From: a virus
Virus record (IMG/VR): IMGVR_UViG_3300022213_000237
Coordinates: 96,001 to 160,000 of that record
Strand: one strand, 5' to 3'
DNA length: 64,000 bases
Shown: piece by piece, positions 1 to 64,000 of the stretch
How positions within the stretch are numbered: position 1 is the stretch's first letter
Layout: every line of letters begins with the position of its first letter
Position numbers and translations under genes: made by a program
The notes under the pieces: generated by a model
What the model saw: only the letters and a program-made list of their open reading frames with translations
Databases searched by the model: none
What the model was told of the DNA's origin: nothing

Positions 1-1
1 A

Positions 2-2827
2 AACCAACAAGCTTTACTTGCCTTTGACCAGTTATTCAAAACAAGCGCGAGCGGTATCTATCTCGATCGACGTGCTGCGGATGATGGATTTACGCGGCCC
101 CCAGATATTGGAATGGGCGATGATGTTTTTCGTAAGTTGGCAATAAAAACAACTGCGCACAAGCAAATCGTGCAAGTAATGCTTGAGACTCTCGAAGCCT
201 ATTACGGCAGCGACTCTACCCGCGCTCATATCACCACGACCACAGTCGAACCATGGAATATCGAAGACGGAGACACTCTTTTAGTACAGATAAATAACGA
301 TGTAGTTACCATTACTTTTAGAGACGACGATTTTTCTCTCCCCACTGGAGCTAAAGCAATTGAAGTGGCAGCGGTTATTACCAGAGAATTAGCACGCGTG
401 GGAGTATCTGGGTACGCAATACCATTTACCGACCCTACAGTAGGAGCCGCCTTCGTCAAAATCTATTCCGGAGCTTTAGGTCTCTCCGGGGCTGTGCGCA
501 TTCGTGGCGGAAAAGCTCAAAACGAGCTGTTATTCCCTACAGAAATTCATAATTCTGCCGAAGGTCCTCAGCCAACTACGGCCTTCACCATTACTGAAGG
601 CACAGACCTCAACGGGATCGAAGCAGGACGGGTACGTTTTATTTTTAATAGCGGTACAAATCCACAACTGGTACGTGTTCGAGCAGGCGATTATGTCAAC
701 ATTTACGGTCCAGTGTTTGCTGCTGGATTTCGTGGCACCTACGAGGTGACCGACGCTTCTCCAGAGTATTTTGAAATCTCTAACAGCCTGCTTACTTGGC
801 CGGCGTCGGTGACTTTAACGGATTATAACGATATACGGTTCTATCGTCCTAAACGCTATACCATCCTCTCGGAAGAGAGTTATGCTCTAGCCACTCAAGC
901 AGACCCACGAGTATTGAATGTACTCTTGCCTGCTACGACCGCTGCCGTTAATCGTGAACGCTTCACCGGAGCGTATCTACACGATGGAGAAGCTCTAGAT
1001 ATCTCGAGCGCTACGAGAGACACCACAGGTACTCTCACTATAAATACCGCATCAAACCACGGTCTTGCGGAAGGAGACTGGATATTTATTGACGGGCTAT
1101 ACCCCACTATTGGTGGTGTAGTCGGACTTGGATGGAATGATGCCGACGTCACAACAGACAGTCTGCCTCACCAAGACTCTGCGTCCATAAAGCTGGCGAG
1201 CGGCCAAGTATTACAATGTGGTGGATACACGGTCGGGCCCGTATCACAAACAGATGCACGACTTTTTGATCCAAGCATAGATACATGGACTGTGGCCGCG
1301 AGTATGAGTATTGCCCGCGCAGGCCACACTCTGACGATGTTAAATAGCGGTAAGATTTTGGTCGTTGGTGGTACCGCATCTAAAATAGCAGAACTTTACG
1401 ACGTCGAAGACGACGTCTGGACCGAGACGGGCAGCACAACCGATTCTCATTCTTACCATACAGCTACCTTATTAGCAGACGGCAAGGTGCTGATTACTGG
1501 CGGAGGAGGAAGTGCCGAGTTATATAATCCGGCAACTGGTACGTGGTCCGTGCTTATGAATCAACCAACGGGACGGACCAACCATACAGCAACTTTGCTT
1601 GGCGACAATCGGGTATTGATTACTGGCGGTGCCGGTGGTGGCGATACTGCCGAAGTCTACAATCACGTCAACGGGACTTGGATGGCGACCGGCAACATGA
1701 CGATTGAGCGCGAAAGCCATGTGGCAATTAAGATGCCTACGGGTACGTCCTCGAATGTGTTAATTGTTGGTGGCGTAGATAGCTTAGCAAATCTTCTTTC
1801 GAGCGCGGAAGTATTTAATCCCGCGACTATGAGTTTTACTGCCATCGACCCCATGGGAACCACCCGCTCTGCACCCGGTATCGCTATTCGTTCCGATAAT
1901 AAAATACTGGTGGCTGGCGGCATATACACTGGTGTATCGGTTTCAGATACAGCGGATCTATATGACCCTATTCGTAATAGATGGACGGCGGTAACTGGTA
2001 CCTTCAACACCGCGCGTTCAAATCCCAACACCATTAATTTGGACGATGGTCGTGTTTTATTGGTTGGTGGCACTGGAGCACAGGCGGTAGCACACAAATA
2101 TACCGGTGCTCCCGTAAACTCCGGTTGTCTCAATGGTTTATTCCGAGTAGATTCAATTGTCGATCCCAATACATTGACGGTACTTACGCCCGACACCGCA
2201 ATAGAAGTGACTTGCGGGGCCGTAGGCACGGTGACTCCTACAACGGCAATAACGGACACCACTCCGGGACCATTTATTTTTGATCCTTCCGGCTTGAGTC
2301 CGGCAATCACCGCTGTTTCTACGACTTTGAACCAACAGCTGGTGATTGGTAACAACTACACCTCCATAACACTGACAGACGCTTCTGAATTTCCGGATCA
2401 ATCTGGATGGTTAGTGTTTGGTCATGGAACCGAATCACAGATTGCACCCGTTAAGTATTTGGGACGTATTTCAAACACCGTTATTTTGCTTGACCCCAGC
2501 TTTGTCTTACCTGAGACATTAGATATCGGCACTGACGTAACCCTGCTCTGGGGTCGAGGCGCGTTTGAACCAGCTGAGGCTGAGTCGGTGGGCGCGTTTT
2601 ATATTACTGCCGCAGCGGCGGGCAGGATAGCGGCGGCCAAAACCATAGACAGTTTAGTCGCAGCAGGAGTACAAGTCGACAAAACCGTTATCTATCCCTC
2701 CGATGTGGGGTTGGGCAACGCCGGATATCCGATATTAGACACAGTTAAAATCTCAGACAAATTACAAATTTGGGGCGGTGACGATATCGACATTGAAGTC
2801 GAAGACGCTCGGGACGGTAAACACTAA
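2..2827 (+). CDS. Baseplate wedge-like virion protein with internal Kelch beta-propeller (5' truncated by window)
   Basis: Frame is open from nt 2 (NQQALLAFDQLF..YLDRRAADDGFTRPPDIGMGDDVFRKL, a baseplate-wedge-like LD..R..DD.FR motif). About 6 Kelch repeats (HTATLLADGKVLITGG..AELYNP..W). Lies in the tail module. Confidence 0.7.
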   Translation, partial: NQQALLAFDQLFKTSASGIYLDRRAADDGFTRPPDIGMGDDVFRKLAIKTTAHKQIVQVMLETLEAYYGSDSTRAHITTTTVEPWNIEDGDTLLVQINNDVVTITFRDDDFSLPTGAKAIEVAAVITRELARVGVSGYAIPFTDPTVGAAFVKIYSGALGLSGAVRIRGGKAQNELLFPTEIHNSAEGPQPTTAFTITEGTDLNGIEAGRVRFIFNSGTNPQLVRVRAGDYVNIYGPVFAAGFRGTYEVTDASPEYFEISNSLLTWPASVTLTDYNDIRFYRPKRYTILSEESYALATQADPRVLNVLLPATTAAVNRERFTGAYLHDGEALDISSATRDTTGTLTINTASNHGLAEGDWIFIDGLYPTIGGVVGLGWNDADVTTDSLPHQDSASIKLASGQVLQCGGYTVGPVSQTDARLFDPSIDTWTVAASMSIARAGHTLTMLNSGKILVVGGTASKIAELYDVEDDVWTETGSTTDSHSYHTATLLADGKVLITGGGGSAELYNPATGTWSVLMNQPTGRTNHTATLLGDNRVLITGGAGGGDTAEVYNHVNGTWMATGNMTIERESHVAIKMPTGTSSNVLIVGGVDSLANLLSSAEVFNPATMSFTAIDPMGTTRSAPGIAIRSDNKILVAGGIYTGVSVSDTADLYDPIRNRWTAVTGTFNTARSNPNTINLDDGRVLLVGGTGAQAVAHKYTGAPVNSGCLNGLFRVDSIVDPNTLTVLTPDTAIEVTCGAVGTVTPTTAITDTTPGPFIFDPSGLSPAITAVSTTLNQQLVIGNNYTSITLTDASEFPDQSGWLVFGHGTESQIAPVKYLGRISNTVILLDPSFVLPETLDIGTDVTLLWGRGAFEPAEAESVGAFYITAAAAGRIAAAKTIDSLVAAGVQVDKTVIYPSDVGLGNAGYPILDTVKISDKLQIWGGDDIDIEVEDARDGKH

Positions 2828-3249
2828 TGACACAACCAAAAGTATTGCGTGGTGCCGATATAAAGGTTTACATCAATGGACAACCCATTGGCGTAGCCAC
2901 TGCCGTTCGTTGGGAAGCTTCAGACGGACGTCACGCCATTTATGGCATTGATCAATATACGCCATTCGAACTCGCGCCCGGACAAACAGAGATTAAAGGC
3001 ACTGTTGAATTGGTACGACTACGTATCGACGGAGGACTTGAGGGTCGAGGTATTCACGCCCCAGAGAGCAAGATCATGCTTGAAAAGTATTTTGCCCTAG
3101 CTTTAGTTGACCGCTCTACCGATACGGCCATACTAGTAGTCGATAATGCTGCTGTAAATCAGCAGAGTTGGCAAGTTATGGCCAAGGGCGAAGTCACCGG
3201 ATCTTTTACCTTCGAAGGAATCGGGTGGACGAACGAAACCGGTCTTTAA
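2827..3249 (+). CDS. Tail tube-like protein
   Basis: 140 aa, beta-rich; KVYINGQPIG..AIYGIDQYTPFELAPG pattern of contractile-tail tube/hub proteins; coupled to the upstream gene. Confidence 0.6.
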   Translation: MTQPKVLRGADIKVYINGQPIGVATAVRWEASDGRHAIYGIDQYTPFELAPGQTEIKGTVELVRLRIDGGLEGRGIHAPESKIMLEKYFALALVDRSTDTAILVVDNAAVNQQSWQVMAKGEVTGSFTFEGIGWTNETGL

Positions 3250-3314
3250 ATCATAATCTTACATTCGGAAGGTGGAGCTAAGCGCCCGATTCCACACCAC
3301 TAGGAAATACTAAA

Positions 3315-6149
3315 ATGGCAATTAAGCGACAACAACTGTTTTTGGGTCAGGAGCGTGTTGACGTCTCCGACTTACGCTCAATCGAATCAGCTATCTCCAA
3401 CGATTTCGATGTTCTCGGCGGTAAGATGCTGTCGGGCCGGGCACCTCTTGTCCTACGTGGATTCACCATTTCCACCACCAATACAGTCGGTACTCCCGCC
3501 GACAGTCTCTCGCTCTCAGTAGCTGGTGGCGTGCTCATGCACTATGGTGCGGCAGAAAGTGGTACTCTGTTCGCTGTAGACGACAACGTTACAGCCGAAG
3601 TGCTTGCGGCCACTAACACGAACGTTGAGGGGGCCTTCACAGCCAGCTCTATCAATTATATCGGACTAGACCTTCGCCGTTCGATTGACGCCACCACGAC
3701 TTCACTCAAGCAGTTCCTGGACGCAAATACGAATTTAGAAATACCTAGAAGCGTGCCCGTGGCCCGCACCCTAAATTATGTAATTATTGTTTCCTCACAG
3801 CCATTCAGCGTATCGACCAATATATTGCCAATCGCTGAAGTAGAGACAGATAGCTCTAACTCTGTAGTCACTATCACTGATTGTCGACCGCTAATGTTTC
3901 GTCTTGGGACAGGAAGCGATAATCCTAATCCTGTGGCAGCGTTTTCTTGGCGTGACACCACTCGCAAAGAGAATCATTCACCATACGACCCCGCAAACGC
4001 CTATACTGATGATCCTTTTGCTGGTGGCGACAAAGAAATTAGATCCCTTAAAGAATGGATGGACGCTATTATGTCCGTGCTCTGGGAATCTAAGAGCGGA
4101 GAATATTGGTACAGTCCGACCACCCGCGACGACGTGAAGATGGTTTTTGGTCCCAACGTGTTTATTGCCACTGGAGACAACTTCATCTGGAATTCGACGC
4201 CCGACACTCTCGAGTGGCAGGGGCTGTTTATCGCCTTCGGCAATTCCACTGGTTACTATAACATCATTGACGACGGTACGGCGCTGCTTGATACCGACGG
4301 CCAGTGTCTGTATGTGGACATTCAGCGCGATACGAACGGTGCCACCATCGTTCCTGCCGTAGGCACTTTAACTTCTCTTGGTACGCCTGAATTACCGGGA
4401 TCGCGTTTCATCATTGCGTGGCGTATTGACGGTGAAATGCAGATTCGCGATAAAGCTTACGAAGTGGGCCGTACTTTCCCGATAGCGACAACCACGACCA
4501 CAGGCGATGTGCGGCTAAATGAAGCTGCTGCTACTCCATCGACACCTACGGTAATCACCGTTGGTGTAAATAATCAAGTTCATATCGGTCAAGGCGCTTA
4601 TGCCGCCACTGGCAACAACGACGCGCTGATCGTTGAAGGTAGCGGTACCGGTCGAGCCATACGTGCTGTAGGTGATACTGGGACAGCAATTAGTGCTGTA
4701 GGTGGTGGTTCTGCGGGTGTAGGTGGTGTTGGTGTCGCGGCTGAAGGCGGCGCTTCCACTGGCGCTGCTGGTGGTATTGGCGGCGACTTTTTGGGCGGCG
4801 GCACCTCAGCTGCTAGTGCTGGCGGTGATGGCGTCCACGCTACTGGCGCTGACCATGCTGGTGCAGGTAATGGCGGCAAAGGTATAGTCGCGTTAGGTGG
4901 TACTTCCGACAACGCTGACGGAGGTATTGGTGGAGATTTCACAGGCGGCTTAGCGGGTCCAGGTGCTGGTACGGGCGGAGCCGGTATCGTCACAGTAGGT
5001 GGCGAAGCCGATGTAGGTGCTGGCAACGGTGGCAACGGAATCACCGCCACTGGTGGTGTCTCTGCCAGCGGCATAGGTGGTAACGGTGTTTACGCTACTG
5101 GTAGTACCGGCGGACACGGTGTTGTTGGTACTGGTAGTACCGGCGGACACGGTGTTGTGGGCATCGCCGTCGACGCTACAGGATACGGATTACAGGGCGT
5201 TGGATTCGACAATAACGCCGGTAATGGTTCTGACGGTGCGTCCATCAGCGCAGGCGACGCCACAGGAGCCAACGGCAATGGCGGTGTCGGTATTACTGTA
5301 GTCGGAGGTGATGGTGCCGGAGGCGTAGCCGATGTTGGTGGCAAGGCCGGGGTATTTACCGGTGGTGCAGGTACGACACAAGGCGGTCATGGTATAGAAG
5401 CTACAGGTGGTGCTGCTTCTGGTGGTACCGACGGTGTTGGTGTCGCGGGTACTGGTGGTGGCACAGACGGTATTGGCGTAACCGGAAACGGAGTAGGCAC
5501 GGGCGCTGGTGTAAGTGGAACCGGTGGAGCTAGTATTGGCACTGGTGTTCGTGGGCAAGGCGGTGCTGGTGGAGGAAAGGGCGTAGAAGGTACTGGTGGG
5601 AACGCTGGTGGGCCTGGAGTTTCAGGAATTGGCGGTGCTGGCAACGGTACTGGAGTCGCAGGAGAAGGCAACGGTACTGGGATGGGCGGTGCATTCTATA
5701 ACGGTACTAACGCGACAGGAGCTACTCCACAAGTAGCGTTAGAAGCAGTTAATGGTAATTTTAAAATGTCCGGGACTACGCCTAATAGCGACGTAGCTCC
5801 AGGGGCAAACACTTTGACTCCAGGACTGATACCCAAAGCTTGGGTGGTAATTAATCATAATACGCTTACTGGTGCCAATACTGTAATTGCTGGGCAAAAT
5901 ATACATAGCACCATAGGTGCCAGCGGCAATAACATTACAGTAACACTCCAACAAGCTGTTACTTCCAACAACGTATGTACGGTCGTTACAGGATCATCTC
6001 CTGGTGGGACGAAAGCTTTTTTCTGGACTGCTAGTTCCGGCGCTAATCCAATTACTATTGGAGCTTGGACTGCTACAGGTACTCCTTACAACTTAAATGG
6101 TACAGGCGATGCCTTTACCATTCATGTGGTTGTGTTTGGTCTACAGTAA
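3315..6149 (+). CDS. Tail fibre-like protein with long Gly-rich region
   Basis: 944 aa; N-terminal baseplate-attachment-like region, about 400 aa of GxGxxGxGG repeats, C-terminal KAWV-type domain. Confidence 0.7.
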   Translation: MAIKRQQLFLGQERVDVSDLRSIESAISNDFDVLGGKMLSGRAPLVLRGFTISTTNTVGTPADSLSLSVAGGVLMHYGAAESGTLFAVDDNVTAEVLAATNTNVEGAFTASSINYIGLDLRRSIDATTTSLKQFLDANTNLEIPRSVPVARTLNYVIIVSSQPFSVSTNILPIAEVETDSSNSVVTITDCRPLMFRLGTGSDNPNPVAAFSWRDTTRKENHSPYDPANAYTDDPFAGGDKEIRSLKEWMDAIMSVLWESKSGEYWYSPTTRDDVKMVFGPNVFIATGDNFIWNSTPDTLEWQGLFIAFGNSTGYYNIIDDGTALLDTDGQCLYVDIQRDTNGATIVPAVGTLTSLGTPELPGSRFIIAWRIDGEMQIRDKAYEVGRTFPIATTTTTGDVRLNEAAATPSTPTVITVGVNNQVHIGQGAYAATGNNDALIVEGSGTGRAIRAVGDTGTAISAVGGGSAGVGGVGVAAEGGASTGAAGGIGGDFLGGGTSAASAGGDGVHATGADHAGAGNGGKGIVALGGTSDNADGGIGGDFTGGLAGPGAGTGGAGIVTVGGEADVGAGNGGNGITATGGVSASGIGGNGVYATGSTGGHGVVGTGSTGGHGVVGIAVDATGYGLQGVGFDNNAGNGSDGASISAGDATGANGNGGVGITVVGGDGAGGVADVGGKAGVFTGGAGTTQGGHGIEATGGAASGGTDGVGVAGTGGGTDGIGVTGNGVGTGAGVSGTGGASIGTGVRGQGGAGGGKGVEGTGGNAGGPGVSGIGGAGNGTGVAGEGNGTGMGGAFYNGTNATGATPQVALEAVNGNFKMSGTTPNSDVAPGANTLTPGLIPKAWVVINHNTLTGANTVIAGQNIHSTIGASGNNITVTLQQAVTSNNVCTVVTGSSPGGTKAFFWTASSGANPITIGAWTATGTPYNLNGTGDAFTIHVVVFGLQ
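5096..5161 (+). repeat. 33-bp in-frame tandem duplication (TGSTGGHGVVG x2)
   Basis: tactggtagtaccggcggacacggtgttgt(t/g)gg occurs twice in tandem. Confidence 0.9.
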
Positions 6150-6157
6150 GGAAATAT

Positions 6158-6217
6158 ATGTCGACTTTTGAAGAAGCGGTTTCTATAAAGGTACGAGGAA
6201 GACGGACTCGTTTTTGA
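6158..6217 (+). pseudogene. 19-aa ORF resembling an endolysin N-terminus (possible remnant)
   Basis: AAGGA RBS then MSTFEEAVSIKVRGRRTRF; compare the downstream endolysin start MSSNFDEAIKVV. Confidence 0.35.
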
Positions 6218-6235
6218 GTAATTTGGGAGAATCCA

Positions 6236-6781
6236 ATGTCATCTAATTTTGATGAGGCAATAAAAGTAGTATTAAGCCATGAAGGCGGTTGGTGCGATAC
6301 GGAAGGTGATTTAGGTGGAGAAACAAACTGGGGTATCAGTACCTTGATAATTAAACGCGCCAATATTACAGCCGAAGAGTTAGGGATTGAACCTAGCACT
6401 ATGTTTCAAAAAGGCTATCTTAAACCAATGAAAGTAGAAGCAGCCAAGGCCGTCTATAAACGGCTTTTTTGGGACCCAGGCCAGTACGCCATGATTGACG
6501 ACCAGACCTGCGCCACCAAAGTTTTTGACTTCGCCATCAATGCCGGCCCAGGCAACTCCGCCAAAGTCGCACAGCGTGCGGCCAACGACTGCGGTCATCA
6601 GCTAGTTGTGGATGGAGACCTAGGACCAAAGTCTTTTGCGGCCATAAATGCTTGTGGTCCGGCATTCGTAGGTACCATGGCCTACGAAATGGGAAAATAT
6701 TACCGTGCGGTTGTTGCCAACAGGCCCGCGAGCGCCAAATTCTTAAAGAATTGGCTCAAGCGTGCGGCCTGGGGTATTTAA
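6236..6781 (+). CDS. Endolysin, glycoside hydrolase family 108 with peptidoglycan-binding domain
   Basis: HEGGW..D.GGETNWGI catalytic motif, FDFAINAG, VDGDLGPKS, C-terminal FLKNWLKR. Confidence 0.9.
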   Translation: MSSNFDEAIKVVLSHEGGWCDTEGDLGGETNWGISTLIIKRANITAEELGIEPSTMFQKGYLKPMKVEAAKAVYKRLFWDPGQYAMIDDQTCATKVFDFAINAGPGNSAKVAQRAANDCGHQLVVDGDLGPKSFAAINACGPAFVGTMAYEMGKYYRAVVANRPASAKFLKNWLKRAAWGI

Positions 6782-6784
6782 ATC

Positions 6785-7003
6785 ATGCAATGCTATAGAT
6801 GCAAATCATTAAACACCGGCTCCAGTCCGACTGGATGGTGGTGTAATGAATGCGGTGTGTCCGATCCATGTCCATGTTGGCAAATGAAATATTGTGCCGG
6901 ACACAATCCAGACCACATACACGTTTGGAGTATTTTTGGTGAATGTGAGGCCGTAGGTCTTGGTTGTGCAGCCAAAAAGAATTCTACTTCGACAGAGACT
7001 TAA
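6785..7003 (+). CDS. Small Cys/His-rich protein
   Basis: 72 aa with CxxC..CxxC plus further Cys/His; directly follows the endolysin. Confidence 0.5.
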   Translation: MQCYRCKSLNTGSSPTGWWCNECGVSDPCPCWQMKYCAGHNPDHIHVWSIFGECEAVGLGCAAKKNSTSTET

Positions 7004-7565
7004 CCATTTGGTTAAATTTTCTCTTCGCGAGCTTGTGCTTCTGGAGAGCGCGCTGACGTTCTGCGCTCGATAATCTGTCGAGATAGGTCTTGCCATCGAG
7101 GTGGTCGATCTCGTGGTAGATGGCGCGAGCCAATTGGTCATCAGCCTTCAAGCTCACAACGTCCCCGTTCTCGTCAAAATAACTAATCTCTACACGCCTA
7201 GGTCTTTTGATGTCCAGGAACAGGCCTGGAAACGAAAGGCATCCTTCTTCTTTCCGCTCAATCTCTTTAGAGACGGAAACAACGGTGGGGTTAATTACCT
7301 TCCGGGGTTCGCCCGTAGAGGGGTCGAGTACTATCATTACTCGCAAGGCAACACCCACCTGGATACCCGCTAAACCAAGGCCTTTCATTTGTTCCATGGT
7401 CATAACCATGTCGTCAAGAAGATTCTGAAGACGAGCATCGCTCTTGATATCTCCTATGACCGGCATAGATACTTGTGTAAGTACTGGGTCAGGGAAACGA
7501 AGAACGCTCAATGTCTTTGGTTGGCGCTGCGGCAGTTGGGACGTAATATTGTCGGTAAAGAGCAT
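6984..7565 (-). CDS. def: Peptide deformylase
   Basis: All three motifs present: GLGLAGIQVG, EGCLS, HEIDHLDG. Confidence 0.95.
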   Translation of the reverse strand: MLFTDNITSQLPQRQPKTLSVLRFPDPVLTQVSMPVIGDIKSDARLQNLLDDMVMTMEQMKGLGLAGIQVGVALRVMIVLDPSTGEPRKVINPTVVSVSKEIERKEEGCLSFPGLFLDIKRPRRVEISYFDENGDVVSLKADDQLARAIYHEIDHLDGKTYLDRLSSAERQRALQKHKLAKRKFNQMVKSLSK

Positions 7566-7574
7566 GTACACCTT

Positions 7575-7907
7575 TTAGCCGGGGATCTCTTCGGTTTGCC
7601 GCCAATGACATTTTTGGCAAACTTTAAGGCGTTTACTTCCGAGATTGACCATTTTCAACGTACCTTCGCAGCCATTTGGGCAAGCGAATACGGGCTTAGT
7701 GGGTTCTATCTCTGCTAATACAGGTGCTTCAATGGGGTCGGTTACGCCCTCACGGTCGTATAGTTCTTGAGTCTTGCGTCGTAGCCGCGCGTTCTCGCGC
7801 CGAAGCTTTTGATTCTGAGCCCGTAGCTCCTGGATTTCGTTCTTAAGCTCGGTGGCTTTAGATTCGGTACGGATACGATGCTGAACCTTGTGGTTCTGTC
7901 GTGTCAT
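7575..7907 (-). CDS. Coiled-coil protein with C-terminal Zn ribbon
   Basis: Heptad-rich ELKNEIQELRAQNQKLRRENARL and CPNGC..CQKC; start placed at MTRQ. Confidence 0.6.
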   Translation of the reverse strand: MTRQNHKVQHRIRTESKATELKNEIQELRAQNQKLRRENARLRRKTQELYDREGVTDPIEAPVLAEIEPTKPVFACPNGCEGTLKMVNLGSKRLKVCQKCHWRQTEEIPG

Positions 7908-7914
7908 GGTGCCT

Positions 7915-8160
7915 TTATGACTTAGGAACAACGCCTTCGAATTCGGCGACCCATTTCTGACCATCGTGCCAGATTCGGGCTTTTTCAAAATCTAGGCCTC
8001 CGCATTGGGAGAAAAAGGGGTCGTCAGCTACGTAACGTAACAGTTCTTGTCGCACCATTCTGGATTGGATTGTGCCTTTAATACACTCGTCAGTCTCAAC
8101 CACGGTTCGGTGGCGGACCAACATCTCTCCCACTGGGGTCTTGAAGCGTTGGACGTTCAT
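7915..8160 (-). CDS. Hypothetical protein
   Basis: 81-aa ORF packed in the operon. Confidence 0.5.
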   Translation of the reverse strand: MNVQRFKTPVGEMLVRHRTVVETDECIKGTIQSRMVRQELLRYVADDPFFSQCGGLDFEKARIWHDGQKWVAEFEGVVPKS

Positions 8161-8731
8161 AGTCGAGTTTTTCCCATTCTTCTAGGCCGATTGTATCGGT
8201 TATAGCCTTTAAGATTGTGGCCTTAACTTCATCTACCTGGGAGATCTCCATATTCGGTAGCTCGTCCAAGGCTATATGCATTCCACATAATTCGCTTGTA
8301 GAACGCCGCTTAATAGCGCGTAAAAACTGGGGATCTGGCTCCTGAACATGCAGTCTCTTTGCGGCCTTCAGAATTCTTGTCCTGTATCCATGTCGTCGCG
8401 ACGGAAAACCGTAGGTCAGTACCCCCGCTTTAGGAAATTTCTCTCGCAAAACCTCTACGGTTTCTGGCCCTAGTTCTGGCGGAACCATAAAATAGAAGTA
8501 ATTTGGAGCCCAGACCGTGTAGTGCTTATAATATTCGTGCTTGGTCTGCTTGTTACGAAACTCAGCAAGCAGATCCGCTTTAGAAACCTTGACTTCGACT
8601 TCGACGATGCTGTTATCGTTGGCGCCTAGAACGTCAGCACTCCATCGCCCACCTTCGGTGCAAACCCAATCAAGCTGTTTCGCGTACCGTAAGAAGCAAA
8701 GTGCCTCGGTTTTAAGCGTACCCGATTTCAC
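8096..8731 (-). CDS. PD-(D/E)XK nuclease, MmcB-like
   Basis: ADVLG..VEVEVKVSKADL..E..K, PNYFYFMVP motif set. Confidence 0.7.
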   Translation of the reverse strand: MKSGTLKTEALCFLRYAKQLDWVCTEGGRWSADVLGANDNSIVEVEVKVSKADLLAEFRNKQTKHEYYKHYTVWAPNYFYFMVPPELGPETVEVLREKFPKAGVLTYGFPSRRHGYRTRILKAAKRLHVQEPDPQFLRAIKRRSTSELCGMHIALDELPNMEISQVDEVKATILKAITDTIGLEEWEKLDYERPTLQDPSGRDVGPPPNRG

Positions 8732-8887
8732 TTAGTCCTCGTCGGATTCGAATTCAAAAGCACCTTCTTCTTCCATGCGGTCGATTAAGGCGTCAGTAAT
8801 CTCTTCGATTTCGGAAACATCATAATCGTCAATCATATCTATCAAGTTAGTCTCAAGGAAGGACCGCATCTGGCTTTTGGACATCAT
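8732..8887 (-). CDS. Small very acidic protein (51 aa, not in ORF track)
   Basis: AGGAG RBS; MMSKSQMRSFLETNLIDMIDDYDVSEIEEITDALIDRMEEEGAFEFESDED; fills the gap exactly. Confidence 0.7.
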   Translation of the reverse strand: MMSKSQMRSFLETNLIDMIDDYDVSEIEEITDALIDRMEEEGAFEFESDED

Positions 8888-8910
8888 TATATATCTCCTA
8901 GGTTAGGATC

Positions 8911-9999
8911 TTAAGAATTATACCCTATCGATCTTAGGGATGCTGCCAGAGCTTCACAGGCATCGCGTGTGTATTTGTTATTGTTCCCCATCGACATCCG
9001 ATACCACGCCATGCCGTTGGCTCCAATTTCATATGGCCACAAAGCCCCGCAAGCGTTTCCGGGAATAACTTTCACTTTTGAATCAGAGAGCGCTCTGTCC
9101 ATGGTCGCGGCGTCGGATTTAAACCAAGAAAACATTCCGCGCCCATCGGTGGGTACGCCCCGAATTTCGGAGCAAAACGAAGAGAGGGTTTCGCCGAAGA
9201 TTTTGCCATTATCCAACAAAACATTTCTGGCTTTAGCGTAATCCTCTGCGACTCTATCTGGTGAAGTCGCCATAGCGTCCAGGACATCGGCGAGACGCTT
9301 TTGGCTGTCGTTGGGTACACCGCTAGTGGTTTTCTCTACGTATTCGCGTGCGTACTGTGCGATGTCGTCGTCGTCGGTAGTTAGGAAACCAACCCGGATA
9401 CCACTCAGACCTAAAAGCTTTGCCGCACTCCAAATACTGACGGTATGTTGGGGCACGACTTTGGCGCCATAGAGCCAGTGATAATAAGCGGCATCCCAGA
9501 CGTCGCAGTTCTCCATTGATTCCGACCCATCGGGGTTGTTGGGTGAGGTAATGACACGCATGTACTTTGAGTACCCATATTCTTTGGTGTGATTTCGTTC
9601 TTGAGGGGTACGTTCGATAAAGGAGCTGGCAATCGACATCGTCGTTGAACGCATTCCGCTTAATCGAGCCAGTGTTGGGTAACTGGGCCAATATGTGTTG
9701 TCGAGTACGATGTCGCTTTTAGGCTGGAAACCGCGTTCTTTATAGCCGTGAAAGGCGGCGAGGAGAGCTTGTTTGGCTCCCATGGTAACGACGACATGTT
9801 TTTTAGCTTGCTTGATGTGATGTCGAATTAAGTCGATGAGACGTGGATCTCCACCGAAGGGTGGATAGCGAGGCTCCGCCGTCATCACCGATTTAGGAGC
9901 ACACCAGAACGCGGTTTCCTGTAAGAATACGGGTTCCCCGACGGCGAGGTTATAGTAACCAGAAGTTTCTCCACGAAGCATCAATAAGTCATTGGACAT
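8911..9999 (-). CDS. PLP-dependent aminotransferase class I/II
   Basis: GAKQAL, PNNPDG, DAAY, SAAK..GLSGIRVG (PLP lysine), C-terminal RMS. Confidence 0.9.
   Translation of the reverse strand: MSNDLLMLRGETSGYYNLAVGEPVFLQETAFWCAPKSVMTAEPRYPPFGGDPRLIDLIRHHIKQAKKHVVVTMGAKQALLAAFHGYKERGFQPKSDIVLDNTYWPSYPTLARLSGMRSTTMSIASSFIERTPQERNHTKEYGYSKYMRVITSPNNPDGSESMENCDVWDAAYYHWLYGAKVVPQHTVSIWSAAKLLGLSGIRVGFLTTDDDDIAQYAREYVEKTTSGVPNDSQKRLADVLDAMATSPDRVAEDYAKARNVLLDNGKIFGETLSSFCSEIRGVPTDGRGMFSWFKSDAATMDRALSDSKVKVIPGNACGALWPYEIGANGMAWYRMSMGNNNKYTRDACEALAASLRSIGYNS
8917..8935 (-). promoter_or_regulatory. AGATC-N7-TATAAT phage promoter motif
   Basis: AAGATC GATAGGG TATAAT; one of about 13 copies upstream of genes. 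Confidence 0.6.
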
Positions 10000-10013
10000 G
10001 TACAATTCGTAGC

Positions 10014-10457
10014 TTACAGATCAGTAATCAAACTAGATGAGCCTTTTGCTTGAGCCCCTGCTGCCCCAGGGCATTCTAGTTTTTCTAGTGGGATAAAGGC
10101 CTTGTATTCTGTCTGAGCACCTATTACTTCAGAAACCCACGACACCAAAACTCCACAGACCCTACACTTTTTAGTGAGGTCTTCGAGCTGAACCATTTGG
10201 TGTGGATTTTGAGGTTCAGGTAGCGAGTCATACAGAGTTTTGGATTTAAGTCGTGACTCTTCTAGCTGCTTGGTTTTAATCTCAACGCGCTCTTTGGCCA
10301 TCTTGGATGCGACCTCAATCAACTCCATAAAATCTGCGCCCGAGACTTGAACAAAATTGCCGTCCTGGCGAATCATAATGTCGACAAGATCGCCACTTTC
10401 GGTGAAGGTCAGTCGTGCGTTACCACACATCTTCAAGTAATATTTTTCGTCACTCAT
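10014..10457 (-). CDS. Hypothetical protein
   Basis: 147-aa ORF overlapping the ligase stop. Confidence 0.55.
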   Translation of the reverse strand: MSDEKYYLKMCGNARLTFTESGDLVDIMIRQDGNFVQVSGADFMELIEVASKMAKERVEIKTKQLEESRLKSKTLYDSLPEPQNPHQMVQLEDLTKKCRVCGVLVSWVSEVIGAQTEYKAFIPLEKLECPGAAGAQAKGSSSLITDL

Positions 10458-11775
10458 CTTCTTTTTCCTTTAACTGAATATCGTCCTCACTTCGTAAGCC
10501 TCTATAGACTGGGAGACGTGGGACTCGATCATTTGTAAGCTCAAAAAACTTATATGAGCATTTCTTGCCCGGCAGCTCCGCGCGCATCTCCCACAATTCA
10601 GCGCGAGCTTTATCGTCCAGGCCGGTTCCTATTTCGAATTCTACACCTTCGTCCGTCTTGCACTTTAAAGCACCTAGAGTCCCAGCACCCTTTGCGTCGC
10701 GTTGAAGTTCGGCTACTCCGGTGATTACCGCCTCAGCGTCAGAGAACAGTTTAACCTTCAGTAAGGATTTGGAACGCTTATTTTCGACAGGATGATAGTA
10801 CCTTCGAATCATGGCACCTTCATATCGGCGCTCTACGAACTTGGCGCACTCTTCTCTCAGTTTTTCTGTCGTTGGGTCTATAATTACTTGTGATTCTACG
10901 ACACTAATTTTGGTCCCAGTGTAGTATTTTGTTAGTAGGTTTTGAGCAAATTCGAGCCTTAGCGTGTACGGGTCAAGAGGTTTCTTCCATTCGAAGTCAA
11001 AACACGCATCAAAGACAACAAATTTTAAGTCTCCAACTTCGATACCATCTTTTCTCATCATCGTCTTCTGGATGGACTGAAAATCGATACGCCCATCAAC
11101 AATGGATACTACTTCACCGTCGAGATACAGCAACCCAGTATAACCAGCTTCTGCGGCCTCACGCCGTAAGACTTCGAGTTCACTTCTAATGCTCTCAAAA
11201 TTTCCCCACTCTTTGCCGGTGCGAGAAAGCAGGCGGATTGGAGAATCTGAATCAAGGGGTATAATTGCGACGCAGCGCCCGCCATCCAGCTTGGGTTGTA
11301 AACACCATCTACCTTTAAGGTCTTTTTCTTTTACTTTAGCATAGTCTGTAGCTAGCGGTACCTCAAACAGGTAGATGGTATTCTTGCCTAAGGCCTTGTT
11401 TATGTCCTTTGCTCCGATATTGATCCGTAAATCTTGACGAAGAATACGAGTAAACCATTTAAGCTGGGTCTCGTTGCATAGACCCATGTGGGTCGCAACG
11501 GCGTTTAGAGCTTCATTCCCGGTTAGTTTTCGGGCGGCCAATTCGATTAAGATATTGTTCGTCGCATGTAACCATTGTTCGTCGTCTTTAAAGACACACG
11601 GAGCAAGTGCCGGCTCTGGGAGCTTTTTGACCCCAAAGGTTACATCAGGCGATAGAGCAAGGAAAAGGATTCCAACGAGGGATTCGCATTGGGAGTGCGC
11701 TTCTTTAAGCGCCTCAAGTCGGGCATTACCTTGGGCCGCAGCTTCAATCGATTCTAGAGCTTCAATGATGTTCAC
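10450..11775 (-). CDS. ATP-dependent DNA ligase
   Basis: KLDGGR adenylation motif, LDGEV, FVVFD, EGAMIR, LLKVK, C-terminal OB fold (GTG..PRLP). Confidence 0.95.
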   Translation of the reverse strand: MNIIEALESIEAAAQGNARLEALKEAHSQCESLVGILFLALSPDVTFGVKKLPEPALAPCVFKDDEQWLHATNNILIELAARKLTGNEALNAVATHMGLCNETQLKWFTRILRQDLRINIGAKDINKALGKNTIYLFEVPLATDYAKVKEKDLKGRWCLQPKLDGGRCVAIIPLDSDSPIRLLSRTGKEWGNFESIRSELEVLRREAAEAGYTGLLYLDGEVVSIVDGRIDFQSIQKTMMRKDGIEVGDLKFVVFDACFDFEWKKPLDPYTLRLEFAQNLLTKYYTGTKISVVESQVIIDPTTEKLREECAKFVERRYEGAMIRRYYHPVENKRSKSLLKVKLFSDAEAVITGVAELQRDAKGAGTLGALKCKTDEGVEFEIGTGLDDKARAELWEMRAELPGKKCSYKFFELTNDRVPRLPVYRGLRSEDDIQLKEKEDE

Positions 11776-12275
11776 TGTGTACCGATAGCCTCATGATCTG
11801 CAAGATGAACGGCGGCATCGATACCGTACTTGTCCCAACCAGCATGTCCCAATTCTCCGTCCGCATCCTCACATCCTTGCACCACGTGAGCTAGCTCGTG
11901 GGTGAAGGCGCTGCCTTGGACATTAGGTCTATTGGCAACTAACGTTGTATGTGTCGGACAGTCTGTTTCCCCGGTGACGCCCTTTTGGCCACTGTATGGT
12001 GATGTGTAAGTAGGTCCGGTATCATGAAGATACACAGAATGACCTGACAGATATTTACATGTATTCCCAAAATCACCAGCCGCTGGGTCCACAGACTTAA
12101 AAGCTTCTACGGCCCTATCTTCTTGGCGTTGGATATCCTCGCAAGTCCACCCAGCAGGTATGTCCGCATAATGCGTAGCCCCTTCGAACTTAAGTCCGCA
12201 CGTGGTTACGCACAAGGGCTTACCGCAAGCCGTCAACAACAGGAAGATTATCGTACTTTTCTGAAAGGGTGCCAT
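11772..12275 (-). CDS. Lipoprotein with HExxH motif
   Basis: Signal peptide with lipobox LTAC; HELAH plus a later His; overlaps the upstream membrane protein gene by 28 nt. Confidence 0.65.
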   Translation of the reverse strand: MAPFQKSTIIFLLLTACGKPLCVTTCGLKFEGATHYADIPAGWTCEDIQRQEDRAVEAFKSVDPAAGDFGNTCKYLSGHSVYLHDTGPTYTSPYSGQKGVTGETDCPTHTTLVANRPNVQGSAFTHELAHVVQGCEDADGELGHAGWDKYGIDAAVHLADHEAIGTQ

Positions 12276-13066
12276 GATAGAGACGCTCCAAAATAAGGAG
12301 AAGCGCCGTGATCAACAACAACCCAAGCACGTGGACCTACATCGAACTTTCCGATTTCGACATTGACTCCGCCGCCGGCCAGCAGTCCGGGATTAGTTCC
12401 TACACCGACCTCGGCTGTAAGATCTAGTTTTTCATACCACTTTTCTTCAATGACGGCAGGATTTACGGCACCAAGGGCTATATCTACTTGGAAGTTCTTC
12501 TCTGACGAAGTAGCAGAGGACCGCCAGGCACCGTCTTTGGTCTGAGACACAATGATATTGAGCTTAAGGGGTCTAATTTGAGAGAGCCTGATGCCGTAGG
12601 TGGTTGGACCTGGGTCTGTAACAGAGCAATCAGCAATAGTTTGGCCCACAACTCGAAAAGGCTCTAGGTCCATTCCGGTATCAAAATCGACTTTCACCAT
12701 ATTACCGTGCGGGTCTTTGGTCACACGACCGTTGCCCTTGGATTCAAGATCGTGACGCAGCTTGACGATAATGGTATTTGCGGTGAGAAGTTGGTCCCCG
12801 CTCTTCTTCAGCAATGCCTGTAACTCACTCAATTCTTTGTCTTTTGAATCGAGTAAGCTGCGTAGGTCGTTGGTCTGGATAGCAAGCTTTTGATACACCC
12901 CTTGCTGGACTTCAATTGTTTTGTCGCGGAGCGCTATTTCGTTTTGAAGACGAACAATCCTCTCGTTCGTCTGATGTTCGCGAAAGGTAAAGGCGCCGAC
13001 TACAGCTACCAACACCAACAAGAAAACGCCTACGGCAGCAAGCAATTGCTTGATTGAGATATTCAT
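12248..13066 (-). CDS. Membrane-anchored coiled-coil protein (spanin-like candidate)
   Basis: N-terminal hydrophobic helix, long coiled coil, C-terminal amphipathic beta strands ending YFGASLSWHPF. Confidence 0.55.
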   Translation of the reverse strand: MNISIKQLLAAVGVFLLVLVAVVGAFTFREHQTNERIVRLQNEIALRDKTIEVQQGVYQKLAIQTNDLRSLLDSKDKELSELQALLKKSGDQLLTANTIIVKLRHDLESKGNGRVTKDPHGNMVKVDFDTGMDLEPFRVVGQTIADCSVTDPGPTTYGIRLSQIRPLKLNIIVSQTKDGAWRSSATSSEKNFQVDIALGAVNPAVIEEKWYEKLDLTAEVGVGTNPGLLAGGGVNVEIGKFDVGPRAWVVVDHGASPYFGASLSWHPFRKVR

Positions 13067-13599
13067 TTCTTTTTGTCCTTCTTTTTGGGTTGTCCGAGAA
13101 TTCTATCCGCGAGTCCGCGCTCAATTGCTTCTTCAGGTGTAAGCAAAGTCTCATCCACGCACATCTTCTGGATATCAGCCGGGGTAAGAATGCCACCGCT
13201 GCGAGAGGATAGAGCTTTGTTGTACACGTGCAGTCGCTCGCACTCCGCAACGGAACGACGCATATGGGTTACTGGGCCTTCGCCATGCAAAGACATCTCG
13301 TGCAAAAACAACGAAGCGCTGGGTCCAATCCACCTTTCTGTCCCAGCTTGAAAAATAAGCACGGCAATGGAAGAAACGGCACCTAATCCGGTAGTTACTA
13401 CCTTATTGTTAGCGTTCATCAGAGCGTCAAAAATCGCCATACCGCCTTGAGACCAACCACCATCGGAGGTAATCACAACGTTGATGTCCCCAGCATTTTC
13501 TTCAAGAGAATCAATCACATAGAATTCTCTAAGGAATTCATTTACAAACGCTGGATTTACTTCCTCTGGAGGACAACAAATGATGGAATGTTTGGTCAT
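13063..13599 (-). CDS. clpP: ClpP-family protease
   Basis: ITSDGG..GMAIFDAL, GAVSSIA (catalytic Ser), FLHE (His), LTPEEAIERGLAD. Confidence 0.85.
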   Translation of the reverse strand: MTKHSIICCPPEEVNPAFVNEFLREFYVIDSLEENAGDINVVITSDGGWSQGGMAIFDALMNANNKVVTTGLGAVSSIAVLIFQAGTERWIGPSASLFLHEMSLHGEGPVTHMRRSVAECERLHVYNKALSSRSGGILTPADIQKMCVDETLLTPEEAIERGLADRILGQPKKKDKKK

Positions 13600-13624
13600 T
13601 TACTGTCTTTAGCTAGTCGATCTT

Positions 13625-16261
13625 TTACTTCATCATGGTCATCACCAGATTTGGCTCAATTATTTTCCCGTTGTAAGAGCTGTCCGGCTTGAGGTAGTTT
13701 TCAATAGGGCCTTCAATAGTATCTTCGCCCATGTATCCGGTATTGGGCAACAATCCATCTAAATCCTCACCGTGTGTGAGGCCGTGCTTAAAGTTAGTAC
13801 GAGAAACAATAGCTCTACCAACCTCAGCACTCCTACTTTTGGCCACATACAAAGTGATTCTCTTGTTTACTTGGGCCACAGGTGACCGATTAAGAGTGAT
13901 TACGTTGCTGGCTGCCGTCATCGGACCCCAAGCCTCAAGAACGTCTTCCATTCTAAGCAAGCGATGTGTGGTGTCACCGCGATTAACCTTAGAACCTTCG
14001 CGATTGGTTTGAATAGCCAATAGGGCGTGGAAATCGCACTCGAGTGCCAGCTGGACGTAGTGCTCGTATACGATTTCGATGATGGAACGCATAGCAAGCG
14101 CGCCTTTACCAGCTAAAGCTTGATTGGTGGTCAATTTAGCTGGATAGTCGGAAACCAGGAGATCAAATCCTTTACCGGTTCGGGCTTTGCGTTCGTCCTG
14201 GACGCGACGAATTATGGGCATTATTTCCTCGACCGCCATTCCCGCTTTATTATATGGAATGTAGACGCAATTTTTCGCGATAATGTTCGCGACATGGTTC
14301 AGTAATTGAACCCCCTCAGGGGTTTTATAAAGGCGGAAAAGATCTTCTTCGGACCCCTTCAGACACGCCTTTAAGAGTTTGTTGCGAATATCGTGAGGGC
14401 GGCCTTCATGCGTCATCAATAGCACGCTATTGCCGTTCATAATGTTGTGACGAGCAACTGTAAGAAGGAAGGTGGTGTTGTGTGTAACCGTTAAATCGCC
14501 GAGCAAACAAAGACGGTCGCCATCAAGCGTAAATCCATAATAGTCGCCCTCACCGCAAGGCTCAACTCTAAATCCAGATGTATCGCACGGTTTACTGCCA
14601 TCTTTGGCGCGTTTACGTTCTAATCTGACGGGAATTTCGGATAAAGCTCCGCTTAGACTCAGCGATACATACTGACCCTCGGTTCCGTTTTGATCGGATT
14701 TTGTAATAAGCCTCTCTCCAACTTTAAGACCTAAGCTTCGGGCCAAGAAGGCGATGTCTGCTGCCAGACGTTTGGATTTTTGGGTAATTTCTATCACTTT
14801 ATCTCCTGCCCATCCGTCAGTATCTACGATTCCAGCCAACAACTCTAAACGTTGTTGACGAGATCCAGTAAGATATAAATGAGGGATATGTTTACATCCT
14901 AAAAGGTCTAGGCCTCTGAGACTAGAATGGGCGGTGCCTGACCCGATCGCCCGTATCAACCAAGCTCTATTGTGTGAATTGCCCACTACAGAGATGCCGT
15001 GACCACAGGACCTGATCCATGATTCCCACGTTAACGCCAATTCGTCATCCATAGTGGTTAGCACGGCGCCGGACGAATGCCCATCACCCAACCACATCCC
15101 CAGAACGTAAGCCGGAATCGGCTGATTTTGCTGCTGGAAATCTAACCCAACCCTCCAGAGCTTCATTCTGTTTTTCCAGTTGTTGGATTTCTCTAAATAT
15201 TCATTAAGAGGAATGTTAACAATATCCCCCTTCCATAAGCATGGCTCTCCGTTCCCGCTAGTTGACGAATATCTGCCCCTTTGCCTTTCTTTGGGTTCAT
15301 CGTCTGCACTACATTTTAAGCTTAAGATGTGGACATCGTTACAGATCCACGGATTGCCCCCAGTTTTGGGGATAATCTTAAATAATGGACCATGTCCTTT
15401 GGTGGTGGACAACACTTTGCGAGGTGCCCCATCCGGGCCCATCAATAAATCCCCCGACTTAATGTCCTCTACAGGAACTCTATGTCCCGAAAACATCAGT
15501 ATTTCTGTACCTTTACCCCAGCATTTCCCAACGTTAGATGGAGCGAGAACAACAGTGGTGTCACCGCGTTGCAGTCCACCAGTCGTCTTAATAATACGAC
15601 CTGTACCGGGCAGACCTTTAGCTTTTTCATCCGCATTTTGTTCCCGCTCGACGGCGCCATCGAGCAATGCCTCATCAAGCAAAGGCAGTCCCGTCGACAG
15701 AGCCGCTTTCACGTCGTCGTACTTCTGCTGTAAATAGACTTCTGGATTGAGAAACGAAACCTCACGACCTTCTTCGAAAGAAGCGACACCAAATTGCTTA
15801 ACCGCGTCTTCCATGACGGCAGCGACTTCGCTCCATCGTTGGCGATTCCAGAGGTTTGAGGTCTTGAGAATGGCGTTCTGTAAAACTTTCGATTGTAGCC
15901 ACGCAGTCAACTCCAATCTGATTTTATCCCATCTGATATCGGCTGTACGCTGCAGAGCGATATTCAGACGCGCAGTGAGTCTTTGAGCGGTATCGCTACC
16001 CTCGATCACCCACTCCCTGGAGCCGGTCAACTCGCTCTGGGTTGGTGGTCTTCCAAGTGGGTGACTTATGGACTGGATTATTTTGTATAATTTTTCGTCA
16101 TACGGATTCACGAACCAGTCCGGCTGAACCCTGTGCCCCACCTGCATGAAGATCTTTGGGTCTTGAATGAGGTGGCCGATGAAGGCCGACTGGTAGGCGT
16201 CGCTTAGCGGTAGGGTAGCGCTTACAGGTATTTCCACTTTAAGGGTTTCAACTGACGACAT
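13625..16261 (-). CDS. Replicative DnaB/gp41-like helicase with intein
   Basis: Walker A APSNVGK/TT split by an intein, LVSDY Walker B, QTNR, KSR; start at MSSV after an AAGGA RBS. Confidence 0.85.
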   Translation of the reverse strand: MSSVETLKVEIPVSATLPLSDAYQSAFIGHLIQDPKIFMQVGHRVQPDWFVNPYDEKLYKIIQSISHPLGRPPTQSELTGSREWVIEGSDTAQRLTARLNIALQRTADIRWDKIRLELTAWLQSKVLQNAILKTSNLWNRQRWSEVAAVMEDAVKQFGVASFEEGREVSFLNPEVYLQQKYDDVKAALSTGLPLLDEALLDGAVEREQNADEKAKGLPGTGRIIKTTGGLQRGDTTVVLAPSNVGKCWGKGTEILMFSGHRVPVEDIKSGDLLMGPDGAPRKVLSTTKGHGPLFKIIPKTGGNPWICNDVHILSLKCSADDEPKERQRGRYSSTSGNGEPCLWKGDIVNIPLNEYLEKSNNWKNRMKLWRVGLDFQQQNQPIPAYVLGMWLGDGHSSGAVLTTMDDELALTWESWIRSCGHGISVVGNSHNRAWLIRAIGSGTAHSSLRGLDLLGCKHIPHLYLTGSRQQRLELLAGIVDTDGWAGDKVIEITQKSKRLAADIAFLARSLGLKVGERLITKSDQNGTEGQYVSLSLSGALSEIPVRLERKRAKDGSKPCDTSGFRVEPCGEGDYYGFTLDGDRLCLLGDLTVTHNTTFLLTVARHNIMNGNSVLLMTHEGRPHDIRNKLLKACLKGSEEDLFRLYKTPEGVQLLNHVANIIAKNCVYIPYNKAGMAVEEIMPIIRRVQDERKARTGKGFDLLVSDYPAKLTTNQALAGKGALAMRSIIEIVYEHYVQLALECDFHALLAIQTNREGSKVNRGDTTHRLLRMEDVLEAWGPMTAASNVITLNRSPVAQVNKRITLYVAKSRSAEVGRAIVSRTNFKHGLTHGEDLDGLLPNTGYMGEDTIEGPIENYLKPDSSYNGKIIEPNLVMTMMK
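14477..15523 (-). mobile_element. Intein (349 aa) with LAGLIDADG endonuclease in helicase P-loop
   Basis: CWGKGT...VTHN/T; LGMWLGDG and LAGIVDTDG motifs. Confidence 0.95.
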
Positions 16262-16293
16262 GTATGTCCTTAGTCCTTTATCGGGGATACCGA

Positions 16294-16312
16294 CATATAC
16301 CACCCCGATCTT
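16294..16312 (-). promoter_or_regulatory. AGATC-type promoter motif upstream of helicase
   Basis: AAGATC GGGGTGG TATATG. Confidence 0.55.
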
Positions 16313-16456
16313 TTCGATCTTTTCGATAATATTAAAGCCAAGTTAGCTCGTTGAGGAAGATCACACGCTACCTGTTCAAACAGATGGCGTCTTCGCTTCT
16401 AACAGATAGCTGCTCGATCGTGTGCGCTTCAGTGCTCTATCTCCTTCCTAAAGTGT

Positions 16457-16485
16457 TTGACACCGACAGAATATCGTGTCATTAT
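16457..16485 (+). promoter_or_regulatory. Host sigma70-type promoter
   Basis: TTGACA-N17-CATTAT with extended -10 TG, upstream of the sigma-like gene. Confidence 0.6.
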
Positions 16486-16563
16486 GTCACAGCAACTCAA
16501 TCCAGCTTTATTTCTCGTCGCACCTGAACACATACAGCCATTAACACTGAACAAACGAGCAGT

Positions 16564-18186
16564 TTGGAGACCATTTTGAAAACCGAAAACGCCAATCCCC
16601 GCAAAAACCCTGAACTTCAGGGCGCACATATCCTGAAGTCGTACCTCAAGAGTTTGAAGATCCCCTTCGAAATTGGAGGCTCGGAGAATTCTGTTGAAGT
16701 CAAAACCGTTGACGGACAGAAGACCGTCTCTGTGGTGGTTGGCTCCGGCTCAGGTCAGATTCAAATTGATCCTCTAATCATTACCTCTTTTGAGCTATCT
16801 AAGTCTTTGAGTGCCCTGCATCTGGTTACTGAAGCCGCTGGCTATGGGCGACCAAATCCAATTAGCCGTGGTGCTCAATCGACCGGTCGAGTTAACTATC
16901 TCGACAACTTCGAAGACGTGTATTTGCGGCACTCAATTTTTCGTCGGTCCCCGAATCAAAACGATGCCGACTTAGAGCCATTCTTACCAACAATTAAACG
17001 TTGCGCCCGCAAAGCCATGTTTCGTTACAAGAACGTTTTCCAAGCCATGGGCTTTAGCGAGGGAGATCTCATCACCACCGGCATGGTCTACACCGTTTCT
17101 TATCTCCATCACTACAGTTACGCTCCCGACCATATTGATAACGTTAAATTGCTGACAGACTTTCTGAAACAGCGCTTTGGCGAGATGGCTAAAATCACTT
17201 ACAAGAAAGCCCTGAACGCAACCTGTTTGCCGCAAGCCGTGAGAGCTAACGCGCTGAATCACGAAGATGAAGAAACCTCTTACATCGATACCTACGCAGA
17301 ATCCGAAGAATCGTCTCCTGACGACGAATATGGAGAAGATGAATTCCGAGTCACGTTCGCTGGCGGTATTGTCCGCACTCTCATCGTGAAAAACGACGGC
17401 ATGCTCGGCCTCGACCTTTATCTCGACGGCAGGAAGTTAAGACCTTCGGAGGCGCGGAGCTTGACCGAAGATATGCGGCAAGGTCGTGTTAAAAAGGAAC
17501 GAGTACACGATGTTCTCCCCGAACCGGAAGAATCGGAAGCCTCTATGCAAGCCCGTGCCCTTGCTGCCCGCAAGGAATTGATTGAAAAACTTAGGGCCAT
17601 GGATACGGAAACCAGAACCGTGGTACTCGGTTACGCGGCCCTGTCACGAGACTATGCTCCGGATGCTCGACGAGAGGCACGGAATCTTTGCGAAGAATTG
17701 GTGTGTCCGCAATGCGAACGTAAAGTTCCGTCAGGTGCTTATTGTCTGCGATGTGAAGTTGGTGTCGTACCGCTACTCGGCGTGGATTACATGGCTTTTC
17801 GGGAAAAACTGGAAAAGGAGCATCACCCCATGGCAGAAGCTATGTCTGCGCACGTGCCTGAATCGGAAATTCGAGCCCGCGCCAAGAAACCGGTTGTTCA
17901 AACTACGGTGTCTCTTGCTGACGCCACCGAAGCCAAACCGATCGAAATCGTCAAAGTCGTACCCATTATTTCCGCAATCGATCGAGAAGCTCTCAAAAAA
18001 CAGTTGGAAGATGACTTACTTAAGCGACTACCTGCCACCGGGACTTGTCCTTTTTGCAAGAGGGTCTTGCCACAAAAAGATTTTGGTGTTAGGGTGGCCA
18101 ACGACAAAACAACGGGTCTACCCTCGCGTGCATCTAGACAATCCCGTTGCCACCCTTGTCGAGGCAAAAAAGCAAAGAAAGGATAA
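16564..18186 (+). CDS. Sigma-region-2-like protein with C-terminal Zn fingers (putative transcription factor)
   Basis: FLPTIKRCARKAMFRY..GFSEGDLITTGMVY resembles sigma region 2; CPQC..CLRC and CPFC..CHPC clusters. The true start may be the TTG after GGAG a few codons downstream. Confidence 0.5.
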   Translation: METILKTENANPRKNPELQGAHILKSYLKSLKIPFEIGGSENSVEVKTVDGQKTVSVVVGSGSGQIQIDPLIITSFELSKSLSALHLVTEAAGYGRPNPISRGAQSTGRVNYLDNFEDVYLRHSIFRRSPNQNDADLEPFLPTIKRCARKAMFRYKNVFQAMGFSEGDLITTGMVYTVSYLHHYSYAPDHIDNVKLLTDFLKQRFGEMAKITYKKALNATCLPQAVRANALNHEDEETSYIDTYAESEESSPDDEYGEDEFRVTFAGGIVRTLIVKNDGMLGLDLYLDGRKLRPSEARSLTEDMRQGRVKKERVHDVLPEPEESEASMQARALAARKELIEKLRAMDTETRTVVLGYAALSRDYAPDARREARNLCEELVCPQCERKVPSGAYCLRCEVGVVPLLGVDYMAFREKLEKEHHPMAEAMSAHVPESEIRARAKKPVVQTTVSLADATEAKPIEIVKVVPIISAIDREALKKQLEDDLLKRLPATGTCPFCKRVLPQKDFGVRVANDKTTGLPSRASRQSRCHPCRGKKAKKG

Positions 18187-18193
18187 AGACAAT

Positions 18194-18418
18194 ATGCTTT
18201 GGAGAGCGATGCAAGCGAAGATGGTTCGCAAGACGGCTGAAAAGACACCAAAGATGAAAGAGTGCCCAAAATGCTATCGGAGGCGCAGTGTCGAAAAGTA
18301 TTTTGGATTTCGGACCCAGCACGGACTAGATGGTAGGCCTCAGAGATCTATGGTCCAGTCCTACTGCGTGGACTGTCGCAAAGAAGCTTCAGCGGGCTCA
18401 AAACTACACACTAATTAA
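18194..18418 (+). CDS. Small Zn-finger protein
   Basis: CPKC..YFGFR..QSYCVDCR; 3' part of track ORF 17582..18418. Confidence 0.6.
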   Translation: MLWRAMQAKMVRKTAEKTPKMKECPKCYRRRSVEKYFGFRTQHGLDGRPQRSMVQSYCVDCRKEASAGSKLHTN

Positions 18419-19461
18419 TGCCCTAAGAGACCGCCAAGCGAGATATAAATCTTCCCCCTAGGTTCTGGCTTGGCGGTCTTGAAGGCTTCGTAAACCCACT
18501 CTTCAGACATGTCTCCCAAGTCTTTTTCGTTAGCTTCAGAATCAAGATTTAAAAAGTCTTGTGGCGGCTGCAACAAGTAAATTTCCAAGTCTTCCGACAG
18601 GTCGTATGCCAACTTAGTGATTTCGGCTCCGGCATCGGGATCAAGAGCGATATAAAGCTTTTTAACTGAGCGCTTAATCGTACCTATTTGTTCCGCCGAC
18701 ACGGCCTTACCCATGGATGCCACATTCCCACCACATTTATGCGCCTTGATGGCGGTAATAGGACCCTCGGTGAGAATGCAATGCTCTGAACCCTTAAGAC
18801 GGTCCTGGAACATGAGCTGTCGCTGCCCCTTGCCCACAAGACTCTTGCTTGTCAAAATCTTCGGCACCTTGATGACGCGTTGCTGTTCTTCGTCCCAACG
18901 TTCAGTAGGGCCAATAAAGCGGGCTTGCCAACCTATCAGTTTGCCGTCTACCTTTACAGGGAAGATGACACGTTGATCTACGGGACTGTATTTAAGGTCA
19001 TAGGTGGTAACATGTTCGGCACGTAAGCCGCGAGAGTGCAGATACAAAGCACCCTTCCTGAATTTCTCCCACTCGTCCATGCCACAAAAATCAGGCGCCC
19101 AAGAAACTTCGGTGCATGTGGTGACAACGGCTGGAGGCGGGAATGCGTCCTCGTCTTCGTCCCATACGTCATCTAGTTGGATATCTAAAAAGGTAGCTGA
19201 CGAAGGAGTGTAGCCGTAAAGCTTCTTACAGATTTCACCGATGGGTATTCCCAACAATTCGGTGAGCGCGTACTCAGCTTTTCCCTTAAAACCTGTAGCC
19301 CTACAATAGTAGCAGACGAATCCGCCACTATCTTTATACATTGCGAGCTTATCCTTTTTAAGACAGCGGGGACAGGTGAATACATAACTAGTCGCATTGG
19401 ACCTGTAATGTACCCCGCTGTCTTCAATGAGCTTGGCTAAAGCGCTTTGGTCTATTGCCAT
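18415..19461 (-). CDS. DNA primase
   Basis: N-terminal CPRC..CYYC Zn domain, YLHSRGL, RVIFP..GWQAR, TOPRIM TEGP..ALDPD..KDLGD. Confidence 0.9.
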   Translation of the reverse strand: MAIDQSALAKLIEDSGVHYRSNATSYVFTCPRCLKKDKLAMYKDSGGFVCYYCRATGFKGKAEYALTELLGIPIGEICKKLYGYTPSSATFLDIQLDDVWDEDEDAFPPPAVVTTCTEVSWAPDFCGMDEWEKFRKGALYLHSRGLRAEHVTTYDLKYSPVDQRVIFPVKVDGKLIGWQARFIGPTERWDEEQQRVIKVPKILTSKSLVGKGQRQLMFQDRLKGSEHCILTEGPITAIKAHKCGGNVASMGKAVSAEQIGTIKRSVKKLYIALDPDAGAEITKLAYDLSEDLEIYLLQPPQDFLNLDSEANEKDLGDMSEEWVYEAFKTAKPEPRGKIYISLGGLLGH

Positions 19462-19475
19462 GGGCCAATTCTTTT

Positions 19476-20651
19476 TTAGTCTTCTTTACCTTGAAGACTG
19501 TTGTCTTCTCGCAAACCAACTTCAGAATCGCTTTCGCGAATACCGCTAGGCGCAGGTCGCCCAGATTCCATGGCATCAAAGTCCAGACCCCGAACCCTCT
19601 TAAAAATCTCGTTGCAAAGGTCGGGATTGCCTTTTAGCGCGAGAATGAAGTCTTCTCGGGAACCAAATTTTGTGTTCTCTCCCTTGGTGGGATATTCGGG
19701 AACCAAATAAGTGCGGTTATTGGGACGCAACACGATTCCTTGGCCTACGCCTAGCAGGAAGGCTTCTTCGTAAACATTGGTAATGCCTTCGTAGTAGTCG
19801 AGAGTGAACTGTCCTACACGACCGGGAACGCCAGTAGAATTCCCCTTCATTGTGACCCTAATTTTATGCGCAGTTTTCTCCGCATGACCCATGACGTCGG
19901 TTTTTGATTCGTCTTCGAACTTCTGATCAAGAAGGTCTGTTTTCCCGTCTTTTGAACGATTTTGTTCTACGAAGATAAAGTACTCGGCAAAGTGCTGAAG
20001 CGCCCAAGCCCCGGCCATTTTGAGCTTGTTGCCACGCATGATTTCGGTTTGGTCCAACTCCGCTCGGGCCTGGGCAACAAGCGACAAAGCTACTTTGTGG
20101 CGACGTAGGGTGCCCTGCACCATAGCGAGACTGTCTTGAATAGTCTTCGCTTGGTCTCCGATTTGCTGAGTCATTATGGAATCTGCATTAAGGGTTCTGC
20201 GTCCAAGGACGTTGGTTATCGAATCAATGGCCACGTACTTGAGAGGCATTCCGTCCTGAAGGTCTTTTTTGATGTCACCTTCAATGTGGTCAAAAATCTC
20301 GTCAGGCTTATTGGTTTCGTAAATCACCAATCGGTCATCATCAATACCGTATTGCTTGCGCATCAATGGCGTTAATTGGAGCCCGGCGCGCATTTCAGTG
20401 GAGAATAGGATTGCGATAGCATTGGGGTCGGACTGATGAAGTTGTCCAATCTTCATGTACACAGCCAAAGACTTGCCTCCTTTGGGAGGACCCCAAAACA
20501 CCTCGCTGTACCCAAGTGGTAGACCGTGAGTCTTACCGTAAATGTAATCGAAAGACGGCGAGCCGGTACGAAGTACGTGGAGAAATGGATTGTATTCCCA
20601 TTTAACGGCGTTATCTTTCTTAAGTAATCGAGTCATCCACTTGTTAGCCAT
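19476..20651 (-). CDS. RecA/UvsX-like recombinase
   Basis: TGSPSFD..GLP.G, Walker A GPPKGGKS, VAIDSI, QIGDQAK, AGAWALQH. Confidence 0.9.
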   Translation of the reverse strand: MANKWMTRLLKKDNAVKWEYNPFLHVLRTGSPSFDYIYGKTHGLPLGYSEVFWGPPKGGKSLAVYMKIGQLHQSDPNAIAILFSTEMRAGLQLTPLMRKQYGIDDDRLVIYETNKPDEIFDHIEGDIKKDLQDGMPLKYVAIDSITNVLGRRTLNADSIMTQQIGDQAKTIQDSLAMVQGTLRRHKVALSLVAQARAELDQTEIMRGNKLKMAGAWALQHFAEYFIFVEQNRSKDGKTDLLDQKFEDESKTDVMGHAEKTAHKIRVTMKGNSTGVPGRVGQFTLDYYEGITNVYEEAFLLGVGQGIVLRPNNRTYLVPEYPTKGENTKFGSREDFILALKGNPDLCNEIFKRVRGLDFDAMESGRPAPSGIRESDSEVGLREDNSLQGKED

Positions 20652-21240
20652 AATGAGGTTTTCCTATAATTTTTTGTTCATCTTCCGATGTGTAAGTAGA
20701 AGCGCTTTGGGGTCGGTTAATGCCGTTAGATAGAGCGTTTACGCTGCTCAAACTGTCGTATACTTTCTTGACGGACATGTAACTTTGCTCGAAAGACTTC
20801 ATTTTAAGCTTCAAAAACTCTACTGCCGCCTCGATCATAGCCACTCGATCCGATAGTTTTTTGTACTCGGCATCTCTTGCAAGCACGGCCCGCCGCATAT
20901 CCTCGCTGCCGGACGGATTGCTAGTTCGTACAAGTCCATGGTCTTTGAAATATTGAGGTGCTATTTCGAGATAAACAATCGCCTTACGTTCTTCAGCGGC
21001 CTGATATGCTTGTTTTAATTCCCATTCCAGTTGCATATGGGCTCTTCCGGATCGCCCATAGCCGTCGATCATAGCCTGCATAAGGTCTGGAGCAGTTACT
21101 TTGTTCACGTGCGCAACTTCTGGCTGCCTAGCTTCAAGGCGGTAGATTTCGTGCATTTCAATCGTAATTGGATCTCGACCCGGTGTACCTGCAGGACAGG
21201 TGAGAATATTACCTAAAGATAGTTCCATAGTGGCTCCCAA
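20644..21240 (-). CDS. Helical protein, possible UvsY-like recombination mediator
   Basis: Coiled-coil protein between SSB and recombinase; call rests mainly on position. Confidence 0.4.
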   Translation of the reverse strand: MGATMELSLGNILTCPAGTPGRDPITIEMHEIYRLEARQPEVAHVNKVTAPDLMQAMIDGYGRSGRAHMQLEWELKQAYQAAEERKAIVYLEIAPQYFKDHGLVRTSNPSGSEDMRRAVLARDAEYKKLSDRVAMIEAAVEFLKLKMKSFEQSYMSVKKVYDSLSSVNALSNGINRPQSASTYTSEDEQKIIGKPHYG

Positions 21241-21249
21241 ATAGAAAGA

Positions 21250-21281
21250 GGTCGCGTTAAATTGTGTGATAGAACGCGACC
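21250..21281 (-). terminator. Probable intrinsic terminator after SSB gene
   Basis: GGTCGCGTT/AACGCGACC inverted repeat followed by TCTTTCTATTT on the - strand. Confidence 0.6.
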
Positions 21282-21299
21282 CCTTCTTATTTCTTGGTT

Positions 21300-22445
21300 T
21301 TATTTAGTGACCGAAAAACCAAAACTCTTGATAAACTCGTCGTCACTAAGAGTCTCTGCCGCCGGGGCACTAGCCGTCTTGGAAGTTTCGACGGGTGCGG
21401 ACATACTAGGTGGCACGAAATCGCTGGTCTTAATCCGCTCTGGAGTATTAGCCTTCTTTGCGGCCTCAAGTTCAGCTTTCATCCTGTCCATTTCTGCCTT
21501 CATGGCTGCCATTGGATCTACTACAGCGGGTGTAGTCGGAGCAGGCTGTGTCGAGACAACGACATTGGTGCTTTTGGCTGTGGCGCCCGGTTCCGGTTCA
21601 TCAGCATCAGGCATTGCGGCATTGCTGATTTCGCCAGTAGAGAAAACGGCATCCACTACTTCGGGGTCGCCACCGCTGGTAACGAGGCGGTTGATTTCTT
21701 CGTACGTCAGGGTACGTCCAAGCTGCGACAAATTATGAGCTTCGGAGCCTAGGCGCTGAAGAACTTCTTGGGTCAATGGCGCCGGCTTAATTAGCTGGGT
21801 GTTGACCTTACGACCTCCAACATCCGCAACAACAGTCTCGGTTACTACCGTAACCGTATGCAGCGTCTGGTTGCCTTTGCCTGAACGATTAAAGTTAAAC
21901 CAGACTCCGCCTTCAACACCGATGGGGTCTACGGGAACGCCGCCATTCGACTTACCACTAACCAAGTCATTGATGACAAGCTGTAAAGCCGCGTAAGCCT
22001 TGTGTGGCAGGACCAGGCGCGTAATTTTGCCATCTGCGGTCAGGGCGTTAACATTCCACTTTTTGTCCAAATTATGAGAAAAAAGCCAGTCGGAAAGTGG
22101 TTGTACCGCCTCCTCGATTTCTTTGTCTGACTTACCCTCTTTCTTAAGAGCTTCTTTTCGAGCTTCTTTGCTCGCAGTGTATTGTGCGATTTGGTCGCAC
22201 TCAGGACACTGAACCTTAATCATCTTCGTCTTGTAGTCTTTCTTTTGGATACAACGAAACGGGCGCATGCCCTTAGTTCCCTTGAATCCCCAATGCAGAC
22301 ACTCATAAACGGCCCAAATCCCTTCCTGCGCTAAATCGAACATCGGAGGAAGGATTCGATAAATATTGTCGCCATCTACAAGACGTGAATTGTTCTTCTT
22401 CTTGGCGCCGTATTGCGGAGCCCCAATTGCTACATTCGTACTCAT
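21300..22445 (-). CDS. Single-stranded DNA-binding protein (gp32-like)
   Basis: GDNIYRILPP, H..C..CPEC Zn site, low-complexity linker, acidic/aromatic tail SDDEFIKSFGF. Confidence 0.75.
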   Translation of the reverse strand: MSTNVAIGAPQYGAKKKNNSRLVDGDNIYRILPPMFDLAQEGIWAVYECLHWGFKGTKGMRPFRCIQKKDYKTKMIKVQCPECDQIAQYTASKEARKEALKKEGKSDKEIEEAVQPLSDWLFSHNLDKKWNVNALTADGKITRLVLPHKAYAALQLVINDLVSGKSNGGVPVDPIGVEGGVWFNFNRSGKGNQTLHTVTVVTETVVADVGGRKVNTQLIKPAPLTQEVLQRLGSEAHNLSQLGRTLTYEEINRLVTSGGDPEVVDAVFSTGEISNAAMPDADEPEPGATAKSTNVVVSTQPAPTTPAVVDPMAAMKAEMDRMKAELEAAKKANTPERIKTSDFVPPSMSAPVETSKTASAPAAETLSDDEFIKSFGFSVTK

Positions 22446-22477
22446 ATTGTCTTACCTTTTGCTGGTGAGTTTGCTCG

Positions 22478-23257
22478 TTACTTCTTGTTATATACTTTAA
22501 GGATCTTTTCGTTTAGTTCTTGAATTAGATCTTCGTCAGTGCTCTGTTCAGTTGCTTCCAATGAAATCGTTGGCGTTGATCTGCCAAAGAGTTTCACCGA
22601 TAAAGATTGCTGCTCATCTGCCGTCAAACCGGTCAAAATACATGGCATTGCGGTAGTAGCGGCCTTGACCTCAAGGGCTTTGGTAAGGATCCGATTCGTG
22701 AGGTCGAAAGCAAGAAGGTCGTCTCCGTTGCTGTTACGAACCGCCTTCTGAACGATATTTTCCACCTCAGCATCGCTTCGGAGCGTCAAATCCATATCCA
22801 TGGAATCTAGTTTGGGCATTTGCAACGTGTGGATCCCGTGCCCTTGCATATATCGCTGCATAACCTGAGTCAGTAGAATCAGCTGCGCCGACATAAACTG
22901 AGGATTCTTTTCATCTAAAGAGGGCCTAACCTGGGCCGCGAATTCCTTGTAAAGAGAGTGACCGTCCACCACCACTGCCCCTTCTTTTCCGGCTCTAACG
23001 GCAAAACTTTCGGCACGAGGTCCGGTCAAAAACACTTTAATGACTGAATTGCTAATCAGTGTCCGATAAGCTTCGGTCAGACTTTTTACCTGATCTTCGG
23101 CTTCCCGCTGGCGAATAACAGCACCGGCACGAGTTGACGCATCCCAGCCATCAAGTGGGGAGTTAAGAACCTTAGTAAAGGCTTCAATATCGTTGAGAAT
23201 GGCTTGAAGTCGTTCTTTTGCTACTTTTGCTTGTTTTTGTTGGTCTGTGAGTTCCAT
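22478..23257 (-). CDS. Hypothetical protein
   Basis: Start at MELTD after an AGGAG RBS; 259 aa. Confidence 0.6.
   Translation of the reverse strand: MELTDQQKQAKVAKERLQAILNDIEAFTKVLNSPLDGWDASTRAGAVIRQREAEDQVKSLTEAYRTLISNSVIKVFLTGPRAESFAVRAGKEGAVVVDGHSLYKEFAAQVRPSLDEKNPQFMSAQLILLTQVMQRYMQGHGIHTLQMPKLDSMDMDLTLRSDAEVENIVQKAVRNSNGDDLLAFDLTNRILTKALEVKAATTAMPCILTGLTADEQQSLSVKLFGRSTPTISLEATEQSTDEDLIQELNEKILKVYNKK
22489..22507 (-). promoter_or_regulatory. AGATC-type promoter motif upstream of SSB
   Basis: AAGATC CTTAAAG TATATA. Confidence 0.55.
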
Positions 23258-23261
23258 TATA

Positions 23262-25355
23262 TTACTCCTGGGAGGTTTCTTCCGGCTCTTCTGAGAGTGG
23301 GGGTGCAACTACTAATATCGCGTCGATCGCAAAAGGTCTGTTGGATTTGTATCGCGTGAGATGCAGTATCGCGATCGACCCAGCCATATCCTTAGGAGCT
23401 TCGAGATGTCCTGATTCTCGATCCGGCCACTTAACGAATAAGAATTGTTCACCATCTACGTCAAAAATTACTTCTACGGCAGATTTAGTTCCACCCTTGT
23501 AGCTGAATCGTCTTTCGGAAATGATATATCCAGCTACCGTGCAGGCAACATGCTGGCCATCATAAATCTCAAATTCTTCGTTATAGTATCTAAGCTGTGC
23601 GCCATCAACCAGCGGCACGGCTTCAAGTTTACGGTCGCTGCCGATACCCATCTGACGCTTCATGTCCGCAATACTTTCTGCAGTACTGGGCAGATACCAA
23701 TAGTTGCCTTTACCGTCGCTAGTGACACCGTCGATCCGCATATCAACCAAAATAGGCACCACGCTGTTGGTGTAAATTGGCAAAATGTTTTTCTGCATCT
23801 GGAATCTAGTCAACGGATTTAAGTCCACGTACTTTTTATCGACTTTACCTTTTTTAGCTTTCTTTCCTGTAAGGGCCTGAGTTACATTCGCCACTTCTTG
23901 TTCGTAATAATCAAGTTTGTCGTTAACGTGTCTCAATTCTGACGGGAAAAGGCTGTCCATAACGCCAGAAACAATTAGCTTGCCGACTACGCCTCTATTT
24001 AGGGCGCTGAGTCCGGCTTTAACTTTTTGCTTACCTTTGGCGTCAAGCATTGGAGTACCGTCTTCGTTTACTCGCAATGTGGCTCCAGCCATCTTTTTGC
24101 GGACTATTTTTTCAACAAAATCGGTGACGCTTAAATATGGGCGACCAGCGCAAAGTTCGGCATGAGCTGTGGGACCAACGCCGTTAATAAAGCTCAAAGG
24201 CGCTCGGATTCTATCGCCCTGGATTTCAAATTCGTCGCCCGAATACCGCACATCCGGTAAGTCGATCCACTGTTTGCAATAACGCCAAAACTTTTCAGCA
24301 ATTTCCTTCTTGTCGGCGTTTTTTAGCACCGCACACCACCACTCGTTGGGGTAGTAATGTTTTAGATAGGCGCAAGCATAGGCGGTGACGGAATAGCAGA
24401 TTGAGTGACTTTTGTTAAAGCCGTATTGTCCAAAGGTGACTATCTGGTTCCAGACCTTCTCCGAGTCTTCTTTACCGATTTTCTCGGAAGCTTTGGCAAT
24501 AAAGTTTGGATACGCTTCCAATACCTTAGCCATCTTCTTCTTCGCAATGTTAGTGCGAAAGGTATTGGCTTCTATGCCAGTGCAACCAGTCAAATGCTGA
24601 TACAACTTCTGTAATTGTTCTTGGTATACAATTACGCCGTAAGTCTCTGGAAGCAGTGCGTCTAGTGCTTTAATTGGATCGGATGGAGGAAGGCCTTTAG
24701 CTCTGTTGGCGTATTCAACCAACATATTATGTTCTCGGCCAGTAATCGGGTCCTTGACCTTAGCATCCAGAGGACCTGGGCGATCTAGAGCCGTGAAGGC
24801 GCTTATTGCTTCAATCGAGTCAATAGCTTTCACACCCGCCGATTTGTCGTAGTTAAATTGAGTCAACCATTGTTTGGCGGAGTTGGTATTGAGCTGGAAT
24901 ACGGTTTCTGTTTTACCTTCGGCAATGTCGTTGAATACGGCTTGGTCTTCGGGAAGGTCCCAAATATCCATTGGCACACCAGTCGTGGGATTGGGTACGA
25001 TACGAAATCCTGGAACTCGGCGACCATTAAGTTTGATATCGGATTCAAAGTCTCGGTCTGGGTATTTTGCTTGAATGAGCTTAATTGCGGCACCGATGTC
25101 CTTCAGGGAATTGAGCCCGAGGAAATCCATTTTCAAACCACCTACGGCCTCAACACTCCCCGCCGTGTATTGGGTGGTACGAAATCCGCTGATAGTGGTC
25201 GTGGGTATGAAATTACTGATGGGCTCATTTGCGATGACAAAGCCGCAATTATGCATTACAACGCCAGAGGCGTGAACGAAACTATGGTGTTCGTGATTAA
25301 CAGATAAATCATATACCTGTTCTGGTTCTTTTATTCGTGCTGATATTATCTTCAT
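23262..25355 (-). CDS. dnaE: DNA polymerase III alpha C-terminal half with N-terminal split-intein IntC
   Basis: 36-aa IntC ending VMHN/C, then GFVI, KMDFLGL, VFQL, RPGP, TYGVIVYQEQ, YGFNKSH, HhH INGVG. Confidence 0.95.
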   Translation of the reverse strand: MKIISARIKEPEQVYDLSVNHEHHSFVHASGVVMHNCGFVIANEPISNFIPTTTISGFRTTQYTAGSVEAVGGLKMDFLGLNSLKDIGAAIKLIQAKYPDRDFESDIKLNGRRVPGFRIVPNPTTGVPMDIWDLPEDQAVFNDIAEGKTETVFQLNTNSAKQWLTQFNYDKSAGVKAIDSIEAISAFTALDRPGPLDAKVKDPITGREHNMLVEYANRAKGLPPSDPIKALDALLPETYGVIVYQEQLQKLYQHLTGCTGIEANTFRTNIAKKKMAKVLEAYPNFIAKASEKIGKEDSEKVWNQIVTFGQYGFNKSHSICYSVTAYACAYLKHYYPNEWWCAVLKNADKKEIAEKFWRYCKQWIDLPDVRYSGDEFEIQGDRIRAPLSFINGVGPTAHAELCAGRPYLSVTDFVEKIVRKKMAGATLRVNEDGTPMLDAKGKQKVKAGLSALNRGVVGKLIVSGVMDSLFPSELRHVNDKLDYYEQEVANVTQALTGKKAKKGKVDKKYVDLNPLTRFQMQKNILPIYTNSVVPILVDMRIDGVTSDGKGNYWYLPSTAESIADMKRQMGIGSDRKLEAVPLVDGAQLRYYNEEFEIYDGQHVACTVAGYIISERRFSYKGGTKSAVEVIFDVDGEQFLFVKWPDRESGHLEAPKDMAGSIAILHLTRYKSNRPFAIDAILVVAPPLSEEPEETSQE
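25248..25355 (-). mobile_element. Split intein C-fragment (36 aa)
   Basis: MKIISARIKEPEQVYDLSVNHEHHSFVHASGVVMHN, followed by Cys+1. Confidence 0.9.
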
Positions 25356-26125
25356 GGATCTATCTTACTAAGTAGCTTTCCGATCTCCAACATCACTTCG
25401 TACGATACATATCTTCCACGCATCCAATTACAGCGTAAACAAGACGGTACACAGTTTTTCTTAATGTGACCTATGTCATTGTTTTTACGATCCAGACCGG
25501 TAGCAGGTCTTCCGCAATAACAACAAGGAGAACTGCGAGCCTCTAACACGTCATCCACGGTAAGATCAAAATCCCTTCTTTTGTCTTTATCTCTTCTAAC
25601 GTAAGAGTGAAGAAGTTTTTTAGCTGCCCGAAGAGTGTTTTGAATTGGGGAGTCTTTAAATCTAGTAGACTTTACACATTCTTTACACCAATAATTCTGT
25701 AGACGTATCACTGACCAACGCTGTTTCCAGCGATGGCCTACAGCGCATTCCCAAGTCGAATGGCATGAAGCTTTGTCGGACCATTCAATCAACTTACCTC
25801 CCTTGAGCTTAACGTATTCGATTGCCTCCTTTTTTAGTGGGCGTTGGCGACGAGAACAAATCCTACATGGATTACGCGGCGGTTCAACCGAACGATAACT
25901 TCCTAATATTGTACTTCCACATTGGATATGGGTAAGTTTCAGGTTAGGTTCTGAAACCCCCTTGTAGTCTCCAGGATTTTCTACTCGATACCCCCATGAA
26001 AACAACTGAGATTCTATGAATTCTTTACTGTGCTTGGTTCTACCAGATCCACGCCTAGCTCGAATGCCTTTTGAATTCCCATCCACCCCTCTACGGTAAG
26101 TATTTGGTGGTCTGGAGTACAACAT
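25352..26125 (-). CDS. Free-standing HNH-type homing endonuclease between split dnaE halves
   Basis: CCYCG..GLDRKNN..GH..N.VPSCLRCN nuclease core, plus Zn ribbon WEC..GH.W..WC..C. ATG 26125 has GGAG 7 nt upstream. Stop overlaps the dnaE-C start (ATGA). Confidence 0.8.
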   Translation of the reverse strand: MLYSRPPNTYRRGVDGNSKGIRARRGSGRTKHSKEFIESQLFSWGYRVENPGDYKGVSEPNLKLTHIQCGSTILGSYRSVEPPRNPCRICSRRQRPLKKEAIEYVKLKGGKLIEWSDKASCHSTWECAVGHRWKQRWSVIRLQNYWCKECVKSTRFKDSPIQNTLRAAKKLLHSYVRRDKDKRRDFDLTVDDVLEARSSPCCYCGRPATGLDRKNNDIGHIKKNCVPSCLRCNWMRGRYVSYEVMLEIGKLLSKIDP

Positions 26126-26295
26126 AGCTTTGCTCCATTTTCTAATGTGTATTCCGTTATCGTTCGAACCCCCTGATTTATTAAAAGGGCCGTGGCGTTG
26201 GCGCCTTGTCCTGTATTTATTATTTGTTCGTTGCATTCGACAATATCCTTTATTTGTCCGTCAGAAAGTAAGATTGCCTCCCGCGCCGGAAGACA
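26014..26295 (-). mobile_element. Split intein N-fragment (93 aa)
   Basis: CLPAREAILLSDG..LENGAKLCCTPDHQILTVEGW, then stop. Confidence 0.9.
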
Positions 26296-28188
26296 GGCGT
26301 GGCGGCTTTTTTGTCGTGCGATACCCAACATTTTCTTAACGATTTCCCATTCTTGTGGGTATCTCTGAATATACTCCTTAAGCTCCTGAGATTCGTCAAT
26401 CAAACCTCTTATTTCTTTTCCGTCGTCACCCGTGTACCCAAACACAAAATCGGCATCATCAACACCCTGAGGCGGCATCGGAAGCTTTTTGCATAAGACT
26501 TCAATCTCAGCATCTACGTGGCCATGTAGTGAACGATGAACATCTTTGATAGATGACTTGAGACGTAGCATCGTATTCGTTGAAATTGCGGCCACGCAAT
26601 CGGCAAAGCGATTAAACAACCACCCGCGCTCGGGGTCGATAAGGGGGTCTCTATCCGGAAAATCCATGTCAATGTCCGGCAGCTTCCCGTCCTCGATACG
26701 GTCCTTCGTCAGAAAGCGGTCTTCTGAGAGGTCGTACTTGAGTGGGTCGACGTGAGTGACACCAAGATAGTAAACTGCGGATAGGCCGCCTGCGGAGCCA
26801 CGACCCGCACCGCTAAGTAATCGTTGTTGTTCGTAAAAGGAACAAACTTCTTCGGCAATAAACAAGTAAGGCAGGAGATCTATTTTGCCGTTGTGATGTA
26901 ACAGTTCTACTTCTTTCTTTAAACGGGATACGCGTGTCGGATTACCCCAATCCATGCGCCCGTGTTTGTCGAGCAGGATCTTAAAATACTTAAGAGTATT
27001 TGATGGATAGAATGACGCAGGTAAGGATTTGCGATCTGTGAATTTGAAGTCCTTGAAACGCTGACTCCATTCAATATTTGAGTCTACCATGGATTCGAAG
27101 TCGCTCTCCGACATCCCCATCACACCTTTAAAGTAAGACCATGCTTCAGCAGAATCGAACCTGTGATACGAATTTGCGAATTTCCACGAACCACCAGAGC
27201 TTCCGAGACGGGAATCCTGGACAATCTTTTCATCTTTGGTGGCGAAATGCGCATCGTCGGAAAGCAATATTTTATCGCCACGAGTTCTAGCGAGATGCAA
27301 CATGAATCGATTGGCGGCCAACTGAACATCGCCATCAGGACACCAAGGCTGGCATTCATTCTTTAGAAAGTCCTCAACGAGCTTGCACTCGACAATGACT
27401 TTGGGTTCGCGTTCCTCCCATTTACGGTTATTCATTACCGCAACCAACAAGCCAACATCCTTACCCCGTGAAACAGCTTTGGCTAAGTCTTCGGCACTGA
27501 CGCCATCCGAGAATTTAGTGGTCTTAAGCTTTTTCTCTTTCCAGAACTTAAATTTCTCTCCGCCTTCAATAGTAACAAAGACACCATTGACCCAGTATTT
27601 GTCACAAACATGCGGAAATACTTCAACGTAGAACTTGTTTCCAAACATCGACTTGAGACGTTCGTAGTATTTAATGGCAATGTCTGGGCGATCCGAAAGC
27701 AGGTGGCGTTGCACCATGCCGATTAGACATCCGGAAGTAGCGGTAATGTTGTATTGTGAGAGTCTTTCTAGATTTTCCCAAGAGAACAACGGCTTCCTTT
27801 CGGAGCCGTGCTGCTCTGCGCGAGCATCAGCTAAAGAAAGTTCTTTGACTAACGCCTCGTATCCCTTTTGGTCTTGGGCGTGAAGCGTAATGTGGTAGTA
27901 TTTGTTGTAGGAGGCGAAAGTTCCTTTAGCGTCCTTTTCGATACCTGCTGCCTTGAGAATCGGGCAATCATCATCTCTAAAATAGCCCTCGACACCCAAA
28001 ATAGGAATAATGTTGTTCTTTTTGGCAAGGTCGTACACTTCACGACATGCGCCCATAGAACCGTGATCAGTACACGTTGTCACTCCCGTACCAAGCTGTA
28101 TTTCTCTTTCTACAAACGCTTCTGGGGTGGAAGCCGTATCTAATGATTGTTGGTGACAGTGAGGAGTTGGAAAATTCTTAAAAGCCAT
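26014..28188 (-). CDS. dnaE: DNA polymerase III alpha N-terminal half (PHP + palm) with C-terminal IntN
   Basis: HCH..SLD, TDHG, GVEGY, DDAHF, GRGSAGG, PDIDMDF, SRHA then intein. Confidence 0.95.
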   Translation of the reverse strand: MAFKNFPTPHCHQQSLDTASTPEAFVEREIQLGTGVTTCTDHGSMGACREVYDLAKKNNIIPILGVEGYFRDDDCPILKAAGIEKDAKGTFASYNKYYHITLHAQDQKGYEALVKELSLADARAEQHGSERKPLFSWENLERLSQYNITATSGCLIGMVQRHLLSDRPDIAIKYYERLKSMFGNKFYVEVFPHVCDKYWVNGVFVTIEGGEKFKFWKEKKLKTTKFSDGVSAEDLAKAVSRGKDVGLLVAVMNNRKWEEREPKVIVECKLVEDFLKNECQPWCPDGDVQLAANRFMLHLARTRGDKILLSDDAHFATKDEKIVQDSRLGSSGGSWKFANSYHRFDSAEAWSYFKGVMGMSESDFESMVDSNIEWSQRFKDFKFTDRKSLPASFYPSNTLKYFKILLDKHGRMDWGNPTRVSRLKKEVELLHHNGKIDLLPYLFIAEEVCSFYEQQRLLSGAGRGSAGGLSAVYYLGVTHVDPLKYDLSEDRFLTKDRIEDGKLPDIDMDFPDRDPLIDPERGWLFNRFADCVAAISTNTMLRLKSSIKDVHRSLHGHVDAEIEVLCKKLPMPPQGVDDADFVFGYTGDDGKEIRGLIDESQELKEYIQRYPQEWEIVKKMLGIARQKSRHACLPAREAILLSDGQIKDIVECNEQIINTGQGANATALLINQGVRTITEYTLENGAKLCCTPDHQILTVEGWMGIQKAFELGVDLVEPSTVKNS

Positions 28189-28197
28189 TACCCCTGA

Positions 28198-28419
28198 CTA
28201 TATCGAGGGATCTGCTAACTTAGCTCTCAACCTCATGACGATATCGTTATAGATCCGATGAACGTCTTCAGCGGTAATCATAAGAGCCTGGGCGACGGTT
28301 CGGTCGGGTGCGCCCTCAGGAAAGCGCTCAATCACTCTAGTCAGACTGTAGTCCAATCTCTTGAGGTAAACAAACTCTGGGTCATTGTTGATACGAAACA
28401 AAGCTTCTTCAGTCGTCAT
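28198..28419 (-). CDS. Stand-alone sigma region-4-like HTH protein
   Basis: RVIERFPEGAPDRTVAQALMITAEDVHRIYNDIVMRLRAKL matches the sigma4.2 HTH pattern. Confidence 0.55.
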   Translation of the reverse strand: MTTEEALFRINNDPEFVYLKRLDYSLTRVIERFPEGAPDRTVAQALMITAEDVHRIYNDIVMRLRAKLADPSI

Positions 28420-28777
28420 GTGGGAACCTGATGATACGGCCCAAATTAACTTGGGCGGCTTGGACTCTAACGCTCTCTAGGTTCTCTTCATGTTCTCGGA
28501 TTTTTTCTTCTATGGCCTTAAGTTTTTCGTCGTCGTTCTTAATTTGTGTCTCGATGTGATGAAGAAATGTTTCCACAGACCTCCATTCCGAAAGCAAACA
28601 AATTTTGGCCGACTTCATACTCTTCAGGTGCTGTCTGTATTTTCTTCTATGCTCTTTAAAATTCTCAATACTTTCTAGAAGCGATGACCGTTCTTTACGT
28701 GCATCCCATATCTTGGTCTTAATTCTTTCGTATTCGCTTTCGCTATCAAGGGCGATAGCCTCGTTATCTCGACTCAC
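28409..28777 (-). CDS. Coiled-coil hypothetical protein
   Basis: 122 aa, charged and helical. Confidence 0.55.
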   Translation of the reverse strand: MSRDNEAIALDSESEYERIKTKIWDARKERSSLLESIENFKEHRRKYRQHLKSMKSAKICLLSEWRSVETFLHHIETQIKNDDEKLKAIEEKIREHEENLESVRVQAAQVNLGRIIRFPHDD

Positions 28778-30061
28778 TTAGAAACCATCAAAAGCCTTGA
28801 TGATTTCATCTAACGATTCATCTTTATCATGAGTGCTATTTACGTTAATAAAGCGGTAGTCTCCGACAACAAAACCAGGAGACGATTCCCACATGCTCTG
28901 TCCACACGCACTCTCAAAGAGGCCGATGGAAATTGAGTATTGGTCGGAGGGAATGAGGGCGCCGTTGGTGATTAAGATGGCGCCGTTACCCATATGAATT
29001 ACCGTGCCTACGTGAACGTGGCCGATAAAAAAGAGCTTGTATTCGTCGGCGTTAGGTAGGCTGGCGTTAATGCGATTGATTTGGGCCTCAAGATTTTTGG
29101 CATTGATGACACTGCCAGGATAGCCTGGATTCAACACCGTGTCTCCGTGGGTACCAAAACACCGCTGTCCAAAAGATTCGTAAGTCACGTATGGTTTTAA
29201 GGTGATGTCGAACTTAACGTTTTTAAGATTCTTAGCAGCGGTCTTAAGCGAGTAATAGATAATAGTAGCAAGGCTGTCTGTTTTTTCGTAAGTGGCACGA
29301 TCTTTATGACGTGAAGTAAAGCGATCGTGATTACCGGGAGCACAATCAACAATCACTTCCGAGAATTCCCCAGAAAAATATTCAATTGCTTGAAGTAGGA
29401 GGTGGATAGCACGAGCCACCTGTGCGGCGAGAATATCTCCATCTCGTAAATCATGAAGCTGGCCCTGGATGATGTCTCCAGCAAGATGAACACGCAATCT
29501 CGTCTCGCTTCTGTGGTCGCGTTTGTAATTACATACGGACTTGACCACATGGGCTAGCCGTCTAGCTTCTTCTACAGTCCCGTATTTAAGTGGACCATAT
29601 TTGGGGTCTAGATCGCTACCAAAATGAAGATCGCTTAGAAGTATGTTCAGCTCCCTCGTTATGCCTCCACGAGCTTTTTTAGGAGGCTTTACCGATAAGG
29701 CCTTCGATTTTGCGGCACCAATTTTATTCGATAACCCCTCAAATCTGTCCCAAAAGGCTTGTTCGCGTGCAGCCGTCTTTGCTTCTTTTCGATTCGTCGA
29801 GGCCGTGTCTCGTACTTGGACAGCACGTACCGGTATCTGTTTTCTGTCAGATAAGTCTCTAGAAAATGCGGCATCACGCAATGCTGTGAAGCCCCCAAGT
29901 TCTTTTATACGAGGAGCATTGTCTGATAACCATTTGTCTTCGTTTGCTTTCATGTACTTCTGAAGCTGGTTATATGCGAGGTCGTATTCTTTTACACCTA
30001 GATGTTCAGAGGCTTCTTTTATGTAGGTAGAAAGCTCTGTCTCAATAGACTCATCTGACAT
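28778..30061 (-). CDS. Calcineurin-like metallophosphoesterase
   Basis: SDLH, GDII, GNHD, HGD, GHVH motifs. Confidence 0.85.
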   Translation of the reverse strand: MSDESIETELSTYIKEASEHLGVKEYDLAYNQLQKYMKANEDKWLSDNAPRIKELGGFTALRDAAFSRDLSDRKQIPVRAVQVRDTASTNRKEAKTAAREQAFWDRFEGLSNKIGAAKSKALSVKPPKKARGGITRELNILLSDLHFGSDLDPKYGPLKYGTVEEARRLAHVVKSVCNYKRDHRSETRLRVHLAGDIIQGQLHDLRDGDILAAQVARAIHLLLQAIEYFSGEFSEVIVDCAPGNHDRFTSRHKDRATYEKTDSLATIIYYSLKTAAKNLKNVKFDITLKPYVTYESFGQRCFGTHGDTVLNPGYPGSVINAKNLEAQINRINASLPNADEYKLFFIGHVHVGTVIHMGNGAILITNGALIPSDQYSISIGLFESACGQSMWESSPGFVVGDYRFINVNSTHDKDESLDEIIKAFDGF

Positions 30062-30072
30062 TATTCAAATCC

Positions 30073-30645
30073 TTACGACTGCGCCACAGGCGCTTGCTCC
30101 GTAGAAGATTCGGGCCCAGATGTAACTTCTGGTGGTTTGGGAGTTACCATCCTGAATGCCTCTTGAACCTCGAAACGACTTCCGTTTAAATCCAAGATAA
30201 AGCCGGTAGCCTTACCGAGCATCTGTTCTTGGGCCTGGGGCGTAAATTGATCAAATCGTACCTGCACATAGCCGGGAGGAATTGGGTTTCCGTCTTTGTC
30301 GAGTTCTCGACCCACAACTATGCAATTGGATTCAAGAGTCGTGAGAGGTTCGAGAATACCTTTGGATTTGAGGTCTTCCAACATTTTCTTTTCCCGCTCA
30401 ACGGCTTCGGCTGTGCGCTTATCTCGAGCAAGCTGAATTTGCTCCTGTACTTTGGCGTCAAAATCAGGCCCGCTAACGGTAATAAGGGCGTTGATTACCT
30501 CAACCATGTTACGCATGGCGCCAGTTACCTGAGCAACCCGCTTGTCAACATCGTTTTCGATATATCCAGCAAGTCCGTTGGCTAGCTTCTCTAAGTCACT
30601 AAGGCGCTCTACAAGAGATTTTGGTTTGTCGTTTTCTGCGGTCAT
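30073..30645 (-). CDS. Hypothetical protein
   Basis: 190-aa ORF in the operon. Confidence 0.6.
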   Translation of the reverse strand: MTAENDKPKSLVERLSDLEKLANGLAGYIENDVDKRVAQVTGAMRNMVEVINALITVSGPDFDAKVQEQIQLARDKRTAEAVEREKKMLEDLKSKGILEPLTTLESNCIVVGRELDKDGNPIPPGYVQVRFDQFTPQAQEQMLGKATGFILDLNGSRFEVQEAFRMVTPKPPEVTSGPESSTEQAPVAQS

Positions 30646-30646
30646 T

Positions 30647-31519
30647 TTATTGTCCTATTGTGTGGGTTGGAGTTACGATATGTGTATCCGGATTTCGGAT
30701 CTCGGAATTAAAGTTTCTGAGACCCATTTCGCCGTGAGCTTGAGCTTGAGCAATCATCTCGTCGGGAGAAGGCATTGGTTTTGGTCCATTACGATCATAA
30801 GGATTAGGCGGTTCTCTAACTTGCCCCCTCTGAATCGAAACCGTACGCACTTCCCCATTAGAGAGGGTTACGTCCTTTAACTTTCCGGCAGGAGCTTGGT
30901 TTTGTGGCACGGCTGGTGTCGGAGCGTGTTGACGCTGCAGCGGCGCAGGCCTTACACTTTGTTCCGTCTGGGCAGCGGCTGCGCGCTGATGCTTGCCCGT
31001 ACCAGGGGGTCGACCTCGACCACGCTTGGGGGCAGCTAATTGGCCTAGCGGCTGTTGAACCGGGGCTACAGGTTTGGGGGCAGCCAGACGTGCGGGTTGT
31101 ACATCTGGTCGTGGTATAGAAGCAGGTTTACCTAGTAATTTGGCCGCGAATAGTTTGAGGACGCCCATTTCGTCGATATCAAACTTTGAACCCTTTGATC
31201 CCTGAGACTCGGTGTCGATACCCAGAAGAATGCGAAGACGTTCTTCAGCAAAGGTCTTGAATTCTTCTTCTACTGACAACGTTACCGGATCGTCACCCTC
31301 AAAGAGGGCACCCTGAATAATTTGCTCATAAAGCGCTGCCTTTGCGAAGCGAATGCGTGCTTCGGTCATGAGGTCGACTTCTTGTTGAACCTCTTCGGCG
31401 ACGCCACCGTCGCTCATAGCCTCAAAAGCGGCGTCTACGCGCTGCTGTTGAGTAAATTGCTGACTAAGTGATTCTATTCCTGTAGGGCTAACGGGGTACG
31501 CTTCTGGATCAAATGGCAT
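30647..31519 (-). CDS. Protein with AT-hook motif
   Basis: PKRGRGRPPG within a Pro/Gln/Ala-rich tail. Confidence 0.6.
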   Translation of the reverse strand: MPFDPEAYPVSPTGIESLSQQFTQQQRVDAAFEAMSDGGVAEEVQQEVDLMTEARIRFAKAALYEQIIQGALFEGDDPVTLSVEEEFKTFAEERLRILLGIDTESQGSKGSKFDIDEMGVLKLFAAKLLGKPASIPRPDVQPARLAAPKPVAPVQQPLGQLAAPKRGRGRPPGTGKHQRAAAAQTEQSVRPAPLQRQHAPTPAVPQNQAPAGKLKDVTLSNGEVRTVSIQRGQVREPPNPYDRNGPKPMPSPDEMIAQAQAHGEMGLRNFNSEIRNPDTHIVTPTHTIGQ

Positions 31520-31525
31520 AACGAC

Positions 31526-31544
31526 ATTGTAGCCACTGGATCTT
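31526..31544 (-). promoter_or_regulatory. AGATC-type promoter motif, leaderless start 6 nt downstream
   Basis: AAGATC CAGTGGC TACAAT GTCGTT ATG. Confidence 0.55.
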
Positions 31545-33417
31545 ACTTAATTGGACACGCACCCGACTCACACTCTGATCCGTCAATGTCGACACCACCA
31601 GAGATATCGCCTTCTAGGTCTTTGACTTTAGAGCTTAGTGTCTCGTATTGCTCTCGAGATATAGCTTCTTTGGGAGCCTGGACAAATCCGTGGTCGTTGT
31701 GACACAAAAAGCTAATGGTTTTGATATATTGAAGATTATCTGCAAGCCATGACTTAAGTTGCGGAATCTCTTCTTTTTTGTAGTAAACGGTAACACTCAC
31801 GCTTTGGTCTGCCCAATGCTTTTGTGCAAACTTGACAGTATCTAACTGTTTCCACGTGTTCCAGTCTTCGTCGGCTACCGGGGCTCCATCTGGAGCTTGT
31901 TCGTAAAAATCTACGACGACAGTATTGTGGTCCAGGCTGCCATCAAAACGCACCACGGGTTCAATATGATGACCGGCAGCAAGCAATTGAGATACAATAG
32001 GATCTGAAGCGCTGAATCTAATTCGCTGAATGTAATAACGGCTGTAGGCGGCGTGAATCCCCTCATACCCCTGCATATCCATCATCTTGGACATTGTGCC
32101 GGAGGGCTTAACGACCGTGGTCCGGATTGAGCGATTAACTCCATATTGCTTGGAAAATTTCTCGTCTTCGTCCTGGATTGCGGCATAAACACGATCCAAG
32201 GTAGGAGCCGTGAACAGAGGAGATTGCAGGCAGCCGGTGATGCCGATACCTACGCGCATATTTCGCTTAATGACTTCTTGCGCTCCTGGGATGTGGTATT
32301 TTTGCATTGCCACACGCTTGGCCCAACGGAACATAGACCTCGCGGCAAACTCAAATTCCTCGGCATCAATCAAGTTGGGAAGCGGCAGCTCGGCAAGATT
32401 GCATGGTTCAGCTTTTTTGGCTCCGCCTTCTAGTGTTGCTTCCGCGCACGGATTCGTTCCGTTTGCTGTATCTTTTTTCAATTCACCCATTCGTCCGTAT
32501 TTTTGGATATTGGTGATATTCACAATACCAAATGGCTCACCATGCTCGTACGTTTTCCAGAAAGAAGGGTGAAGGTCTTCGACATCATCACAAGCCACCG
32601 ATAAATTCGCCATGGCTCGGTGTGTTGGGATAGGTCCTAGATCCCATCTTTTGGATTTGAGATATTCCTTGTCCCAAGCATCGCCGATGATGATGATGGC
32701 GCTGCGGCGTACGTTGCCAGCGACTACCATTTCGCCAATCATGCAGAGAACATCCATCGCATCTATAGGGCGTACCATCTTACCTGAACGCGACGACAGC
32801 AGTTCGCATAGCTTCTCCACCATCTTAATGAGTGGTGCAGGTCCAGAAGCAGTGCCACCAAACCCCTTAATGAGTTCTCCCGCACCACGAATACAATACG
32901 TAGAATAGGTAAACGATTTGCCGGTTACAAAATATGCTTCGAGCACGCGCCACGTTAGTTGTACCCAGCCTTCACGGCTATCAGGCACAATAAAATCTGC
33001 ATCCTTAGTGAGTTTGTGCTCAATTTGGACACCGTTTTTAACGCGCGGCAATTTACTAGTGTATCTGTGTTCGATAGAGAGACCGACTCCGCCACCAAGC
33101 ATCAGAAGATCTTGGGCCATGACAAAATTTTCCCAATCTTCGGAGGTAGTGAACCAACAGTTATTTAGCGCAACACCACCCAAAGCTTTTTGACTAGGCG
33201 CACCTGAGTACCACCAGCCGCGACCTGCCGGACCGGCTTTGCGATTTAGGAGTAGGTACTCTAGCTCTTTGAGTTCTTTTTCGGGTACATTGAAGCCGTC
33301 AGTGTTTCCACGGATAATACGCTCTACGGTGTCAGGGAACTTTTCAAGTATGCCAGTATCCTTGCGAGCATAGGTACGAGTATATACTACACGGCTCAGG
33401 TTCGACCACGGTTTCAT
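31543..33417 (-). CDS. nrdJ: Ribonucleotide reductase class II (B12-dependent, monomeric type)
   Basis: RTYAR, PAGRG, NNC, GNVRRSA, TNPCAE, CNLAE, VKPSGT, C-terminal CESGACP. Confidence 0.9.
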   Translation of the reverse strand: MKPWSNLSRVVYTRTYARKDTGILEKFPDTVERIIRGNTDGFNVPEKELKELEYLLLNRKAGPAGRGWWYSGAPSQKALGGVALNNCWFTTSEDWENFVMAQDLLMLGGGVGLSIEHRYTSKLPRVKNGVQIEHKLTKDADFIVPDSREGWVQLTWRVLEAYFVTGKSFTYSTYCIRGAGELIKGFGGTASGPAPLIKMVEKLCELLSSRSGKMVRPIDAMDVLCMIGEMVVAGNVRRSAIIIIGDAWDKEYLKSKRWDLGPIPTHRAMANLSVACDDVEDLHPSFWKTYEHGEPFGIVNITNIQKYGRMGELKKDTANGTNPCAEATLEGGAKKAEPCNLAELPLPNLIDAEEFEFAARSMFRWAKRVAMQKYHIPGAQEVIKRNMRVGIGITGCLQSPLFTAPTLDRVYAAIQDEDEKFSKQYGVNRSIRTTVVKPSGTMSKMMDMQGYEGIHAAYSRYYIQRIRFSASDPIVSQLLAAGHHIEPVVRFDGSLDHNTVVVDFYEQAPDGAPVADEDWNTWKQLDTVKFAQKHWADQSVSVTVYYKKEEIPQLKSWLADNLQYIKTISFLCHNDHGFVQAPKEAISREQYETLSSKVKDLEGDISGGVDIDGSECESGACPIK

Positions 33418-33434
33418 TGTTTTGCCTTTTTAAA

Positions 33435-34061
33435 CTACATGATTCCATCGCATGGCGTAGCGCCCGCGAGAAAAGCAGCCGCCAAGCAAATGGCGTCAGC
33501 CGCATCGTTGTCTTTTACTTTTAAAGAGAGTCCGAATTTGTCGTTGACGTAACGAAGCGCCAGGTGCTTCTTGTTGATCTTGCCTCTAACGCCTAAAGTT
33601 TTCTTGTCCACAGAAATTCCTTTTTCTGTGGCTAGCTTTTTGGCCTTGGAAAGTTTGGCATTATTTTTCTTATCTTCTTTTGTCATCGTCAAACCAAGAG
33701 CCTGCCGCCAAGATGAACTTGAGAGGTAGATTACTTTCGCGGTCACACCACGAAGATGGATGAGAAGACTCTTGTGTATGAACTCAAGCACTTTCTGACT
33801 CCATCTACTCTTACCTAAATTAGTTTCTTCTATTACGATAACGTCGGGAGAGAAGCGAAGCACGAGGTCGAAGAGCATGGCGGCCATGGCCTCAGAGGCT
33901 TTATCGTAAGACCATGGGTACTCTCCAAAAGCAATTACCGGATGATCCAACTTAATACTCCCAAACTCTAACTTAATGCTCCCAAATATAGAGTCCGCAT
34001 CGTCTTTTTCGAGATACGCCCAACCAGCCTTCGTGGATATGTCCAGGGCGAGAACTTTCAT
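33435..34061 (-). CDS. RuvC-like Holliday junction resolvase
   Basis: VLALDIST..GW, VIVIEE, SSWR, DNDAADAI. Confidence 0.85.
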   Translation of the reverse strand: MKVLALDISTKAGWAYLEKDDADSIFGSIKLEFGSIKLDHPVIAFGEYPWSYDKASEAMAAMLFDLVLRFSPDVIVIEETNLGKSRWSQKVLEFIHKSLLIHLRGVTAKVIYLSSSSWRQALGLTMTKEDKKNNAKLSKAKKLATEKGISVDKKTLGVRGKINKKHLALRYVNDKFGLSLKVKDNDAADAICLAAAFLAGATPCDGIM

Positions 34062-34085
34062 AATAGGACCTTAAGATTGTGGTCC

Positions 34086-34532
34086 TTATTTAAGTGGCAG
34101 GGTTTGTACTTCATTCTCTTGCAGCAGTTTTTCAAGACCCAGTCTCTTAAGTTTCTCTTCCAAGAATGGAGTATCTTGAACCACAACAAAACAAAACACA
34201 GCAAAAGATAAAGCCAGCTTAATGGTGGCCAGAGGCATTACTGATGGCAGTGCCGCTCTGCAGCTACCCAGAATAGTAAAGTTCTGATCAATCTTCTCCA
34301 GTGAAGACAGAAGCTGTTCTTGGTACCCCTTTGAGATAAAAGTATCTAGTGGAGTGGTATCCGATAAATTTTTACATAACTCTGTAGAGAGAAACAAAGT
34401 TCGGTATTTAATACCTTTCGAGGTCTCTCCCTTAAGGTTATCGAAAGCTTCTTGGGTTAATTTGGCAGCCAAATGACTAGGAGTACTGTTAACCCAGTTA
34501 AGCTCCCAAACGTTGAGTTGGGAAAAATTCAT
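34086..34532 (-). CDS. Hypothetical protein
   Basis: 148-aa ORF. Confidence 0.5.
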   Translation of the reverse strand: MNFSQLNVWELNWVNSTPSHLAAKLTQEAFDNLKGETSKGIKYRTLFLSTELCKNLSDTTPLDTFISKGYQEQLLSSLEKIDQNFTILGSCRAALPSVMPLATIKLALSFAVFCFVVVQDTPFLEEKLKRLGLEKLLQENEVQTLPLK

Positions 34533-34539
34533 TGGTAAT

Positions 34540-34884
34540 TTATCCCTTAAGGGCTTCTGCTTCGGCGTCGTTCTGAATTATTGTGGCAGCAACCGCATCG
34601 CCAGAATCAGAAAGCATACGAATCAGGAATTTGCTTCGAAGCTTGTTGCGTTGCGTGATTTCGCTGTAACCACTAGATGCGGCTTTGACTGCATCTTTCT
34701 TGGCCGCGAGATCGCCGTCGGCTTTCTTTGCAGACTGATTGGCCTCTTCGTTCTTTGCCACCTCAGCATATTTGATGCGAAGTGCGTCTGTATTGAGTCC
34801 ATTAACAGAATCAATAAACGTAGGGTCAAATAGGTTGATTCGTTCTTCGAGAGTGAGTTTGGCTTTCTTGGCTGGTCTTGGCAT
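34540..34884 (-). CDS. Hypothetical helical protein
   Basis: 114 aa with AGGAG RBS. Confidence 0.6.
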   Translation of the reverse strand: MPRPAKKAKLTLEERINLFDPTFIDSVNGLNTDALRIKYAEVAKNEEANQSAKKADGDLAAKKDAVKAASSGYSEITQRNKLRSKFLIRMLSDSGDAVAATIIQNDAEAEALKG

Positions 34885-34907
34885 TTGTGATTTCTCCTGA
34901 AATACAT

Positions 34908-36953
34908 CTAGCTTGAGATCGCAAAACGAGAGACGTCGCGCTCGCTTTCGACGTCGATGTAGGCGGCAAAATATTCTTTGAGTTCGCTAGAATGGTCCAC
35001 GACCAGAATCAGGCACTCTTCTGCGGCCTTCTGCAGAATTTGCATACATGCTTCTTTGGTTGGGGGACAGTGGGCAGAAAAGGATTCGTCGAAAATCATG
35101 AATCCAGGGCGCACGCCGGTTCGCTGTCCAATCACTTTCGCAATGGAAAGATCGACTGCTAACTCCACCGACTCCAACATGCCGCCAGAGATGCCGCTCT
35201 TCAGCGACACCGGTTTCCCGTTTTTCAATACCACGGGCTTAATTTCCTGCTTCACCGCGCCTTTGGCGGTAACGCCCTCGCTTACGAAGGTGACTGTAGT
35301 AGTCGGTACATTCGGTACGGATTTGAGCAATTCGTTGGTTTCGGCAGAAATTTGGGCAAGAACTTCGTCGAACAACAGAGTCAGATAATGCTTAAGGGCT
35401 ACCGCTAAGTCGGCTTCCTCTGTATAAGATTTTCTTTTGCCTTCTAGAATTAGTTCTTGATTTTTGATATTGACTATCCCCGCTTCGTACTGGCGGGTAA
35501 CGTCTGCGTATGCACGCATAATTCTTTCGTTTGCTGACTCTACGGTCTTTATTTTTTCTCGCATTGCGTTTTGTTGTGCGACTAGAGCCTCAAACCCATC
35601 GTCAAAATCCTCAAGAGCCTTCCGCGCAACTTCTACCGGCTTGCGAAGTTGTTCCAATACCGCTGCATCTTCGGCAGCTTGTTGGGCCTCAAAGAGTTTG
35701 GCCTCATTATCGATACGAGACTTCTCTGCTTCGTATTGCCGACTCAAAATCTGATGGACTTCACTCATTTTCTCCAGCATCGGATGCTTGTATTGTTGGG
35801 CCTGGGCCAACAATTCGTTATACTGGATCTCGTATCGCGCCAAGAGCAATTCAAGTTCTGGCAACTTCACAATAAGCTCGCGTTGCGCCCTCCACTCAAT
35901 CTCTTTGAGGTCTAAAGCCTTCTTTGCGTCCTCCCATTGCCGCGAACACGTAGGACAGATGGACAGTTTCAACTTCTCAATTTCATTGCCGAGGCGTTGG
36001 TTTTGTTCCTGAACCTTCTTAGTGGTTACAATATCGTCTCTGAGCTTGTTCTTAAGCTGACCAATAGCAGCGGCTTCGTCGCTCATTTTTTTTCGCTCAA
36101 CTTTTTCTTCGATTTTAAGTTGTTCGATTCGGGTCCTCGCATCGTTGGCTTTGGCTACCAATTCATCTCTCTTGGAGAGGTCTACGACGTAGCTAAGCTT
36201 TGGTTTCTTATAAAAACGATTGAGAGGCTCCATTACCACCTTAAGAGCGTCTTCAAAGGCATGGCGTTTTTCGGCCATTACGTGGATATTGTTATCTATT
36301 TCTTCTAAATTCTTACGGTACGCGTCTGTAGATTCCAGTGAAGGCAGAGCAGGTTCCCTCAATTGGGTCTTCAGCGCCGTGACGGTGTGTTCAAGTTGAT
36401 CTACTTCTACTTTTAACGTGTTGCTCGTAGCTATCGCCACCGCTATTTGGTCCTCAACCTCTTTGACCCCTAAGAGAGTGGCGAGGAATTCGCGTTTTTC
36501 GCCATCGGTCATGGACAGAAACCGTCCACGTTCACCTTGCTGCCGATAAGTAAGGGCTTCAAGCAAGGTTGTGGGAAGGCCTGTGAGTTTTACGATTTCA
36601 CGCTCAACCTCTTTGGCGGGACTAGATACGGTCTCGCCTAACCGTGTAATCGAGAATTCTTTGCCCCGCTTGATGATGGCGGGTCCAGAGTCAGTATCTA
36701 ATTCCAGCTCCACCTGCATAGGCAGAGCCGAATAAAGATTTTGCTGTTCGGTCGCGGCGAAAGGGCAGAATCCGAAAGCGTAAGTAATTGCTAAAGGAAT
36801 TGTAGACTTACCGGAACCGCTACTGACCCCCGTGCGTACGTCTCGGCCACGAATACCTACCAATCCCGTCCTTGGCAACAGCGGGCTTGATTGTTTATCT
36901 TGAAAGGCTCTGAATGCCTGAAGAGTTATTTTACGAACATGGACTTTTCCCAT
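34908..36953 (-). CDS. SbcC/Rad50 (gp46-like) ATPase
   Basis: GSGKST, Q-loop, coiled coil with CPTC Zn hook, ISGG, FDE, VVDH. Confidence 0.9.
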   Translation of the reverse strand: MGKVHVRKITLQAFRAFQDKQSSPLLPRTGLVGIRGRDVRTGVSSGSGKSTIPLAITYAFGFCPFAATEQQNLYSALPMQVELELDTDSGPAIIKRGKEFSITRLGETVSSPAKEVEREIVKLTGLPTTLLEALTYRQQGERGRFLSMTDGEKREFLATLLGVKEVEDQIAVAIATSNTLKVEVDQLEHTVTALKTQLREPALPSLESTDAYRKNLEEIDNNIHVMAEKRHAFEDALKVVMEPLNRFYKKPKLSYVVDLSKRDELVAKANDARTRIEQLKIEEKVERKKMSDEAAAIGQLKNKLRDDIVTTKKVQEQNQRLGNEIEKLKLSICPTCSRQWEDAKKALDLKEIEWRAQRELIVKLPELELLLARYEIQYNELLAQAQQYKHPMLEKMSEVHQILSRQYEAEKSRIDNEAKLFEAQQAAEDAAVLEQLRKPVEVARKALEDFDDGFEALVAQQNAMREKIKTVESANERIMRAYADVTRQYEAGIVNIKNQELILEGKRKSYTEEADLAVALKHYLTLLFDEVLAQISAETNELLKSVPNVPTTTVTFVSEGVTAKGAVKQEIKPVVLKNGKPVSLKSGISGGMLESVELAVDLSIAKVIGQRTGVRPGFMIFDESFSAHCPPTKEACMQILQKAAEECLILVVDHSSELKEYFAAYIDVESERDVSRFAISS

Positions 36954-36956
36954 GTA

Positions 36957-37244
36957 TCATTCTTCCTGCTGATCAGTTTGCTCGTACTTTAGACGGTGAG
37001 CTTCTTCTCTTTCTTTAAAGAGTCTTTCCGCTTCCGAATATCTTTCAAGACGTACGGGCCTAATTCCGTCATCGAGCACTTCCATGGCTTGAGAAGTGGC
37101 AGCCCCTCGGTCATGAACTCCGATTGAGGAACAATACTCGTGAGAGCAATGAGTTGTACCCATACTTTCTTTAAATGCTTCCAAAGTCATCAGCCTCTTG
37201 GTCTTGTGTCCAAGAGAGCATGTAAAATTGTAGACTGGCATCAC
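36957..37244 (-). CDS. FmdB-like Zn-ribbon protein
   Basis: MPVYNFTCSLGH..CSHEYC. Confidence 0.6.
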   Translation of the reverse strand: MMPVYNFTCSLGHKTKRLMTLEAFKESMGTTHCSHEYCSSIGVHDRGAATSQAMEVLDDGIRPVRLERYSEAERLFKEREEAHRLKYEQTDQQEE

Positions 37245-39997
37245 TTCATCATCCCAGAATTTCTGTAGTAATCATAAGACGCTTCGGCTTCGGAACGCTC
37301 AAGAGTGGTATCGCGTGGGAACACAACCACCCCGCCTAGGGTCCCAAGCTGGGAGGCGATTGAAATTGAGTTACGAACGGCTTCCAGAACAGCCGGAAGC
37401 GAATCCACAACACCCGAACCACGAGCTTCCTTGAATTGAGAATCGAGGGCGTCGAAGATGACGGGTTCGTCCTCTTCTAACAAACCCTTCATTTCTTCCA
37501 TTCGATTGAAAATTTCTTCGTCCGTATATCCGCAGTTCCGGAGCAAGCGCTCGACAGGCTCGACAAGCGACTTGCACAAAACCTCTTTAACTACCTGAGA
37601 CTCAAAGGTCTCTAGTGTTAGAGAGTAATTGGTTACAAGCATCTCGATTGTCTTAAGCAGGGTCCAGCCGCCGCCAGGCAGAGCCCCGTGTTTGACTGCA
37701 CCTCTCCAAGCACATGCCGCATCTTCGGCTCGATCTCGTTTCTCTCTCAATTCTCCAGAAGTAGGGGCGGAGATAATAAGCTTGGCGATGCCGCCAGAGA
37801 TTTTACCACGACGCTCGTTGAGGATATTCTGCTCTACTTGTGACTCAGCCTGCGGAATTTGGGCCTCAATCTCTTCAACGCGGGCCAACACCAAACCTTC
37901 ATCGGCGTGGCCGACGACGCTGGTGCGGTAGCGGGTGGATTCGAAGAACTCTAACTCCGGACCAATATCTTCCAGTGTTCCTTCGACGGCAGGGCGTGTC
38001 ACCGGATCAAAGACAACGCTACCAGTAACCGCAGATAGGTCGTGGAGCAGGTCCAATTGACCAGACTGCATGGCGTTTCGCGGCAAAGTTAAAGGGAATA
38101 CATTAATGGTACGATAATCTGACCAATTTCCGGCCATATCTTCGATGGCTTGTTGTGAAAATGCGGTTGCCACCACCACCACGTTGCGAGTGGCTTTGTT
38201 TACTTCGGGTCCGCCCCAGCGTTCACCGATTTTAGTCAAAATAGGTACGACCGTAGCCCAATCGTTGATTGATCCGTTATACAGCACGAACACCGGTTTT
38301 TCTAGGTATACGCGGTTATGTGCGGCATCGTTCATGAAAATACTAAAATACTTACCCACACAGTCTTCAAAGCCTGTTGAGATAGGATAGCCTTTAAGGG
38401 CCTCGACCTTGTATCCTGAAGGTCCTGATTGTTCAGTAAGAGTGACGTTGCCTTCGTCGCCCGTGAGTTCGAAACATTGAGCCACAGCTTCCGTCAATTC
38501 AACATCGCCGTTCGTCGAACACATGGCCACAGACTTAAGGAGATCTCCGTCCGGCTTAATAGCCAACGATTTAACAAAAGGCTCTATCTCGGTGCGGAAC
38601 ACTTTTTCCATGGCACGAACAACGCGTTGTGGAGAGATTTTTGGATTATCTTTGCAAAAGTTATACGTACGTCGCACAAAGGCTTCGGCCAAGACTGTGG
38701 CCGTAGTGGTATTATGTGTCAATACACAGCCATCAGTAATATAAAGAGAGTCCTCGTTACTTACCTTAATACACTGCATTTCTTCAAAACGGTCGGTGAC
38801 CTCTACATCTATGATTTTGTCCCCGTACTTATCCCCTCTTAATTCGTGGAAGCGGTGAATTGGGGTGTCAGAAAACGAATCTGGGTCCTGGTCTCGGGTA
38901 TGTATACGATAATACAGTGAGATACCCAAGCTTTCGCATAAGTTAAAGAAATCTACAGCAAGTTTATCGCCCACAGTGCTAAATTCAAACAATCCTCGCG
39001 GATTCACGTATCCGTCGGTGTCAATAAGTCCTTGGAGTAGTTCTTTTCTTGAAGTCACTGATCCAAGTAAGTATTCGGAGGGAATGGATTTTGAATAACT
39101 ATCTTGGTTTCTGATACCAACGGTCTCGATCAAGTCTCTGATGGTTTTTTTCTCGGAAGTAACCCCTTGAATTTTGACCCGGAAAGAGTTTCTTTCATCT
39201 ACCCAAGTAGTTTTAAGAAAAAGACCTTGAGGTAGCTTGGATTCTACCTTTTTAATGACATGTTCTTTAGACTTACCCAGTGACAGTTCCACAGAGCCGG
39301 TATCAGACAAACTACCGTCCCCCAACAAGACTCCAACCAAATATGGGTCTAGTGGGGTAGCGTTGTCACGGAACATCACAGGCCCGGCTTTGGGTACATA
39401 ATACTTGTATTTATTGTACCCCTCCCCAGTTTGGGTCTTAAAATCTTTAGCGATTTCACGAGTAGTTAGTGTTTTATGTGACCCCCTGTTGGTGACCACT
39501 GACCAGAGATGATCTTCACAACATTCAACAACCTTGTTACCAGAGAAGCTCACTTTCACAAGGCGTTTCTTACCTTTTGGATATACCCCCAAAACCTTTT
39601 GTGTGGTTCCGTTAGAACCACAAATAGTCATTCCTACCTTGATATCCTCCATACGTACGTACCCGTCCGGAGTCAGGACCTTACTGTATAAAGGTTGAGG
39701 TCCATCGCCTGCTTCCGTGGCCGTACGTACGGATGCGTCTCGAGCCAGGGTCATAATAGAATGACGCACAGGATTGTCGTAACCCAAAGCCCGAAAGACA
39801 GTAACCCCGTCTTTAGTCACCAAGTCAGGGACACCAAACTCTTGGCGCTCTATGGCCACGACCTTACCACCAGGACCTAGAGTCGAGCCCACGATTTGAG
39901 AAATCTGTTTCATGGTATCGAGTACGAGTCCGTCGAGACTCTCTCCTTCGGTTACCATTATTTTTGCCACTGACTTTACTTTACGATGTGACGTCAT
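37241..39997 (-). CDS. groEL: GroEL-like chaperonin with intein
   Basis: STLGPGG, VTKDGVTV, AGDG/TTTA split by an intein, E.RDRAEDA, LPGGG, GVVD; start at MTSH after GGAGAG. Confidence 0.92.
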   Translation of the reverse strand: MTSHRKVKSVAKIMVTEGESLDGLVLDTMKQISQIVGSTLGPGGKVVAIERQEFGVPDLVTKDGVTVFRALGYDNPVRHSIMTLARDASVRTATEAGDGPQPLYSKVLTPDGYVRMEDIKVGMTICGSNGTTQKVLGVYPKGKKRLVKVSFSGNKVVECCEDHLWSVVTNRGSHKTLTTREIAKDFKTQTGEGYNKYKYYVPKAGPVMFRDNATPLDPYLVGVLLGDGSLSDTGSVELSLGKSKEHVIKKVESKLPQGLFLKTTWVDERNSFRVKIQGVTSEKKTIRDLIETVGIRNQDSYSKSIPSEYLLGSVTSRKELLQGLIDTDGYVNPRGLFEFSTVGDKLAVDFFNLCESLGISLYYRIHTRDQDPDSFSDTPIHRFHELRGDKYGDKIIDVEVTDRFEEMQCIKVSNEDSLYITDGCVLTHNTTTATVLAEAFVRRTYNFCKDNPKISPQRVVRAMEKVFRTEIEPFVKSLAIKPDGDLLKSVAMCSTNGDVELTEAVAQCFELTGDEGNVTLTEQSGPSGYKVEALKGYPISTGFEDCVGKYFSIFMNDAAHNRVYLEKPVFVLYNGSINDWATVVPILTKIGERWGGPEVNKATRNVVVVATAFSQQAIEDMAGNWSDYRTINVFPLTLPRNAMQSGQLDLLHDLSAVTGSVVFDPVTRPAVEGTLEDIGPELEFFESTRYRTSVVGHADEGLVLARVEEIEAQIPQAESQVEQNILNERRGKISGGIAKLIISAPTSGELREKRDRAEDAACAWRGAVKHGALPGGGWTLLKTIEMLVTNYSLTLETFESQVVKEVLCKSLVEPVERLLRNCGYTDEEIFNRMEEMKGLLEEDEPVIFDALDSQFKEARGSGVVDSLPAVLEAVRNSISIASQLGTLGGVVVFPRDTTLERSEAEASYDYYRNSGMMK
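38711..39700 (-). mobile_element. Class 3-type intein (330 aa) with LAGLIDADG endonuclease
   Basis: Starts with Pro (PQPLYSKVLTPDG); DHLW, MQCIKV and LTHN/T supply the W-C-T triad; LLGDG and GLIDTDG motifs. Confidence 0.9.
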
Positions 39998-40036
39998 TCT
40001 ATATCTCTCCGGAGAGGTGCAATACTTCGTAATGCA

Positions 40037-40055
40037 TATATACTGAATTGATCTT
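40037..40055 (-). promoter_or_regulatory. AGATC-type promoter motif upstream of groEL
   Basis: AAGATC AATTCAG TATATA. Confidence 0.55.
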
Positions 40056-40135
40056 CGGCTATGAGAGCCACGAACAAGCTTTATCAACTCCAGGGGTTGC
40101 TAATGGTTTGGAGTCGAACGGTAAACGAGAGTGTG

Positions 40136-40267
40136 ACTTTGTTTAAGAGAAATCCGTATACAAATACTAACAACTTTTCTTAAACAAAGTTTTCTAAACT
40201 TCTTTGTCAAGTCTTTTGGAAAAACTTTTTTGAAAAAGTAATCAAACTAATTTATTCAAAAAAGTTT
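40136..40267. repeat. AT-rich region with two perfect 13-bp inverted repeats (origin candidate)
   Basis: ACTTTGTTTAAGA 40136-40148 / 40178-40190 and AAACTTTTTTGAA 40222-40234 / 40255-40267, at the strand switch. Confidence 0.65.
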
Positions 40268-40414
40268 AATAAAAAGGGTGAGTTAAACAATTTTAAGGAT
40301 TCTCAACAAAAGAACATTCACCCCTTGACAGCACTTTGAGTTATCATCCTTGTAACAAGATCCATACGCTACAGCAATACCACGTTCCCCTTTTGATTAA
40401 GAGGTTTCTCTTCC

Positions 40415-41548
40415 TTGCGCTATCAAGCAAACCACAATTTGAGACAACAAAGATTGTTCAAGTACTTTGTTGAAGAGTCTCTTGGTAACATTTTTTCGTG
40501 TAGTGACAAAAACATCACCCGTTCCCTTGGATACAGAGATGCAGGGTACAAATCTAATACGAGGTTAAGGGCAGACATCAAAGCCCTTGTAACTTCTGGT
40601 CGTATCGAAACTAAAACCGAACTTCACTCTTATTACGACAAAGACAACGTCGAAAGGATTAGGTCCACTAGACATGTGTTTGTTACCTCCGACCTTTCTA
40701 CGGATAAAGGTGCATTACTGTTAGCAAGTTACGTACTCACCCTCAACTCAAGAGTGACGGTCCATGACTATACGGTTTGTAGCGCTTTGCAATGTAACAC
40801 AAAACAGTTAATTGCTTGGCGAAAACAAGCGGTTGCGGAAGGTTTGATTTCTATTTTTTATGCCGGATCTTCGGGCAAAGCTTATCGCTATCAAGTAGTT
40901 GGAGATTTCGTTCCCGTAAACCTTCCGGGTCGAGTGCAAATAAACGAGAGCGAACAATCCCCTTTAACTAGGAAACAGACTTGGAAGTCACAAGCTTCTG
41001 GCTTTGGATACTCGCCCGAAGACCTTATTCTCGTATCCCTTCAAAAACGAGACGGGGTAGCAGTAACTAATCAACGTGATTTTGCTAAACACGCTGGCGT
41101 TAGCTTGCCCACACTCAACAAATGGCTTAAGGTCTTGGAGAAAGAGGGTAAAATTTCTGTCACATTACTCCCTAAGAGAAAGCGTGAATACAGGCTGTTG
41201 GTCGAATACAACAAGCCGTGGCCAACACAGGACGAATACGCTCAATCCAAAGGATTTGAGGATGCCGCAGCCATGACAAAATATGAAGTAGATAAGGAAA
41301 TAGCAAAAATGAGAGAAGAAGACGAGAAAGCTAGATTTTCAGAACGAGCATACAAGCACTTAGAAGCGGTTAGGGCCGCAGCTATTTCTCGTCCGAAAGA
41401 GGAGATGCTTGAAGCCGCCAAAAACAAGTATTACTCCCTTCCTGAAAACAAATACAAACCCTCCACCGTTTTTTGGCAATTGTTTGCTTGGGATGATCGC
41501 TTCAAGTTTGCCGAAGAATACCTTAACTCTTTTAAGGATGAAGACTAG
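40415..41548 (+). CDS. Multi-winged-helix DNA-binding protein (possible replication initiator)
   Basis: Three HTH-like units ending L..(S/E)G.I (e.g. QRDFAKHAGVSLPTLNKWLKVLEKEGKI); next to the AT-rich palindromes. Confidence 0.55.
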   Translation: MRYQANHNLRQQRLFKYFVEESLGNIFSCSDKNITRSLGYRDAGYKSNTRLRADIKALVTSGRIETKTELHSYYDKDNVERIRSTRHVFVTSDLSTDKGALLLASYVLTLNSRVTVHDYTVCSALQCNTKQLIAWRKQAVAEGLISIFYAGSSGKAYRYQVVGDFVPVNLPGRVQINESEQSPLTRKQTWKSQASGFGYSPEDLILVSLQKRDGVAVTNQRDFAKHAGVSLPTLNKWLKVLEKEGKISVTLLPKRKREYRLLVEYNKPWPTQDEYAQSKGFEDAAAMTKYEVDKEIAKMREEDEKARFSERAYKHLEAVRAAAISRPKEEMLEAAKNKYYSLPENKYKPSTVFWQLFAWDDRFKFAEEYLNSFKDED

Positions 41549-41581
41549 ATCTACTCGATAAATATCCTCTTAAGGAGGAGT

Positions 41582-42157
41582 ATGCTCGTAGGATTTATTG
41601 GTGGACCTTGTTCCGGTAAAACAACGTCTGCGGCGCGATTATTTGCGGAATTTAAAGACTCTGGTCAGTCTACCGAATACATTGCAGAAAGAGCGCGTTG
41701 GCATATTGCCAAAAAGAAGTACGAGCTTCTCCGAAGAGGCTTGGAGTCTAAGTTCGTCCTCGACGATTTGGACCAGCTGTCTATTTTGTCTGATCAAGAA
41801 CACGCAGAAGATGTAATGAATCAAGACAATATTATTGTCATCACAGATAGTTGCGTCCTTAATACTTTCTTGTACTTGGGAGATAACGTACTTAACAGTC
41901 CATCAATTCAACAATTTGGACGTCAGGTAGCCAAACGCTACGACGTTCTCTTTGTCTGCGCTCCAGTAGCCCGTCCATTCGGAATAGATCCCAATAGAGT
42001 GCACGACGAAGAAGCTTCAAGAATAATTCATGAAAAAGTTGCTTCTCTTTTCCCTCTTCTTGAGGGCGTAGAAGTCCATAATCTGTCGGGTACTACCCAA
42101 GCTAGAGTAAACATCGCCTTTGGGGTAGTGATGAATAAGTTCGCGGGACTACGATGA
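41582..42157 (+). CDS. NadR/AAA_28-like P-loop kinase
   Basis: GGPCSGKTT, E.AR, VITDS, D.NR.H. Confidence 0.75.
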   Translation: MLVGFIGGPCSGKTTSAARLFAEFKDSGQSTEYIAERARWHIAKKKYELLRRGLESKFVLDDLDQLSILSDQEHAEDVMNQDNIIVITDSCVLNTFLYLGDNVLNSPSIQQFGRQVAKRYDVLFVCAPVARPFGIDPNRVHDEEASRIIHEKVASLFPLLEGVEVHNLSGTTQARVNIAFGVVMNKFAGLR

Positions 42158-43650
42158 ATCTAGTTCTTGAAGATCCAGTCAAATTGAGGGTTGAAATTGA
42201 CGCCGAACACGAAACGAGTTTGCGTCAAGCCCTCACATATACGAACAAGGCTAAAGTATATGAACTGGCACGCCTCAAGAAGAATCCTTGGTTTGTAAAC
42301 CAGCATGGTGAAGAAGCCTATGCGGAAAAATTAGCAGAACTCAAGGCCGAGACGAAGGTTTGCCTTCTGAAAGAGGATTCCAAGGGCTTGTGGACGTACA
42401 GCGGGCTCCTTGACCGCCTCATGAAGAACGGTTTTCTTAAGTACCAGAGCCGTGTCAAATATCCAGAGGCTGTGGGTATGCCCTGGGATAAGGTCCCAAA
42501 ATTCAACGACAGATACTATCAGAAACAGATGCACGACAACCTCATTTCCGTAAGACATGGGGCCGTTGAGGTTGGCACCGGACTGGGTAAAAGTCAGGTA
42601 ATTCGCAACCTTACAAGAACTTTAGGTCTCAAGACCTTGGTCGTGGCTCCATCTAAGTCGATTGCCAAAATGCTTTACTCCGACTTTGCTGAACACTTCG
42701 GTCGCAAGAAGGTAGGCCTCTATGGTGACGGGAAGAAAGATGCGAAGAAGCAAATAGTGGTGGGCCTCTTCCAGAGTTTGTGTCGAGTGGAAGAGAATTC
42801 TCCCGATTGGAAGGAATTGAAGAAGACGGAGGCTCTCATCGTGGACGAAAGTCACCTCACTCCTGCTAGTACTCTCAAACAAGTTTGCGAAGGACTGGCT
42901 GCCAATACCCCCTATCGTTTCTTTTTCTCTGGCACCCAAATGAGGAATGACGGTGCCGATCTCCTTCTTGAGGGAATCATCGGACCCGTAGTCTACAGCA
43001 TGGATGTTAAGAGAGGAGTAGATGAAGGTTTTTTGAGTAAGCCCAATTTCTTCGTCGTAGACATGGTCTCGCCTTACAGTTACCTGTCTAATAATCCAGA
43101 CGCAATGTTGGATCGACATTTTTACAGCAATGCGGCAATGTATAAGCGTGCCGCCGATATAGCCAATAAGTCGGTGGCTCTACTCGGTCATCAAGTTCTT
43201 ATCTTGATAGATGAAGTCACTCAATTTCAGCACATTTGGCCACATTTACGCCATCAAGTAGGATTTGCTCACGGCGGATTAACAAAGACTAACAGAACGA
43301 CCGTACCCGAACAGTTTTGGAAAGATGATCCAGACGAGTTGGTAGCGCGATTGAATGCTGGAGATTTACCTATCCTGGTAGGCACCAGCTGTATTTCTAT
43401 CGGAACCGACATACGCACCCCCAAGACCTTAATTAATTTACAAGGTGGCACCAGCGAAGTTAAGATCCGTCAAGCTATTGGTCGCGGCACGCGCCGAGAG
43501 AATGGCGTCAAAGAAGAATTCAATTACTTTGATTTTCGGATGAGAGTCAAAAGCCCTGCTGACCCCGACTTTGAAGCCATTACAGAACGGCACGCCAGAA
43601 TTAGAGAAAGCATTTACCACGACGTTTACCCCTCGGTTAAAGTCATATGA
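42154..43650 (+). CDS. Superfamily 2 helicase (UvsW-like)
   Basis: GTGLGKS, DESH, SGT, GTDI, QAIGRGTR. Confidence 0.9.
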   Translation: MNLVLEDPVKLRVEIDAEHETSLRQALTYTNKAKVYELARLKKNPWFVNQHGEEAYAEKLAELKAETKVCLLKEDSKGLWTYSGLLDRLMKNGFLKYQSRVKYPEAVGMPWDKVPKFNDRYYQKQMHDNLISVRHGAVEVGTGLGKSQVIRNLTRTLGLKTLVVAPSKSIAKMLYSDFAEHFGRKKVGLYGDGKKDAKKQIVVGLFQSLCRVEENSPDWKELKKTEALIVDESHLTPASTLKQVCEGLAANTPYRFFFSGTQMRNDGADLLLEGIIGPVVYSMDVKRGVDEGFLSKPNFFVVDMVSPYSYLSNNPDAMLDRHFYSNAAMYKRAADIANKSVALLGHQVLILIDEVTQFQHIWPHLRHQVGFAHGGLTKTNRTTVPEQFWKDDPDELVARLNAGDLPILVGTSCISIGTDIRTPKTLINLQGGTSEVKIRQAIGRGTRRENGVKEEFNYFDFRMRVKSPADPDFEAITERHARIRESIYHDVYPSVKVI

Positions 43651-44702
43651 CTAGAAAGACTTTTGATTCAAATCACTTTAAACAATTTGCGACCGTTTTG
43701 GAGGCCGTCATTTCCGGTTGGGATACTGACGAAGACCATTACACCCGCCAAAAGAGGCAGGTAGAGACTCTTTGTAAGCTGGAGCGTGAATTCCGCAATA
43801 CGTTGATTCGTGATTGGCGCGGCCCCACCGTATACAAAGCTTTCGTTAAATATGTTAGAGATGAACGCAGAAATATTTTGTCAGCACGTCCTTTCTTTCG
43901 AGAACGGCAAGATGTTTTTAAGAGCAAAATCGCTCCCGCGCTCAGAGACCGGGCCGATAAGGCACTATACAAGTTCGATATCAACTATAGCTTCATTAGC
44001 TGGGTTCTAAGGACCAGACACTTTGCACCCCGAAGTAGAGTCATGAGACTTGCCAAGGCTGTGGGGATGGCGAGAAAGGAATTGATTGAGATGAATATGC
44101 CTCTCGCCATTAGCCGTGCCAGAGTTTTTGCTCGTCACCGACAACAGCACCTTGAATATATGGATTTGGTCCAAACCGCCGCCGAAGGCCTTATTGCCGC
44201 TATAGATAAGTTTGTACTGCCGTATCAAAAAAGCTTTGGTGCCGTAATGTTTGGGAGAATTACAGGCGATCTCGTTGAAGCTAACAGCGAAACCCTTGTC
44301 CACTTTTTCCCTTCCGATAAGAGGAAAATTTATACCGCCAACAAACTTGTACAAAAGGGGAAAACTTTTGAAGAAATTTCAGAACATATCAACACTGAAT
44401 CGAAGCGTGACTCTGATGGCGTTATTGATGCTTCTAAACCTAACATTACGACGCCTGACGAGGTACAGCAACTCCACATCGCGGCATATACGATTTCAGG
44501 AGACTCCCCCGGCTTTGAGTCAACAGATAACGACTCCTCAGGGATTGACGATTCTCCGATCCACCGATTTGAAGCAGACGAAAGCTGGAGACCGGATGTA
44601 CGATTCGAGAATGCTCAATTAACATCGGCGCTAGCTAATGAACTAAAGACTTTGTCATTATTCGAGCGAAAGCTCTTAACCCTTAAAGGAATCCATGTCT
44701 AA
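43647..44702 (+). CDS. Sigma70-family factor lacking region 4.2
   Basis: ARKELIEMNMPLAISRAR..DLVQTAAEGLIAAIDKF (region 2); ends at LKTLSLFERKLLTLKG before the HTH. Confidence 0.85.
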   Translation: MTRKTFDSNHFKQFATVLEAVISGWDTDEDHYTRQKRQVETLCKLEREFRNTLIRDWRGPTVYKAFVKYVRDERRNILSARPFFRERQDVFKSKIAPALRDRADKALYKFDINYSFISWVLRTRHFAPRSRVMRLAKAVGMARKELIEMNMPLAISRARVFARHRQQHLEYMDLVQTAAEGLIAAIDKFVLPYQKSFGAVMFGRITGDLVEANSETLVHFFPSDKRKIYTANKLVQKGKTFEEISEHINTESKRDSDGVIDASKPNITTPDEVQQLHIAAYTISGDSPGFESTDNDSSGIDDSPIHRFEADESWRPDVRFENAQLTSALANELKTLSLFERKLLTLKGIHV

Positions 44703-44997
44703 AAAATTGGTAGGTTTCAATAAAAATATCGGTGTAGAGCCGCCCCATTCTTACACCGCAGAGAAGAAAATTGTAGGTGGTGTTGCGTCGCCGGTCCATC
44801 GAGTTGCAATGGCACCCCTTAAGGTTGTTATTGGCAATGGCACCAATATCGAACCAGGAATGACGGTTTATGTCCCAGCAATATTTCTGCAACATAAGTG
44901 GGCGACTGACGTGTATGAAATCGATGGTTTACGGTTCTGTCTGTTGACGGAACAAAACGTGGTCGCGGTTTCTTCAGAGGAAGACGATGCCGACTAA
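44695..44997 (+). CDS. GroES-like co-chaperonin
   Basis: 100 aa; mobile loop EKKIVGGV, VVIGNG, PGMTVYV, EIDGLRFCLLTEQNVVAV. Confidence 0.7.
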   Translation: MSKKLVGFNKNIGVEPPHSYTAEKKIVGGVASPVHRVAMAPLKVVIGNGTNIEPGMTVYVPAIFLQHKWATDVYEIDGLRFCLLTEQNVVAVSSEEDDAD

Positions 44998-45991
44998 AGT
45001 GTTGTATGTCGGAGATCCCCATGCGCGGCCCGACTGCTTGGAAGAGATGCGGAAACTCATCGACTTCATCGCTATAACGGCGGTGCAAGAGAATGTGAGC
45101 CATATCGTTTTCCTAGGTGATCTCTTCCATACTCACAGTGTGATTCACCTCAGCGTTCTCGCCTTCTGGCGTGAAGCTTTTGCTCAGTTATGTAAATTAC
45201 CTTTAGAGGTAGTGGTTCTTGTAGGAAACCACGACATGTCGGGTCGCAATGGCGACAAAAACAATGCGTTGATGTTGTATGAGCGAAATAACTGGAGAAA
45301 TAGCTTGTGTATCGTTGATCGCCCTAAGTTCGGGATCATTGACGAAGATGTGATGATGTTGCCTTATTACAAAGACAACGCTGAATTCGTTGAGGTCTGT
45401 AATGAGAATCCTACGGCAGTTGTGGTCTGTCACCAGACTTTTGATGGTTCAAAATACGAGAATGGGTTCCCTGCCAAGGACGGTGTGGAACTCAACCTGA
45501 TACCTCAAAAAGTAGTAATCTCTGGTCATATCCATACACCCCAACAAATTGGGAAAGTGTGGTATCCCGGAAGCCCTCGTTGGCAGACAATTTCTGACGC
45601 AAACATAGACAGAGCCATATGGGTCGTTGAGCATGACAAAGGCGCGATCAAAATTCTAAAAGGTTACTCTACCCATAAGGTTTGTAAACCCATAGAATTG
45701 CTAGTAGATAGGCCAGAAGAACCGGCCAAGTTGCCCGATTATGAGGCGGAAGTCATAGTGGACGTATTTGGAGAACCGGCGCATGTGAAACAACGCGCAG
45801 AAGAACTCGAAAAGTTGGGATATCGTGTACGACAATTTCCTACCTTGACTAAGCCAGTCAGAATCAAAGAGTCCGACGGACTTCCGGAATCATTCAAAAA
45901 ATTCATTGGCTCTTACAGCGCAAAGAACGGAACTCCAGCAGAGAGATTGATGGAAATGGCATCAAAGAGAATCTCCTGGTTAGGAGCTTAA
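44987..45991 (+). CDS. SbcD/Mre11 (gp47-like) nuclease
   Basis: GDPH, LGDLFH, GNHD, CHQ, SGHIH..Q, YPGSP. Confidence 0.9.
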   Translation: MPTKVLYVGDPHARPDCLEEMRKLIDFIAITAVQENVSHIVFLGDLFHTHSVIHLSVLAFWREAFAQLCKLPLEVVVLVGNHDMSGRNGDKNNALMLYERNNWRNSLCIVDRPKFGIIDEDVMMLPYYKDNAEFVEVCNENPTAVVVCHQTFDGSKYENGFPAKDGVELNLIPQKVVISGHIHTPQQIGKVWYPGSPRWQTISDANIDRAIWVVEHDKGAIKILKGYSTHKVCKPIELLVDRPEEPAKLPDYEAEVIVDVFGEPAHVKQRAEELEKLGYRVRQFPTLTKPVRIKESDGLPESFKKFIGSYSAKNGTPAERLMEMASKRISWLGA

Positions 45992-46423
45992 GTGACAACG
46001 CCAACGCAAGAAGAATTGGTTCGTTTGAGAGAAATAACCCGCATGACGGGATATTTGACTAACGTTCAGATTCGTCAGCTCCAAATGTGGCCGCGTATTG
46101 TGTTGGCGGCTCACGACGCATCTGTAGAGTTTGATCCAGACACCCATGAAGTCGAAGTCGACCTTCTGGGTATTGATTACAATGCGATTTGGACGCCACA
46201 AGAGCAAATGCAGTTGTTGCCGGAGATGTTGGTTAAAGAATACCAGACACGACTTCAATACTTCGACAAATGTGTAAAGTATTTGTTAGGTAATGAATAC
46301 GGCGTGACCGTAAAGTTTAAGGGTAAAGTGTTGGGACGTTCACCTCCTACGGCTCCAGTAAGTGGCGCGCATCTACCCGATTTTGAGAGGGCCGAAGAAT
46401 GGCTGAAGAAGACAAAGAAATAA
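45992..46423 (+). CDS. Hypothetical protein
   Basis: AGGAG RBS, 143 aa. Confidence 0.55.
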   Translation: MTTPTQEELVRLREITRMTGYLTNVQIRQLQMWPRIVLAAHDASVEFDPDTHEVEVDLLGIDYNAIWTPQEQMQLLPEMLVKEYQTRLQYFDKCVKYLLGNEYGVTVKFKGKVLGRSPPTAPVSGAHLPDFERAEEWLKKTKK

Positions 46424-47028
46424 TTAAGCGCCCAGAAGACAATCTGACGAAAATAGAGCAGGAAGAGCTTACTAAGTATCGACGCAGTGATGGCTACGCG
46501 CCTTTAGCTGCGTCTACAGCCGTGCGGCTATATCAGTTGTTCTTGTTGGGCCACTCGTGTGAGGAGATTGTACGTACAAATGATAACCGTTTTCCGTTGG
46601 GTATGGTGGTCGATGCTCGCATTCGTCATGACTGGGATCGTCGTCGCACTGAGTATATCGATAGGCTGTATGAAGAGGCTGGAAGTATGGTGCGACAACG
46701 TCAAGTGGAAAGCGCTATGTTTCTTGGGGATATGCTTGCTGCGGCGCATGCAGAGTATGGCCCCAAATTCCAAAAGTTCATTCAATCAAGAGACCCGAAA
46801 GACCTGCCCCCAGAATTTAAAATAGATACTCCCACAAAATACAAGATGGTTATCGACGGCCTCATGAAGATAACTGGTCAAGACAAGAAAGATGCAGCCG
46901 GCGCAGCCGTCCAGGTTATCGGCAACAATGTTATGTTGCAGGAAAGCGGATCTAAAACCGTTACTTCTCAAGAAGGGTTTGACATTCTTAAGCAGCTAGA
47001 ACGTCTTGATAGTGAAAAGGTGAAGTAA
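46399..47028 (+). CDS. Probable terminase small subunit
   Basis: HTH-like LYQLFLLGHSCEEI..W; directly upstream of and coupled to the large terminase. Confidence 0.5.
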   Translation: MAEEDKEIIKRPEDNLTKIEQEELTKYRRSDGYAPLAASTAVRLYQLFLLGHSCEEIVRTNDNRFPLGMVVDARIRHDWDRRRTEYIDRLYEEAGSMVRQRQVESAMFLGDMLAAAHAEYGPKFQKFIQSRDPKDLPPEFKIDTPTKYKMVIDGLMKITGQDKKDAAGAAVQVIGNNVMLQESGSKTVTSQEGFDILKQLERLDSEKVK

Positions 47029-50000
47029 TGGACAAGCTACCGAAATTAACTCCGGCGCAGCTAGAATTTTTGGCTGCCAATAGAGAGCAACTTGAGCGCC
47101 GGGCGCTCTTTGCCGTCTGTATATCCAAAGAACATCTGCATGCCTGGATTAAGCGGTATCTGAAAATCGATCTGCCGGACACAATTGTCTGCGACGATGA
47201 CGTAACGACGCCTGCTTCTAACAGCACCCCCATGGACCTTGTGTGGGAAATTTATCAAAAGGCTTTACAGGGCGATGACGAGAAGTTTCAGCGCGTACTT
47301 GCTTACGCCGCGCGGGACAGCTTTAAAACACTATCCGCTTCGGTTCTAGAAATCCTTTGTTTGTTTCATCTTCGGCGCGACGTTGCCCACATGGCTGCCA
47401 TTGAAGCCCAGGCCCAAAAGGCTGCTTCGTATGTCTCTAAGTATTTGAATTTTCCTTATTTGCGAGACTTTGTATCAGGAAACAATAAACGTGAAATACG
47501 TATTACACGTTACGAAGATTCTCGAGGAAACATCCTTACCCCAAGAGAGTTCGAAGAACTAGAGCCTAGAGATCAGCGCAAATACGAGCCTATTTCTCAT
47601 TACATGAAGATCGTCATTGCGACCCTTAGCGGTGCGAATTGTGTAGACCCTACTACTTTTATTCGTCTAGCCAATGGAGAGGATGTTCTTGCTGTAGATA
47701 TTAAGTCTGGTGATGAAATTTTAAATTTTGATCTTAAAAATCACACTTGGACGACTTCTAAGGTTGGAAGTGTTGTGTCATCTATTAAAGCTGCTATGAA
47801 GGTTTCTTTGGATGACGGCTCCTATGTGGTTGTGTCCGAAGACCATCCAGTTTTGACTACTCGAGGATGGATTCGCGCCAGAGCTTTGCGGCTTACTGAC
47901 AAGGTTCTTCCTCCTCCAATTTCCAGTACAACTCAGGTAATTAAACCACCTATTTTGGCTGACGGCGTTACCTTGGAATCGTTTAGCGTCGATCAGTTAA
48001 TTTTGGGTTCTGTTCTTGGTGATTCTAGTTTGACGTGGCCCAAAAATTCATCTGGAGATAATTACGGTTCGGGGCCCCGTTTTCAAGTTTATCATTGCGC
48101 GGCCCAACTTCCTTATCTTTATCACAAGAAGGAGATCTTGGAGAATGCTGGCATTAAGTGTAGCGTATATATGGATCCACGTGGTGGTGGAAAATTAATG
48201 ACTGGAGTTTTACCTCAATACGCTGACTATTATCGGATGATGTATCCTGAGAATAAGAAGCAGGTAACCAAGGAATGGTTGTCTAAACTTACCGACGAAG
48301 GACTGGCTTATTGGTTAATGGATGACGGCTCCGGTTCTCCTCAGAAATTGGGGTCCAGAAAAGATAAACACATTTCAATAGCTACCTGTGGTTTTAGTTT
48401 ACAGGAACATCAATTAATAGTTGATTTGTTTTTAGCAAAAGGACTGAATCCCAAAATTGGGACAGTAACAAACCAAAGCTCCAAAACTTGGAATGTGATT
48501 GAATTTGATCTTGATTCTTCTAGAGAGTTATCGTCCCGTCTCGATAAATGGATCCATCCTGTATTGAAATATAAGTTCCCCACACCATTTCAGCTTCTAG
48601 ATACCAGGTGTATTGAGACTGGAGCACCAATACAGAGATCTTCTGGTCTTGGATTCAGTAGAATTACCCGCACTCCTAAGGTCTCTGAAAGAGAAAGATG
48701 GTCTGCTTTTAGAGATATGTTTACTCGAAGTATTCAACAATTAGAATTCTTGGGCAAACGAGTAATGATGGATATTTCTGTCGATACAGACGATGAGATG
48801 AAACGTAACTTCGTAGCTAACTCCTCGTTATTATTACATAATTCCGAGCATGTGAGTTTTATGGTTCTCGACGAACTCGACTTAGCTCCAGCTGGCCCGG
48901 TTGAAGAAGCAAAAATGATTCCCGCCCCAGGTCAGGTTCGCGGTGAACTTCCCATCACGTTCATGACGTCGACGCGCAAGTTTGCCATCGGACTTGTTCA
49001 GCAAGAAATAGATAAAGCTCAAAAGGACAGCGATTACCATTTACAGATTCGTCATTGGAATATCATCGACGTGACGAAGCGCTGTGAACCTAAACGCCAT
49101 CTGCCCGAAGAACCCAAAATTCCTATATATTATTCGGAGCACAGCCTACGGGCAATCAGTGAACCAGAGTACAACCTTCTTTCCACTGAAGAGAAGACCA
49201 AGTTCCTAAAGCAAGAAGGCTACGCTGGTTGTTTACGTAATTGTTCTTTGTTTGCTGTCTGCAAGGGGCGATTAGCTACTAAACAAAAGGTAACTGACGA
49301 CAATGTTAAGCCTAGGCCGATGTTAAAGCCTATTCCTCACGTCCTCACTCAATTCAAATCAGTCAATCCAGACCACGCTAAAGCGCAATTGATGTGCTGG
49401 AAACCTTCTTCGGAAGGACTCATATATCCCTTTTTTAATTACTCTCGTCACATGATTGATGCCGCCGAGATGTATGAAAAAATAACTGGTGAGGAAATTC
49501 CTAAAGACCAATTAAATAATTTTACCAAGGCTGACCTAATCAAGGTTCTGCAAGAACGTGAAGTCGAATTCTATACAGGCATGGACTGGGGTTATACTCA
49601 CAATTGGGCAGCTGTAACCGGGGCTAAGGTTGGTCACCGATTCTTTGTCTTTGACGTCATTGCGGTTGCTGAGCTGGAAGTCATGCAGAAGATAGAGATG
49701 TACAAAAATAAGTTGGGGTTCCTGGACGCCACTGTATTTGCTGACCCCGAAGATCGCTCTAGCATAGAGACCTTCCGAAAAAATGGTGTTCGCATGCGAA
49801 AATGGAAGAAGGGTAGCGTAATTGGTGGTATCGATGCCGTACGTACTAAACTAATGCCCGGTCTTAATAAAGAACCGGAACTGTATTTCCTGGCTAACGA
49901 TGAAGGTTGTGAGTTACTGGCGGATCGTATTGCCAAGTATGCCTGGGTTCTCGACGCTACCCAGAAACCTACCGATGTTCCTAGTGATTTTGAAGATGAT

Positions 50001-50288
50001 GAATGCGACGCCCTCAGATACGTGATTGTGAATTTGTTTGGTAATCGTAGCAATATGGTGGCGGCAATTGGTCCCGTGGCTCCCGGCGTTCAGTACGACC
50101 CTTCCTTTCCGGCGCCACGAGATGGAATGGGAATACCTCCTGGTATTTCCGTGTATCAAAACGAGACTATTCTTGAATCTACTACTGAAAATTGGATGGA
50201 TCGTAAAATTCAAGAACTTACCGGCAACCACGAAGATCCCAACGTCCCGAAATCCGGACGTAAAGGTTCTTTCAGCTTTGATTTTTGA
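47028..50288 (+). CDS. Terminase large subunit with intein
   Basis: AARDSFKT Walker A, VLDE Walker B, nuclease GMDWG..ADP..DDECDALRY. Confidence 0.9.
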   Translation: MDKLPKLTPAQLEFLAANREQLERRALFAVCISKEHLHAWIKRYLKIDLPDTIVCDDDVTTPASNSTPMDLVWEIYQKALQGDDEKFQRVLAYAARDSFKTLSASVLEILCLFHLRRDVAHMAAIEAQAQKAASYVSKYLNFPYLRDFVSGNNKREIRITRYEDSRGNILTPREFEELEPRDQRKYEPISHYMKIVIATLSGANCVDPTTFIRLANGEDVLAVDIKSGDEILNFDLKNHTWTTSKVGSVVSSIKAAMKVSLDDGSYVVVSEDHPVLTTRGWIRARALRLTDKVLPPPISSTTQVIKPPILADGVTLESFSVDQLILGSVLGDSSLTWPKNSSGDNYGSGPRFQVYHCAAQLPYLYHKKEILENAGIKCSVYMDPRGGGKLMTGVLPQYADYYRMMYPENKKQVTKEWLSKLTDEGLAYWLMDDGSGSPQKLGSRKDKHISIATCGFSLQEHQLIVDLFLAKGLNPKIGTVTNQSSKTWNVIEFDLDSSRELSSRLDKWIHPVLKYKFPTPFQLLDTRCIETGAPIQRSSGLGFSRITRTPKVSERERWSAFRDMFTRSIQQLEFLGKRVMMDISVDTDDEMKRNFVANSSLLLHNSEHVSFMVLDELDLAPAGPVEEAKMIPAPGQVRGELPITFMTSTRKFAIGLVQQEIDKAQKDSDYHLQIRHWNIIDVTKRCEPKRHLPEEPKIPIYYSEHSLRAISEPEYNLLSTEEKTKFLKQEGYAGCLRNCSLFAVCKGRLATKQKVTDDNVKPRPMLKPIPHVLTQFKSVNPDHAKAQLMCWKPSSEGLIYPFFNYSRHMIDAAEMYEKITGEEIPKDQLNNFTKADLIKVLQEREVEFYTGMDWGYTHNWAAVTGAKVGHRFFVFDVIAVAELEVMQKIEMYKNKLGFLDATVFADPEDRSSIETFRKNGVRMRKWKKGSVIGGIDAVRTKLMPGLNKEPELYFLANDEGCELLADRIAKYAWVLDATQKPTDVPSDFEDDECDALRYVIVNLFGNRSNMVAAIGPVAPGVQYDPSFPAPRDGMGIPPGISVYQNETILESTTENWMDRKIQELTGNHEDPNVPKSGRKGSFSFDF
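47640..48842 (+). mobile_element. Intein (401 aa) with LAGLIDADG endonuclease in terminase
   Basis: CVDPTT..SEDHP..LLHN/S; GSVLGDS and LAYWLMDDG motifs. Confidence 0.92.
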
Positions 50289-50297
50289 CACGGTCAC

Positions 50298-50303
50298 AAT
50301 CTT
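50298..50303 (+). promoter_or_regulatory. AATCTT candidate late promoter motif
   Basis: The same AATCT(T/C) precedes genes at 3255, 45970, 55470, 61613, 34078(-) and 61579(-). Confidence 0.4.
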
Positions 50304-50322
50304 GACCAAATAGAGGAATCCC

Positions 50323-51300
50323 ATGCCCATTGTTGATATCCATTCCACCATCGTCATGTATGGTGACGGCGAGACGCCGACCCAGAACCCGCAACGACGC
50401 TTTGTTGATTGGTCACGTCATTTAACTGGCGTGAGAATCGAAAATCCGTCAGTTCGAGAGTATGTAGCCCAACCAGGGGAACAACTCAGTATTTTCAGTG
50501 GTGTACGGTCTACCGCCATCGACAATACCACCGAGTTCGATCTCACCCTTAATCCCGTCAAGGACTCTACGTACCGATTAACGGGTTCCGGTGGTACGGC
50601 TCCGGGATTTCGTACAGCTCGGGTCTATGACGCCACAAATAACGTCCATACGATGACGGTGAATAACAACGCCACGATGTCGATGGAAATTGGGGTCGGG
50701 AACTTCGGGGCCTCTGTTGGTGATTGGGTATTTATTCCCGATACCACGACTGGCGATAGCGCAAGTCCTTTTAATGTCGCAAATACTGGATTCTGGGTTG
50801 TTATCGCCGCCACCGCCACTAAATTGACCATGATTAGACGCGTGGGCGAAGATTTTAATGGTGTCGATGAGGCGCCTACGGTTCCAAGCGGATCCATCCA
50901 GATCTTTTCTTCAGCTGGCGTTCAGATTGGAGATGTGGTCAAGTTAAGCTCCGGCTTTTCGCAACCCACCCTTGGTACTTATGAAGTCGCCGAAGTTACC
51001 AGCAATTGGATTGAATTTGTTTCTGCCACTCCATTGCCGCTTGAAAGCGGAATAATCCCACTAGCCGCCAATATTATATTCTACAGTGACTTCAAACGTT
51101 TTGTTCGTGTTGAGGCGGATCAGCTCGCTATTGTGAGATTGAATGGAGACACGGGCAATACAAACGAAGTCGCCCCTCTGTTGGCTGGAGATCCAGAAGC
51201 AGTTGGACACTTTGAGAAATGGGGTCCGGTGTGGGAATTAAAGGTAGTAAATCAATCTACCGTCAATCCTATGAAGGTTACTGTAATTTCTGCGGAATAA
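50323..51300 (+). CDS. Probable virion structural protein
   Basis: Beta-rich, 325 aa, between terminase and portal. Confidence 0.5.
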   Translation: MPIVDIHSTIVMYGDGETPTQNPQRRFVDWSRHLTGVRIENPSVREYVAQPGEQLSIFSGVRSTAIDNTTEFDLTLNPVKDSTYRLTGSGGTAPGFRTARVYDATNNVHTMTVNNNATMSMEIGVGNFGASVGDWVFIPDTTTGDSASPFNVANTGFWVVIAATATKLTMIRRVGEDFNGVDEAPTVPSGSIQIFSSAGVQIGDVVKLSSGFSQPTLGTYEVAEVTSNWIEFVSATPLPLESGIIPLAANIIFYSDFKRFVRVEADQLAIVRLNGDTGNTNEVAPLLAGDPEAVGHFEKWGPVWELKVVNQSTVNPMKVTVISAE

Positions 51301-51304
51301 AAAT

Positions 51305-53323
51305 ATGGCCGAAAACAAATCACCTCCAGGACCATTGCAGGCCGTCGTCGATGCTAAGGTACAGCGCTCCGGTGGGCGTATCAAATTCTCTCTTCATGAT
51401 ATCGATGAAGAAGGGAAGCTCCGCAAGTCCAAGGAAGAAGAAAATCCGTTGGCGGGTACCAAGCTTCAAAAAAGTTTCGTCAATTACACCGAAGACGTTA
51501 AGCGTGGGAAGGAAGTTAATCGTCTATCTTTTGAGGTAGACCCGACACACGCAAATTATTATCAGTCGTTGTGGATGCCTAAGTGGGGGCAACTTCCTGA
51601 CCATGTCTTAAAACAAGTCTCCCTAAAAGATTCGTTGGTCGCCTCGATACTCACCATGCGCTCAAGCCAGATGTCTGCGTTTGGACGCGAATTGCAAGAT
51701 CGCTTTGCTTCTGGTTATCGTATTGAGCCTCGGCCAGGTGTGATGGAAGATGCGTCCAATGAGCAAAAGGAGCTGCTCCAGAAGAGAATTGAAGATGCCA
51801 GTAAGTTGATTTCTACTTGCGGCTCTATCGAGGGGGTTCGTTTTGATGAGCGCATGTCTCTTTCTACCTTTTTGTCGCTGCAAACCCGCAACGCTCTAGT
51901 TTTTGGTCGTTTTGCCACAGAAATTATATACACCCGAGATCCAGACGGAACTCGTAAATTTCACAGCTACCGGCCTGTCGATGCTGGGACCATTTACCAA
52001 GCGGCACCACGTCAAGATCATCTCAATCAAGTACGTAAAGAGGCTCTGCACCTACTTCAGCAGCTAAAAGGGCCAGATGCAGAAAAATTGAGTGCAGAAA
52101 AGTTTGAAAACGACGAATACGCCTGGGTGCAGGTGCTGGATGGCAAGCCTCGGCAAGCCTACACACCGGAAGAGATGGTCGTTCATAACATGTTTCCGTT
52201 AACGGATATTGAGTTGCGGGGTTATCCGATTAGTCCGATTGAAACCGTAATCGATGGCATCGCCACCCATATGAACATTGTACAGCACAATAAACTGTAC
52301 TTTCAAAGTGGTCGAGCTGCCCGTGGTATGGTCGTCATTAAGTCACCGGACGTAGACCAGGGACTTGTGGCGCAAATACGTCAACATTTTAACGCGTCTA
52401 TTAATTCTGTTTCTAACGCTTGGCGTGTACCTGTTTTTGGTGTTGACCCCGAAGATAGCGTCGAATGGGCACCCTTTGATATGTCCTCGGGCCGTGACAT
52501 GGAGTTTCAATACCTATCTGACCAAAACGCGCGGGAAATTTGTTCTGCGTTCTTGATTTCGCCAGAAGAGCTACCCGGCTATCAGCACCTTAGTCGCGGC
52601 ACTAACTCTCAGGCGCTTAGCGAAAGCTCTAATGAGTATAAGCTTGAGGCTGCTCGAGATGTCGGTATCCGGCCTCTACTTAATCATTTCCAAGATTTCT
52701 TAAATGATCACATTTTACCTCTTATCGACCCCGCAGTTGCGCAGCTGTGCTCGCTAAAGCTCTACGGTCTCGATGCTGATACCGAAGAGAAAGAAGATAC
52801 AGGTCTCACCAATCGTATGCAGATTGACCTGACCATGGACGAAATCCTTGAGCGTAAGGAAAAAGATCCAGTTGGGAAAGAGTGGGGAGGGAAGTTTCTC
52901 TTCAATCCTGCTTGGCAGTCGGTGCTAGATAAGTATTTTAAGGTTTCGGACATCAAAAAACATTTCTTTGGGTTACAGCCCACAGAAGACGATGAATATG
53001 TAAGAGACCCCTTTTGGTTCAATTACCAACAGCTGAAGATGCAGGCAGAGCAAATGGAGCAACAAGCTCAGGCGCAACAACAGCAAGCTCAAGCCGAGAG
53101 CGGTGGTGAAGTCCAGGACGAAAGCCAAGAACAGGATTCTCAATTAGCTCAAAGCGCAGACAAAGCCATTGATTTGATGAGCAAGAGCGAGAAACAACTG
53201 CCTCCCGGTAAACGGCGTTTGTTACATCTACACAAGAAAATCGTGAAAGACGCCATGGCGGAATGGGAAAAAGACAGTAAAGAAGCCTTGGCTGCGGTCG
53301 TGCAAGCCGTGAAGGACGAATAA
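51305..53323 (+). CDS. Portal protein
   Basis: RPVDAGTI, GYPISPIE, YFQSG..ARG, DMEFQ..REICSAFLISPEEL, GIRPLL; position after terminase. Confidence 0.9.
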   Translation: MAENKSPPGPLQAVVDAKVQRSGGRIKFSLHDIDEEGKLRKSKEEENPLAGTKLQKSFVNYTEDVKRGKEVNRLSFEVDPTHANYYQSLWMPKWGQLPDHVLKQVSLKDSLVASILTMRSSQMSAFGRELQDRFASGYRIEPRPGVMEDASNEQKELLQKRIEDASKLISTCGSIEGVRFDERMSLSTFLSLQTRNALVFGRFATEIIYTRDPDGTRKFHSYRPVDAGTIYQAAPRQDHLNQVRKEALHLLQQLKGPDAEKLSAEKFENDEYAWVQVLDGKPRQAYTPEEMVVHNMFPLTDIELRGYPISPIETVIDGIATHMNIVQHNKLYFQSGRAARGMVVIKSPDVDQGLVAQIRQHFNASINSVSNAWRVPVFGVDPEDSVEWAPFDMSSGRDMEFQYLSDQNAREICSAFLISPEELPGYQHLSRGTNSQALSESSNEYKLEAARDVGIRPLLNHFQDFLNDHILPLIDPAVAQLCSLKLYGLDADTEEKEDTGLTNRMQIDLTMDEILERKEKDPVGKEWGGKFLFNPAWQSVLDKYFKVSDIKKHFFGLQPTEDDEYVRDPFWFNYQQLKMQAEQMEQQAQAQQQQAQAESGGEVQDESQEQDSQLAQSADKAIDLMSKSEKQLPPGKRRLLHLHKKIVKDAMAEWEKDSKEALAAVVQAVKDE

Positions 53324-55323
53324 TGGCTAAGATCAAGCGCCTGTCTAAAAAGACGATGACTAAAATAGCCGACGCCGTCGACGCCCTCTTCGACAAAATG
53401 AAGGTGCGGCTTCTCGGCCCTCGTATGGTGGATAAGAAACTATTTATCACCTACAATCGCGAGAAATCGTTACCCGGTCTCTACGAGCAGGCGCATATCG
53501 AAGAGAAAGGTATTCCAGACAAGGAACATCTTGATCAATTGGTGCGTACCACTGAAAATTACTTAGAAGCAGTGCGTCATCGAGCGAAGGCTAAGACCGT
53601 GGTCGCGGTACAGTCATTTATGGCCGAAAATCCTGACGCTAATGTAACCGACGTCCTGGGTGGCGAACTTGCTGATATTTATGGTCAGGTTAAGCACGAG
53701 GTACGTAGGATTGCGGATACCGAAGCCCAGCATTTTCGCAATGTTGGTGTGATGGACGGTATTGTAAGAGTTAGCGCCGCCCACGGCATAAGTGATCCGA
53801 TAGTGTATTTTGTTACAGTCAGAGACCAATACAGATGCGAGGAATGTACCCGACTCCATTTGCTTGAAGACGGCATCACTCCACGTGTCTGGAAATTGTC
53901 CGAATTAGGACATGGATATCATCAAAAAGGTGATGAAAATCCAAAGGTTGGGGGACTACACCCACATTGTAGGTGCGTGTGGGATGGAAACGCACCTGTA
54001 ATTACAGAGTCTGGTATCAAACCACTTAAATCTGTAGAGATAGGCGACCGGGTATTGACTCATACTGGTAAGTTTAAGAAAGTTATTGGTACTTTTTCTA
54101 AAGATGGTCTACTGCCGGAGAAAACGGACGACGTATACCGAATAGAATTCAGGTCCCCGCTGGGAAAAATACACAAGCTGCGTGTTACCAACGATCACTT
54201 AATGTTAACTCAGCGTGGTTGGGTGAGGGCCGAGGCCCTGGTCCCCGGTAAAGATACATTAGAATATCTATTCGCTTCTTGTGAGACATGCAAAAAAGCA
54301 TTTCCTCATAATATTCAAAAGCCTCGAAAAAGATTCTGCTCTTATAAGTGTTCTATTTCTGACAAAATAGGTAAACCAAGTCCTACTCTTGGCAGGAAAG
54401 CTACACCAGAAGAAAAAGAGTTGAGATTAAAATCCATTAAAGCACTTTACGAAAAGAAGCACAAAACAACATTCCCCCAAAAGACTGTTAATTGTAACGG
54501 GTGCGGAAACGAGTTTACAGTTGAAACTGGGTATAGGGATAAGTCTGGACATTGGGTGTCTCGTAAGAATTATAAGCTCGAGTATTGCTCTCGATCGTGT
54601 ATTTCTAAGGCCATAGCTCTCAAACAATGGTCAAGTGCTGAACATAGACTTGCTGTTTCGGAAGCTAATCGAAAATCTATGTTAGAACAATATCGTACTG
54701 GCAGACGCAACCCTTTAGGTATTAAAGAAGCCAGGCAAGCTCTTTACGGTTTGGGTCGAGGCGGAAGTAAAGACGAGAAACGTTTGTATCAAACAATTAA
54801 AAGCTCTTACTTAGACGCCGAATCCAACTATTCGATAGGAAGATATTTTGCTGATGTTGCTATTCCATCTATTAAGACAGTTGTAGAGTGGGACGGTGGT
54901 GGTCACTGGCTTGATGTATATAAAGGCAAAAAGACTATGGAAGAAAAGATAGCTGAAGACGCAACTCGTGATGAGTTTATGAGAAGTTTGGGGTGGCACG
55001 TTCTCAGATATACAGAAGAAACAGGGTTTAGCACAATATTCGAAGATATCCGGAGGGTGGCTCAAAATTCTACTGGTCAATACTCATTCAGGCCTGTTGA
55101 AATTGTCAAAGTAGTTAGAATTCCAGCCAGCAAAGCCTCCCCTGGAAGGAGATTATATGATATAACTGTAGAGGATGATTCTTCTTTTGTTGTTATGGGT
55201 ATTGTTTCTCATAATTGTTCTATGACCACACTTCTTCCCGGATTCGGATTTGATAGTGCCGGTATGGTTGCGTGGAAGGGTGAACATCACGACGAGTTTG
55301 AGCGCCAGCGTGCAGGGCTTTAA
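53323..55323 (+). CDS. MuF/SPP1 gp7-like head morphogenesis protein with intein
   Basis: RRIADTE, D.YRCEEC, HPHCR/C split by an intein. Confidence 0.85.
   Translation: MAKIKRLSKKTMTKIADAVDALFDKMKVRLLGPRMVDKKLFITYNREKSLPGLYEQAHIEEKGIPDKEHLDQLVRTTENYLEAVRHRAKAKTVVAVQSFMAENPDANVTDVLGGELADIYGQVKHEVRRIADTEAQHFRNVGVMDGIVRVSAAHGISDPIVYFVTVRDQYRCEECTRLHLLEDGITPRVWKLSELGHGYHQKGDENPKVGGLHPHCRCVWDGNAPVITESGIKPLKSVEIGDRVLTHTGKFKKVIGTFSKDGLLPEKTDDVYRIEFRSPLGKIHKLRVTNDHLMLTQRGWVRAEALVPGKDTLEYLFASCETCKKAFPHNIQKPRKRFCSYKCSISDKIGKPSPTLGRKATPEEKELRLKSIKALYEKKHKTTFPQKTVNCNGCGNEFTVETGYRDKSGHWVSRKNYKLEYCSRSCISKAIALKQWSSAEHRLAVSEANRKSMLEQYRTGRRNPLGIKEARQALYGLGRGGSKDEKRLYQTIKSSYLDAESNYSIGRYFADVAIPSIKTVVEWDGGGHWLDVYKGKKTMEEKIAEDATRDEFMRSLGWHVLRYTEETGFSTIFEDIRRVAQNSTGQYSFRPVEIVKVVRIPASKASPGRRLYDITVEDDSSFVVMGIVSHNCSMTTLLPGFGFDSAGMVAWKGEHHDEFERQRAGL
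53974..55215 (+). mobile_element. Intein (414 aa) carrying Zn-finger and DUF559/Vsr-like endonuclease
   Basis: CVWDGNAP..TNDH..VSHN/C; internal CETC..FCSYKC, and YFADVA..VVEWDGGGHW..D..RDEFMRSLGWHVLR. Confidence 0.88.
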
Positions 55324-55481
55324 ACCGGCTCAAAGCCGGTCATGAATCCGATTTCGTCGACTGGCTACTCATTAGTTTTCTCCTTGGTTAATGGCCGGAA
55401 TGGGTAACCCCGTTTAGAGCCAAGTAAACAGAGTAACGTTCACGGTAGGAACAAGTCAAGGGCGGCGGCAATCTTTGCGGT

Positions 55482-55553
55482 ATGGGTTTGTTGGACGCTA
55501 CCGGATTTGAGGTCACTGCGTTTACATTTTTGAGTGAAGACGTCAATGAATAA
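55482..55553 (+). CDS. Possible 23-aa leaderless leader peptide overlapping protease start
   Basis: ATG lies 6 nt after AATCTT; MGLLDATGFEVTAFTFLSEDVNE; its end overlaps ATG 55546. Confidence 0.3.
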   Translation: MGLLDATGFEVTAFTFLSEDVNE

Positions 55554-58500
55554 GCTAACTAAATCGATGGTTATTGATGGAATTGCAGCTTCACAAGCTA
55601 TTGATTCTTCAGGTGAAATCTTAGACATCGAAGGCTTAGATATTTCGTCAGTTAAAGAGGGTACGGCTCAAATAAATTACGAGCACCGCTCTGATTCGTC
55701 TGATGGGGCGAGCGCCAATGATATTATTGGCCATATCACTTACGCGAAGAAGATTTTTGGTCCCAAAGACTGCGAAAACGACCGACAACTTAAGTACTGG
55801 AATTCGGTCCAGTTACCGTTTGTGTACATCAAAGCCGAGCTTTTTGACGGTGAGGGGCATGTCGGAGCACAGGCAGCGGCGGCATTGATTCGATATTACC
55901 ACCTCCGACGCCTACCCCTTGTGGCGAGATACTCAATCGAGGGATCTACTTTAAAACGAGAAGGCAACACCCTCAAACGCTCTATAATGAAGAGGGTTTC
56001 TCTCACCGTAAAACCTTGTAATCGTTCATGCATTTCTGGTGTTCTTTCCGATGGCGAAAAACCCGAAGCTTCACCAGACGCGCTTGAAAGTCTTAAGCGT
56101 TTTGAGAATCCAGGTCGTGCGAAACTCGGCGGCTACGAAGGCGAATTCGAACCCGTGGTTTTAGACCCTCTTCAGAAGATGAGAGACGCGGTGGAATCGC
56201 TGCGTGAGATGAATAATCTCAATAAAGCTCTTTCAGCTGGCGGCTTTGATGCTGTCCCTACAACTCTTACTGGCGGAGCCGCACTTTCGGCTGAGAATTT
56301 TGGCGACGTTGAGAAGAGAAAGAAATTTATTAAGAATCAGGTTCTTGGCGCCGTACGTGATTGGCGAGGTCGTGGTGACCTTCGGAAGTTTCTGAAGCAT
56401 CGTATGCCCGACGCATCAGAGGACTTCATCAATCATTTTGCTGCTCTGGTCGAAGACTATCAACTTAAGAAGTTTGCCGACCTTGAAGCCAACCTAAATA
56501 AGGCAGTAGCTGGCGGCGCCGTTGCAGGTAAGACTCCAGCGGCTGCGATACAGCCCGCAGACAAACTGGCACCAAAGAAACCTGATTCTAAGGTCCAGAC
56601 CAAGGCCAAGGCACAAAAGCTGGCGACCGTGGAGCAACATCACGCCAAAGTCAAAGCCACACAAGAAAACGAAGATAACCTAACCGAAGCCGACCTTGGC
56701 GATCAACCTTTAACCGTGCGCGGTAAAGCGGTACGCGCGAACGACAATATCACGTCTCCTCATTTTGATGAGCGAACAGGTACTCTACACACTCAACGCG
56801 GGTCCTTCAAGATGTACTTGCCGCAGGAAGATAAATTCCCAGGCGCTTTAGAGTCATTCCATAACGCTCTGAATGATCCAAAGGCTACTCATTTCCATGA
56901 CTACGCTACCAGTAATTGGCTGAAGGTTCACAAACTTCTTAAGGAGGGTCGTCTGCCTCCGGAAGTGATTATGCACAGTGTGTTGTTTTCACAACTGAGT
57001 CCCAATACACCTGTCCCCATGCAGGAGCTAATGTACGGACATTTAGTGGACACCATGAAGGAAAAAGGGGTAGATGCCCGTTCGCCTTCATTCTCTTCTA
57101 TTAAAGACGATTGGATAGGCAGAGATACCGGTAAGAAATTCCCTGAAGTGGCGGGAGATTTTTTCCAACAGAATCAAGGAATCCGTCTCAAAAACCCAAC
57201 ATCTACTAGAGAAGCTGGAGATATGGGGAGTTTCATGCTTGCGAACAACAAGTTCAAAAACATGGAACAGTATCATGGTCTCCATAATTCGTTAGTGGAG
57301 CTGTTTGGTCGTCATAGTACCGATGCCCGCGCAGCCGTTTCCGAGCTTATGGGTCATAAGCATAAAGCCAACTTGTGGGAAGCAAGGCGTGCTCGCGAAA
57401 TCGAGAAAGGTAGACCCGATCCTGGTGAATATGCCGATGGCCCAGCAGTCCCAGGCCTAGCACCAAAGACTGGACGCTACATGGCGGCCATGATTGGCGG
57501 CGGCAACGTCCACGTGCCAGATACCCATTTTGCCCGTTATTTATTTGGTCTCGAGAAGGGTACGGATAAGCGTTCAATTGCTTACCTCAAAAACACTTTA
57601 TGGAATCCCAACAACAGTCACGTTCTTGAGGGTATCGATCGTTTTTACGCCACGAATCACCCAGCTGTCCAGCACATGATGGATCATCCTGTTTTTGGTA
57701 AACAGTTTGCTTCCCGCGAAGACGCTATTTTCCCCGCGTTCTGGAAGAATTGGATAGCTATCGCACCACACGAGCGAGCACGCAAAATGAAGACCATGGC
57801 TTACAACGAAGCCACGGACCATAAACCTTTCTGGGAAGCCATCGCTCCATTTACGAAAGCAGAAAACGACGATGTGAGCTTTGACTTTGGTGCTAATGCG
57901 GACACACATGCACATGCGCGTAAGGTTGTTAATCGATTACGAGAACCTAATCGTTCTGTGGGTCATGCTTTTGTGGATTATGTTGTTGGCAAGTCCCCAA
58001 AACGTCCAGATATTCACCCCGACCTGGAACGACATCTAGCTCGTCACGGCATTGTTGATCCAGCTGGATACGGATTCGATGAATCTGGCCGCAGTATGCG
58101 CCGACCTATTCCGGGTCCGCGTAAAATTGGTCGCGGCGAGGAGCCTCGAGACCTACACAGATTCAGGATGATGAATCGTGGCTGGGATCCCGGCTACGTC
58201 AAAGGCGAGCTAGAGAAGTCTGAATCCGGAAATACATTGCCGCAGCAAACGGCACGGCTGCATGCTCAATGGGTTGAGCAATACGGCGAGATTCCGGCGC
58301 AAATGCTATACTACGCTCACATCGTTCCTCAGCTGTTGCGCGCGAGCCGCAGAAACGAGAACGTGATTGTCAAGTTTCAGCGTATAGCCGAAGATTTACG
58401 TAAGGCCGTACCTCAAGACCCGCCATTGCCAGAATTACCTAAACACGACACCACAGGCTTACATGAGTTTCAGAATTCTTGGACTAAGCCCGGTGAAATC

Positions 58501-59622
58501 GAACTAACAGCCGGCCCATTCAAAGGCAGTAAGCTCGCATATCTTGGTAAGGATAGCTTGAAAGGTAAGCATTTTGCTAAAGCCCCGACCGGCGAACTAC
58601 ATACTCTACCATTTAGTCAGGAAGGCAAGGCGTTCAAAATCAATGTTCCGCCTCAACCCGTCAAATTGCCGGCGTATGTGGATGCAAATCAACATAGCGA
58701 TCCTCTTAATAAGACGTTTGCTCAGAAGTCGCTCTTACACGGCATTGATATCAATGATCGTGTGGGTCGCATCGAAACCGAAACACTTACGTCCAGCGCC
58801 CCAGGTGCCGGTTGGTATAAGAATCATGCGGGTGAGATGGGTTTGGTCAAACCTGATCCAAAAGGGGCTGCAGATTGGTGGGCTGATGAAGATCCAGAGT
58901 ATGTTCGTGCTCAAAAATCTTACGACTTGCCAAGTCGTGAAGCTTTGTATCCGGTCATGGCCAAAGAATTTTTCGGCATGGGTCAATATGTGCCCACTAC
59001 CGCCAAGTTTACTCATCCTAAGACGGGCGAGCCTATGTCCGTTCAGCAGCGAGTTGCTGGCGCCGAACATGTCGACATAGATGACGACGACCACGCCTAC
59101 AATTTACACAAACTCTACAGTCAAGGCGAGTTAGATAAGTTAGGCCTCATGGATATCTTGATGGGTAATAATGATCGCCATCAAGGTAATTTTATGATGA
59201 CTTCAAAAGAGCCACATGTTCATCTAATAGATAACGGATTATCTTTGGATTACAAGAATCCGTTGATACCTCACGAAGTATGGCTATCTCATCAATGGAT
59301 GACTGACCATATGCATGGGCATCCCAGCTTCGGCGCTCATCCGATTCATGCAGCCGCCACCAACTGGTTGCTTGGATTGGATCATGGAGAATTTGTTAAA
59401 CAACTTCTTAACCATGGTGTTCCCGAAAACATTGTCAAGCATGCGTCGCGACGCATGCAGGCTCTACAATTAGAAGCTGCGCAATCAAAACTCGACCCCG
59501 CGCAGCCGTTTACACGGGCCCGCGCTGGCCACGTTGTCGATAACCTCAATGGATTTGTCAATCGTTGGGGTTCACCATTTGTAGCGGCAAAACCTAAGGC
59601 CACAAATTCGGACTCAGAGTAA
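55546..59622 (+). CDS. Prohead protease polyprotein (protease + HhH-GPD-like + kinase-like domains)
   Basis: N-terminal HK97-type protease (GIAASQAIDSSGE, INYEH, YSIEG, VSLTVKPCN); VPGLAPKTG..VPDTHFAR; C-terminal DILMGNNDRHQGN..LIDNG. Confidence 0.8.
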   Translation: MNKLTKSMVIDGIAASQAIDSSGEILDIEGLDISSVKEGTAQINYEHRSDSSDGASANDIIGHITYAKKIFGPKDCENDRQLKYWNSVQLPFVYIKAELFDGEGHVGAQAAAALIRYYHLRRLPLVARYSIEGSTLKREGNTLKRSIMKRVSLTVKPCNRSCISGVLSDGEKPEASPDALESLKRFENPGRAKLGGYEGEFEPVVLDPLQKMRDAVESLREMNNLNKALSAGGFDAVPTTLTGGAALSAENFGDVEKRKKFIKNQVLGAVRDWRGRGDLRKFLKHRMPDASEDFINHFAALVEDYQLKKFADLEANLNKAVAGGAVAGKTPAAAIQPADKLAPKKPDSKVQTKAKAQKLATVEQHHAKVKATQENEDNLTEADLGDQPLTVRGKAVRANDNITSPHFDERTGTLHTQRGSFKMYLPQEDKFPGALESFHNALNDPKATHFHDYATSNWLKVHKLLKEGRLPPEVIMHSVLFSQLSPNTPVPMQELMYGHLVDTMKEKGVDARSPSFSSIKDDWIGRDTGKKFPEVAGDFFQQNQGIRLKNPTSTREAGDMGSFMLANNKFKNMEQYHGLHNSLVELFGRHSTDARAAVSELMGHKHKANLWEARRAREIEKGRPDPGEYADGPAVPGLAPKTGRYMAAMIGGGNVHVPDTHFARYLFGLEKGTDKRSIAYLKNTLWNPNNSHVLEGIDRFYATNHPAVQHMMDHPVFGKQFASREDAIFPAFWKNWIAIAPHERARKMKTMAYNEATDHKPFWEAIAPFTKAENDDVSFDFGANADTHAHARKVVNRLREPNRSVGHAFVDYVVGKSPKRPDIHPDLERHLARHGIVDPAGYGFDESGRSMRRPIPGPRKIGRGEEPRDLHRFRMMNRGWDPGYVKGELEKSESGNTLPQQTARLHAQWVEQYGEIPAQMLYYAHIVPQLLRASRRNENVIVKFQRIAEDLRKAVPQDPPLPELPKHDTTGLHEFQNSWTKPGEIELTAGPFKGSKLAYLGKDSLKGKHFAKAPTGELHTLPFSQEGKAFKINVPPQPVKLPAYVDANQHSDPLNKTFAQKSLLHGIDINDRVGRIETETLTSSAPGAGWYKNHAGEMGLVKPDPKGAADWWADEDPEYVRAQKSYDLPSREALYPVMAKEFFGMGQYVPTTAKFTHPKTGEPMSVQQRVAGAEHVDIDDDDHAYNLHKLYSQGELDKLGLMDILMGNNDRHQGNFMMTSKEPHVHLIDNGLSLDYKNPLIPHEVWLSHQWMTDHMHGHPSFGAHPIHAAATNWLLGLDHGEFVKQLLNHGVPENIVKHASRRMQALQLEAAQSKLDPAQPFTRARAGHVVDNLNGFVNRWGSPFVAAKPKATNSDSE

Positions 59623-59626
59623 AGAT

Positions 59627-60079
59627 ATGATCTCCAACGGCATCTACAGACTATATAAGCTCCATCACGATGAGCTAAACAATACGACCCGGAGTCTAGC
59701 TGGACGAATTCTCGTACACGATGGGCAGATTGAGCACCTTGAAGATCATGGCGGCATGGACCGTTTACTACCCTCAGGTCCAGTCACTCCCGCGTTGGAG
59801 CGCAGATTCTCTCGTCTCACCTCCAGCGGTTACCACGAATTAATTAACGAAGCCGACATCGCGGCGGGCCATCATCCCGACGAAGTACAAGACCTAGATG
59901 TAGGTCCTGTTGAAGCAGAACATAAATTCATCATGACTGGCGATGGGGTTTCTACACCCGCAATGGTGGAAATGTGGGACGACATTATTACCGTCGATGG
60001 TCGTGAACTTGATGCTGTCGAAGCACACTCCCTACTCAATGAAGTAGCTGGCGGTAGGATTGTTCTTACACCAATCTAA
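59627..60079 (+). CDS. Hypothetical protein in head module
   Basis: 150-aa ORF. Confidence 0.55.
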   Translation: MISNGIYRLYKLHHDELNNTTRSLAGRILVHDGQIEHLEDHGGMDRLLPSGPVTPALERRFSRLTSSGYHELINEADIAAGHHPDEVQDLDVGPVEAEHKFIMTGDGVSTPAMVEMWDDIITVDGRELDAVEAHSLLNEVAGGRIVLTPI

Positions 60080-60108
60080 GATCTATCGCTATCCCGAGCA
60101 TAGGAACC

Positions 60109-61335
60109 ATGAGCAAAAATATTCTTAAACTTTTTGACGACCTCAAAAAAATGGACCCAACGCTCTCGCAAGCATTGGCAAATATTCGTGCTGGTCGCGC
60201 TACGCCTCAAGATGCAGATGTAGTCAGCAGGGGCCTATACACAGACACGATGATTCCGCGTATTGGCAATAAATACGCTTATAATGATCATGTTTCTCGA
60301 CACGCAAATGATGGCATCCATACCCATTTAGATTTAAACGATTTTCGTCAAATCAATAAACAGCATGGCCAGCAACACGGGGACGCCGCCATTAAACAAT
60401 TTGGTAACATTGCAGCCGACGTATCCCGCATGTTTGGCGGCAAAATGCATCGCCGTGGCGGCGACGAGTTTTCTGCTTGGTTTCATCGTCCGGAAGCTGC
60501 GCACGGGTTTGCGCGCGAACTCAGAAATCGGTTAGAGAAAACTCCTAAAGTCGCGGGTACACACAATCTCGCAGCTTCTATCGGTATCGGCTACACACCA
60601 GAGCATGCCGAGAAGGCCTTACTCGAGGCCAAAAAGCAACTTGGTTCCACGGATCCAACTACAGGTCAACGTGTTAATGTGCATAGTGTAGGAAACGCTC
60701 CTACCGTAATCCATAGCTTGACTCACGAACAGCCTCCCGAAAACTGGAAGCCATCTAAAGGTCAGGCGCCCGGCCAAGCCAAAGAGTTGCCATCTTTAGC
60801 TCCAGCCGGATTACAATTTAATAACCCGCTCGCAAAAAGTACTGCTAAACAGCCGGTACCCTCAAAACATCCGGCTCTAGAAGGTGGAAGAGTAGGTATC
60901 ATGACTGGTGAAAATCCTTTTCATCCGGCTACCGCCTCTGGCGGGAACGCGGGTCTCGAAAACGAGTTACGGAGTAGGGGGTTGCGTTTTGAGAAGGTTA
61001 AGGGAAAGTATTCTGAAGGTGAGCCAGAAAATAGTTTCATCATTCACGACGTCGATGCTCCAACGCTAATGGATTTAGGTAAACGCTACGGGCAAGACAG
61101 CGTACTCCATTCTCATAATGGTACTCATAAACTAATTTACACAAACGGACCTAATGAAGGCACATATCACCCTGGTCACGGATTAACGGTTCATCCACAA
61201 GAGCCGGAAATGTACTATTCGACCTTAGTCCATAATGGGAATCCGGTTCACTTCACTATGAACTTGGATTTTGATCAGAAACTTCCTTTGTCTTCTCATT
61301 CGACTCAGAAGCCTTCGAACCACGAGCAGCAATAA
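60109..61335 (+). CDS. GGDEF diguanylate cyclase-like protein with C-terminal DUF3293-like domain
   Basis: D..PRIGNK, DLNDFRQIN..HG..HGD, RGGDEF, ASIGI; C-terminal IMTGENP..L..RG..E.SF..GKRYGQDSV. Confidence 0.85.
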   Translation: MSKNILKLFDDLKKMDPTLSQALANIRAGRATPQDADVVSRGLYTDTMIPRIGNKYAYNDHVSRHANDGIHTHLDLNDFRQINKQHGQQHGDAAIKQFGNIAADVSRMFGGKMHRRGGDEFSAWFHRPEAAHGFARELRNRLEKTPKVAGTHNLAASIGIGYTPEHAEKALLEAKKQLGSTDPTTGQRVNVHSVGNAPTVIHSLTHEQPPENWKPSKGQAPGQAKELPSLAPAGLQFNNPLAKSTAKQPVPSKHPALEGGRVGIMTGENPFHPATASGGNAGLENELRSRGLRFEKVKGKYSEGEPENSFIIHDVDAPTLMDLGKRYGQDSVLHSHNGTHKLIYTNGPNEGTYHPGHGLTVHPQEPEMYYSTLVHNGNPVHFTMNLDFDQKLPLSSHSTQKPSNHEQQ

Positions 61336-61567
61336 AACAGATCTTACATTGTGCCCGATTAGGGTAGAAGCATAAATCCGCCGGCAGAAGCTGCTGACAG
61401 ATTTTACATTGTTTTAATCCACACGGAATTTTTTGTCGCCGTTTAACTCTACACAGACGACAATGACTTTGTACCGGCCTTATTCTATCTGGTGATTTTT
61501 TCAGATGGAATTCTGATTCATCTTTTTCAAGACCGCATTTCGAGCATTTGTATTTTTTGTTGGTCAC
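61256..61567 (-). CDS. Small double Zn-finger protein
   Basis: CSKC..EF..QSHCRLC and CKIC..CKIC. Confidence 0.6.
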   Translation of the reverse strand: MTNKKYKCSKCGLEKDESEFHLKKSPDRIRPVQSHCRLCRVKRRQKIPCGLKQCKICQQLLPADLCFYPNRAQCKICFIAARGSKASESNEKTKEVSDQNPSS

Positions 61568-61672
61568 ATTGAAAAGATTACTGTTTCATTTTTGGTGATC
61601 CGTTAAAGCCCCAATCTCCCAGAATGTAAGAGGGAACTATCCTCTTTAAAACTTCTTTCAAGGAGCTAACAG

Positions 61673-62122
61673 ATGGCCGCCACACAAAAAGCCGTTGCTA
61701 TTGCACGCCAACTTGCTGAAAACCTCGCACTTCGCACCGGCCTCGCTGCCGTTTCGGGCGTTGACGCATCAGGTAACCCCACTATCGCCCTGGGCACTCA
61801 GTCTGCTGGACAGCAGGCCGCGTTTATCCGCGTGAAGCAAGACTATGATCCTGCTCTCGAAGTGGACGGCGTCGGTAACGCTCAACGTCGCTACACCCCC
61901 CACGTTATTCAGGTGGTTCTTGAGACCTCGACGATTGCCAACGTTCCTCTTATGACCGGTGCAAATCAGGTCATGATGTGGAAAGAGGTTGAAGTGTTCG
62001 GCACCAAGATCCAGCTCTACATGACCGCCAATACGACTGCTGTCAGCGTCACCGGTATCGATGCTGCCAACTTGAAGGCGACCGTGGATGATCTCTGGCA
62101 GCCGATGTTGTCGACCATCTAA
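61673..62122 (+). CDS. Probable head structural protein
   Basis: AAGGAG RBS; upstream of scaffold and capsid genes. Confidence 0.5.
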   Translation: MAATQKAVAIARQLAENLALRTGLAAVSGVDASGNPTIALGTQSAGQQAAFIRVKQDYDPALEVDGVGNAQRRYTPHVIQVVLETSTIANVPLMTGANQVMMWKEVEVFGTKIQLYMTANTTAVSVTGIDAANLKATVDDLWQPMLSTI

Positions 62123-62161
62123 TTCGTCTTCCCACCCTTCACTCTTTACTACGAGTCTACA

Positions 62162-63088
62162 ATGCCTAAAAAGACTTACACAAACGAAGAGCTGAACGCG
62201 CTGGTGGCCGAGTTTTCCGCAGAGTTCGACCAGCTCGTTAAAGCAGAAGTCGCAAAAAGCGGTGCTGCTTTAGCCAAGTCTGAAGAACTTCGTAAGGACG
62301 ATGAGTCCAGCGATGGAGATGACCAGAAGTCGCCTCCTCCAGACAGCGCTTCCGCAGATGCTTCTTCACCTGCTCCGGCAGCTTCCGCAACTTCTCCAGA
62401 CCCAGCTTCTCCTGCAGACGCTTCGGCACCTCCTGCAGACGCTTCGGCACCTCCGGCTCCCGACGCTTCTGCTTCTGCTCCGGCAGACCCCGCAGCTTCT
62501 GCGGCAGGAAGCGATCCTATGGCGGCTCTGACTCAGGCGTATTCGCAACTCTCTCCAGATGAGTTGGCTATGCACTTTCAGGCGCTTAAGCAGGTTCTTA
62601 TGGCCGGTCAAGCTGGCGCCGAAGGCGCTGGAATGCCCGCAGACCCTATGGCAGGCTCTTCTGCTCCGGCTGCAGGTCCAGCAGCAGTAGCTCCTCTCGC
62701 AGGAGAAGGAAGCCAGCCTGTCGATCCAGCATCGACGATGGCGCTCAAGAGCGAAAACGAAGAATTGACTCTCGTCAAGTCTGAGCGTGATGCCGCCGCA
62801 ATGAAAATTGCGGAACTTGAGAAGTCCGTTGCTGCACTTACCGATTCACTCGGCAAAGTGTTGGCTCAGCCGATGCGAAAATCAATCACCGGCAAAGACA
62901 TCGCAGGTGTTCTTGCTACTGACCCGAAACCGGCTCCTAAGTATGAGTCGATGACGAAGTCTGAAATTACTAAAAAGCTACTCACTGTAGCTAACGACCC
63001 CGCACTGAAGAAGTCGGATCGTCAACTGATTAACAACTATTACAAGGGTGAAGCAAATGTCGAAGCCCTTGCACACCTTCTCAGCTAA
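62162..63088 (+). CDS. Capsid scaffold protein
   Basis: Ala/Pro/Asp low-complexity and coiled segments, many xxK-S motifs, directly before the capsid gene. Confidence 0.75.
   Translation: MPKKTYTNEELNALVAEFSAEFDQLVKAEVAKSGAALAKSEELRKDDESSDGDDQKSPPPDSASADASSPAPAASATSPDPASPADASAPPADASAPPAPDASASAPADPAASAAGSDPMAALTQAYSQLSPDELAMHFQALKQVLMAGQAGAEGAGMPADPMAGSSAPAAGPAAVAPLAGEGSQPVDPASTMALKSENEELTLVKSERDAAAMKIAELEKSVAALTDSLGKVLAQPMRKSITGKDIAGVLATDPKPAPKYESMTKSEITKKLLTVANDPALKKSDRQLINNYYKGEANVEALAHLLS
62411..62452 (+). repeat. 21-bp perfect tandem repeat in scaffold (PADASAP x2)
   Basis: cctgcagacgcttcggcacct twice. Confidence 0.9.
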
Positions 63089-63126
63089 TCCCTGAGATTT
63101 CATCTTCCCGTAAAGGAGATTACACA

Positions 63127-64000
63127 ATGGCCGCAGGACTAATTGAAAAGCTAGACGAGCTGCGCAAAGCTTTGGAAGCGGGTAACTTCAACGCCCGTCC
63201 TTCGAGCCTTGTTCAGGGCTCCGCAATGCAAGTGGAAGACATTTCGCCAGTGATGGTTAATGTCACCTACAATGACAAAACTCTTAAACTCCAGAAGAAA
63301 CTGGGAGTGAAGCCCGCGAAGGGAACCTTCATCCAGTTCCTACGACGTTTGTCGTACGGTACCTGGGGCGGATCCGCTCAGCTCGAAGGAGCAGTTGGTA
63401 ATGAGCAGACCGGTGATTACGTACGTGCCGGTATTCCGATGGCGTACTACTCGGAAGTTCGTCGCGTCACCCACGTGGCATCGCTCGTCAAGACTGTTAC
63501 TGGCGAAGATCCGAAAGAGCTGGAAGCGGAAGCCGCTGCTCTTCGTCTCGCTGGCGACATCGAGTTCGACTGTTTCCGTGGCAAGGCCGACTTCACCAAC
63601 GCAGGCGTGTTCGATGGTAACCCCAACGTCATCCCCGCGCTCGCGAACATGATTGGTCTCGAAGTTCAGATCCGTCAGTCCGATCTGCAGAGCAACACCC
63701 AGGACCTGATGTTCGAAGCCTACGGCTCGGGCCTCTCGGTCGTCATCAATGGTGGCTCGACGCTGTCGAAGAGCAACATCGAAGACGCTCATGTTCGTAG
63801 CCAGATGAACCACGGCACTGCGGACAAGCTCTTTGTCGACCCTCTCGTTCTGTCCGCACATAACAAAATTATGTGGAACAACGAGCGCGTGGTTCTCGGC
63901 GCTTCCGCCCAGGATGCGACCGGTCAAGACCTTCGTCGCCAGTTTGTTTCCGGCGGTATGGTCGAAATCGAAGCTTCCCGTTTCCTCTCGGGCAAGTTCA
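63127..64000 (+). CDS. Major capsid protein (3' truncated; not in ORF track)
   Basis: AAGGAG RBS; MAAGLIEKLDELRKALEAGNFNARPSSLVQGSAMQVEDIS..LAGDIEFDCFRG; pattern like SPO1/Twort-type capsid proteins; open to the window end. Confidence 0.9.
   Translation, partial: MAAGLIEKLDELRKALEAGNFNARPSSLVQGSAMQVEDISPVMVNVTYNDKTLKLQKKLGVKPAKGTFIQFLRRLSYGTWGGSAQLEGAVGNEQTGDYVRAGIPMAYYSEVRRVTHVASLVKTVTGEDPKELEAEAAALRLAGDIEFDCFRGKADFTNAGVFDGNPNVIPALANMIGLEVQIRQSDLQSNTQDLMFEAYGSGLSVVINGGSTLSKSNIEDAHVRSQMNHGTADKLFVDPLVLSAHNKIMWNNERVVLGASAQDATGQDLRRQFVSGGMVEIEASRFLSGKF

Follow-up and report, generated by a model that had tools for sequence, protein, structure and literature searches.

Packaged effectors are known from a few model phages, in which each cargo carries its own targeting signal, and the motif of the T4 head protease is LxE. 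The internal proteins and Alt of T4 and the Dar proteins of P1 are enzymes or anti-restriction proteins that the prohead takes up and that are delivered along with the DNA, and the T4 head protease trims the internal cargo at a motif common to the capsid protein (PMC9024508, PMC5512222). The capsid protein of P1 is cleaved at E120/S121 (PMC9024508), and that of HK97 at K103/S104 (PMC10275583). In SPN3US (gp245) and in phiKZ, one prohead protease acts at one motif on many head proteins, including the portal, ejection proteins and the protease itself (PMC10052503). The "polyvalent proteins" of Iyer et al. 2017 are multi-enzyme phage chains with a processing peptidase, whose genes lie among those for virion proteins; delivery with the DNA and cutting into units are predicted for them, and the survey lists kinases, GNAT and assemblin-like peptidases (PMC5512222).

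In the protein encoded by the locus described here, the cargo apparently travels attached to the protease by which it would later be freed. The parts of the chain are separated by the lysine motif that is also present in capsid, scaffold and portal, and it is therefore probable that this phage packs enzymes into its head. The cargos of T4 and P1 are separate proteins with a short N-terminal targeting sequence, whereas here the putative cargo is covalently attached to the protease and the cut would follow lysine. Nearly all cuts detected in SPN3US remove N-terminal propeptides of separate proteins (PMC10052503), and its protease carries no fused enzyme. The locus differs from the polyvalent proteins in that the peptidase is N-terminal and is the phage's own head protease, with a motif common to structural head proteins.

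The head module and its polyprotein

The window, i.e. the whole stretch of 64,000 nucleotides that was analysed, holds the head module of a 169.6-kb phage related to Myxococcus phage Mx1. The gene order (TerL, portal, MuF-like, polyprotein ORF, scaffold-like, capsid) is identical in Mx1 and seven metagenome contigs; thus, as in Mx1, the protease-bearing gene is placed between the portal/MuF and the scaffold/capsid genes. The features discussed below are the following:

51305..53323, plus strand: portal protein, with LQKS at residue 54 (nucleotide 51464) and MSKS at residue 625 (nucleotide 53177)
55534..59622, plus strand: polyprotein ORF, 1362 residues, GTG start, homologue of the Mx1 "putative prohead protease"
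55567..56211, plus strand: prohead protease domain (residues 12-226) of probable gp21/assemblin fold, with H51 and S134 invariant
56218..56229, plus strand: site A, LNKA, residues 229-232
56218..56469, plus strand: capsid N-arm copy (residues 229 to about 260) and small helical domain (to about residue 312)
56494..56505, plus strand: site B, LNKA, residues 321-324; relatives have [LMI]KK[AS] about 10 residues upstream
56713..57849, plus strand: predicted HhH-GPD glycosylase-fold module, residues 394-772, with K645 and D663 invariant in 71 sequences
57850..57861, plus strand: site C, FTKA, residues 773-776; [LM]xK[ASTN] in relatives
57862..58209, plus strand: 116-residue insert (residues 777-892) between FTKA and LEKS
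58210..58221, plus strand: LEKS, residues 893-896, the downstream border of the insert
58222..58395, plus strand: conserved helical piece of about 60 residues (897-954)
58396..58407, plus strand: site D, LRKA, residues 955-958; L[RM]K[AGD] in relatives
58408..59619, plus strand: PI3/PI4-kinase-like module, residues 959-1362
59627..60079, plus strand: 150-residue protein, fused to the GGDEF protein in relatives, with the motif at the junction
60109..61335, plus strand: GGDEF protein, with LAKS at residue 241 (nucleotides 60829-60840) followed by a DUF3293 / SAM-lyase-like domain
62162..63088, plus strand: scaffold-like protein, 308 residues, pI 4.5, with seven motifs, five of them at positions conserved in relatives
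63127..64000, continuing beyond the window to 64530, plus strand: major capsid protein, with LRKA at residues 12-15 (nucleotides 63160-63171), before the N-arm block

A preliminary description had started the polyprotein at 55546, an alternative ATG corresponding to residue 5 of the ORF. Its coordinates for the ORF and for the motifs (LNKA at 56218 and 56494, FTKA at 57850, LEKS at 58210, LRKA at 58396) proved correct, and the HhH-like segment (residues 639-668) and the kinase motifs DRHQGN (residue 1214) and IDNG (residue 1232) were found where it had placed them. The polyprotein combines several unrelated enzyme domains in one chain among virion genes, as polyvalent proteins do. The N-arm copy follows the consensus KAL.AG....AP..LTGGAAL..E; a complex prediction for the capsid protein with the arm-like segment scored 0.00 and gave no verdict either way. 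The 116-residue insert is absent from the aligned relatives and has no family match.

A reading frame of this length could be artefactual, produced for example by reading through several distinct genes or by chimeric assembly. We found nothing in favour of this and consider it hardly credible, given that Mx1 and the seven metagenome contigs possess the identical fused frame, and that among the 205 clusters matched by the middle module almost all are long chains in which it has a constant location.

Elsewhere the genome encodes a second PI3/4K-like domain, fused to GNAT, in keeping with modules of an accessory kind; multi-domain proteins other than the polyprotein, with kinase domains of this type and GNAT/NUDIX domains, resemble polyvalent effector proteins.

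Protease and enzyme modules

The assignment of the N-terminal domain as a prohead protease, made in the preliminary description, is supported by structural matches to capsid proteases, obtained with a low-confidence model (pLDDT 55). VIA-align matched the model best to T4 gp21 (5jbl_A, Z 7.4, rmsd 3.6, 113 aa) and next to herpesvirus assemblins (Z about 5), and the top rows of Foldseek were mostly herpesvirus assemblin proteases (E 0.02-0.1). We therefore predict an assemblin-like fold with moderate confidence. Across 60 family sequences H51 and S134 never vary and H109 hardly does; a catalytic role of H51 and S134 is assumed from their position. Searches with seven members found no Pfam or PHROG match to the domain, even at E up to 10, and neither a single sequence nor a profile found a sequence match in the PDB. 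Pfam family models thus miss this protease, unlike gp4 of HK97, to which hhalign provided a weak match (E 0.0016, probability 16%) with S134 four residues off the expected serine.

The middle module (380 aa) was modelled with a pLDDT of 96.7. In an all-against-all comparison with VIA-align, the top 22 of 48,161 chains all belong to the HhH-GPD superfamily; the best match, T. maritima Ogg (3n0u_A), has a Z of 14.8 with 207 of 209 residues aligned, as compared to Z of about 5 at most for unrelated folds. The fold was detected only in this way: Foldseek against the PDB reported nothing significant for the module, a shape search of the ESM Atlas returned only TM < 0.3, the Pfam HhH-GPD model and solved glycosylases gave no sequence match at E up to 5-10, and PDB sequence searches with the module profile and its HhH segment yielded chance matches only. 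K645 and D663 align without gaps to K120 and D138 of E. coli EndoIII (hhalign, E 0.002), which we take to be the lysine of the HhH motif and the catalytic aspartate, respectively. According to the model, then, the HhH-GPD-like segment of the preliminary description is part of a true HhH-GPD-fold domain, which shares with the Ogg/EndoIII glycosylases the fold, the lysine of the HhH motif and, 18 residues further on, the aspartate (D663), and differs from them in about 170 extra residues, present as insertions, and in its location in a head protein. The predicted glycosylase-like product is basic (pI 9.2) and of roughly 50 kDa.

We also considered thymidine hypermodification, with the kinase acting together with a glycosylase-fold transferase, and found it unsupported: the PaMx11 transferase reaches only Z 3.6, and the neighbours are an ordinary ThyX and dNMP kinase.

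The C-terminal module exceeds the gathering cut-off of Pfam PF00454 (31-32.8 vs 27.1 bits) over 51 aa only, a match that spans just the catalytic and activation loops, and the best PDB matches of its profile are to type II PI4K (E 0.018). In 40 sequences D1214, R1215, N1219 and D1233 are invariant, while K1106 and E1136 reach a conservation of 90% or more; the conserved features thus comprise the DRxxxN catalytic loop, the metal-binding Asp, and the ATP-binding Lys and Glu. The PI3/4K-like kinase proposed earlier is therefore present, with its catalytic residues intact. The kinase of the polyvalent proteins is instead of a truncated Ser/Thr/Tyr type, and a glycosylase is never mentioned in their survey (PMC5512222). 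A virion-borne HhH-GPD enzyme was not reported in the literature searched, nor did that survey or our literature searches report an HhH-GPD fold and a PI3/4K-like kinase as phage head proteins.

The lysine motif in head proteins and at domain borders

The motif [LFM]xK[AS] had been proposed to separate the modules and to recur in other head proteins. The scaffold carries all of the variants listed for it (LVKA, LAKS, LVKS, LEKS, MRKS, MTKS and LKKS), and further copies lie in the capsid protein (LRKA at 12), the portal (LRKS, LQKS and MSKS) and the GGDEF protein (LAKS at 241). Shuffling within proteins confirms that the motif is enriched in head proteins: the scaffold has 7 matches vs 0.9 expected, a number reached in none of 2000 shuffles, the polyprotein 7 vs 2.3 (p=0.01), and the portal 3 vs 1.0. 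The whole genome contains 87 matches vs 67.5 expected, and 20 of the 87 fall in the portal, polyprotein, GGDEF, scaffold and capsid proteins, i.e. in 6% of residues. When the pattern is generalized to [LFMIV]-x-Z-[AST] in the same five proteins, lysine alone is enriched at Z (26 vs 11.1, z 4.8), and none of the other 19 residues exceeds a z of 1.5.

Since the motif was defined post hoc, from looking at the sequence, its conservation in relatives constitutes an independent test, and a strong one. Site A has lysine in 141/141 relatives; its P3 position is hydrophobic in 140/141, and P1' is occupied by A or T in 136/141. Motif sites of the portal, scaffold and capsid proteins occupy aligned positions that are conserved in relatives, e.g. 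the portal LQKS is kept in 8/8 and MSKS in 7/8. The motif is located at domain borders and not within folded domains, with a density of 9.55 per 1000 aa outside domains vs 1.3-1.9 within the protease, glycosylase-like, helical and kinase domains, and across 189 relatives it is 5-7 times denser between domains than within them. It flanks only 12 of 132 large inter-domain segments of the relatives on both sides and 70 on one side, which counts against the polyprotein reading given below. Counts within the family also overstate the number of independent events, because its sequences are related to each other.

Gene borders and protein ends of relatives coincide with the motif as well. Three relatives (L004, L007 and L008) have the 150-residue protein joined to the GGDEF protein, and the motif marks the joint, which in the window is a boundary between genes. 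In Mx1 the GGDEF protein ends with ...NPLK, and its counterpart in the window reads NPLAKS, followed by the DUF3293 / SAM-lyase-like domain that is missing from the Mx1 protein. The SAM-lyase match of this domain is borderline (27.9 bits vs a cut-off of 28), and a PDB search with it gave chance matches only.

In HK97 the sequence at the cut is F-N-K-S, and all four matches to the motif lie within the 103-residue domain that is removed. The two systems are alike in the fold class of the protease, the position of its gene, the motif (hydrophobic-x-K|S/A), and the Gly-rich N-arm that follows the cut. They differ in that gp4 of HK97 has 225 aa and no enzymes, while the protease here bears about 1130 extra residues, and in that HK97 has its scaffold built into the capsid protein as a domain, while here it is a separate protein and the propeptide lost by the capsid protein would have just 14 aa. 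From the match of the lysine motif to the HK97 site we infer that the protease would cleave the head proteins, and sequence comparison makes self-processing of the polyprotein at its lysine sites a well supported prediction. A different view would be that the motif merely reflects the composition of linkers and helix ends, or serves for binding, and that the protein works as an uncut multi-domain chain; linkers and scaffolds are indeed rich in K, A, S and L, and the post hoc choice of the motif would favour such a view. However, the excess survives shuffling that preserves composition, lysine is the only one of 20 residues enriched, the lysine of site A is invariant, the site proven for HK97 has the identical motif, and the ends of genes and proteins in relatives coincide with it, so that we regard this alternative as quite improbable.

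Proposed loading, processing and delivery

Our favoured reading, which we hold to be somewhat probable, is that the polyprotein is a self-loading, self-processing head chain, from which the freed enzymes are packaged and delivered. The N-terminal serine protease (of HK97/T4 gp21/assemblin fold) would be built into the procapsid with the rest of the chain carried along, and the adjacent copy of the capsid N-arm possibly helps in loading. Once active, the protease would cut after Lys in [LMIVF]-x-K|[AST], taking off the 14-residue capsid propeptide, fragmenting the scaffold, trimming both ends of the portal, and severing its own chain where the modules meet. The products would be an HhH-GPD glycosylase/lyase-like enzyme of ~50 kDa, a PI3/4K-like kinase of ~45 kDa and, in this phage, additionally a 13.6-kDa piece; the halves of the GGDEF protein may come apart in the same way. 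Most likely the freed enzymes would be retained inside the head in the manner of internal proteins and reach the next host together with the DNA; we infer retention and ejection by analogy with T4 Alt and internal proteins, P1 Dar and the polyvalent proteins. Our literature search found no virion proteomics for Mx1 or its relatives. Scaffold and propeptide fragments normally leave the head, and cutting does not imply retention.

The preliminary description had further raised the question of whether cargo is swapped at the motif. Modules do differ between relatives at the borders: one relative with an 86%-complete genome lacks the glycosylase-like module anywhere in its record, another has a protease of 432 aa with neither module in that protein, P0095 and P0146 contain GGDEF within the chain, and P0057 contains GNAT. 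However, most of about 190 relatives keep the core order, from protease through arm, glycosylase-like module and helical piece to kinase, and this is the commonest architecture, which points to a fairly stable set with occasional additions instead of a freely swapped cargo rack. Of the cargo reading as first put forward, the folds and the motif at the borders are thus supported.

The conserved core order would also suit a constant task in assembling the head or handling DNA, which speaks against the delivery reading.

The chain might also be loaded and cut, with its modules acting only in the producing cell or prohead, e.g. in processing or checking of DNA during packaging or in modification of head proteins, and then being expelled or degraded with the scaffold. 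The prevalence of the five-part order, and the glycosylase-like module being the best conserved part of the chain (70% mean column identity among close relatives) and the host of an intein in P0058, suggest an important function, in line with such a role, and propeptides usually exit the head (PMC10052503). On the other hand, some relatives keep the same head genes without one or both modules, the kinase and GNAT/NUDIX domains recur in the other polyvalent-like proteins of this genome, and the basic pI of the glycosylase-like product is expected of a protein that stays with DNA. We consider an exclusively producer-side role unlikely, and prefer packaging and delivery of the freed enzymes.

An extension of the delivery reading, which we put forward tentatively and consider doubtful in its full form, is that the head protease serves as the cargo carrier of a large group of uncultured phages. 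The N-arm copy would act as an address tag, and any module placed behind an HK97-type lysine site would enter the prohead, be released by cutting, and be injected with the DNA. The DNA of the host or the incoming DNA would then be the substrate of the glycosylase/lyase, and host signalling would be rewired by the kinase and the GGDEF cyclase, all before expression of any phage gene.

The family comprises at least 205 sequence clusters with the glycosylase-like module, and we found no published description of it. The rule proposed for it, a lysine site plus a copy of the arm, is simple, and Mx1 is a cultured phage. With the connection to the HK97 cut site, cleavage sites become predictable in many phages of the HK97 type, and the locus suggests a route for loading foreign proteins into capsids. 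If the carrier and address-tag reading is true, these phages would possess a natural programmable system for protein packaging.

Domain organization of the polyprotein

The window covers bases 96001-160000 of a 169,567-bp record that is rated a complete virus. Within the phage collection searched, Myxococcus phage Mx1 (169.6 kb) is the one cultured relative of this virus. The head module comprises, in this order, a large terminase, a 325-aa protein, the portal, a MuF-like protein, a 1362-aa ORF (the polyprotein), a 150-aa protein, a GGDEF protein, a 149-aa protein, an acidic scaffold-like protein and the major capsid protein, and the gene order is common to seven metagenome contigs. The polyprotein is 50% identical, over 88% of the length, to the Mx1 gene annotated as "putative prohead protease". 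Two of the head genes are interrupted by inteins, namely those for the large terminase (47028-50288; LAGLIDADG endonuclease) and the MuF-like protein (53323-55323; DUF559/Vsr-like nuclease with zinc-finger-like motifs). The Mx1 homologs lack these inteins, and the alignments span the gaps.

Parts of the polyprotein (55534-59622, plus strand)
aa 12-226: protease domain (predicted structure, invariant H51 and S134)
aa 229 to about 260: capsid N-arm copy, a repeat of the capsid protein N-terminus
aa 394-772: glycosylase-like module, a single confident predicted domain
aa 959-1362: kinase module (Pfam PI3/PI4 kinase)

The commonest architecture among the 189 sequences of the family is protease, arm, glycosylase-like module, helical piece and kinase. 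The protease domain found no match in any sequence library searched, and confidence is low (pLDDT 55) in its structural model, which was built from 7 sequences. With this model, Foldseek retrieved mainly herpesvirus capsid proteases, and the best structure in VIA-align was gp21, the capsid protease of T4 (Z 7.4, rmsd 3.6, 113 residues). H51 and S134 are invariant across 60 family members, and the profile matches HK97 gp4 weakly (E 0.0016), with the serine slightly out of register. We accept aa 12-226 as a predicted capsid protease with an assemblin-class fold, outside all curated sequence families. The adjoining arm copy is identical to the capsid N-terminus at 14 of 37 ungapped positions (pair E 6e-9; about 54% identity in one relative), and its block K-A-L-x-A-G-x4-A-P-x2-L-T-G-G-A-A-L-x2-E is near-universal among 141 family sequences.

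The model of the glycosylase-like module (71 sequences) has a pLDDT of 96.7 and a pTM of 0.94. In an exhaustive structural comparison the top 22 chains all belong to the HhH-GPD superfamily, led by the 8-oxoguanine glycosylase of T. maritima (Z 14.8, 207 of its 209 residues aligned) and followed by human OGG1, EndoIII, Mag1, MutY and AlkA; the first unrelated folds appear at Z ~5. Two invariant residues, K645 and D663, match K120 and D138 of EndoIII in an ungapped alignment; in bifunctional glycosylases these positions are known to supply the Schiff-base lysine and the catalytic aspartate. The kinase module scores above the Pfam cut-off for PI3/PI4 kinases in its catalytic and activation loops. 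Its DRxxxN loop is conserved, as are the metal-binding Asp and the ATP-binding Lys and Glu; by profile, the closest solved structures are type II PI4-kinases, matched weakly (E 0.018).

A shared lysine motif in head proteins

The preliminary description proposed [LFM]xK[AS] as a processing motif of the head protease, and every motif and coordinate it listed was found in the sequence. Within the polyprotein, four sites concern us here: A (LNKA, aa 229), B (LNKA, aa 321), C (FTKA, aa 773) and D (LRKA, aa 955). Shuffling each protein with its composition kept showed an enrichment in head proteins: the scaffold has 7 motifs against 0.9 expected (7 was reached in none of 2000 shuffles), the polyprotein 7 against 2.3 (p=0.01) and the portal 3 against 1.0, with 87 against 67.5 genome-wide. 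Of the 20 residues placed in turn at the K position, lysine alone was enriched (z 4.8) in the five head proteins, namely portal, polyprotein, GGDEF protein, scaffold and capsid protein; every other residue stayed at z <=1.5.

Site A has K in 141/141 family sequences, with L, M, V, I or F at P3 in 140 and A (102) or T (34) at P1'. At sites B, C and D the motif lies in a short stretch close to the domain end in 71%, 51% and 72% of sequences, respectively (background ~5 per 1000 residues). Per 1000 residues, the motif occurs 9.55 times in the regions between modelled domains and 1.3-1.9 times within the domains, so the refuting condition of the preliminary description, that it falls inside folded domains, does not hold. 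Among relatives, the portal site at residue 54 is kept in 8/8 and that at residue 625 in 7/8, amid variable surrounding sequence; conservation is also seen at the capsid site and at five sites of the scaffold. All these sequences are mutually related, so the counts do not represent independent events.

The capsid protein of HK97 is cleaved at K103/S104 (PMC10275583), a site that reads F-N-K-S in the HK97 record. The remaining three matches (IQKA, LTKS, LIKS) all lie within the removed 103 residues, and the mature 281 residues contain none. The motif therefore corresponds to HK97-type specificity; as such it is not new, and cleavage at the K sites of the polyprotein and head proteins of this phage is likely. 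A single LTKS falls at residue 180 of the 225 in the HK97 protease gp4 itself (L016, the HK97 genome, 3348-4025), which would fit a possible self-cut near the C-terminus.

Variation of modules among relatives

In a 583-aa relative the protease and arm are joined straight to the kinase, and no glycosylase-like module was found anywhere in its record (86% complete); another, on a 167-kb contig, is a 432-aa protease with neither module. Two relatives (P0095 and P0146) carry an in-chain GGDEF domain and one a GNAT domain. The window polyprotein has a 116-residue insert between FTKA and LEKS, absent from aligned relatives. The 150-aa protein (59627 on) and the GGDEF protein (to 61335), separate genes in the window and in Mx1, form one gene in four relatives: in L004, L007 and L008 the motif marks the junction, and L006 has LRKA at residue 194. 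The Mx1 GGDEF protein stops at ...NPLK; its counterpart in the window has NPLAKS at that point and extends into a DUF3293/SAM-lyase-like domain. Swapping of modules at the motif does occur, but not as a rule: of 132 large inter-domain segments, only 12 are flanked by the motif at both ends. Large inserts within the glycosylase-like module, one of them an intein, lack flanking motifs.

These inserts (320-650 aa) split the module at one conserved spot in family members P0058, P0093, P0097, P0041 and P0070; of the two tested, that of P0058 matches an intein splicing domain and that of P0093 has no family match. The C-terminal domain of the GGDEF protein (60829-61335), absent from the Mx1 protein, scores 27 bits for DUF3293 (cut-off 25) and 27.9 bits, just below the cut-off of 28, for the S-adenosylmethionine lyase family. 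The known anti-restriction enzymes of phages include SAM lyases.

Outside the window, an 818-aa protein (L012:56-2512, genome bases 56-2512) combines a GNAT acetyltransferase with a second PI3/PI4-kinase-like domain, 33% identical to the polyprotein kinase over 112 residues. Another multi-domain protein, of 841 aa (L011:7943-10468, window-equivalent 70943-73468), combines GNAT and NUDIX domains and looks like a polyvalent protein; the corresponding place in Mx1 holds a longer protein annotated as "NUDIX hydrolase". Directly after the capsid gene (L011:1656-5080, window-equivalent 64656-68080) the genome encodes a 586-aa protein that carries several helix-turn-helix motifs and is absent from this position in Mx1, as well as a ThyX thymidylate synthase and a dNMP kinase.

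Possible fate of the enzyme modules

In the favoured mechanism the polyprotein would enter the procapsid along with its own protease, and its K sites would be cut together with those of capsid, scaffold and portal; the freed enzymes would then remain in the head and be injected. We infer retention and injection because T4 Alt and internal proteins, P1 Dar proteins and polyvalent proteins offer precedents, the modules are dispensable in some relatives, the glycosylase-like product is basic (pI 9.2), and the genome encodes other multi-domain proteins (GNAT with NUDIX; GNAT with the second PI3/4K-like kinase). Alternatively, the modules may act solely in assembly or DNA packaging. The preliminary interpretation as a whole, in which enzymes are loaded into the prohead, cut free at the motif and ejected with the DNA, is partly supported.

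In the polyvalent proteins described by Iyer et al. (2017), assemblin-like peptidases are rare and always C-terminal, and glycosylases are nowhere mentioned in that survey (PMC5512222); in giant phages many head proteins are cut at one motif by one protease, but the substrates are separate proteins (PMC10052503). The present system differs in that the N-terminal carrier is the phage's own head protease, the cut motif is common to the structural proteins, and the putative cargo is a glycosylase fold with a PI3/4K-like kinase. The proposed system is directly testable in Mx1.

Follow-up and report, generated by a model that had tools for sequence, protein, structure and literature searches.

The window is a 64,000-nucleotide stretch of DNA from a phage that is a large relative of Myxococcus phage Mx1. 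It contains a gene at positions 60109-61335 (+ strand, stop codon included) that starts with ATG and encodes a two-domain protein of 408 residues (P0001). Two unrelated predicted enzyme domains lie on this one polypeptide, a GGDEF domain of the diguanylate cyclase (DGC) type and a DUF3293/SAM-lyase-like domain. The two domains are joined by a disordered linker.

The gene is located in the head module, as the first-pass annotation had placed it. On its 5' side, all on the + strand, lie a prohead-protease fusion of 1362 residues with a PI3/PI4-kinase-like C-terminal region (55534-59622) and the p150 gene, encoding 150 residues (59627-60079). On its 3' side lie the genes for a scaffold-like protein with many [LMF]-x-K-[SA] motifs (62162-63088, + strand) and for the major capsid protein (PHROG 752; 63127-64000, + strand), which continues past the end of the window. 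A megablast search of positions 59000-64000 against phage records returned zero matches. The head-gene neighborhood is evidence for co-expression and timing, not for packaging.

The GGDEF domain comprises residues 46-205 (60244-60723, + strand) and is supported by Pfam, fold and Foldseek comparisons. The Pfam profile PF00990 matches residues 63-170 with an E-value of 4.6e-11 and a score of 43.2 bits (cut-off 23.8; 45.4 bits in the genome-wide search), spanning profile positions 27-143 of 161. The AF2 model displays a GGDEF fold and can be superimposed on DgcB, WspR, PleD, and SadC with Z scores of 16-17 and an rmsd of 1.9-2.3 Å over 137-141 residues. The corresponding Z scores are 11.8 for mCpol and at most 12.7 for class III cyclases, and an mCpol or Cas10-type palm was rejected on this comparison. 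A Foldseek search with the GGDEF model retrieved many DGC structures at E-values of about 1e-6.

The active-site loop is formed by R115-R116-G117-G118-D119-E120-F121 and includes the GGDEF signature (residues 117-121; 60457-60471, + strand). The substrate and metal residues D75, N83, and D92 (60331-60384, + strand) were assigned by alignments and conservation. D75, in the sequence DLNDF, is equivalent to D327 of PleD, and N83 and D92, in the sequence IN...HGD, are equivalent to N335 and D344. These PleD residues are essential or substrate-binding (PMC7288161). HMMER alignments to SadC and GcbC place the motifs under the canonical metal- and guanine-binding residues, in agreement with the intact RGGDEF, metal-binding Asp, and guanine-binding Asn and Asp noted at first pass. 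D75, N83, G118, D119, E120, K175, and R188 do not vary among 23 homologues of 40-69% identity, and D92 is kept in at least 90% of them. The invariance of catalytic and substrate-binding residues at this level of divergence indicates selection on catalysis. Guanine-specific enzymes carry Asp at the position of D92, while Hypr enzymes carry Ser (PMC7288161). A Hypr (cGAMP) GGDEF was rejected because D92 is Asp rather than Ser.

The phage domain and the bacterial DGCs PleD, WspR, DgcB, and SadC have in common the fold, the GG(D/E)EF loop, the metal-binding Asp, the guanine-binding Asn and Asp, and the Lys of A-x-x-A-K. However, their sequence identity is about 20-25%, and the phage domain lacks an I-site, a receiver and a sensor. 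The place of the RxxD I-site is occupied by MFGG (residues 108-111), and no RxxD is present at this site in any of 40 family members or in the fused relatives. Residues 1-62 contain no Pfam domain. The first-pass annotation had described both the missing I-site and the absence of a recognizable sensor domain, and these observations hold. The helix A167-E-x-A-L-L-x-A-K175 resembles A-D-x-A-L-Y-x-A-K. The canonical GRN is replaced by L178-G179, and the invariant R188 follows a hairpin insertion of about 20 residues. R188 is aligned by HMMER to the Arg of the SadC GRN, and the assignment of an equivalent to PleD R446 is ambiguous. In the DxD motif, Asn (N77) takes the place of the second Asp. Further differences from the bacterial enzymes are a conserved disordered tail ending in NPL-x-K and the location of the gene in a phage head operon.

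The family is distant from cellular GGDEFs, with best PDB sequence E-values of about 1e-4 to 1e-9. Recent capture from a host was rejected, given this remoteness and the retention of the family across the phage lineage. A homodimer prediction with residues 1-215 gave a score of 0.01, which is uninformative on pairing either way. Judged from its sequence, the segment of residues 46-205 is a GGDEF domain that has diverged but kept its catalytic core, and is apparently a working c-di-GMP synthase.

The linker (residues 206-255; 60724-60873, + strand) has pLDDT values below 50 at residues 219-251. It carries the conserved motif G-L-x-F-x-N239-P240-L241-x-K243 (60823-60840, + strand), in which N239, P240, and L241 are conserved. 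GGDEF-only homologues end 1-8 residues past NPL. At the other end of the GGDEF module, the N-terminal 14 residues (60109-60150, + strand) terminate in L12-x-K14, with conservation of at least 90% at both L12 and K14, and may be a propeptide or a processing site. In fused relatives, the homologous segment is the junction between p150 and GGDEF, and in four of these relatives (L017, L019, L021, and L025) L-x-K directly precedes the module start x-[DE]-P-x-L..AL. L-x-K thus borders the GGDEF module on both sides, in free and fused forms alike.

Similar motifs are found in the neighboring head proteins. The N terminus of the capsid protein contains L-x-K-A within residues 12-17 in all four orthologues compared, and L-R-K-A at residues 12-15 in this phage. 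The pattern [LMF]xK[SA] occurs seven times in the scaffold-like protein and seven times in the protease fusion, against expected values of 0.9 and 2.35, respectively. The prohead protease would probably cleave the two-domain protein at L-x-K, after K14 and K243, a candidate site defined only by motif statistics.

The C-terminal domain comprises residues 256-395 (60874-61293, + strand). The DUF3293 profile PF11697 matches residues 280-332 with 26.4 bits for the full-length protein and 27.2 bits for the domain alone (cut-off 25), and is matched by 32 of 34 relatives. The fusion to a DUF3293-like domain through a LAKS-containing linker (L241-A242-K243-S244), proposed at first pass, is confirmed in both parts, but the relationship of the domain to the SAM-lyase superfamily had been missed. 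The SAM-lyase profile PF23780 scores 25.6 bits with the full protein and 28.2 bits with the domain alone (cut-off 28), and 27 of the 34 relatives match it at E-values up to 0.01.

The C-terminal domain was modeled with a pLDDT of 94. The model can be superimposed on T3 SAM lyase (7ock_L) with a Z score of 10.4 and an rmsd of 3.8 Å over 127 aligned residues, and on Svi3-3 (6zm9) with a Z score of 6.0; no unrelated chain exceeds 4.8. The top two Foldseek matches are T3 SAM lyase chains, and the BFVD matches include phage SAM hydrolases. Y301 (61009-61011), E307 (61027-61029), and Q329 (61093-61095; all + strand) are invariant in the 34 relatives. They are aligned by hhalign to Y57, E68, and Q94 of the T3 enzyme, at a low alignment probability of 1.4%. 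SAM lyases possess a catalytic Glu (E68 in T3, E69 in Svi3-3, and E71 in Cbo) and a conserved Gln (PMC7877911, PMC12255297). A search of PDB sequences with the profile of the domain found no SAM lyase, only chance cadherin matches. The link to SAM lyases is drawn from the fold, the Pfam profile and the weak hhalign alignment.

T3 SAMase, Svi3-3, and the SAM-AMP lyases, namely the C. botulinum enzyme and the candidate AcrIIIB4, are characterized by a PII-like fold, in common with the C-terminal domain, and by a catalytic Glu and a conserved Gln, to which E307 and Q329 may correspond. The known SAM lyases act as trimers with active sites at the subunit interfaces and split SAM into MTA and homoserine lactone. 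Both the domain and the known phage lyases occur in a phage anti-defence setting. However, the domain is about 14% identical to SAM lyases and its family is annotated solely as DUF3293. It is also fused and encoded among structural genes; T3 SAMase, in contrast, is the product of a free early gene. From its profile matches and modeled fold, it is probably a SAM-lyase-superfamily domain with an enzymatic, anti-defence-type role of its own. In the library searched, DUF3293 has 832 representative-cluster relatives. Giant proteins bearing it contain few known Pfam domains, namely GNAT and LRV. A full-text literature search for DUF3293 gave zero matches.

A product other than c-di-GMP is an alternative. 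The GGDEF domain could make another cyclic or linear (oligo)nucleotide that interferes with host CBASS or type III CRISPR signaling as a decoy or competitor. The high divergence of the domain, the uncertain counterpart of R446 and the replacement of Asp by N77 would suit this idea, as would a second phage-like protein, P0048, in which DUF3293 is fused to an mCpol cyclase. The SAM-lyase superfamily also includes SAM-AMP lyases, which destroy a type III CRISPR signal (PMC12255297). Moreover, Mx1 resists a CBASS/III-B island of M. xanthus that blocks Mx4 (PMC11506125), and interference with host nucleotide signaling was one of the options considered by Iyer et al. (PMC5512222). On the other hand, guanine-specific cyclases share the conserved N83/D92 pair, cGAMP-making Hypr enzymes have Ser where this domain has D92, and the fold matches DGCs better than mCpol or class III cyclases. 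We consider a different product or role improbable.

Relatives of the locus and their fusions were identified by an alignment-based scan of viral contigs; a single-protein pattern scan of viral contigs yielded zero confirmed relatives. The order of portal, protease, p150, GGDEF, ..., and capsid protein genes is kept down to about 40% identity, in Mx1, L005, L006, L011, L014, and 15 IMG/VR loci. Absence from related phages, which would have weakened the first-pass proposal, is not what was found: Mx1 and over 20 uncultured relatives have the gene in the corresponding position. Within the Mx1-like lineage, it belongs to the core genes of the head module. The Mx1 orthologue, WNM70324.1 (OR576727.2), is annotated as a 'nucleotide cyclase'. 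It is 66-68% identical in the GGDEF module and has the same protease-to-capsid gene order, but contains 243 residues and ends one residue past NPL. The Mx1 genome paper is silent on the cyclase, and a literature search found no study of what this enzyme does.

In several relatives the head genes are joined into longer reading frames. L035 is one ORF of 1237 residues containing protease, p150, and GGDEF, and L026 (1648 residues) and L034 are similarly composed. p150 and GGDEF are fused in about 15 loci. A search for longer homologues found a four-module form, P0188, and no protease fusion. The protease-p150-GGDEF fusions lend independent comparative support to the idea of packaging. The protein is probably loaded into the particle, because relatives fuse the GGDEF synthase to the capsid protease. 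The fusions also bear on the description of the cyclase as 'unregulated' at first pass. This does not follow from the missing I-site and Pfam sensor and is not supported, because p150, fused ahead of GGDEF in many relatives, could regulate the enzyme. Dimerization and proteolytic processing could be further gates on its activity.

The sequence following the GGDEF module is variable, and domain sets differ between relatives. About half of 40 homologues end just past NPL and have no cargo. The others carry DUF3293, DUF3293 with further domains, or an HExxH-containing domain. Pfam gave no match to the other cargo domains of the relatives, and 'HExxH domain' denotes a motif observation only. In Mx1, DUF3293 is located in WNM70344.1, a structural-module protein encoded beside the tail sheath gene, and is missing from the WNM70344.1 orthologue of the present genome.

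The constant N-terminal position of GGDEF ahead of variable cargo could also be read as a structural role, in which a catalytically silent GGDEF is a part of the head core or its assembly and brings the cargo into the prohead. A paralogue-like protein, P0017, retains GGDDF but neither the metal-binding Asp nor the guanine-binding residues, as a silent carrier might. Yet the catalytic and substrate-binding residues of the main family are invariant at 40-69% identity, and about half of the homologues have no cargo to carry. A mainly structural or carrier role is the least probable of the explanations weighed here.

Another explanation is that the protein is a late cytoplasmic enzyme that is never packaged. 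It would be co-expressed with the head genes or produced from its own promoter, and would raise c-di-GMP and remove SAM in the producing cell. The effect could be to stop motility or pili, to exclude superinfection, to disturb sporulation or development, or to prevent methylation of progeny DNA. The position in the head module, read as a matter of timing only, is compatible with such an enzyme. A GATC-N4-G-N-TA box, a possible gene-specific promoter, is also present at 60080-60091 (+ strand), 25 nt 5' of the ATG. Boxes of this class are found ahead of 53 ORF starts in this genome, and through the one described here the gene could be expressed independently of the head operon. The 25-nt spacing of this box, however, departs from the genomic mode of 18-20 nt. 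In addition, the box was not found at the orthologous gene of the relatives compared (Mx1, L005, and L011), in which the GGDEF gene abuts or overlaps the preceding head gene.

Cytoplasmic action has parallels among characterized phage proteins. T3 SAM lyase works as an expressed cytoplasmic enzyme (PMC7877911, PMC8406200), and the phage peptide YIP raises c-di-GMP from within the cell by activating the host cyclase YfiN (PMC8085984). The target of this small peptide is a host enzyme, whereas the present phage encodes its own predicted synthase. A purely cytoplasmic role is difficult to square with the covalent fusions of GGDEF to the prohead protease in relatives, and the variable C-terminal cargo resembles that of injected polyvalent proteins. 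We regard an exclusively cytoplasmic enzyme as rather unlikely, although it is the strongest of the competing explanations.

The explanation we favor, with a probability of roughly 0.55, is that the protein is a two-enzyme 'polyvalent' head cargo of an Mx1-like myxophage that is packaged, cut by the protease and delivered with the DNA. From the observed domain identities, conservation, synteny, fusions and motif positions, we infer a course of packaging, cleavage, ejection, catalytic activity and physiological effect. The protein would be produced with the head proteins and enter the prohead alongside the protease/p150 system. Cuts at the conserved L-x-K, after K14 and K243, would separate two modules, which would be ejected into the new host together with the DNA. 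Module 1 (residues about 15-243) would be a DGC lacking the product-inhibition I-site and would convert two GTP into c-di-GMP upon pairing of two copies. The invariant Glu, Gln, and Tyr residues of module 2 (residues about 256-395) would serve in the cleavage of SAM or of a signal derived from it, such as SAM-AMP. In the new host, c-di-GMP would rise and reset pili, motility and polysaccharide, and SAM-dependent defence would be removed. A domain search of the phage genome found no PilZ, EAL or second GGDEF, so any c-di-GMP product would act on host receptors. A more specific version is offered tentatively, as possible but on the doubtful side. In this version, a capsid-loaded, feedback-insensitive cyclase and a SAM/SAM-AMP lyase, linked to the protease in a polyprotein system and injected with the DNA, would together cause a second-messenger pulse and the loss of a defence cofactor or signal before phage gene expression.

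Delivery of enzymes from the phage head is known from T4. Its Alt ADP-ribosyltransferase is packaged in the head, as are the internal proteins IPI-III, which carry a capsid-targeting sequence that is cut by gp21. Such T4 cargo, comprising enzymes or anti-restriction proteins, goes into the prohead, where the prohead protease trims it at a short motif, and later enters the host with the DNA. Packaging of the present protein, as we infer it, would differ in its processing site and in its cargo. The T4 protease cuts after Glu in L/I-x-E, whereas the candidate motif described here ends in Lys, and the T4 head cargo enzymes are different from the GGDEF/SAM-lyase-like cargo.

Closer in composition are the polyvalent proteins of phages and plasmids, in which GGDEF domains were described and predicted to be injected by Iyer, Burroughs, Anand, de Souza, and Aravind in 2017 (PMC5512222). 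They likewise combine unrelated enzyme domains on one polypeptide, in variable sets, are encoded with virion genes and are predicted to be co-delivered with DNA. In BFVD, GGDEF is found inside an ART-PolyVal-like protein and inside a 'structural protein' of a Flavobacterium phage. The GGDEF described here differs from these in being a small, conserved core gene of one lineage, tied to the prohead protease and bounded by L-x-K. Its partner is a SAM-lyase-like domain. The protein lacks a zincin domain, and only some relatives have an HExxH domain. The occurrence of GGDEF in phage polyvalent proteins is thus already known. The SAM-lyase-like fold of the C-terminal domain, the conserved head-module order, the protease-p150-GGDEF fusions, the variable cargo and the flanking L-x-K motifs are new.

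Phages are known to destroy or sequester bacterial signaling nucleotides. No characterized phage-encoded GGDEF enzyme was found in the literature searched, and if the more specific version given above, with injection before phage gene expression, is true, the protein would be the first demonstrated virion-delivered second-messenger synthase. Direct testing is possible because Mx1 and Myxococcus xanthus are cultivable. If the protein is packaged and active, it would also provide a testable function for DUF3293. Across a lineage of 160-180 kb soil phages, the GGDEF gene belongs to the conserved core and is linked to the capsid protease. With a packaged and active enzyme, host pili, motility, polysaccharide and myxobacterial development would be reprogrammed at the moment of DNA entry.

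The GGDEF gene (60109–61335, + strand) encodes a protein of 408 residues and belongs to an IMG/VR source record of 169,567 bp that is rated complete; the window spans bases 96001–160000 of this record. The GGDEF match in Pfam (residues 63–170, E 4.6e-11) has partial profile coverage and scores 43.2 bits, above the cut-off of 23.8. Upstream lie, in order, an intein-containing portal gene, the gene for a prohead-protease fusion of 1362 aa, and a 150-aa gene whose product is termed p150. The GGDEF gene is followed by a gene of 149 aa, one for a scaffold-like protein rich in Ala and Pro, and the major capsid protein gene. The sole named relative, Myxococcus phage Mx1, encodes a 243-aa 'nucleotide cyclase' with 66–68% identity over the GGDEF part and has the same gene order around it.

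The portal gene (53323–55323) apparently contains an intein that carries an endonuclease; Pfam matches it to Intein_splicing, Hint, and the restriction-endonuclease-like family DUF559, and PHROGs to an HNH endonuclease family. The prohead-protease protein (55534–59622) carries a PI3/PI4-kinase-like match at residues 1192–1242 (E 3e-7) and is another head protein bearing an enzyme domain. A reverse-strand ORF of 103 aa (61256–61567, − strand) weakly matches endonuclease VII and HNH families in PHROGs and shares 80 nt with the 3′ end of the GGDEF gene. At the same spot, relatives have full-length homing-endonuclease-type genes, a 294-aa Endonuclease_7 gene in locus L005 and a 189-aa gene in L006, and L006 also contains a GIY-YIG gene just upstream of GGDEF. 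The ORF appears to be a truncated remnant at a homing hotspot.

The GGDEF domain was modeled with AlphaFold2 from 20 homologues, with pLDDT above 90 throughout. The model superimposes on DgcB, WspR, PleD, SadC, and some 25 further cyclase structures with Z-scores of 16–17 and an rmsd of ~2 Å over ~138 residues, compared with Z-scores of at most 12.7 for class III cyclases and 11.8 for mCpol. In HMMER alignments with SadC and GcbC, D75, N83, and D92 align with D327, N335, and D344 of PleD, and G117–F121 aligns with GGEEF. The PleD counterparts are reported to be metal-binding, guanine-binding, and essential (PMC7288161). Among 23 homologues with 40–69% identity, D75, N83, G118, D119, E120, K175, and R188 are invariant, and D92 and R115 are conserved in at least 90%. 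In cGAMP-forming Hypr enzymes, by contrast, the position of D92 is occupied by Ser. The second Asp is replaced by N77, and the GRN motif that supplies R446 in PleD is replaced by L-G; the one residue that could correspond to R446 is the invariant R188, located past a hairpin insertion of ~20 residues. The conservation pattern is interpreted as selection acting on the active site of a guanine-specific cyclase. The conserved guanine-binding and catalytic residues make it less likely that the module yields another nucleotide product or serves a purely structural function.

The four residues at the RxxD position of the I-site read MFGG, and RxxD occurs there in none of 40 homologues and in none of the fused relatives inspected. 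Residues 1–62 form three helices and have no Pfam match. The first-pass annotation had described a cyclase lacking both an I-site and a recognizable sensor domain, and both descriptions hold. It had also called the enzyme unregulated, which the missing I-site and sensor do not show; moreover, relatives contain fusions with p150. Since p150 and GGDEF are covalently fused in these relatives, p150 could serve the cyclase as a partner or regulator. The p150 protein (59627–60079) belongs to no known family and has a conserved H-L-E-D-H-like motif.

The location in the head module recurs in related phages. The order of portal, protease, p150, GGDEF, and capsid protein is kept in Mx1, in four contigs from metagenomes (identity as low as 40%), and in 15 IMG/VR loci. 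In about 15 loci p150 is joined directly to GGDEF. In locus L035, a single unbroken frame of 1237 aa comprises the protease (44% identity over 824 residues), p150, and GGDEF, with motifs intact; L026 (1648 aa) and L034 display the same architecture. Prohead proteases act within the prohead. Of the evidence here, the covalent protease fusion in relatives therefore argues most strongly for entry of the GGDEF module into the capsid. A late cytoplasmic role, with no packaging, is possible. A GATC-N4-G-N-TA box at 60080–60091 precedes the GGDEF start codon by 25 nt, and the motif has 85 matches genome-wide, 53 of them before ORF starts with a modal spacing of 18–20 nt. However, the box is specific to this phage; in Mx1, L005, and L011 it is absent and the GGDEF gene abuts the upstream gene.

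Candidate processing sites border the cyclase module. All capsid protein orthologues contain L-x-K-A at residues 12–17, before a conserved segment. The motif [LMF]-x-K-[SA] occurs seven times in the scaffold-like protein (0.9 expected) and seven times in the protease fusion (2.35 expected), the top two excesses among 188 ORFs. L12-x-K14 is almost invariant in the GGDEF family, the p150–GGDEF fusions have L-x-K at the equivalent place, right before the conserved module start, and L241-x-K243 lies at the junction with the cargo. At the level of motifs, these borders would fit cleavage on both sides of the cyclase module. The protease genes of two relatives (L020:3424–3507 and L029:3219–3323) contain a peptide resembling the N terminus of the capsid protein (residues 6–40, 54–64% identity), perhaps a common element that serves as a propeptide or in capsid interaction. 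Past the window end, an open frame of 846 residues, stop to stop (genome 166928–169468), contains several short linkers ending in S/G-K then S/T-E, and one N-P-L-S-K motif resembling the one in the GGDEF linker.

About half of the homologues end 1–8 residues past a conserved N-P-L, often at Lys. The remainder continue with DUF3293, with DUF3293 plus additional domains of no assigned family, or with a likewise unassigned HExxH-motif domain. This variable cargo behind the GGDEF module is the pattern of phage 'polyvalent proteins'; GGDEF is listed among polyvalent-protein domains, for which delivery with DNA was proposed (Iyer et al., 2017). In Mx1, DUF3293 resides inside WNM70344.1, adjoining the tail sheath gene, and the orthologue of WNM70344.1 in the present genome lacks it. 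The Mx1 domain is embedded in a low-complexity 559-aa protein (P0041; OR576727.2, 37603–39282; L004:9604–11283). Short, nearly identical repeats of the K-M-E-M-P-A-T-K-E-x-A-N-G-G type lie on either side of the domain and may function in processing or as linkers.

The 'DUF3293-like' label of the first-pass annotation is backed by a Pfam match in the full 408-aa protein (residues 280–332, 26.4 bits against a cut-off of 25), with S-AdoMet_lyase below threshold, but the domain is better read as a member of the SAM-lyase superfamily. A search of 1.84 billion representative proteins with residues 245–408 found 832 relatives, many at the N terminus of 500–2800-aa proteins and others free-standing at ~160 aa. 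The model, built on 34 relatives, has a pLDDT of 94. T3 SAM lyase is the single standout structural match (Z 10.4, 127 aligned residues), followed by Svi3-3 SAM lyase (Z 6.0), with all unrelated structures at 4.8 or below. The two best PDB matches in Foldseek are T3 SAM lyase chains, and phage SAM hydrolases are among the BFVD matches. Alone, the domain scores at the cut-off of the PF23780 profile (28.2 against 28), which 27 of the 34 relatives match. The invariant Y301, E307, and Q329 fall on Y57, E68, and Q94 of T3 in hhalign, with low alignment probability; T3 E68 is the equivalent of the catalytic Glu69 of Svi3-3 (PMC7877911). The assignment rests on these fold matches, profile score, and aligned residues, and SAM, SAM-AMP, or a related compound are candidate substrates. 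A second, independent case of a palm-type nucleotide cyclase joined to DUF3293 is the 868-aa protein P0048 (L012:2234–4840), from a metagenomic contig of 8.5 kb, which has an mCpol cyclase domain (PF18182, E 7e-12) at its N terminus and DUF3293 at its C terminus.

SAM lyase overcomes SAM-dependent restriction and BREX. A CBASS/type III-B island of M. xanthus stops Mx4 but not Mx1 (PMC11506125), a finding that is compatible with extra counter-measures but carries no specific information on the GGDEF gene. BFVD contains GGDEF-type proteins from several phages, among them an ART-PolyVal-like protein and a 'structural protein' of a Flavobacterium phage, and such proteins are also present in PHROGs families with no assigned function. 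No characterized phage-encoded GGDEF enzyme was found in the literature searched, and the genome note on Mx1 is silent on the cyclase gene. New here are the SAM-lyase assignment of the C-terminal domain, its mobility between proteins of the structural module, and the L-x-K motifs bordering the cyclase. In Myxococcus, c-di-GMP governs type IV pili, motility, exopolysaccharide, and development. Since the genome contains no second GGDEF domain and no EAL or PilZ domain, the cyclase product would act on receptors of the host.
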